DNA of 26,150 nucleotides from a virus (taxonomy: Duplodnaviria; Caudoviricetes). The notes under the pieces were generated by a model that worked only from the letters and a program-made list of their open reading frames with translations, had not been told where the DNA came from and searched no databases. Below, piece by piece: positions 1-26,150 of this stretch (positions within the stretch are counted from its first letter, which is position 1; every line of letters starts with the position of its first letter). The position numbers and the translations under genes were made by a program. Location of the stretch: the IMG/VR virus record IMGVR_UViG_3300001472_000143, positions 1 to 26,150 of that record; one strand, given 5' to 3'.

Positions 1-2
1 AT

Positions 3-1355
3 GGTGAAAAGCTAAAACTATTAGCTCATGATGAAAGTGGTAAATGGGAAAGACCTGATAATATATTAAACAACTGGAGAGTTACAAAAACTACATTAAG
101 GTTAGGATCTAGAATTGTAGGTAAATGTATGATGGGCTCAACTTCAAACGCACTAGACAAAGGTGGAAGCAATTTCAAAAAACTATATTACAATTCAAAC
201 GTTACAGAAAGAAATAGAAACGGACAAACATCTTCTGGCCTCTATTCTCTTTTCATCCCTATGGAGTGGAACTACGAAGGATTCATGGATACTCATGGAT
301 CACCTGTCTTCATTAGACAGAAGAGTGGAGTTAAAGGAGCAGATGGTTATAAAATTACAACAGGAGTTATTGAACATTGGCAAAACGAAGTTGAAGGATT
401 AAAAAACGATCAAGACAGTTTAAACGAGTATTATAGACAATTTCCAAGAACTGAAGCTCACGCTTTTAGAGATGAAGCAAAAGATAGTTTATTTAATTTG
501 ACTAAAATATATCAACAAATAGATTTTAATGACGGCTTAAATAACGCAGCTTCTATAACAGTAGGCAACTTTCAATGGCAACAAGGTGTTAAAGATACTA
601 AAGTAGAATTTATGCCTAACAAAAATGGTAGATTTTTAATATCATGGGTGCCACCAGTTAGTTTACAAAACACTATAATAAACAAAAATGGAACTAAATA
701 TCCAGGTAACGAGCATATTGGAGCTTTTGGCTGTGACTCTTACGATATTAGCGGTACTGTTGATGGCCGCGGCTCTAAAGGAGCATTACATGGATTAACT
801 AAGTTTAGCATGGAAGACGCGCCACCTAATCATTTTTTTTTAGAATATATATCAAGACCACAAACAGCCGAGATATTTTTTGAAGATGTTTTAATGGCTT
901 GTGTATTTTATGGTATGCCAATATTAGCTGAAAATAATAAACCTAGATTATTATATTACTTTAAGCGTAGAGGCTATAGAGGTTTTTCAATGAATCGTCC
1001 TGATAAAATTTGGAACAAACTTTCCACAACTGAAAAAGAAATAGGTGGAATACCTAATTCAAGTGAAGATATTAAGCAAGCACATGCTGCTGCTATAGAG
1101 TCTTATATAGAAAACTACGTAGGACTACTAGAAAATAAATATGGAGATATGTATTTTCAAAACACATTAAAAGATTGGAGTGGTTTTAATATAAATAATA
1201 GAACCAAGTTTGATGCTACTATTAGTTCTGGCTTAGCAATTATGGCTTGTAATAAAAATAGATATAAACCAAATCCCGATAAAAAATATCAACCTATAAA
1301 ATTAGGAATAAGTAGATATAATAATTCAGGAACAATTTCAAAAATAATAGAATAG
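3..1355 (+). CDS. terL: Terminase large subunit (partial; begins upstream of the window)
   Basis: The frame of ORF 129..1355 is open back to position 3 (GEKLKLLAHDESGKW...). It shows a Walker B-like LLAHDE (18-35), a coupling motif-like GSTSN and an RNase H-type nuclease motif FGCDSYD, and lies immediately upstream of the portal. The ORF-track start at 129 is internal. Confidence 0.93.
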   Translation, partial: GEKLKLLAHDESGKWERPDNILNNWRVTKTTLRLGSRIVGKCMMGSTSNALDKGGSNFKKLYYNSNVTERNRNGQTSSGLYSLFIPMEWNYEGFMDTHGSPVFIRQKSGVKGADGYKITTGVIEHWQNEVEGLKNDQDSLNEYYRQFPRTEAHAFRDEAKDSLFNLTKIYQQIDFNDGLNNAASITVGNFQWQQGVKDTKVEFMPNKNGRFLISWVPPVSLQNTIINKNGTKYPGNEHIGAFGCDSYDISGTVDGRGSKGALHGLTKFSMEDAPPNHFFLEYISRPQTAEIFFEDVLMACVFYGMPILAENNKPRLLYYFKRRGYRGFSMNRPDKIWNKLSTTEKEIGGIPNSSEDIKQAHAAAIESYIENYVGLLENKYGDMYFQNTLKDWSGFNINNRTKFDATISSGLAIMACNKNRYKPNPDKKYQPIKLGISRYNNSGTISKIIE

Positions 1356-1359
1356 ATAT

Positions 1360-3765
1360 ATGCAAATTTCATACAACACTAACAGTTCTTTTCCTAGTCA
1401 AGTAGTACCAGACGCCGAGAAAGCTACTCTGGAATATGGTCTTGCTGTAGGTAGAGCTATAGAGGGAGAGTGGTTTAGAAACTATAGAGGTGGAGCTGGT
1501 GGTAGTGGTTACGCAATTAATTATAATAATTACCACAATTTAAGACTTTACGCAAGAGGAGAACAACCTGTACAAAAATACAAAGATGAATTAGCTATTA
1601 ATGGAGATTTATCATATTTAAATATAGACTGGAAACCAGTGCCTGTTATTGCTAAATTTGTAGATATAGTTGTTAATGGTATGTCAGAAAAGTCTTATGA
1701 ATTAAAAGCTTTTGCAGTAGATCCATTTTCAATACAACAAAGAACTCAGTATGCTAGAGATTTAATGAGAGATGTTCAAGAAAGAGAATTAGCAGAGCAG
1801 ATAAATCAAACTTTAGGTATAACTATAACAAGTCCTCAGTTTAGAGAATTAGGTTTAGAATCAGACGAAGAAGTTAAATTGCATTTGCAATTAGATTATA
1901 AACAATCTGTTGAAATAGCTGAAGAAGAATTATTAGAAGATGTTTTAAATAGAAATAAATATGAACTAACTAGACGTAGACTAGCTCAAGATTTAACTAT
2001 TTTAGGTATTGGAGCAGTAAAAACAAACTGGAGTAAGGAGAAAGGCATAATAATAGATTATGTTGATCCTGCTACTTTAATATATTCTTATACAGAAGAT
2101 CCTAATTTTGAAGATATATATTATGTTGGTGAAGTTAAAAGCATTAATTTAGCTGATTTAAAAACTCAATTTCCATATTTGTCTGATGAAGAAATGGAGC
2201 AAATACAAAAGTATCCTGGAAATTCAGAATATTTAAGAAATTGGAGTGGTAGAAATGATGAACAAACAGTTCAAGTTGTTTATTTTGAATATAAAACTTA
2301 CTCTGACCAAGTATTTAAAGTTAAAAAAACAGCTACTGGTTTAGAAAAAGCATTAGAGAAACCTGATACTTTTAGCCCACCTGAAAATGAAAACTTTGAA
2401 GTTGTATCAAGAACTATTGAAACACTATATAGTGGCGCTAAAATACTAGGACACCCTATGATGTTGAAATGGGAGTTAGCAGAAAATATGACTAGACCTT
2501 TTGCTGATACTACTCGAGTTAAAATGAATTATAACATATGTGCTCCAAGAATGTACAAAGGTAGAATTGAATCTATAGTTAGTAGAGTAACTGGTTTTGC
2601 TGATATGATACAGTTGACACATTTAAAGATTCAACAAGTATTAGCTAGAATGGTGCCTGATGGTGTGTTTTTAGATATGGATGGTTTAGCAGAAGTTGAC
2701 TTAGGTAATGGAACTAATTATAATCCTGCCGAAGCTTTAAATATGTATTTTCAAACTGGATCTATCGTGGGTAGATCGTTAACTCAAGATGGAGATCCTA
2801 ACAGAGGTAAAGTTCCTATACAAGAATTGCAAACTGGATCTGGCGGAAATAAAATTGGAACTCTAATACAAACTTATCAGTACTACTTACAAATGATAAG
2901 AGACGTAACCGGACTTAACGAAGCAAGAGATGGATCAACTCCAGATAAAGATACTTTAGTAGGTTTACAAAAGCTAGCAGCTAATGCGTCTAATACTGCT
3001 ACGAGGCATTTACAACAAGCAATGTCTTATTTAACTATAAGAACTGCTGAAAACGTTTCTTTAAGAATAAGTGATTCATTAGAATTTCCTTTTACAAAAC
3101 AAGCTTTAGAAAATAGTATATCAAGATACAATTTAGCTACTTTATCAGAAATAAGTAATTTAAATCTTCATGATTTTGGAATATTTATAGAACTAGAACC
3201 AGATGAAGAGCAACAAGCTCAATTAGAACAAAATATACAAATAGCTTTAAAAAGTGGTGGTATTGATCTAGAAGATGCTATAGATCTTAGAGAAATTAAA
3301 AATATTAAGCTAGCAAATCAAATGCTAAAAGAGCGAAGAAGAAGAAAGCAAGAAAGAGATCAAAGAAATCAACAAGCTAATATTCAAGCTCAAGCTGAAG
3401 CTAATGCAAAAGCTTCTGAAGCCTCTGCACTAGCAGAATTGCAAAAGCAACAAGGTATTGCAGAAACAACCGTTAATGTTGAGAGAGCTAAATCACAAAT
3501 GGATATTTCTGAAATGCAACAAAAAGCTGAAATAGATAAGCAATTAATGGAGCTTAAGTTTGGATATGACATGCAGTTAAAGCAGATGGATTTACAAGAA
3601 ATAGCTACAAGAGAAAAATTTATTGAAGATAGAAAAGATGAAAGAACTAAATTAGAAGGTACTCAACAAAGCGAAATGATACAACAAAGAGATATGAATT
3701 TACCTTCTATAGATTTTACCACTGGTAAATCATTAGAAAACAGCGTGCCTGGTGCAGAGCTGTAA
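1360..3765 (+). CDS. Portal protein
   Basis: 801 aa between terL and scaffold/capsid genes. Motifs PVPVIAKFVDIVVNG and MIRDVTGLNEARDG plus a long Gln/Glu-rich C-terminal coiled coil resemble P22/crAss-like portals. Confidence 0.88.
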   Translation: MQISYNTNSSFPSQVVPDAEKATLEYGLAVGRAIEGEWFRNYRGGAGGSGYAINYNNYHNLRLYARGEQPVQKYKDELAINGDLSYLNIDWKPVPVIAKFVDIVVNGMSEKSYELKAFAVDPFSIQQRTQYARDLMRDVQERELAEQINQTLGITITSPQFRELGLESDEEVKLHLQLDYKQSVEIAEEELLEDVLNRNKYELTRRRLAQDLTILGIGAVKTNWSKEKGIIIDYVDPATLIYSYTEDPNFEDIYYVGEVKSINLADLKTQFPYLSDEEMEQIQKYPGNSEYLRNWSGRNDEQTVQVVYFEYKTYSDQVFKVKKTATGLEKALEKPDTFSPPENENFEVVSRTIETLYSGAKILGHPMMLKWELAENMTRPFADTTRVKMNYNICAPRMYKGRIESIVSRVTGFADMIQLTHLKIQQVLARMVPDGVFLDMDGLAEVDLGNGTNYNPAEALNMYFQTGSIVGRSLTQDGDPNRGKVPIQELQTGSGGNKIGTLIQTYQYYLQMIRDVTGLNEARDGSTPDKDTLVGLQKLAANASNTATRHLQQAMSYLTIRTAENVSLRISDSLEFPFTKQALENSISRYNLATLSEISNLNLHDFGIFIELEPDEEQQAQLEQNIQIALKSGGIDLEDAIDLREIKNIKLANQMLKERRRRKQERDQRNQQANIQAQAEANAKASEASALAELQKQQGIAETTVNVERAKSQMDISEMQQKAEIDKQLMELKFGYDMQLKQMDLQEIATREKFIEDRKDERTKLEGTQQSEMIQQRDMNLPSIDFTTGKSLENSVPGAEL

Positions 3766-3768
3766 TTA

Positions 3769-3790
3769 TTAATTATTATATTATATTATG
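3769..3790 (+). promoter_or_regulatory. Leader motif TTAATTATTATATTATATTATG, copy 1, ending in the scaffold start codon
   Basis: Nearly identical to 7532-7558, which carries one extra 5-nt unit. Function is unknown. Confidence 0.5.
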
Positions 3791-4939
3791 TCAGAAACAA
3801 TTCAAGATAAAGAGGCTAAACCTTTAAAGATAAAAAAGCCTTCTTATAAAAAAATAGAAAACAAAGAATACAAATTAGATTTAACTAAAAAACCAGAAGA
3901 TGCCGTTCAAGAGTCAAGCCCAGAGAAAGTGGATGTGGGCGAACGATCCACAGATGGCGAGAAAGTGGGAGAAACACACGAAAAACAAACCACTGCCATT
4001 GAGAGTAAAGAAGAAATAAAATCTCCTATTACAGAAGTAGTAGAAGAAAAAACTGATGATCTTGAAAAGGAAATAAAAGAAGCAAAAAGAGATGAAAAAG
4101 TATTAGGTAAGAAGTTACCTGAAAACATCGAAAAATTAATTTCTTTTATGGAAGATACTGGTGGATCTGTTGAGGATTATGTTAGATTAAATGCTGATTA
4201 CAGCAAAGTAGATAATGATACTTTACTACAAGAGTATTATTCAAAAACAAAGCCACATTTAGATAGAGAAGAAATAAACTTTTTATTAGAAGATAAATTT
4301 TCTTTTGACGAAGATGTGGATGATGAAAAAGAAATTAAATTAAAGCGGTTAGCCGCTAAAGAAGAAATTGCAAAAGCCAAAAACTTTTTGGAAGAAACTA
4401 AGAGTAAATACTACGACGAAATCAAGTTGAGACCCGGCGTAACTCAAGATCAACAAAAAGCAATGGACTTTTTCAATAGATACAACAAAGAACAACAAGT
4501 AGCTGAAAAGCGACACGAGAAGTTTTTAGAAAAAACAAATAACTTATTTTCTGATGAATTTGAAGGTTTCGAGTTTAATCTTGGAGAAAAAAAGTTTAAT
4601 TATAAAGTTCAAAATACATCGAGTGTTGTGGAAAAACAGTCAAACTTAAACACTTTTGTTAAGAAGTTCTTAAACAATGAGGGTGAAGTTGTTGATACTG
4701 TAGGTTATCACAAAGCTATGTACGCTGCGGATAACGCCGATACTATAGCTAATCATTTTTATGAGCAAGGCAAAGCCGACGCTTTAAAAAATGTTATGGC
4801 AAAATCTAAAAATATAACAAACGAACCTAGGCCACAGGCCAATGGAGATGTTTTTATTAATGGATTAAAAGTAAGAGCAATAACGGGCGCAGATAGTTCT
4901 AAGTTGAAATTTAAAGTAAAAAACAAAAACAACAACTAA
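3788..4939 (+). CDS. Capsid scaffolding/assembly protein
   Basis: 383 aa, very Glu/Lys-rich and helical, positioned between portal and major capsid genes. The call rests on composition and synteny. Confidence 0.75.
   Translation: MSETIQDKEAKPLKIKKPSYKKIENKEYKLDLTKKPEDAVQESSPEKVDVGERSTDGEKVGETHEKQTTAIESKEEIKSPITEVVEEKTDDLEKEIKEAKRDEKVLGKKLPENIEKLISFMEDTGGSVEDYVRLNADYSKVDNDTLLQEYYSKTKPHLDREEINFLLEDKFSFDEDVDDEKEIKLKRLAAKEEIAKAKNFLEETKSKYYDEIKLRPGVTQDQQKAMDFFNRYNKEQQVAEKRHEKFLEKTNNLFSDEFEGFEFNLGEKKFNYKVQNTSSVVEKQSNLNTFVKKFLNNEGEVVDTVGYHKAMYAADNADTIANHFYEQGKADALKNVMAKSKNITNEPRPQANGDVFINGLKVRAITGADSSKLKFKVKNKNNN
3900..4019 (+). CDS. Nested 39-aa basic protein in the +1 frame of the scaffold gene (MPFKSQAQRKWMWANDPQMARKWEKHTKNKPLPLRVKKK)
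   Basis: ATG at 3900 and TAA at 4017-4019, with an A-rich leader and A at -3. It coincides with a GC island: 33/60 GC at 3901-3960 versus 11/60 at 3841-3900 and 17/60 at 4021-4080. Confidence 0.72.
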   Translation: MPFKSQAQRKWMWANDPQMARKWEKHTKNKPLPLRVKKK

Positions 4940-4950
4940 AAACATAAAAC

Positions 4951-6444
4951 ATGGCTTTTAATGTAAGCGGGTCTTTTCCTGCATCAATCGTTCCTATGCC
5001 AAAAAAAGTAACTGTACAAGACAATTATATTGACTTTCAGGATGCTAATTTTGACCAATGGACACAACAATATCTACCTGAGCTTTATGAAGCTGAAGTA
5101 GAAAGATACGGAAACCGAACTTTAGGTGGTTTCTTAAGAATGGTAGGCGCTGAAATGCCTATGACATCTGATCAAGTAATTTGGTCTGAACAAAATAGAC
5201 TACACATTGCGTATAATACTGTACAAGTAGCTAACGCTGGTGGTGGTTTTCCTGCTGTTACAGTAACTATTACTCCAGGTGCTAATCCTAATCCAAGTTC
5301 TGGTATTAGAGTTGGTGCTACACTTTTAGTTTCTGATAACGCTACTGGCTTAGTTACTACTAAATTATTAGTAACTGCTTTAGCTGGTAATAATGGATAT
5401 ACTTTAACTTGTCACGCATACGAAGGCGCTGCTTTACCAGCTGCTTTAGTAACTGGTGCTGGTTCTAACAGTTTATTCGTTTATGGTTCTATGTTTCCAA
5501 AAGGAAGTAATGGAATGGCTGGCGCTCTTGAGCCAAGCTTAACTACTTTTAAAAATTCACCAATTATCTTAAAAGATAATTATGAATTAAGTGGTTCTGA
5601 TGCTGCTCAAATTGGCTGGATAGAAGTCGCTACTGAAGACGGAACTTCAGGATACATGTGGTATCTAAAAGCTGAGTCTGAAACTAGATTAAGATTTCAA
5701 GATTATCTAGAAATGGCAATGGTAGAATCTGTACCTAACGCTAATGCTGCTACTTTTGGAGCTAATTTCTTTCCTACTGACGGTGTTGGTGGTGGTGCTA
5801 ATAATGCTGCTATCTACGGAAGTACTGGATTATTCTCTGCTATAGAGACTAATGGAAATGTATATTCTGGTTTTGCTGGAGCTGCTGCTCCTGGTTCTGG
5901 TGCTTTAGGTGATTTCGATGAAATCCTTAAAAACTTAGACAAGCAAGGTGCTATTGAAGAAAATATGTTATTCTTATCAAGATCTACGGCTCTTGATTTT
6001 GATGATATGTTAGCTGCTACTAATGGGTCTTATAACTCAACTCAGTCAGCTTCTTACGGTTTATTTGAAAATGACGGTGATATGGCATTAAACTTTGGAT
6101 TTTCAGGTTTTAGAAGAGGTTCTTATGACTTCTACAAAACTGATTGGAAATATCTAAATGATGCTACTACTAGAGGTCTTGACAAAGAGATTGATGGTGT
6201 AATGGTTCCTGCTGGAACAACTACAGTATACGATCAAATGTTAGGTTCTAACATCAGACGTCCTTTCTTACACGTAAGATATAGAGCTTCTGAAACTGAA
6301 GATAGAAGAATGAAGTCTTGGATCACTGGATCTGTAGGTGGAGCTTTCACATCTGATTTAGATGTAATGAGAGTAAACTTCTTATCTGAAAGATGTTTAG
6401 TTACTCAAGCTGCTAACAATTTCGTATTGTTTAAAGGAGCTTAA
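4951..6444 (+). CDS. Major capsid protein
   Basis: 497 aa following the scaffold and followed by a terminator. Codon choice is strongly biased (GCT/GGT/TCT). The C-terminal FLSERCLVTQAANNF and internal RLRFQDYLEMAM resemble HK97-fold capsid proteins of Bacteroidota podophages. Confidence 0.88.
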   Translation: MAFNVSGSFPASIVPMPKKVTVQDNYIDFQDANFDQWTQQYLPELYEAEVERYGNRTLGGFLRMVGAEMPMTSDQVIWSEQNRLHIAYNTVQVANAGGGFPAVTVTITPGANPNPSSGIRVGATLLVSDNATGLVTTKLLVTALAGNNGYTLTCHAYEGAALPAALVTGAGSNSLFVYGSMFPKGSNGMAGALEPSLTTFKNSPIILKDNYELSGSDAAQIGWIEVATEDGTSGYMWYLKAESETRLRFQDYLEMAMVESVPNANAATFGANFFPTDGVGGGANNAAIYGSTGLFSAIETNGNVYSGFAGAAAPGSGALGDFDEILKNLDKQGAIEENMLFLSRSTALDFDDMLAATNGSYNSTQSASYGLFENDGDMALNFGFSGFRRGSYDFYKTDWKYLNDATTRGLDKEIDGVMVPAGTTTVYDQMLGSNIRRPFLHVRYRASETEDRRMKSWITGSVGGAFTSDLDVMRVNFLSERCLVTQAANNFVLFKGA

Positions 6445-6456
6445 TTAGTATATAAT

Positions 6457-6485
6457 GAGAGTGGCTTTTTGTCACTCTCTTTATT
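6457..6485 (+). terminator. Intrinsic terminator after the major capsid gene
   Basis: Stem GAGAGTGGC (6457-6465) pairs with GTCACTCTC (6471-6479) with one G-U pair and a 5-nt loop, followed by TTTATT. Confidence 0.8.
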
Positions 6486-6506
6486 AATCTTTTAAATATA
6501 GAAATT

Positions 6507-6862
6507 ATGGCAAATGGAATAATAAAACTTCCTTTTGGTTCGGCAAAGCCGTTACCAAATGATCAACAGCTTTTCTTAACCTATGTGTAGATGATGTTTA
6601 TGCTGTAGATTTTGTTTCTACAACAACAATGGATTTATATTATGGTGTAGAAGATAATGCTGGTGCATATCTAAAACTAACACTAACCTATGCTGCGGCA
6701 GAAGTAACTGAGGCTGACGCTATCAGATTAAATGCTGCTATTGCAGAAGCTTCTCAACAGCCATCTGGTTCAGTACTTTTTGAACTAAACAGTGATACAG
6801 GAGCTGCTACATCTCATTTGAGCGCAACAGCACCTTACACTATTGGAACAGGAACTATTTAA
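6507..6862 (+). pseudogene. Small capsid-accessory protein interrupted by a 1-nt frameshift near 6560-6588 (about 118 aa if repaired)
   Basis: ATG 6507 reads MANGIIKLPFGSAKPLPNDQQLFLTYV to TAG 6588-6590. The -1 frame is open from 6563 (STAFLNLCVDDVYAVDFVSTTT-MDLYY...) to TAA 6862. The joined protein parallels the next gene (MSNYLKIPM...YIPVDDI). ORF-track 6629..6862 is only its C-terminal part. Confidence 0.7.
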
Positions 6863-6880
6863 CATTTAAAATTAAAAATT

Positions 6881-7495
6881 ATGAGTAATTATTTAAAAAT
6901 ACCAATGTTAGAAACTGGATTAGTTCATGGTATGGATATAAGCACAGATTTATCAGCTGATACTACTAGTGCAACTGCTGGTACTTATACTGTAGGTACC
7001 GCGGCTGGAACATTAGCTATAACTAGAAGTGGTTCACCTGTAGTTCTTGGAGCTGCAGTTAAATTAACTGTAGTCGTAGGTAATGGACAGACAACTATTG
7101 GTGGAACCGGTGGATCTATCACAGTAGTAGATGGTGGTGAAGGTTTAGCGTCGGGAGACGTAATGACTATCGCTGCTGCTGCTCTTGGTGGTTCAAGTAC
7201 AGCTGCTACAGTAGGTGTAGATGCTGCTAATCTTAATAGCGGTTCTTCTAATTGGGTTGCTACTAGATACATACCTGTTGATGACATCATTTTAACGAAT
7301 CCTAGTGATTCTAACACTGTAGTTTTAACTGGTGCTACTTCAATGACATATACGATTACTTTTGGTAATCAATTTGCATCTGAAGAACAAGTTGCTGGTT
7401 TAGTAGACGCTCAAGTTGCTAAAGCTTGGTCTGCTGAAAACTCTATTCCAGTAATGGAATTAAGTTTCAAACCTCAGTCAATTGTGTTGGCTTAA
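6881..7495 (+). CDS. Putative capsid decoration/accessory protein with an inserted Gly/Thr-rich beta module
   Basis: 204 aa, rich in Ala/Gly/Thr/Val, downstream of the capsid gene. Its ends resemble the 6507 gene, while residues ~19-120 resemble the insert in 8410..9471. Confidence 0.6.
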   Translation: MSNYLKIPMLETGLVHGMDISTDLSADTTSATAGTYTVGTAAGTLAITRSGSPVVLGAAVKLTVVVGNGQTTIGGTGGSITVVDGGEGLASGDVMTIAAAALGGSSTAATVGVDAANLNSGSSNWVATRYIPVDDIILTNPSDSNTVVLTGATSMTYTITFGNQFASEEQVAGLVDAQVAKAWSAENSIPVMELSFKPQSIVLA

Positions 7496-7505
7496 CAACA
7501 ATAAT

Positions 7506-7533
7506 AAGATCCTGTTTAGGCAGGATCTTTTTT
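7506..7533 (+). terminator. Intrinsic terminator
   Basis: AAGATCCTG (7506-7514) pairs perfectly with CAGGATCTT (7521-7529), with a T run to 7533. Confidence 0.85.
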
Positions 7534-7558
7534 AATTATTATATTATATTATATTATG
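7532..7558 (+). promoter_or_regulatory. Leader motif TTAATTATTATATTATATTATATTATG, copy 2
   Basis: Matches 3769-3790 apart from one extra ATTAT unit and ends in the ATG at 7556. Confidence 0.5.
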
Positions 7559-8353
7559 GAAACAAAAGAAAAGAAAAAGTCTGCGCCAAAGGCTGCAGCA
7601 AAACCTGAAGTAAAAAAAGATCTTTGGGAATATAAAGATAGAAATTATTATTTAAAAGGTGGTAAATCACCTTTAACATATACATTACCTAGTAGACATT
7701 CTAATAGATTTAATCTTGTTTGGTTTGATCCAGACTTAGGTTATGAAAGAGAATTAAGATATGCTACTAATCAAAAATCATGTTTTGTAGACGAACAAAA
7801 AGGACAAGTCACATTAAAGCATGTAGTATTTGAAAAAGGTATGTTAATTGTTAGAAAAGAACAAAGAAATTTACAAGAGTTCTTGGAAAAACATCCTCAC
7901 AAAGGTATTATCTTTGAAGAGTTCGATGCTGTTAGTGAAGCTATTGACGAAGTAGAAACTATAGAGCATGAAATGATAGCTTTAAATTTAGCCTACGAAA
8001 TGGATATAGATAAATCAGAAGCTATATTAAGAACAGAGATTGGATCAGAAGTGAATAGATTAGGTTCTAAAGAACTTAAGAGAGATATACTTTTATTTGC
8101 TAAAAGAAATCCATTATTGTTTATTAGTTTAGCTGAAGACGAAAATGTAGAGCTTAGAAACTTTGCTATTGTAGCTAGAGAGCAAGGTATAATTACCTTA
8201 GACGCTGATCAAAGAACATTTAAATGGGCAACTAATGGTCGTAAACTAATGACTACGCCATTTGATGAAAGTCCTTATTCTGCTATGGCTTCTTGGTTTA
8301 AAACCGACGAAGGACTTGAAGTTTACAAGTCTATAGAGAAAAAAATGAAATAA
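7556..8353 (+). CDS. Hypothetical morphogenesis-cluster protein
   Basis: 265 aa ORF with a Lys/Ala-rich N-terminus, flanked by terminators on both sides. No motif was recognised. Confidence 0.8.
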   Translation: METKEKKKSAPKAAAKPEVKKDLWEYKDRNYYLKGGKSPLTYTLPSRHSNRFNLVWFDPDLGYERELRYATNQKSCFVDEQKGQVTLKHVVFEKGMLIVRKEQRNLQEFLEKHPHKGIIFEEFDAVSEAIDEVETIEHEMIALNLAYEMDIDKSEAILRTEIGSEVNRLGSKELKRDILLFAKRNPLLFISLAEDENVELRNFAIVAREQGIITLDADQRTFKWATNGRKLMTTPFDESPYSAMASWFKTDEGLEVYKSIEKKMK

Positions 8354-8367
8354 CAAGTAATTATAAT

Positions 8368-8397
8368 AAAGGTGGTTTAATCGCCACCTTTTTTTTT
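8368..8397 (+). terminator. Intrinsic terminator
   Basis: AAAGGTGGT (8368-8376) pairs with GCCACCTTT (8383-8391), with a T tract to 8397. Confidence 0.85.
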
Positions 8398-8409
8398 AAA
8401 AATATTAAC

Positions 8410-9471
8410 ATGGCAATAAACGTAAACACGGTATATACAACAGTGCTTAGTATACTAAATAAAGAACAAAGAGGGTATATGACACCTGCTGAGTTTAATA
8501 GAATAGCTACGCAAGTACAATTAGAAGTATTTGAAAAGTTTTTTGAAGATTATAACCAATATACACGTATGCCAAAAACAGATGTAGAATTTGCTTCGCG
8601 AATGGACCATATTTACGAAGAGTTTCAAACATTTATGAATAGTGCTGGCGCTAGTGCTATAGGTACTCCTTCCAGCGAATTAAGTTTTACAAATGTAACA
8701 GCTTATTCAGAACCTACAGATACACATCGTATGGGCTCTATATTATATAACGCTAGTGTTAATAGACCAGAAATAGAACTAGTAAATAAAAGAGAATTTA
8801 CACAACAAATACTCTCCCCCTTAACAAAGCCTACTATTAATTTTCCTATAGGCGTATATCAACAAAATAAAATAACGGTTTATCCAGGAACAGTATCAAC
8901 TCCAGCCACTTCAGATGTATTGTTTAATTACATTAGAAAACCTTTAGATCCTAAATGGGGTTATATTACTGGATCAGTTGGTCAATATGTTTATGATCCT
9001 AATCCTCAATTTTCTTTAGTACCAAGTAGAGATATTATATCTAGTGTATCAACAAATTCAACAGGTATTACTAATGCTACTTATACTGCTACCGTAGGTA
9101 CAACTAATGGTGTTTCTACTGATGGAACTGGCACTGGCCTTACATTAAGCATAGTCGTTGCAGGAAATACTATTACGTCTGTAGTAGTAAACTCTGGAGC
9201 TGTTGGTCAAGGATTTAAGTCAGGAGATTCAATTACTGTAACTTCTGCTTTATTAACCAACGCCAACAATTCTGTAGTTATAAAAATACAAGATGTAGAT
9301 ATAAACTCTGCTAATGTAGCTTTATCTCAACAATTTGAAATAAGTGATAGTCAACAAACAGAAGTTATATTAGAAATATTAAAATACGCTGGATTAGTAA
9401 TACGAGATCCACAAGTTATTCAAGCAGCTTCTCAAGAGCTAGCTCAAGAAGAAGTAAATACAAAAAGATAA
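8410..9471 (+). CDS. Head-tail adaptor/ring protein 1
   Basis: N-terminal helices (ILNKEQRGYMTPAEFNRIA), the motif FNYIRKPLDPKW and a C-terminal helix (EVILEILKYAGLVIRD) fit podovirus/crAss-like ring proteins. It carries an insert at ~9031-9309. Confidence 0.65.
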   Translation: MAINVNTVYTTVLSILNKEQRGYMTPAEFNRIATQVQLEVFEKFFEDYNQYTRMPKTDVEFASRMDHIYEEFQTFMNSAGASAIGTPSSELSFTNVTAYSEPTDTHRMGSILYNASVNRPEIELVNKREFTQQILSPLTKPTINFPIGVYQQNKITVYPGTVSTPATSDVLFNYIRKPLDPKWGYITGSVGQYVYDPNPQFSLVPSRDIISSVSTNSTGITNATYTATVGTTNGVSTDGTGTGLTLSIVVAGNTITSVVVNSGAVGQGFKSGDSITVTSALLTNANNSVVIKIQDVDINSANVALSQQFEISDSQQTEVILEILKYAGLVIRDPQVIQAASQELAQEEVNTKR

Positions 9472-9477
9472 TAAAAT

Positions 9478-10896
9478 ATGGGACTAATAAAACAAACAGC
9501 GTCACAATACTATGATGGAGAAGTAATATATACTCCAGCGGCTGCTAATAACTCTAATGTTTTAACATGGCCTAACTCAATGACTCCACTAATATGGGAT
9601 GCTACCGCTACTCAAACTTCTATAAATAATTACAAATTTTATGTAGATAATGTTGAGCAAACAAAAGATACTTCACCTTATTTTTTAACAGAGAGTTTAT
9701 CTACAACCATAGTTAATGGAGTGCAAACTCAATTATTAACTCTTACTTCAGCTGTTGAAGTAACATCTATTGCTCAAGCGCAAGCAGGTAGTGGTTACAA
9801 TGTTAATGTTATTGCTAAAACAACTGGAGGTAATGGAACTGGATTAAGTGTATTAACAAACAGTACTGATGGTAATGGAACTATATATGAAGCAGGTTCT
9901 GGTTATCAAAATGGAGATGTTGTTACAGTTACAGGTGGTAATGGTGCTGCTCAATTTACTTTAACAACTACTCAAACTCCAGTACCAGCTGGTTCAGATA
10001 TAGCTGTTAGACTTATTAATACTTCTTTATGGGATAATTACAAGAGTTACCAATATACTAGCTTAGTAGATGTTGTAAATAATTTTATTGTAGCATACGT
10101 AGGTATGGATAAGTTGATACCTAGAGTAAAAAGATCTGATGTTGTGTTCCACGCTAAAAGAGGTTTGCAAGAATTTAGCTATGATACTTTAAGAAGTGTT
10201 AAGTCTCAAGAGCTAACTATACCGCCGAGTTTATCACTTGTTTTACCACAGGACTATGTAAACTATGTTCAATTATCTTGGATAGATAGAGCAGGCGTAA
10301 AGCATATAATATACCCAACTACTTTAACTAGTAATCCTCAACAAGTTCCTTTACAAGATGACAAAGGTATACCTACTCAAGATATATATGGAAACAATTT
10401 AAAAGCTACTCAATCACTAACTAACGATAGGTGGAGATCTGAAAATCAAAATGATTTAAGTGGACAATTTGATCTTAACGCACAGTCTAATCCAGGCGTT
10501 TATGATTGGGCTTGGTGGAAGATGGCCTATGGTCAAAGATACGGGTTAAATCCTGAAATATCACAAACTAACGGTTGGTTTACAATAGACGAAAGAAGAG
10601 GCGTATTTGCTTTTAGTAGTAATTTAGCTAATAAGCTTATAATACTAGAATACATATCAGATGGATTAGCTTACGATGAAGATACTAAAATACCTAAACT
10701 AGCAGAAGAAGCTTTATATATGTACATACTATATAATATAGTGGCTTCAAGATCTAATTTTCCAGAATATATAGTAAATAGGTATAAAAAAGAAAAAAGT
10801 TCTAAATTAAGAAATGCAAAAATAAGGTTAAGTAATATAAAGCTAGATGAATTTACTCAAGTAATGCGCGGTAAATCTAAATGGATTAAAAATTAA
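9478..10896 (+). CDS. Head-tail adaptor/ring protein 2 (tail tubular protein A-like) with N-terminal extension
   Basis: The C-terminal ~280 aa contain LPQDYVNYV, LEYISDGL and IPKLAEEALYMYI, typical of gatekeeper/ring proteins. It sits directly upstream of the nozzle gene. Confidence 0.65.
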   Translation: MGLIKQTASQYYDGEVIYTPAAANNSNVLTWPNSMTPLIWDATATQTSINNYKFYVDNVEQTKDTSPYFLTESLSTTIVNGVQTQLLTLTSAVEVTSIAQAQAGSGYNVNVIAKTTGGNGTGLSVLTNSTDGNGTIYEAGSGYQNGDVVTVTGGNGAAQFTLTTTQTPVPAGSDIAVRLINTSLWDNYKSYQYTSLVDVVNNFIVAYVGMDKLIPRVKRSDVVFHAKRGLQEFSYDTLRSVKSQELTIPPSLSLVLPQDYVNYVQLSWIDRAGVKHIIYPTTLTSNPQQVPLQDDKGIPTQDIYGNNLKATQSLTNDRWRSENQNDLSGQFDLNAQSNPGVYDWAWWKMAYGQRYGLNPEISQTNGWFTIDERRGVFAFSSNLANKLIILEYISDGLAYDEDTKIPKLAEEALYMYILYNIVASRSNFPEYIVNRYKKEKSSKLRNAKIRLSNIKLDEFTQVMRGKSKWIKN

Positions 10897-10898
10897 AT

Positions 10899-13800
10899 AT
10901 GCCAGAAATTAAAAATACGTTCTTGCAGTCTAAGATGAATAAAGATCTTGACTCAAGAATTATACCAAATGGACAATACAGAGATGCTCAGAATATTAAT
11001 ATAAATAAATCTGAAGGTGATGATGTTGGTGCTATTGAAAACATATTAGGCAATATACAAATAACTAATTTTGGATTCACTGATACTACTACAGAAATAA
11101 TTGGTAAATATTTTGATAATATAAATGAAAGGATATACGTATTTATTACTAACTATAACGATAGTTCTTTAGATAGACTTTCTAATAGTAGTGCATCTTA
11201 TGCTAATAATGATCTTTCTAGCTCAACGGTAGGTGTTAATTCTGCTTTAGCTTATTATGATTTAGTTACAAATAGTTATGGTATACTATTATTTGGATCA
11301 TGGTTAAACTTTTCTAAAACACATGAAATACTAAATGTTACTTTATTAGAAAATTTACTTTATTGGACTGACAATAGAAATCAACCTAGAAAAATAAACA
11401 TTGATAGAGCTTCTTCAGCTCAGTATGACTTAACAATAGCAGGCTATAATAATCCTTACTACACGAATGAAGATCAAATTTCAGTAGCTAAATATTATCC
11501 ATATAAATCTGTTCAAGTAGTTCAAAACAATACCGTCACAGGTACTACAGTAACTACACCAGGATCAGGATATGATGAGGTTTTAGTTCCTCAAGCTATA
11601 ACACAAGCTGCTGGTCAAATAACAACATCAGGCTCTGGAACTGGATTAGAAGGTGTTTTAGAACTAATAGATCCTAGCACTGGTGCTTTACAATATTTTA
11701 GAATAACTAATGGTGGTAGTGGCTATGTTAATGGTGATACAATAAATATATTACCCTCAACTGGAACAGGTGTTTGCACGGTTACAGTTACAGCAACCGC
11801 AGGAATGAGAAGTAAATCTATAGAGTTATTACCAAACGCCTTTGCTATACGATTTCAAAGTACCGGACTTAAAGCTGCTGGAACTTCTATATCTATAAAT
11901 CCTGGAACTGGCACAGGTGCTATATCATGGCTACCTCAATGGGTTAATGCTATTATAAACATAAGAGTTGGACCCACTGCAACGGTAACAGCTGGCACTT
12001 TTATTACTTCTGCTACAACTAGCGCCATAACACTTAGCCAACCTATTACAGTTGTTTCTACAGATGACGTGTACAATGTAGGAGTAAATCCTGATTACGA
12101 TGTTAATTACGAAGGTGACAGAGATTTTTTAAAAGATAAATTTGTAAAATTTGCTTATAGATTTAAATTTGATGATAATGAATACTCTTTAATATCGCCA
12201 TTTACTCAAGAGTGTTTTGTACCTAATCAAGATGGTTATTTTTTAAGTGGAGATCAAGCTAGTACTTTTGATAGTACAATAGTAGACTTTATGGAAAATA
12301 AAATTGATTTTGTTCAATTTAGAATACCTGCACCTGACAAACTAGACGGAACATCAATGAATTGGTCAGAAGCTAATAGCTTACTTAAAATACAGTCTTT
12401 AGATATTATATACACAGATTCTGATGGTGTTGCTTTAAAAGTAGTAGATACATTAACTCAAGAGCAAATATTAAACAATAATGATGGAACTACATATCTA
12501 TATAGCTATAAGTCAAGAAAACCTATTAGAACATTACCTGAGAAAGATTTAACTAGAGTATCAGATAAAGTACCCGCAAGAGCTCAAACTCAAGAAACTG
12601 TAGGTAATAGAATAATCTACGCTAATTACACAGCAAATTTAGGAAGGCCTGAAAACTTAGATTATAGTGTACAAGTTTCAGATAAAATAGCAGCAAACGA
12701 TCCTGCAACAGGTCTTGCTACTCCTAAAACATTACAAATAGAATACCCTAATAGTAACGTTAAGCAGAATAGAACTTATCAAGTGGGTGTTGTTCTTTGC
12801 GATAGATATGGTAGACAATCAGATGTGATATTATCATCTAATGATGCTGACGCTGTGTTGAGTGGTTATGGTGGCTCTACATATTATCATGAATATTTTA
12901 CTGAAAATGATCCATTAAGTACTTTTGTAGGTAGTGCAAGAACAGATATTTGGGATGGTGATAGTTTAAAAGTACTATTTAACCAAGTGATACCATCAAC
13001 TTCTCCAGTTGAAGGTTATGCAGGCTTATACAATACTAATGGAAGTAATCCAATTGGGTGGTATAGCTATAAAATAGTCGTAAAACAACAAGAACAAGAA
13101 TATTACAATGCTTATTTACCTGGTATACTAAACGGTTATCCTATATCTATTAGTCCAGGTTTTGAAAATATTGCTTACGCAGGGGTATTTAGTATTAATA
13201 CAGCTCATGCTGTAATCATTGGTGATAATATAAATAAGGTACCTAGAAATTTACAAGAAGTAGGTCCAGAAGATAAAGAATTTTCATCAGATGTAAACTT
13301 TTTTACTAGAGTAACTCAAACAAACTTTTATAATGGAACAGCTGCATCTAGTCAATATTATCCAAATGTTAGTCCTGATTCAGTATCTGTTATAGGTACT
13401 TATACAGATTTAAAATTAAGTAGAACAAATCCTCAGGACTCTACTGGTGGTGTAGACTGGACAACTATAGTTAATGGAAATAGTAAAGGTGATTTAAATT
13501 CTTTAAGTCCTTTTTATAATATTCCAGGCAATAATTTTCCAGGAGTTGCAGGGACTCCTACGGTGTCTGATGCTCAAGTTCCTTTTGAGTCTGGTAATAA
13601 TCAATTAATAGCTAGATTATCTACTAGAAAATTGACTGGTATAATAGGTGGTATGAATAGCACAGGTAATTTTAGCCCCTGGAGTGGTGGTACAAACGGA
13701 ACAAATAATGTTTTATGGTATCAAAACCCAGGTCTTTCTATTATAGAAACAGAGCCTGTGACTTCTGCGTTAGATATATATTATGAAACTTCCACTAGCC

Positions 13801-15236
13801 AATCAATATCTCAATTAAACGCTTTTATAATATCAGGTGATATTGCTACTCCAGCAAGCGTGCAGCCATTAAATTTCTTTTATCCAGAATCTTTAGGCCC
13901 AGGCGCAGATGTAACATCTGATTTTTATCCTTTAGCTCCAGATAATACAACTGTTTTAAATAATTCTACTACAACTCTAACATTATTATCTGCTACTAAC
14001 TCTTCTGGATTAGTAAATTATTTTGAGGTTATTAGAAACGCAGATAATAGTTTTAAATTAAGAACTAGACCTGGTGTTTATAATTGGTTTAAAGCTAATA
14101 GCTGGTCAAGTGATAATTTTACATTTAATTTTAGATGTACAAACACTGTTGCAGGAGTTGTTAAAACAGGTGATTTTACTATTACACCTCCTAATTTATT
14201 AAGTAATGTACAGCCTGGTTGGATAGATAATGGTGGTAGCACTGCTAATCCACCAGTGCAAGGTAGCACACCTTACGGTGCAAGCGTTTTAACTTCTCAA
14301 ACAGGATTTGACACGACTTATGCTCAACATTCAGGAACTTCTTCAAGTGCTCCTAATACAGCCACTTCACCAGATCCTTTTCCTAGCAATTTAGCATTAC
14401 AAACAAACGGAAATATATATCAAGCTGCTGTAGCTTTAAACGGCTTCAATGGTAGCGCTGGTGGTGGTACTGGCGGTGCTCCTCTTCTTATTAAAAACCA
14501 ATTAAAATGGATCGTAAAGAAAACAGAATTTTACTGGGAAGGAAAACCAGGTGGTGCAGATTGGGAAGTTTATAATCCTTCGTCGGCTGACTTAGGTGCT
14601 AATGGGTATAGTTATTTAAACAATAATCCAGGCTCTAATCAGATTACAGTTAACGGGCAGTATGTTAATTTAGATTTTGCGTCAAGTCAAACTAGCGCAG
14701 TATACGGAGGAACTGGAGGTGGTGGAGATTTTACAGACACTAACACAAAAGGATCTGGAATAACTATGAGTAGTCCTCCTACTGATACAACAACATACCC
14801 AGGAGTACCAGCTCAAGTTTATTCTAACATATCTGAAACTGTTTTTCATAGGTTAAGAGCTTTAAATGTATCTGGTTCAATTTTAGCTCCTGATTTTAAT
14901 AATGGTCCTGGTAATCCAGTTGTAAATTGGGATGGAAGTGGTGGAACTAGTAATAGTATAAAACTATATGTTTATCCAGCTTATGCAGTTGGTGGGTTTT
15001 CTGCAACAAACGCTAGTATTGTTTCTGGTTGGAAACAAATGCAAACAGTTGCAGGTAGTTTAAATGATACGCAATATAAGGTTACTTTAGAAGTGGCCGA
15101 TATAAACGATACATCAGGTGCTTTAACTAGGGAAATACAATTAACTTTCTTTGTTACTCCTTCTAGTGAAGTTACTTCAGGGTTTTTACCAGTAACAGGT
15201 CCACCTAGTGGCGGAGGTCCAGGTGGTCAAAGGTAA
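10899..15236 (+). CDS. Tail stabilisation/nozzle ('muzzle'-like) protein, N-terminal part with large insertions
   Basis: 1445 aa. The N-terminus MPEIKNTFLQSKMNKDLDSRIIPNGQYRDAQN and motifs LYWTDNRNQPRKINI, FAYRFKFDDNEYS, GNRIIYANY and YQVGVVLCDRYGRQS are characteristic of P22 gp10/T7 gp12/crAss-like stabilisation proteins. Confidence 0.75.
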   Translation: MPEIKNTFLQSKMNKDLDSRIIPNGQYRDAQNININKSEGDDVGAIENILGNIQITNFGFTDTTTEIIGKYFDNINERIYVFITNYNDSSLDRLSNSSASYANNDLSSSTVGVNSALAYYDLVTNSYGILLFGSWLNFSKTHEILNVTLLENLLYWTDNRNQPRKINIDRASSAQYDLTIAGYNNPYYTNEDQISVAKYYPYKSVQVVQNNTVTGTTVTTPGSGYDEVLVPQAITQAAGQITTSGSGTGLEGVLELIDPSTGALQYFRITNGGSGYVNGDTINILPSTGTGVCTVTVTATAGMRSKSIELLPNAFAIRFQSTGLKAAGTSISINPGTGTGAISWLPQWVNAIINIRVGPTATVTAGTFITSATTSAITLSQPITVVSTDDVYNVGVNPDYDVNYEGDRDFLKDKFVKFAYRFKFDDNEYSLISPFTQECFVPNQDGYFLSGDQASTFDSTIVDFMENKIDFVQFRIPAPDKLDGTSMNWSEANSLLKIQSLDIIYTDSDGVALKVVDTLTQEQILNNNDGTTYLYSYKSRKPIRTLPEKDLTRVSDKVPARAQTQETVGNRIIYANYTANLGRPENLDYSVQVSDKIAANDPATGLATPKTLQIEYPNSNVKQNRTYQVGVVLCDRYGRQSDVILSSNDADAVLSGYGGSTYYHEYFTENDPLSTFVGSARTDIWDGDSLKVLFNQVIPSTSPVEGYAGLYNTNGSNPIGWYSYKIVVKQQEQEYYNAYLPGILNGYPISISPGFENIAYAGVFSINTAHAVIIGDNINKVPRNLQEVGPEDKEFSSDVNFFTRVTQTNFYNGTAASSQYYPNVSPDSVSVIGTYTDLKLSRTNPQDSTGGVDWTTIVNGNSKGDLNSLSPFYNIPGNNFPGVAGTPTVSDAQVPFESGNNQLIARLSTRKLTGIIGGMNSTGNFSPWSGGTNGTNNVLWYQNPGLSIIETEPVTSALDIYYETSTSQSISQLNAFIISGDIATPASVQPLNFFYPESLGPGADVTSDFYPLAPDNTTVLNNSTTTLTLLSATNSSGLVNYFEVIRNADNSFKLRTRPGVYNWFKANSWSSDNFTFNFRCTNTVAGVVKTGDFTITPPNLLSNVQPGWIDNGGSTANPPVQGSTPYGASVLTSQTGFDTTYAQHSGTSSSAPNTATSPDPFPSNLALQTNGNIYQAAVALNGFNGSAGGGTGGAPLLIKNQLKWIVKKTEFYWEGKPGGADWEVYNPSSADLGANGYSYLNNNPGSNQITVNGQYVNLDFASSQTSAVYGGTGGGGDFTDTNTKGSGITMSSPPTDTTTYPGVPAQVYSNISETVFHRLRALNVSGSILAPDFNNGPGNPVVNWDGSGGTSNSIKLYVYPAYAVGGFSATNASIVSGWKQMQTVAGSLNDTQYKVTLEVADINDTSGALTREIQLTFFVTPSSEVTSGFLPVTGPPSGGGPGGQR

Positions 15237-15270
15237 TTAGTAATATAATTAAAAAATAAGTGATAATATA

Positions 15271-16920
15271 ATGGGAGCAATAGTAGAAGTAGCATATTTT
15301 AATTCTTATGTATTAAAGTCTATAGGAATTGGTAGAACAACAACCGATGAAGGCTTGACTTATACAACAGGAGGTTTTGGTACTTGGCCAGGTCTACCAT
15401 GGAATCCACCTAATTACCCTACTTTTCCTATAGAAGCTAGTGCTCAAACTGTTGAACAGTATGAATACTACGTTGAAGAAGCTAGAATAAGAGGTGGTTA
15501 TAATAATACATCTACTGGGTTTGGACCCAGAGCTTATGTGGCCGAACAAGGTGACAATGCTCAAATATTTACAAATAGTTTAATATACTCAGGTATATTT
15601 AATTCTAAAACTGATGTAAACGAAACTAATGTATTTTCTGTAGCAGAATCTATTACTAGATCTGTTGATCCAAAATACGGTGCTATACAGTTTATACATG
15701 CTAGAGATACTGATCTAACTATATTTCAAACAGCCAAGGTAAGTAGATTATTAATAGACAAAGATGCTATATACTCAGCAGAAGGAACATCGACTATAAC
15801 AACAGCTCAAGCCGTGATAGGTACGTTAACGCCTTATGAAGGCGATTATGGCATAAGTACTCAACCAGAGTCTTTTGCTTATTATGGATTTAGAAGATAT
15901 TTTTCTGATGTTAATCGAGGTGCTATTATGAGGCTGTCTAGAGATGGTTTAACAGAAATATCCCAATATGGTATGTCTGACTATTTTAGAGATCAATTAT
16001 CAGCTTTAAATAATGAATTTAAAACTTTTAGTTTTACAGGCAATGTGACTGTTGCTGGAACTCAAGTAACTTTTGCCAGTAATTCTAGCTTTTTAGAAGT
16101 AGGTATGCAAATATTGTTTAATACTGGAGAAGTATCTTTAATAGCTTCTCTAGACTTAGCAAACAATAGATGTAATGTTTTGTCTAGTTTAACTGGGGCC
16201 AATCCCACTTCTGCTACAGTAACTAAACAAGTAGTTGACAAAATTCAAGGATCTTGGGATGCTCATAGTAAAAACTATATATTATCAATACAACCAGCAA
16301 AAACAACTCCTACTCAATTAGATGCTTATCAAACTATAAACTTTGATGACGGAATTAAAGGTTGGGTTAGCTTTTTTACTTACAAACCAACTCAAGCTTA
16401 TAGTTTAAAAAATGTTTACTATAGTTTTCAAGGTAGCACATTGTGGAGACATTACTCAGATATACCTGGTAGAAACTCTTTTTATGGAACTACTCAAAAG
16501 TCTAGTATAGAGTTCGTGTTTAATACTCAACCATCTTCTAAGAAAGTTTTTCAAACTATAAACTATGAAGGTTATAATGGTTGGGAAGTTGCAAGTTTTG
16601 TTTCAGACGAAACTGGTCCTGATTCAGGACAATTCTATACAGATACTACTAATTCTATAAAAAGTTATAGCGAAGGAGAATATACTAATAGTGTTACTGG
16701 AGAAATAGAAAGAGCTGGTTTCACTAGAAAAGAAAACTTATATACCGCTAACTTAATAAATAAATCTACTGCAATGCCAGGAGAGGTTATCTTTGGTGAC
16801 TTCATGACTGGTATTAAAGGTTATTTTGCAGTTGTAAAATTACAAACAGATTCCACTACCGATGTAAGCGGTGTGAAGGAATTATTTTCTGTAGGTTCTA
16901 AATACGTACCTTCATCTTAA
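15271..16920 (+). CDS. Tail stabilisation/nozzle protein, C-terminal beta-propeller part
   Basis: 549 aa. The motifs DPKYGAIQFIH, YGISTQPESFAYYG, YFSDVNRGAIMRLSRDGLTEISQYGMSDYF, GWVSFFTY and KVFQTINYEG normally occur in the C-terminal half of this family. Confidence 0.72.
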   Translation: MGAIVEVAYFNSYVLKSIGIGRTTTDEGLTYTTGGFGTWPGLPWNPPNYPTFPIEASAQTVEQYEYYVEEARIRGGYNNTSTGFGPRAYVAEQGDNAQIFTNSLIYSGIFNSKTDVNETNVFSVAESITRSVDPKYGAIQFIHARDTDLTIFQTAKVSRLLIDKDAIYSAEGTSTITTAQAVIGTLTPYEGDYGISTQPESFAYYGFRRYFSDVNRGAIMRLSRDGLTEISQYGMSDYFRDQLSALNNEFKTFSFTGNVTVAGTQVTFASNSSFLEVGMQILFNTGEVSLIASLDLANNRCNVLSSLTGANPTSATVTKQVVDKIQGSWDAHSKNYILSIQPAKTTPTQLDAYQTINFDDGIKGWVSFFTYKPTQAYSLKNVYYSFQGSTLWRHYSDIPGRNSFYGTTQKSSIEFVFNTQPSSKKVFQTINYEGYNGWEVASFVSDETGPDSGQFYTDTTNSIKSYSEGEYTNSVTGEIERAGFTRKENLYTANLINKSTAMPGEVIFGDFMTGIKGYFAVVKLQTDSTTDVSGVKELFSVGSKYVPSS

Positions 16921-16928
16921 ATTTAATC

Positions 16929-17519
16929 ATGGAAGAAATAAACGATCAGATAAAAAATAATCCAATAACTAAAGAGCAAGCTAAAAAACAGTTTATTGAA
17001 AAGACTAAAGAGTTAAACTTAAAGCATGCTTTTACATTTGATGAGGCTTGGGAAATAGGGCAAGAGTTAAGAAAAAAACAAGAATTTAGAAATAAAATGG
17101 AGTTGATTAGTGAAAAATTTAAAAACTCAGATCATTTTATAACAGGTGAAGATGCTAATAAATTAAATCCACTAAAACATAGTTTTGCAGATGGTTGTTA
17201 TATTAGAGAAATATTTAACCCTGCTGGTCAGTTAATATTAACTAAAATACATAAAAAGAAACATCCGTTTTTTTTAATACAAGGTGAAATGATAGTTCTT
17301 ACAGAGGAAGGTATTAAAACTCTTAAAGCACCTCACTACGGAATTACTGAACCAGGTACACAAAGAGTTATTTACTCTAAAACAGATTGCACGTTTGTTA
17401 CTGTACACGCTACAGACAAGACAGATATAAAGGAAATAGAAAAAGAAGTTATAGCTGAAGATTATAATGATCCAGAAATAACTTTAGATCAAATTAATTT
17501 AATAAAAAAACATATATGA
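16929..17519 (+). CDS. Cupin-fold (double-stranded beta-helix) protein
   Basis: The segment LKHSFADGCYIREIFNPAGQLILTKIHKKKHPFFLIQGEM...APHYGITEPGTQRVIYS...FVTVH follows the two-motif cupin pattern. The TGA stop overlaps the next ATG (ATGA at 17516-17519). Confidence 0.7.
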   Translation: MEEINDQIKNNPITKEQAKKQFIEKTKELNLKHAFTFDEAWEIGQELRKKQEFRNKMELISEKFKNSDHFITGEDANKLNPLKHSFADGCYIREIFNPAGQLILTKIHKKKHPFFLIQGEMIVLTEEGIKTLKAPHYGITEPGTQRVIYSKTDCTFVTVHATDKTDIKEIEKEVIAEDYNDPEITLDQINLIKKHI

Positions 17520-18169
17520 GTTTTATAGCAGGATCACTTTTGATAGGCGCTGGATTATCAGCAGCTACAGGAATATATGCACAGAGCAAAGCTAATAATG
17601 CTAAGACTGCTGCAATAGGTTTACAACAAAGTATAACTAGACTAGAAAATCAAAGACCTCCTATAGTAGATCCATACTCCGGTATTGAGGATTTAAGCGG
17701 TATGCTTTCAAATCCTTATGCTAATTTAGGCGTAGCTACAAATGCAGCAGAAATGAAAATAGAGCAAGCTGATATATCTTTGGCTAATACTTTAGATACT
17801 GTAAGAGCTGGAGGATTTGGTGCTGGTGGTGCTACTGCATTAGCTATGGCAGCTGCTAAAAGTAAACAAGGTGTTGTTGCTGATATTGAACAACAAGAAG
17901 CTTCAAATGAAAAACTTAAGGCACAAGGAGAGCAACAGCTTCAACAGAAGTTAATGTCTGAAAAAATGAGAGTACAAGAAGCAGAAGTTTCAGGAGCTAA
18001 ATATGTTTTCGAACAAAAAGATGCTAGAAAAATGCAACAACTAAATAGGGCTCAAGCAGCTTATGATCAAAATCAAGCTCAACAAATGCAATATCAAGCA
18101 GATGCAATGTCTGCTTTTACCGGCGCTGCGACTGGAGCTACGGCTGGTCTAGGCGAGTATTTTAGTTAA
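17516..18169 (+). CDS. Small internal virion/ejection protein (T7 gp14/P22 gp7-like position)
   Basis: 217 aa with Gly/Ala-rich hydrophobic N-terminal, central and C-terminal segments separated by Gln-rich coiled coils. It is the first of three progressively larger genes after the nozzle. Confidence 0.65.
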   Translation: MSFIAGSLLIGAGLSAATGIYAQSKANNAKTAAIGLQQSITRLENQRPPIVDPYSGIEDLSGMLSNPYANLGVATNAAEMKIEQADISLANTLDTVRAGGFGAGGATALAMAAAKSKQGVVADIEQQEASNEKLKAQGEQQLQQKLMSEKMRVQEAEVSGAKYVFEQKDARKMQQLNRAQAAYDQNQAQQMQYQADAMSAFTGAATGATAGLGEYFS

Positions 18170-18180
18170 AATAATAAATT

Positions 18181-20028
18181 ATGAGTTACGAAAAACCAAC
18201 CCAAATATTAGATACTTCTTTAACTCAAGTTGTTAAAGGCTTAGATCAAAATAGAGCTATGCTATTAGCTAAAATTGAAGCTAGAAAAAAAGAAAGACAA
18301 GCTTCTCAAAAAGCTAATTTAAAACAACAAAAGCAAGAAGAAAAAGAAGCTAATGCTAGAAGAAGAAGAGAAGGTACTATTAGAAAAGGTATAGATGACA
18401 ATATAGCTAAGTTTAATTCTAAATTTAGTGATGAGTATTTAACTCTAAATGATGCAACTACTGGCTCTTGGAGCTCTGCTACGGGTGAAGTTTATGATCA
18501 AATAGAAATAACTAAAGATCAATTAGAACAAGATTACGAAGCATATCAAGCAGCTTTATTAAAAGATCCTAATGCATCTCTTCAAGATATTAACCCTATA
18601 TATGAACAAGGTTTTGATATTGAAACTATGTACCATGAAGAAGTAGGAGGTCCGTTAGATGATATTAAAGATGCAATAGAAGCCAACTGGAAAGAAATGG
18701 CTAATGTAGATGAAGGCTCAGAAGAATATATGCAATATAAAAAAAATATAGATGACATATTAAGACAAGCTCCTGGTTTTATAAGTATACTTAACACAAC
18801 GGTAGAAGGAACTTCTACAGCTTGGGATTATAATGGTGATGTAATTGAACCTGCTGCTAACATGCCAGGTCTAATATTATATGACGGAAAGCCTGATTTT
18901 GAACTAAGGCAAGAAGCTGCTAAGATGATTCATCTTAAACAGAAACAAGGTAGATTTAATTATACTTATAAAGATGGAAAATCGTACATGGAATATACAT
19001 CTCCTACGTCTTACAATGGAAAAAATAAACTACTAATAGAAGAAGAAGTTTACATGAACGCTGTTAGGAATGGAGATATGGGTGGACTAATCAACGTTAC
19101 AGATGCTACATTTTTAGAAGAAGTAGTAGAAACTGTTTTTGATGATGGTACAGAAAATCAATATAAGAAACTAGTAACAACTAGTAATCTAAGTGAAACA
19201 GCTACTGATGAAGAAAAAAAGAAAGTTGTTAGACAAAGAATAAAAAATTACGATAACGCAAATAAATTATTACAAACTAAAGTAGATGCTTTTATAGATT
19301 CAAAAGGTTTAGCTAGTAATTATAATCCTAATTTAATACAGAGCAATTGGCAAATGTTAGGTGGTCCAGACGAAAATGAAGCAGGTGGTGAAACAGTTTA
19401 TGAAGGAACACCTGAACAAATTGCAAGAGCTAAAAAATTATTATATGAGCATGTAAAAAGAACTAAGGGTGGAGATACTGGTATAATTGGAAATGGAGTA
19501 ACAGAAACAATTCTTAACGAAGTTGAAAATGAAGATGCTATAGATTTAGCTAGAGGAGAAGGTATTAAGCTAGATGTTAAAGAACTTAACAAGTATCTTC
19601 CAAATCTTCAAAAAACAGCTTCCGGCACTGATGGTAAGGCTGGATACTCTTACGACAATTTATATGCAAACTTTAAATCACTTAAAGCTAATAATGGACA
19701 AGGCGCTTTGGCAGTTTTAAATTCAGGTGGAAATGGAAATTACATAACTGGTGCTGAATTAAAGACTAAATACCCTACTATTGACTTATCTGACATAGAC
19801 GATGCTCAGTTGTATGTATATAAAAGTGGTTCAAATAAGCCTACTAAAGTTAATCCAAAAGTACTTAAAGATTTTGACATATTTTTAAACGAGGTTAATA
19901 AATCAAATAGTTCGATAACAAACAAAAGCCACAACGCAGCTTTAAAGCTTATAGACAGAGATCAAGAAATAGCTAGGTTAGAATCTGATGGGGATTCTAA
20001 TTTACCACCACTGCCTGGCATGGCATAA
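18181..20028 (+). CDS. Putative second internal virion/ejection protein
   Basis: 615 aa with an N-terminal basic coiled coil. The call rests on synteny between the small and giant ejection-type genes; no catalytic motif was recognised. Confidence 0.5.
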   Translation: MSYEKPTQILDTSLTQVVKGLDQNRAMLLAKIEARKKERQASQKANLKQQKQEEKEANARRRREGTIRKGIDDNIAKFNSKFSDEYLTLNDATTGSWSSATGEVYDQIEITKDQLEQDYEAYQAALLKDPNASLQDINPIYEQGFDIETMYHEEVGGPLDDIKDAIEANWKEMANVDEGSEEYMQYKKNIDDILRQAPGFISILNTTVEGTSTAWDYNGDVIEPAANMPGLILYDGKPDFELRQEAAKMIHLKQKQGRFNYTYKDGKSYMEYTSPTSYNGKNKLLIEEEVYMNAVRNGDMGGLINVTDATFLEEVVETVFDDGTENQYKKLVTTSNLSETATDEEKKKVVRQRIKNYDNANKLLQTKVDAFIDSKGLASNYNPNLIQSNWQMLGGPDENEAGGETVYEGTPEQIARAKKLLYEHVKRTKGGDTGIIGNGVTETILNEVENEDAIDLARGEGIKLDVKELNKYLPNLQKTASGTDGKAGYSYDNLYANFKSLKANNGQGALAVLNSGGNGNYITGAELKTKYPTIDLSDIDDAQLYVYKSGSNKPTKVNPKVLKDFDIFLNEVNKSNSSITNKSHNAALKLIDRDQEIARLESDGDSNLPPLPGMA

Positions 20029-20044
20029 TTTAAAATTATAATTA

Positions 20045-20292
20045 ATGAAATATATTTGGAACAACAACGAGTACACTCAAGAAGACATAGACGCTGCTTT
20101 AGAGGCAACAGGACAAGATCTTGATACATATCTATCTGAAAATAAAATAGAGGTCTTAGAAGATGAAAACGAAAAAAAGCTAGTAGATGTTGCAGAGAGT
20201 GCGGATGTAGCATCAGAAACTACAGCACCAGAGAATTTGGATTTAAAATCAGAGGAAGTTTCATCGGAGTCTTCTTCAGAAGATCTTGGTAA
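20045..20292 (+). CDS. Predicted 82-aa transframe product of the giant gene
   Basis: 45 zero-frame codons plus 37 codons in the -1 frame (ASRCCRECGCSIRNYSTREFGFKIRGSFIGVFFRRSW), ending at TAA 20290-20292. It exists only if the frameshift is real. Confidence 0.55.
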
Positions 20293-23200
20293 GAAAGAAG
20301 AGAAGCCAAAGAAAAAAGTAAAATTAAAATTTGATCGTTTACTGAAAGAAGAAGTAAATGTATTAGAAGATATAGATTTAAATCCATCTGTAATAGATAT
20401 AAGTTCTGCAGATAACTTTGTAGAGCTTAATAAAGATAGTGATACAACTTACGCTGGATCTATAGTTAAACTAGAAAAGCTAGACAAAACAAAACAAGAA
20501 CAAGCTACTAAGCAAATATTAGATGTACCTAAAGAATTAGAAAACCAAATAGACGAAAAAGGTTTTTACCAAAAAGACGTAGGTAATTATTATAAAGTTA
20601 CTTATAAAAATGAAGATGGTAATTTAATTCAAAGTGATTTTCCTATTTATATATCAGACGAAAACTTTAAAAGAAATATAACTAATAAATTAAAGTCAGA
20701 TTTAGACGATGTTTTAAATGAAGAAAGAAATTTATTATCTCAAGGTGGAGATGTAAATGAAAACGACATACTTTTATTAGAAGAAAGAAAACAATCACTA
20801 CAAAGTCAATTGATAAACCTTGGCGTAGATGTCAACGATGAATTTGCATGGACTAATCCTAGTGATGCTGAAAGATTAGATGAATTTGAAATTGTAGCAA
20901 AACAAGATCAGTCTATATTAGATGCAAATCCTAATGACAATGCTATTAGAGTAGCTGAGTTAAATTCTGAATTAACAAATTACACTACAGAATTAGAAAA
21001 AAGTACTGATCCTGTAGAACAAAAAAGATTACAAAAAGTAATTGAAGCCACTGGAGAAGAATTAGAAGAAGAAACAATTCTTTTAAATAAAGCTATATAT
21101 ACTTTAGATAAAATTAAAGCTGAAAACAATGTAGTAGACCCCACTGTAAAACCTCTTTCTACTAATTTATTTCATAACAGCAAAATTACTACTTATGAAA
21201 AAGATTATTTTACTTATAAAAATGATAAAGGAGAACATGTAGATCCTACTAAAGTAAAAGATTATAATCTTGAAGTAACAGACAAAGGTGTAAAAAACAT
21301 AAGTAAAATCTCCGCTGAAAATCTTACTAAAAATTTTAATTCAAAATATTTAAATTATGGGCTAGGTGCTGATTACGATAGATCTTTTTTAAATATCGGA
21401 GATAGTGCTATGAATGTTTATAAAAATCCACGTTACAATAAAAGTGGTAGAATAGACTTAGTAGAAACAGCTAAAGCTAATAATATTCCTTATGATACTA
21501 TTATAGCACAAGAAGATTTACAGCAGTATTTAATTGACAAAGGTATTGCTACTACATTAGAAACAGGTAGTTCTTTAATAAAAACAGATAAAGAAGAGAT
21601 AGTGAATCTTATTAACTTTATAGAAAAAAATCAAGGAGATTTTAGAAAAAGTAAAGAGGTTTCACAGTATCAAAAAAGCAATGGTCAAGCAGGTAGAAAT
21701 CAAAAGCTTAAACAATATAATAACGTTATAAAAAAGAGTATAAACGACGTTAAACCTTTGCTTATAAAAAACAATAACTTAATTACTAAATATGCTAATG
21801 ATACAATAGAATTAAAGTCAATTCAAGAACAAGCTGCATTATATAAAAAAGAAACTGAAGCTAAGCTTGCTAAAGTACTAAAACCTAATGAAAAACTAAA
21901 AGAGCAAATACTTAGTAAAGAAAAGTTAGAACAATTAGTAACTAGAGAAGCAAACAAAATACAAGAAATGATTAAAAAAGATCCTTCAAGATATGAAGAA
22001 TTATCTAAAGGATTTGAAAATTGGCAAAATAATCTAGTAAGTAGACAGAAACAAGTAATAGAAGAGTATAATAAAAACATATCTAAAAAAGATACAATAT
22101 TAAAAAGGTTTGACAATAAATTTGATAGTAAATATGTAGATAAATTAACTGCTATAGATGAAAAATTAAAACAGTACCAACAAGACGTTACTAAATTTTC
22201 TACTGCTATAGAACAATCAATGTCGCAAGTTTCTATTTATCAAACTTTAGTTAAAACTTTAGAGTACTCTGACTCTGAATTTAATATAAAATTAGACAGA
22301 ATAAATAAGTCTTTAGAAGGTGAAGGAGATGCTATATCTCAAACATGGAATATATTTACTGAACAGTTTACTAGAACTAGTGTTGGTAGGATAGCTCCTT
22401 TTGAGCTTTTAGCAAGAGGTATTAACGAACTTGGTGGACTAGTAGGTCAATATGAGTTTGGAAGAAAAATAGGTGGCTATACTAGAGAGCAATACGAAAG
22501 AAATAAACAACAATTAGATTTTTCAACAATAGAAAGATCTAATGCTGTGCCTGCAATAGCTAATGTATTTGCTATAAAAGGAGTTTCAGATACATATGCA
22601 AAGGCCTATTCTGAAAGCTGGATGGGTGGAACTGCTCAAGCTTTAACACAAATGGTTGGAGCTTCTATGGGAGCACCAGTAACTGGTCTTTTTGGAGGAT
22701 TTTTTCTTAGCTCTTTACAAAATAGTGAAGACAAGATAATAGAAATGAGAAATGATGCTGTTAGGAATAGAGCTGACGGTGTTAGTAGAGCAGAAGCTAA
22801 AAAACAATTTGATGAAAAGTTTCCTAAATCTTCACAAGTAGCGTATGCATATATTCAAGCAACTGTAGAAGGAGCTTTATCGCATGTCAGTGGTAAGATA
22901 ATGAAAGGCCAAACAGATATGTCTGCTGGTTTAATTAGAAAATTTACTAATGCTACTTTATCTAGACTTGGGTCAAACGCAACAGCTAGAGATATACAGT
23001 TGATGGTTAGAAAACTAGTAGGAGAAACTACAGCTAAATATATGCGCTTTGTTGGTAAAGGAACTACAGCTGGTTTAGATGAAATGCTTGAAGAAACTAC
23101 TCAAGATTTTGCTGCTATGGGAATTGATGCAGCTTTTCAACGAATAACAGAATTAGACTTTGACTTGCCAGATATTACTAGTGAAGAATATGGTAAGCAA

Positions 23201-26150
23201 TTTAAGCATATGCTTTTAGTTAGTTTTACATCTGGCTTTATTGGTGCTTCTTTTTCTACTTTAGCTAATAGAGATTTTCTAGATCCATTAACTGAGTTTG
23301 AAAAATTGGATTTTAGAAGCAGATTACAAGCTAATCAAGAACTTTATGATCAAATTCAAAATATTAAAAGTGATAATGGTTATAGTTCTGAACTAGGTAA
23401 AATAGAAACAAATCTTGAAAATAATGTAATAACTCAAGAAGAAGCTGATCAACAAAGAAAAGAATTAAATGATCTTGTTAGTGATTATAAAGAAATACCT
23501 AATAATTTAAATGGGTCTACTCAATATTTAATTGCTCAGAAAAAACAACAAATAAGAGAATTAAATAATCAATTAGCACAAGGTGGTCTTAGTAATCCAG
23601 CAAATTCTAATATAAAAGAAGCTATAAAAAATATTGAAGGTGAAATATCTGAAATGTCTTCAAACTCTAATAATCAACATAAAGAAGTAGAAGATAAAAC
23701 TGATTTTGCTTTAGCTGCTCAACTTAGGTTAACTGCAAAAACAAAAGGATTAGATCCTTCAACTGCTGTTGTAGAAGTGTTTAATGAAGATAATGCGCAA
23801 GCTATAGCGGATAAATATGGATTAACTGTAGAAGAAGTTTTAAGCCCAGAAGGAGTTTATTTAAAAGATTCTAATAGTATAATAATTTCAGAAAAAGCTT
23901 CTAAAGGAGTTAAAGAGCATGAAGGATCTCATAATTATTGGGATATAGCATTAAATAAAGCTGAAAATAAAAATGCTGTATTTGGTATGGCAGATGCTGT
24001 TATGAAGAAAATGATAGCTTTAGATCCTGCTGCAGCTGATGTTTTGCAGAACCAACTTTTAAAATACTCTAATGACTCTAAGTATACGCAAGAGCAAGTG
24101 GCAGAAGAAGTTATTACATACTATACTCAAATGAAAAAAGCTGGGTTTTTTAAAGAAAACAAAAGTGTTACTCAAGAGATAGCAAGATGGTTTAATAGTT
24201 TGTTACAGTCTATAGGTATTCAAATAGAAGTAAATGCAGAAAATATAGACGGAATATTAGATGATTATCTTGGCAATTTATCTAAAGGTAAACTTAATGC
24301 TGCACAGAGAAGATTAGCTAGAGGCGATGTTAATATAAGTAAAAGTTTACAAGTAGAACCTGGACAAACCTCTATAACTGCTTTGTCTGAAGATACAACC
24401 CCTGTAGTAGATATAAAACAAGATACTCAAACACAAACTAAGCAAGCTGCATCTCTACCTTTAAGTGTAGACACTAAGTCTATGTCAAATGCTTTTGATA
24501 AAAATTTAACTAATGATTTAAAAAGTAATGACGATTTTAAACAAAGTGAAGCAGCTATAGATGCTTTTGATGCTATTGAAAGTAATTCAAATTTTAATAG
24601 TTATATAAATCAATTAATAACTAGAGATAAAAGTTTACAAAGTTTAAATCCAGAAATTAAAGAAGACATTAATAGAAAAATAAAAGAAAATTTACAGTTA
24701 AGAATATTAAAGAATTTTAAACCAGAACTTGACGGTAATAAGCGTAGTTTATTTAGTTTTATATATGGAAAAGCAACTGACAAAGGTATGGGTGGTATTG
24801 CTTTCAGAGCTTTACAGGATATTAAAAAAGACTACGTAAAAACAGCACCAACAACTTCTATAGATAATGTGCTTGATGACACAGGTAGAACAAGAGATTT
24901 TGCTGATACTAGTATAGATATAGAAGGGTCTATAGATGAAAAAGTTGTAATACCAAGATCTAAGATAAAGCAACAAACAGAATTAGTTGACGAGCAAACT
25001 GAAGCTGAATTTGAAACTGCAGCTTTAGAAATAATAGAAGGTGTTATGCCTGACATCGAAGATAAAAACTTTAGATCTTTTATAGATGATGTTTTTGATG
25101 CTAAATTAACTGACAAAGTTAAGAAAAAATTAGGTACTGGAAAACAGTACGAAGAGACTATAAAGAAATTAGCTCCAAAAATGAAGAGCTTATTTCCTAT
25201 ACAATACTTTGTAAAGCTAGAATCACAAACGTCTCCTGAAAATAGAATTTTTACTAAACCTCCAAGGCGTTTAACTAAACAATCTGAAATAGATCAAGCT
25301 GTTTTAAGAGATGATGTTTATTTAGAAAATACAGCACAAGGCGTTAACTTATATGAGTTCAATGATTTTACTCCTAAACAACTAGCAGACTATATTTTAG
25401 CACCACCCGTAAGCCCTACAACTGGCAAGAGAAGTGGCTTAAGAGGTAATAGAAAAACAACAACTGCAAAAGAAATAACAAAAGAAATAGGTAGAGATAT
25501 ATTACCATCCACCATGGATAAGGCTGGTATTGATCCAAGAGATAGATCTAAGGTAGGTGTAAAAATTCAAAGAGATCCTAGAGCTTTAATGGCTAAGGCT
25601 TTTTCATCAGAAGATAGAATTAAGTTAGAAGAAGCAGCAGCGGCTAGTGATATTAACGCTGCTGGTGTTATTGCTGGATTACCGAAAGGAAGTATAACTG
25701 TAACTAACAGTAATAGAGCTTCTAAAATAAAACAAGTTCTTAATGATATTAAAACTTTTGGCTTATCATTAAATGTTTTTGAATCATCTATGCCGGCTGC
25801 AGCAGGCGCTAATAGAGTGCAGGTTAATAAGAAGAAACCAAATGGTGACTTAACACCTGATGCTAAGAAGTTAGATACTTATTTAAAAAATAATAAAATA
25901 AAAGCAAAAGATGGAGTTTACTTTTATGAGCTAACAAATGGAGACTATGTAAAATCTGTGCCAGTTAGAAAAAAAGATGGAAGTATTGGACAAGGAGTAA
26001 CTTATCCTGACGGCGTAACAAACTTAGTTCCAGCAAGAGGAAGGTTATATTATGGAACTACTGATCCTAATTACATCGAAGCTTTAGAAGCGGCTAAAGA
26101 AAATACTAAAAAAGATGCTTTAATACCTAAAAAAGTTTCTGTTATAGAAA
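20045..26150 (+). CDS. Giant internal virion/ejection polyvalent protein (at least 2035 aa, 3' truncated) with a zincin domain
   Basis: Translated by hand from ATG 20045 (MKYIWNNNEYTQEDIDAALE...) with no in-frame stop to the window end. It contains coiled coils, Gly-rich hydrophobic segments (22619-22717, 23210-23266), HEGSH at 23918-23932 and a downstream EE at 24104-24109. Confidence 0.9.
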   Translation, partial: MKYIWNNNEYTQEDIDAALEATGQDLDTYLSENKIEVLEDENEKKLVDVAESADVASETTAPENLDLKSEEVSSESSSEDLGKKEEKPKKKVKLKFDRLLKEEVNVLEDIDLNPSVIDISSADNFVELNKDSDTTYAGSIVKLEKLDKTKQEQATKQILDVPKELENQIDEKGFYQKDVGNYYKVTYKNEDGNLIQSDFPIYISDENFKRNITNKLKSDLDDVLNEERNLLSQGGDVNENDILLLEERKQSLQSQLINLGVDVNDEFAWTNPSDAERLDEFEIVAKQDQSILDANPNDNAIRVAELNSELTNYTTELEKSTDPVEQKRLQKVIEATGEELEEETILLNKAIYTLDKIKAENNVVDPTVKPLSTNLFHNSKITTYEKDYFTYKNDKGEHVDPTKVKDYNLEVTDKGVKNISKISAENLTKNFNSKYLNYGLGADYDRSFLNIGDSAMNVYKNPRYNKSGRIDLVETAKANNIPYDTIIAQEDLQQYLIDKGIATTLETGSSLIKTDKEEIVNLINFIEKNQGDFRKSKEVSQYQKSNGQAGRNQKLKQYNNVIKKSINDVKPLLIKNNNLITKYANDTIELKSIQEQAALYKKETEAKLAKVLKPNEKLKEQILSKEKLEQLVTREANKIQEMIKKDPSRYEELSKGFENWQNNLVSRQKQVIEEYNKNISKKDTILKRFDNKFDSKYVDKLTAIDEKLKQYQQDVTKFSTAIEQSMSQVSIYQTLVKTLEYSDSEFNIKLDRINKSLEGEGDAISQTWNIFTEQFTRTSVGRIAPFELLARGINELGGLVGQYEFGRKIGGYTREQYERNKQQLDFSTIERSNAVPAIANVFAIKGVSDTYAKAYSESWMGGTAQALTQMVGASMGAPVTGLFGGFFLSSLQNSEDKIIEMRNDAVRNRADGVSRAEAKKQFDEKFPKSSQVAYAYIQATVEGALSHVSGKIMKGQTDMSAGLIRKFTNATLSRLGSNATARDIQLMVRKLVGETTAKYMRFVGKGTTAGLDEMLEETTQDFAAMGIDAAFQRITELDFDLPDITSEEYGKQFKHMLLVSFTSGFIGASFSTLANRDFLDPLTEFEKLDFRSRLQANQELYDQIQNIKSDNGYSSELGKIETNLENNVITQEEADQQRKELNDLVSDYKEIPNNLNGSTQYLIAQKKQQIRELNNQLAQGGLSNPANSNIKEAIKNIEGEISEMSSNSNNQHKEVEDKTDFALAAQLRLTAKTKGLDPSTAVVEVFNEDNAQAIADKYGLTVEEVLSPEGVYLKDSNSIIISEKASKGVKEHEGSHNYWDIALNKAENKNAVFGMADAVMKKMIALDPAAADVLQNQLLKYSNDSKYTQEQVAEEVITYYTQMKKAGFFKENKSVTQEIARWFNSLLQSIGIQIEVNAENIDGILDDYLGNLSKGKLNAAQRRLARGDVNISKSLQVEPGQTSITALSEDTTPVVDIKQDTQTQTKQAASLPLSVDTKSMSNAFDKNLTNDLKSNDDFKQSEAAIDAFDAIESNSNFNSYINQLITRDKSLQSLNPEIKEDINRKIKENLQLRILKNFKPELDGNKRSLFSFIYGKATDKGMGGIAFRALQDIKKDYVKTAPTTSIDNVLDDTGRTRDFADTSIDIEGSIDEKVVIPRSKIKQQTELVDEQTEAEFETAALEIIEGVMPDIEDKNFRSFIDDVFDAKLTDKVKKKLGTGKQYEETIKKLAPKMKSLFPIQYFVKLESQTSPENRIFTKPPRRLTKQSEIDQAVLRDDVYLENTAQGVNLYEFNDFTPKQLADYILAPPVSPTTGKRSGLRGNRKTTTAKEITKEIGRDILPSTMDKAGIDPRDRSKVGVKIQRDPRALMAKAFSSEDRIKLEEAAAASDINAAGVIAGLPKGSITVTNSNRASKIKQVLNDIKTFGLSLNVFESSMPAAAGANRVQVNKKKPNGDLTPDAKKLDTYLKNNKIKAKDGVYFYELTNGDYVKSVPVRKKDGSIGQGVTYPDGVTNLVPARGRLYYGTTDPNYIEALEAAKENTKKDALIPKKVSVIE
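20173..20228 (+). promoter_or_regulatory. Candidate -1 programmed ribosomal frameshift signal
   Basis: In-frame A_AAA_AAG (20173-20179), spacer CTAGTA, and a 9-bp stem GATGTTGCA (20186-20194)/TGTAGCATC (20206-20214). The loop GTGC (20199-20202) is complementary to GCAC (20225-20228). Confidence 0.7.

Follow-up and report, generated by a model that had tools for sequence, protein, structure and literature searches.

Several small phage genes are known to be nested out of frame within larger ones, as exemplified by phiX174 E inside the scaffolding gene D and lambda Rz1 inside Rz, and each of these textbook examples is tied to one host gene. The gene described here resembles E and Rz1 in being a small gene wholly contained in a larger one, in the +1 frame and with its own start, and its host gene, like that of E, is a scaffolding gene, although here only presumed to be so. 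In marked contrast, E and Rz1, each with its single host gene, function in lysis and have membrane or lipoprotein features, whereas the present product (the MPFKS peptide) is soluble and basic and occurs in at least three host contexts without detected homology, as well as free-standing and fused. An embedded spanin of the Rz1 type was considered and rejected, as the peptide studied here has neither Cys nor a hydrophobic signal and the host protein is acidic and soluble.

Among small phage head proteins, the T4 internal proteins IPI–III are small, basic, dispensable, and variable, with a common N-terminal targeting peptide placed on unrelated bodies; this capsid-targeting sequence comprises 10–19 residues and is cleaved by gp21 (PMC9026906). 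The MPFKS peptide is likewise small and basic, and the same N-terminal stretch stands at the front of otherwise unrelated proteins (MP is the start of 49 of the 50 long representatives). It differs from the T4 sequence in having a much longer module, of ~25 residues, which is predicted to form a helical hairpin. Searches of PDB, Pfam, and NCBIfam gave no match of the family to internal proteins of the T4 type, and T4 serves as the leading analogy, implying neither membership nor homology. The capsid accessory protein gp4 of Patience and Adjutor, a small peptide forming a helix inside an HK97-type capsid (PMC11965321), was rejected as a homologue, since neither peptide profile matched it among the PDB sequences at E ≤ 10.

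The DNA analyzed (the window, 26,150 nucleotides) is a 26-kb fragment of the IMG/VR type, about 43% complete, carrying terminase, portal, and capsid genes, a 383-aa ORF, and further virion genes. Judged from the capsid protein, its closest cultured relatives are Flavobacteriia phages (Panino, 44%; Elemovirus, 41%; phi38:1/Calle, 36%). The relevant features are:

3..1355, + strand: terminase large subunit gene, 5' truncated (phrog_6681, E 1e-105; context)
1360..3765, + strand: portal gene (phrog_6547, E 2e-141; context)
3788..4939, + strand: host gene of 383 aa, presumed scaffold/core protein, between the portal and capsid genes
3884..3899, + strand: A-rich leader of the nested gene, with A at −3, −6, and −11 to −13; unstructured
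3900..4019, + strand: nested gene in the +1 frame, encoding a basic peptide of 39 aa (MPFKS family, PHROG 1375-like), ATG start and TAA stop
3901..3960, no strand: GC island from dual coding (GC content and re-coding trials)
4951..6444, + strand: major capsid protein gene (phrog_13704, virion structural protein; the Calle_1 homologue is annotated as major capsid protein)

The host protein consists of a variable, acidic N-terminal region of ~105 residues and a conserved C-terminal core, with conservation beginning near residue 110, and the nested gene falls at residues 38–77. No PHROG or Pfam family matched this protein, and no PHROG scaffold family matched any of 37 members; the homologues in Elemovirus and Calle_1 are annotated as 'structural protein'. 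The scaffold label is thus presumptive, being based on the portal and capsid neighbors and on these annotations. Near-identical TTATATTATATT leaders are found at 3766–3787, before the scaffold-like gene, and at about 7536–7555, before a 265-aa gene; the same leader is conserved ahead of the scaffold starts in relatives and is possibly a late promoter or initiation element.

A first-pass annotation, made from the letters of the window, had described a 39-aa +1 ORF with its own A-rich leader, lying in a GC island where the host codons shift to G/C endings, and a basic peptide with three Trp opposite an acidic host frame. Each of these observations was reproduced. The ORF (3900–4019) lies wholly inside the 383-aa ORF (3788–4939) in the +1 frame, and the peptide contains 12 K/R, 2 D/E, and 3 W, as compared with 12 D/E in the host frame over the same stretch. 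GC content by 60-mer is 0.18 (3841–3900), 0.55 (3901–3960), 0.37 (3961–4020), and 0.28 (4021–4080); 3901–3960 is the top of 435 non-overlapping 60-mers of the window and the sole one reaching 0.55. In the host frame, GC3 reaches 0.46 for the first 24 codons of the overlap, as against 0.24 for the remainder of the gene and 0.16 for the other coding stretches of the window. When the host residues were re-coded with the genome codon usage, a GC content of at least 0.55 arose in 1 of 20,000 trials, and an open ATG-led 39-codon frame in 4.8% of trials; the composition is therefore the stronger evidence, and the open frame as such needs comparative support. As background, the 7,707 other codons of the window contain two +1-frame ATG ORFs of at least 36 codons; other ATG-led +1 ORFs within window genes are seen at 19574–19720 (48 codons) and 688–798 (36 codons).

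Relatives of the scaffold-like gene were sampled with the host protein from 10 of the 64 parts of the viral collection, using search words outside the overlap, and the best 80 of 592 were compared. The linker of 62 of these 80 loci contains an ATG-led +1 ORF starting with MP[FYL][KQ], in four allele types; the start and the open frame, whose loss in related genes (together with a lack of homologues) the first-pass annotation had named as evidence to the contrary, are kept there. The remaining 18 comprise two loci with ACG or TTG starts, four with a different open +1 frame, one fused (L055), one truncated, and ten without the nested gene, for which no family match was found elsewhere in their contigs (8–38% complete). 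Selection was assessed over codons 2–24 for the three allele types without gaps, in 25 non-overlapping sequence pairs (of 60 overlap sequences, 51 were distinct), leaving out three Cys-type alleles, L050, and L055. In the overlap, pN/pS was 0.22 in the peptide frame versus 1.48 in the host frame, whereas in the conserved core it was 0.23 in the host frame versus 1.23 in the +1 frame. At host codon positions 1/2/3, the overlap has 130/66/54 differences and the core has 667/435/1581, i.e. the overlap variation concentrates on host position 1, the wobble position of the peptide. This two-frame comparison, which had been suggested as a check, shows a constrained peptide frame and a relaxed host frame. 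As far as sequences can tell, the host protein yields to the peptide within the overlap, and the nested frame is almost certainly a case of true dual coding with purifying selection on the +1 frame. The acidic 'DA[VI]QE' motif in the structural proteins is the shadow of the other frame.

Some loci deviate from this arrangement. At the same site and with a similar A-rich leader, L003:2529, L066:1051, L077:1317, and L078:2529 have a different basic +1 ORF of 42–43 codons, for which the difference counts were mixed and which is either a relic or a further allele or another nested gene. In L041, and in no other locus, the nested gene is followed by one more +1 ORF, which has 39 codons (at 2691). 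In L055 (2363–3403) and P0139, the peptide is in frame with the scaffold core and the scaffold N-terminus stops, an arrangement that represents either a natural fusion or a single-base error. These two cases, together with an in-frame X XXY YYZ heptamer in 36 of 63 peptides, would suit the view that the +1 frame mainly yields a peptide–scaffold fusion through a −1 frameshift into the host frame. We regard this as very improbable, because the fusion occurs in 1 of the 80 loci (best 80 of 592), where single indels or assembly errors suffice, Lys-rich A-runs readily give such heptamers (none was seen in the peptide of the window), 62 loci retain the stop, and most members of the family are stand-alone peptides.

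The nested start has A at −3, as do 10 of the 13 other starts in the window, and its leader (3884..3899) folds with −0.3 kcal/mol, structure being no greater than in shuffles. When 46 nested starts were compared with 152 out-of-frame linker ATGs, A was found at −3 in 87% versus 39%, at −6 in 83% versus 43%, and at −13 in 85% versus 32%, although the nested starts are of common ancestry and the significance of the enrichment is overstated if they are taken as independent. According to PMC6847099, A at these positions raises initiation in Flavobacterium johnsoniae, and the nested leader carries the A-rich start signal of Bacteroidota. Leaders of the GGAG/GGAGG type, in place of the A-rich one, precede the three copies found within unrelated giant genes (see below). 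One RNA-library contig covers the nested ORF, with an in-frame 3-base insertion and with substitutions at 3920 and 3924 (the two listed in the ORF), both synonymous for the peptide and non-synonymous for the host; it may be DNA, is no proof of transcription, and says nothing on strand, frame, or level. It might be argued from the 4.8% of re-codings with an open frame that the ORF is a by-product of the host protein sequence, or else an untranslated relic. This is hardly credible, being contradicted by purifying selection on the +1 frame and not on the host frame, by the enrichment of the start signal at nested ATGs, and by the existence of free-standing genes of the family, in which the −1 frame is open in 4 of 73 copies only. 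For the latter reason, nesting needed recoding.

The profile search with the peptide gave 924 proteins similar to it in length, and 3,672 representatives of clusters; the small, often stand-alone family that the first-pass annotation had named therefore exists. Residues 3–28 of the nested peptide match positions 17–42 of the phrog_1375 profile (E 2.6e-5), a partial match of 26 of 70 positions. Many relatives also match PHROG 1375 weakly, several alleles and the elemo copy fall short of E 0.01, and Send513 gp7 matches at E 2e-18. The profile of PHROG 1375, a family of unknown function, has an N-terminal extension and carries no function or nesting annotation. Searches of Pfam, NCBIfam, and PDB sequences gave no relative of the family, the sole low E-value resulting from summed repeats of a designed beta-propeller and not being meaningful, and Foldseek with the peptide model gave no match at E ≤ 0.001. 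The predicted model of the L012 homologue has helices at 6–15 and 17–27 (mean pLDDT 77), and the peptide is thus predicted to consist of a conserved ~25-residue module forming a two-helix hairpin, followed by a loose Lys/Arg tail. An alignment of 110 sequences shows no variation at M1, P2, Q8, and P17, partly as a consequence of the choice of members. DUF3008 (PF11450) was tried and rejected, as neither the peptide nor 39 + 56 + 64 relatives matched it in Pfam above the gathering threshold; clusters of DUF3008/PF11450 are the nearest named ones in the ESM Atlas (0.84–0.85; family on 14–15% of members), which is a lead only.

Two sequence features vary among the nested peptides. An SPx[KR][MLF]-like motif is seen in the tails of 34 of 63 (L005, L025, L037, L041, and others) and also in small ORFs of L225, and is absent from the peptide of the window. 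In L020, L038, L043, L231, and L232, the allele has two conserved Cys flanking the interhelix turn, possibly forming a disulfide; this Cys-type allele is present in both scaffold and giant host genes.

To survey the placement of the gene, a DNA pattern derived from the peptide was applied to 6 of the 64 parts of the viral collection, giving 120 viral loci. The gene is not nested in 77 of them and nested in 43, every one in the +1 frame: 31 in a scaffold-like gene and 12 in other large genes. Wider DNA, obtained for nine of these 12, revealed giant genes of 1,710–3,571 aa that close the virion operon. Eight giant-nested records share the capsid protein of the window (54–57%), and seven of the eight have a scaffold homologue, none of which contains a nested ORF. 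The records of the giants G009, G037, and G039 are without that capsid protein and have phrog_11358 in common, with an additional match to a DarB-like family in G037; these giants show no BLAST similarity to those of the Flavobacteriia type. The giant gene of the window itself (20045–26149, >2,035 aa) was compared with eleven other giant genes by BLAST, which showed no similarity; it matches no PHROG family, and an MPFKS copy is absent from the part present. Among cultured phages, elemoE has the gene in +1 inside the 3,694-aa gp18 (NC_055854.1, nested ATG at 52512), and 68 elemo records match a related allele; the nested gene was not found in Panino, Calle_1, or phi18:3. As had been anticipated, annotation misses the gene, which is unannotated in RefSeq Elemovirus and in Synechococcus phage S-CBS2. 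When 39 records were searched whole, exactly one match was found in 25, including 9 of 9 near-complete ones, and none in 14 fragments.

In a tree of the scaffold cores (FastTree, 97 sequences, read by eye), the scaffold-nested genes constitute one clade with a support of 0.98, and the giant-nested records lie outside. Scaffold cores 96–98% identical in DNA bear different alleles or none, with the divergence limited to the peptide stretch, as in L024 versus L048 and L058 versus L070. These comparisons show exchange and loss of alleles among near-identical scaffold genes, and the gene likely moves as a dual-coded cassette. In five pairs of giant-gene copies, the differences lean to the third positions of the peptide (17/7/21), although they are few and divergent and of little weight. 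The first-pass annotation had called the gene overprinted: dual coding holds, as described above, whereas de novo birth in the scaffold gene is unlikely, because the family is far wider and sister lineages nest the gene in another host gene. The sequences would fit both a single nesting event followed by movement and several independent ones.

Free-standing copies are often found near head genes. For 50 free-standing loci, the nearest large ORF encodes a portal, terminase, capsid, scaffold, or minor-head protein in 17 and GroES in 9, counted without a background rate, with neighbors up to 3 kb away and many loci being kin; some copies neighbor a DNA polymerase or ribonucleotide reductase gene. 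Send513 gp7, from a cluster R mycobacteriophage, directly follows the portal gene. In S-CBS2 (L082:4001–4111), the unannotated free-standing copy lies downstream of the capsid gene, where several small basic genes are clustered. Adjacency to terminase and portal genes would suit a helper in packaging or assembly, one binding transiently to DNA ends, the portal, or terminase and not retained, as would three Acidobacteriaceae copies just upstream of Ku on the same strand (at about 80 bases), which probably reflect one event because their peptides are near-identical. Such a helper is nevertheless improbable: cargo would better account for the copies within the giant gene that closes the virion operon and for those fused to long low-complexity tails, and the loss in close relatives is against a core packaging role.

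Among the best 150 representatives, 50 have at least 100 aa, and these include the 49 beginning with MP; a third of the best representatives are thus longer proteins headed by the module. A few of them have ParB-like, cupin, AAA, or DUF5661 domains, and most are without a family. The same module is found in phages of Flavobacterium, Synechococcus, Streptomyces, and Mycobacterium. Prokaryotic genomes gave 39 matches, 16 of which (L236, L255, L258, and 13 further loci) belong to Acidobacteriaceae/Terriglobales, including one contig with two copies (L245 and L262); 31 scanned neighbors of the Acidobacteriaceae/Terriglobales copies gave no match to a phage structural family. A capsid-specific module fails to explain these chromosomal copies because of their non-phage surroundings, and they favor general DNA binding and argue against a purely capsid role. 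The cellular copies, like the alternative nesting sites, the allele exchange, and the N-terminal fusions, had gone unseen in the first-pass annotation.

Diversity and loss of alleles are common in host-interaction genes. The deeply different or missing alleles in near-identical scaffold cores and the chromosomal copies in Acidobacteriaceae may accordingly be read in another way, namely that the late-made peptide acts on the host cell, as a nucleic-acid or ribosome binder, a counter-defense protein, or a superinfection factor, and is not a virion part, nesting merely timing its expression. Allele exchange and loss keep such a role alive, and we consider it worthy of serious attention. It is unlikely, however, given that the same module occurs in phages of very different hosts, mostly among head genes, that its position at the N-terminus of many unrelated tails is what a tag would show, and that the family has no NCBIfam or Pfam match.

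By analogy with the T4 proteins, it is most likely that the peptide is a dispensable, head-internal, DNA-associated protein, the N-terminal module of which may be a loading tag. The scaffold-like and giant nesting hosts are both virion genes. In the mechanism that we propose, translation of the peptide would begin at its own A-rich signal, on the late mRNA of the head genes, and its 39 residues would be packed within the head, attached to DNA or to the inside of the prohead, with the Lys/Arg tail binding DNA and the conserved N-terminal module docking in the assembling head. The same module would also load the many unrelated proteins that start with it, in a manner similar to the T4 capsid-targeting sequence. 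Nesting in a variable, probably disordered linker would couple the synthesis to head or ejection genes at a low cost for the host protein, and the peptide would be accessory, not essential. As to its origin, an older free-standing gene has likely been absorbed into the linker by recoding to become the present mobile dual-coded cassette. This mechanism as a whole, a selected second gene with its own A-rich start encoding a basic peptide bound to packed DNA or the prohead, stands at about even chances. A broader proposal remains tentative and is rather doubtful at present: that many lineages of tailed phages have the MPFKS module in common as a tag for capsid loading, and that the gene is a portable dual-coded cassette in at least three unrelated virion genes, recoded to give an acidic spacer in its −1 frame, with a start suited to each type of host and swaps of whole alleles among near-identical phages, unseen by gene callers.

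Nested phage genes have long been known, and the new part is one family that spans several host genes and is also free-standing and fused; searches of a paper collection of limited coverage gave no description of such a family. The gene is found as a single copy in the records searched, and its nested forms (in several virion genes without relation to each other), free-standing forms, and fused forms directly display how an existing gene can turn into an overlapping one and change its host gene. Annotation thus overlooks a conserved protein in a very abundant group of marine phages. With carriers in culture, namely Elemovirus (nested) and cluster R mycobacteriophages (free-standing), experiments can address the function of this protein directly. 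Should the module indeed load cargo into heads, its phylogenetic range would make it a widespread tag on a par with that of T4.

Follow-up and report, generated by a model that had tools for sequence, protein, structure and literature searches.

Sequence evidence for a proposed programmed −1 frameshift near the start of a giant, probable ejection-protein gene in podovirus-like phages

Introduction

Conserved frameshifts in tailed phages are known mainly from tail chaperone genes and from extensions of capsid and tail proteins. In lambda, a conserved −1 shift within a dsDNA phage morphogenesis gene gives gpG and gpGT, two products with one N-terminus made at a set ratio, and sites of the G_GGA_AAG and A_AAA_AAC types are described in g-t genes (PMC5009743). 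The frameshifts of T7 and T3 gene 10 and of Listeria phage capsid and tail genes also lie in virion genes, including those of a podovirus. Outside phages, E. coli dnaX and the IS3 family combine A_AAA_AAG with a 3' hairpin or pseudoknot stimulator; A_AAA_AAG, like G_GGA_AAG, is listed among the three most efficient E. coli motifs, and A_AAG as the best tetramer (PMC4066793).

Here we analyse a stretch of 26,150 nucleotides, IMG/VR virus record IMGVR_UViG_3300001472_000143 (the whole stretch is referred to as the window). An earlier note, made from the sequence alone, had proposed that a −1 frameshift near the start of a giant gene in this stretch would shorten, and not lengthen, the gene product.

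Results

Gene neighbourhood and the giant gene

The window is a 26-kb fragment of about 32% GC with a podovirus-like structural module, in which terminase, portal, capsid and tail-type structural genes are followed by a triplet of a 217-aa, a 615-aa and a giant gene.

Terminase gene, match to phrog_6681
Portal gene, match to phrog_6547
Capsid gene, match to phrog_13704
17516..18169, + strand: 217-aa gene, first of the triplet and comparison anchor, profile match to phi38:1 gp099
18181..20028, + strand: 615-aa gene, middle of the triplet
20045..26149, + strand: giant gene, zero frame, putative gp16-like ejection/core protein, 2035 aa here, running off the window

A terminator-like hairpin with a U-run lies directly 3' of the major capsid gene (6458-6483). 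The records nearest to the capsid protein are ctfjg026, Maribacter phage Panino, the Flavobacterium elemo phages and Cellulophaga phi38:1 (36-50% identity), compared with 23% for the phi13:2 group. These neighbours point to a marine member of the Flavobacteriia as the probable host; of seven genome-collection matches, three fall in one Flavobacteriaceae MAG and four in unrelated MAGs. With respect to the Pervagoviridae and Pachyviridae, the capsid identity of this 26-kb structural fragment suggests a relative but does not amount to membership.

Podovirus ejection operons contain adjacent small, medium and large genes (gp14/gp15/gp16-like), and their products are low-copy (PMC8954989). The order of such operons, with a small gene of about 200 aa, a medium and a large gene placed after the tail genes, is found here with products of 217, 615 and 3257 aa, and the 217-aa protein matches phi38:1 gp099, which is annotated as structural (hhalign 93%, E 3e-7). 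On the basis of gene order and this match, the giant is probably an ejected virion protein. Its full length is taken from database protein P0018 (3257 aa, without a single cysteine), which is identical to the window part at 2031 of 2035 positions. No Pfam or PHROG match was found for the part of the giant within the window, and BLASTP of the giant against phi18:3 gp123 (MS/MS-supported according to its record) and phi38:1 gp101 returned no match. The term "ejection gene" used in the earlier note is thus backed by the triplet order and the small-gene match, but not by any resemblance to giants with virion-proteomics support. Beyond the window, P0018 residues 2317-2492 give a weak polynucleotide-kinase-like PHROG match (E 3e-5), and an HExxH-like motif can be seen by eye in the windowed part of the giant.

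The first 43 codons of the giant form an acidic module that is exchangeable, several unrelated types being found upstream of the same cassette among relatives. This exchangeability fits a packaging or targeting tag, which is the likely role of the module; Pfam and PHROG searches with the module and tail gave nothing informative. The module occurs in tandem in L011 and L012, which lack the cassette. One module type also starts long ORFs in high-GC phage contigs without the cassette (L240-L247, L249, L251, L252).

A candidate frameshift site in the window

The elements of the putative frameshift site are listed below.

20045..20173, + strand: acidic N-terminal module, codons 1-43, common to both predicted products
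20173..20179, + strand: slippery heptamer A_AAA_AAG (Lys-Lys, codons 44-45, within GAA AAA AAG)
20180..20185, + strand: 6-nt spacer CTAGTA
20186..20214, + strand: pseudoknot stem 1, 20186-20194 with 20206-20214, 9 bp including two G-U pairs, 11-nt loop
20199..20228, + strand: pseudoknot stem 2, loop GTGC 20199-20202 with GCAC 20225-20228, 4 bp
20179..20292, + strand: −1 frame tail, 37 aa and TAA (20290-20292), no start codon of its own, net charge +6
20221..20286, + strand: predicted beta-hairpin part of the tail, a divergent form of the family motif

The heptamer, spacer, stem, loop, GTGC/GCAC pairing, upstream TGA, open frame and product length reported in the earlier note were confirmed base for base. 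The predicted transframe product has 82 aa (9.7 kDa), with an acidic head (−9) and a basic tail (+6). A −1 frame TGA is indeed present just upstream (20164-20166), but it is dispensable, being lost in a variant contig.

The longest −1 open stretch spans 41 codons compared with a mean of 21 on synonymous resampling with the zero-frame protein kept (p=0.002, 1000 resamplings). The avoidance of T at codons where it would create a −1 stop, also remarked upon in the earlier note, holds at 10 of 10 such codons (P ~1e-4, a generous figure because the stretch is defined by being open). The stem 1 hairpin has a predicted energy of −10.4 kcal/mol, and the window fold is modest when taken alone (z=−1.9, with 10 of 200 shuffles equally stable); against recoding, p is 0.055 for stem 1 and 0.41 for stem 2 with its 4 bp. 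Fourteen in-frame slippery heptamers occur in the 13 long ORFs of the window; the one at 20173-20179 surpasses the rest in stability of the downstream fold and in −1 tail length, bar one at a gene overlap. A search of Rfam (E up to 1, positions 19000-21500) gave no matches to curated frameshift elements, and no indel at the A7 run of the window was found in contigs from the sequencing runs. The strength of the frameshift case comes from relatives and not from the window alone.

A strong hairpin (−16 kcal/mol) also lies behind T_TTA_AAT at giant codon 112 (20377-20441); the −1 frame there is open for only 10 aa, and L002 does not show this arrangement.

The cassette in syntenic giant genes

Using the 217-aa gene as an anchor we fetched 177 loci, to which two were added via the N-terminus of the giant; 180 sequences including the window were examined, the near-copy L001 being skipped. 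Removal of 56 (53 too short downstream, two with a closed second ORF and one without the anchor) left 123, or 103 after dereplication, and exclusion of the mis-called gene in L154 gave 102 distinct giant genes. For scale, an estimated ~620 IMG/VR stretches match patterns for the anchor gene.

A −1 stretch of at least 30 codons is present within the first 200 codons in 73 of the 102 genes, compared with 16 of 96 for codons 201-400, and −1 openness reaches p<=0.01 in 33 of the 102. A cassette of a slippery site at codons 31-79, a hairpin 4-8 nt downstream and a −1 frame open for 29-52 aa was found in 73 of 102 genes (72 by a rule of at least 28 codons and at least two Cys, and L052 by hand). The count is partly circular, since openness and cysteines in the −1 frame were selection criteria and the heptamers were listed once candidates had been seen. 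The cassette is not universal, since 29 of the 102 relatives lack it and no replacement was found in them; 22 of these 29 fall in one 26-row clade of a quick tree.

One candidate heptamer was assigned per gene from a list of ten, compiled after the candidates had been viewed. The sites are A_GUA_AAG (22), G_GGA_AAG (20), A_AAA_AAG (8), G_GAU_UUU (8), A_AAA_AAA (6), A_GCA_AAG (4), G_GUA_AAG (2), and G_GGA_AAC, A_AAU_UUU and G_GAA_AAG (one each; n=73), and in the tree of the anchor gene Lys-type and Phe-type sites are swapped among sister rows. A first triplet G_GA is reported to be used by insect-specific flaviviruses (PMC5009743). At 28 of the 73 sites (A/G_GUA_AAG and A_GCA_AAG) re-pairing is possible in the A site only, and these may be weak. 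A hairpin of −8 kcal/mol or below follows the slippery site in 72 of 73 cassettes and the spacer is 5-7 nt in 62, while an upstream Shine-Dalgarno-like stimulator (AGGA, GGAG or GAGG), an optional feature of such signals, occurs in only four. As a control, 43,319 gene-body codons contained 155 such heptamers, of which four had a hairpin, two had a long tail and none had both.

A covarying pseudoknot downstream of the slippery site

In the nucleotide alignment of the 73 sequences, 88% of cells in the H-type pseudoknot are paired and double changes occur in 14 of 15 pairs. None of 500 shuffles covaried as highly and slid controls were 20-53% paired. Both comparisons are favoured to some extent: the pseudoknot was named from the same 73 sequences, an advantage over the slid controls, and the shuffle result is inflated by relatedness. 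Stem 1 has double changes in all nine pairs, with 90-95% of cells paired. In 48 of the 73 cassettes stem 2 is 5-7 bp long, and the 4 bp of the window lie in the same register; its pairs take varied forms (GGAUGC/GCAUCC, GGGUGC/GCACCC, GGUUGC/GCAACC, GGCUGC/GCAGCC, GAUUCC/GGAAUC and GGAUAC/GUAUCC). In a per-sequence recoding test, p<=0.05 was reached by stem 1 in 27 and by stem 2 in 19 of the 73.

Free of the circularity that affects the cassette counts is a scan of IMG/VR with an RNA pattern consisting only of G_GGA_AAG, the 5' arm and the loop; the pattern includes three Cys codons and leaves out frame, position and the 3' motif. In 32 of its 33 matches a long ORF carries the heptamer in frame at codons 31-62; all 32 have a tail and 31 have the anchor gene upstream, and the remaining match is put down to chance. 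All 22 distinct matches encode the hairpin motif, their −1 frames contain no stops compared with 50.8 expected, and just one of the 22 was already among the 73. The homologue alignment proposed in the earlier note as a check has thus come out in its favour for most relatives: the slippery site is conserved, the stems covary, the pseudoknot included, and the −1 frame is open and conserved.

Another reading takes the structure for a recombination element, or a site of protein binding, within a flexible linker, with no frameshift at all. The similarity of differing giants does start or stop at the cassette: near-identity between 20045-20236 of the window and L002:3001-3192 stops just past stem 2, at 20236, and several contigs (runs X1, X5, X11, X17 and X19) share only 20175-20236 with different flanks. 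On these grounds the cassette is a possible hot spot of recombination, where N-terminal modules and giant bodies would be shuffled. Such an element leaves unexplained why in-frame heptamers of two decoding classes should lie at a fixed spacing, and why the −1 frame should be under selection, and as a substitute for frameshifting we regard it as very improbable.

Selection on the −1 frame peptide

The tails are 29-52 aa long with a median net charge of +5. A strict motif of the type YG-I-x-I-G-x-W/Y-F-F-G is found in 51 of 73 and an F-x-F-W-K-W-x-I type in 17, while five, including the window, have neither. In the AlphaFold2 model, whose overall confidence is low (pTM 0.25), a disordered Cys region is followed by a hairpin of two strands (pLDDT 70-74), and the conserved part of the tail is predicted to be an aromatic, Gly-containing beta-hairpin.

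In a frame-blind alignment, variability peaks at position 3 of the −1 codons (entropy 1.41 versus 1.11 and 1.09), the opposite of the normal pattern given by a control gene. Gly is found 342 times in the tails against 109 expected, and the Gly columns use all four GGN codons, forcing rare TCG, TTG and ACG codons in the zero frame. Rare zero-frame TCG, ACG, GCG and CCG codons make up 25-31% under the tail versus 4-8% in gene bodies. Folding of 27 of the 73 sequences gave no consensus RNA structure beneath the 3' motif, and a second hairpin under the window tail (20249-20283), considered as a possible element, was rejected as not conserved. From these codon patterns we conclude that selection acts on the −1 frame peptide, which favours a functional second product over a mere limiting of the giant.

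The cysteines behave differently. Four are present in 42 of the 73 tails, and changes in the inner stem pairs are mainly wobble at the third position of Cys codons, but their total (282) is close to the 266 predicted from the zero frame, four tails have none (L052, L239, L250 and L257), and the Cys codons coincide with the stem arms. A population variant, G20192A, seen in a deep contig of a sequencing run that may be the source of the window DNA, converts G-U to A-U and keeps the stem while replacing Cys with Tyr; it is the same contig that lacks the upstream TGA. Judged from these comparisons the tail cysteines are dispensable, and metal binding by the cluster is possible, the support for it being the modal count of four. 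The earlier note had predicted a hidden Cys-rich protein: the predicted 82-aa product stands, but its conserved part is the beta-hairpin and its Cys content is what the zero frame would give. Extra Cys-rich repeats lie between the Cys cluster and the hairpin in L201, L209 and L217 (at about locus positions 3001-3200).

These data also bear on whether a real frameshift does no more than throttle the giant, the tail then arising as a side effect of RNA structure and of coding in the zero frame. The behaviour of the cysteines (their position on stem arms, their expected number, the Cys-free tails and the G20192A variant) is what such a by-product would show, and ejection proteins are described as low-copy (PMC8954989). 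A nearby stop would suffice for throttling, however, yet the −1 frame stays open for 29-52 codons, with no stops among the pattern-scan matches, and the Gly columns force rare zero-frame codons where there is no RNA structure to account for them. We therefore consider throttling alone improbable. The suggestion in the earlier note that the shift limits synthesis of the giant is retained as far as the truncating signal is concerned, but the tail appears to be a selected product and not just a throttle.

A word-indexed search for longer proteins containing the tail found none, and in the ESM Atlas tail matches scored below 0.8 and the giant region matched only unnamed clusters. A profile search of 1.84 billion representatives found 17 proteins in which module and tail share a single frame. 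We considered these as stand-alone genes and instead read them as indel variants or errors, because all 10 that were looked up are single-member clusters and the five loci matching P0007 all keep the two-frame layout.

Long A-runs in cultured relatives

Cultured relatives carry long A-runs at the 5' end of the giant gene. An A10 run is found in phi38:1, Calle_2, Gundel_1 and elemoA_12-9A, and an A11 run in the uncultured ctfjg026; these runs are in frame near codons 33-63 and are followed by a basic aromatic −1 stretch. In five further phages an A9 run coincides with a split annotation, and in each of the five a tail-like stretch sits in the −1 frame relative to that of the giant.

L184:21119-21394: phi13:2, A9, split giant (GenBank)
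L186:5310-5633: phi18:3, A9, split giant (GenBank)
L187:7056-7376: phi19:3, A9, split giant (GenBank)
L188:6119-6439: phi46:3, A9, split giant (GenBank)
L180:23700-23900: Panino, A9, split giant (GenBank)

Among 12,125 segments, the tail profile matches only the tails of Panino (E 0.007) and ctfjg026 (E 0.018); the remaining cultured-relative tails resemble the window family by eye only.

The genomes of Cellulophaga phages phi13:2, phi18:3, phi19:3 and phi46:3 were presumably sequenced by 454. Panino is reported as sequenced by Nanopore only (PMC11590407) and Gundel_1 by Illumina (PMC8776804). An inverted polarity, in which the giant would be reached only by shifting, was considered for the five A9 phages; homopolymer undercall was judged likelier because the orthologous Illumina A10 run of Gundel_1 is in frame, Panino has Nanopore data only and the tail-like stretch is at −1. 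The five GenBank giants are thus probably split by undercall, the other reading being a real slippage-dependent gene.

The long runs make polymerase slippage a live option in the cultured relatives, where they (and that of ctfjg026) occupy the same place as the slippery site, and slippage by RNA polymerase is described as efficient on nine A or T (PMC5009743). As the source of the short product in the window family, in place of ribosomal frameshifting, it is very unlikely: runs of about nine or more A/T are confined to the A9-A11 relatives, the window has only A7, 59 of the 73 sites have no long A-run, and a covarying pseudoknot at ribosomal spacing would be unneeded. Slippage is plausible for the cultured A9-A11 group only.

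Discussion

We propose that a slippery site and H-type pseudoknot drive a programmed −1 frameshift at codons 44-45 of the giant gene, yielding a short second protein, and from the comparative sequence evidence we put the probability of this at roughly 0.85. Ribosomes would pause at the pseudoknot, lysine tRNAs would slip back by one base and pair again, and a constant fraction, which by analogy with E. coli may be a few to tens of percent, would stop at 20290-20292. The short product would then consist of the shared N-terminal module and a basic aromatic tail predicted as a beta-hairpin.

Should the module act as a tag that steers ejection proteins into procapsids, the short product would most likely accompany the giant. 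It could be co-delivered in a fixed proportion, serving in the core or in assembly as a small component which binds via its hairpin, in a balance like that of lambda G/GT; this role is tentative, and we rate it somewhat below even. More speculative still is the idea that the cassette is portable across podoviruses of marine Flavobacteriia, joins the hairpin tail to the packaging tag of the giant and supplies a fourth, unannotated ejection/core component at a fixed ratio; cultured Pervagoviridae, Pachyviridae and Elemovirus would make theirs via A9-A11 runs, possibly by polymerase slippage. On that reading, if true, it would be the second widespread recoding event in tailed phages after G/GT.

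A truncating shift in a giant gene would lie in another class of gene than those from which conserved frameshifts of tailed phages are mainly known, and would shorten the product where those lengthen it. It would reveal a small conserved protein missed by gene callers in a large marine phage group, and give a way to study what determines copy number and packaging of the giant ejected proteins in podoviruses. The ten slippery sites, combined with a single pseudoknot, form a natural series, and phi38:1, Calle, Gundel_1 and the elemo phages make the phenomenon testable. In agreement with the earlier note, the parts of the open literature searched (including PMC5009743, PMC4066793, PMC8776804, PMC11590407, PMC13720416, PMC8954989 and PMC7886860) gave no account of frameshifting in an ejection gene of podoviruses or within these families.

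Of the cultured groups, the Pervagoviridae (phi38:1, Calle), Pachyviridae (phi13:2, Gundel_1), Elemovirus and Panino share the gene order of the window and have an A-rich site with a basic aromatic −1 stretch at the 5' end of the giant. They differ in having A9-A11 runs in place of the heptamer and pseudoknot, and in lacking the Cys cluster. A switch between a ribosomal signal and a long A-run, as in the slippage described for T. thermophilus dnaX, is thus mirrored among relatives of the window.

Lambda G/GT differs in that its shift lies near the 3' end, gives the longer product and belongs to long-tailed phages, whereas the shift proposed here lies about 45 codons into a podovirus-like gene of more than 3000 codons, truncates it and adds a selected tail of 30-50 aa; the module contains no gene pair in which a 3'-end shift precedes a tape measure gene. 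The T7/T3 gene 10 and Listeria shifts are described as giving C-terminal extensions, and none of those described truncates an internal protein gene. In E. coli copA, translation stops almost at once after the shift. That shift, too, lies close to the 5' end of its long gene and gives a small product of 70 aa (PMC5009743), but copA encodes a cellular copper ATPase and CopA(Z) is the zero-frame N-terminal segment, whereas the −1 frame here codes a motif of its own. Of the features of a dnaX/IS3-type signal, an in-frame X_XXY_YYZ heptamer or Z_ZZN tetramer, a covarying 3' structure 5-7 nt downstream and a predicted −1 product under selection are all found. The family departs from that model in the scarcity of Shine-Dalgarno-like stimulators, in its setting in a phage structural gene and in its ten interchangeable heptamers. 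The cassette of the window would work like a dnaX/IS3 signal and is not a member of the G/GT class.
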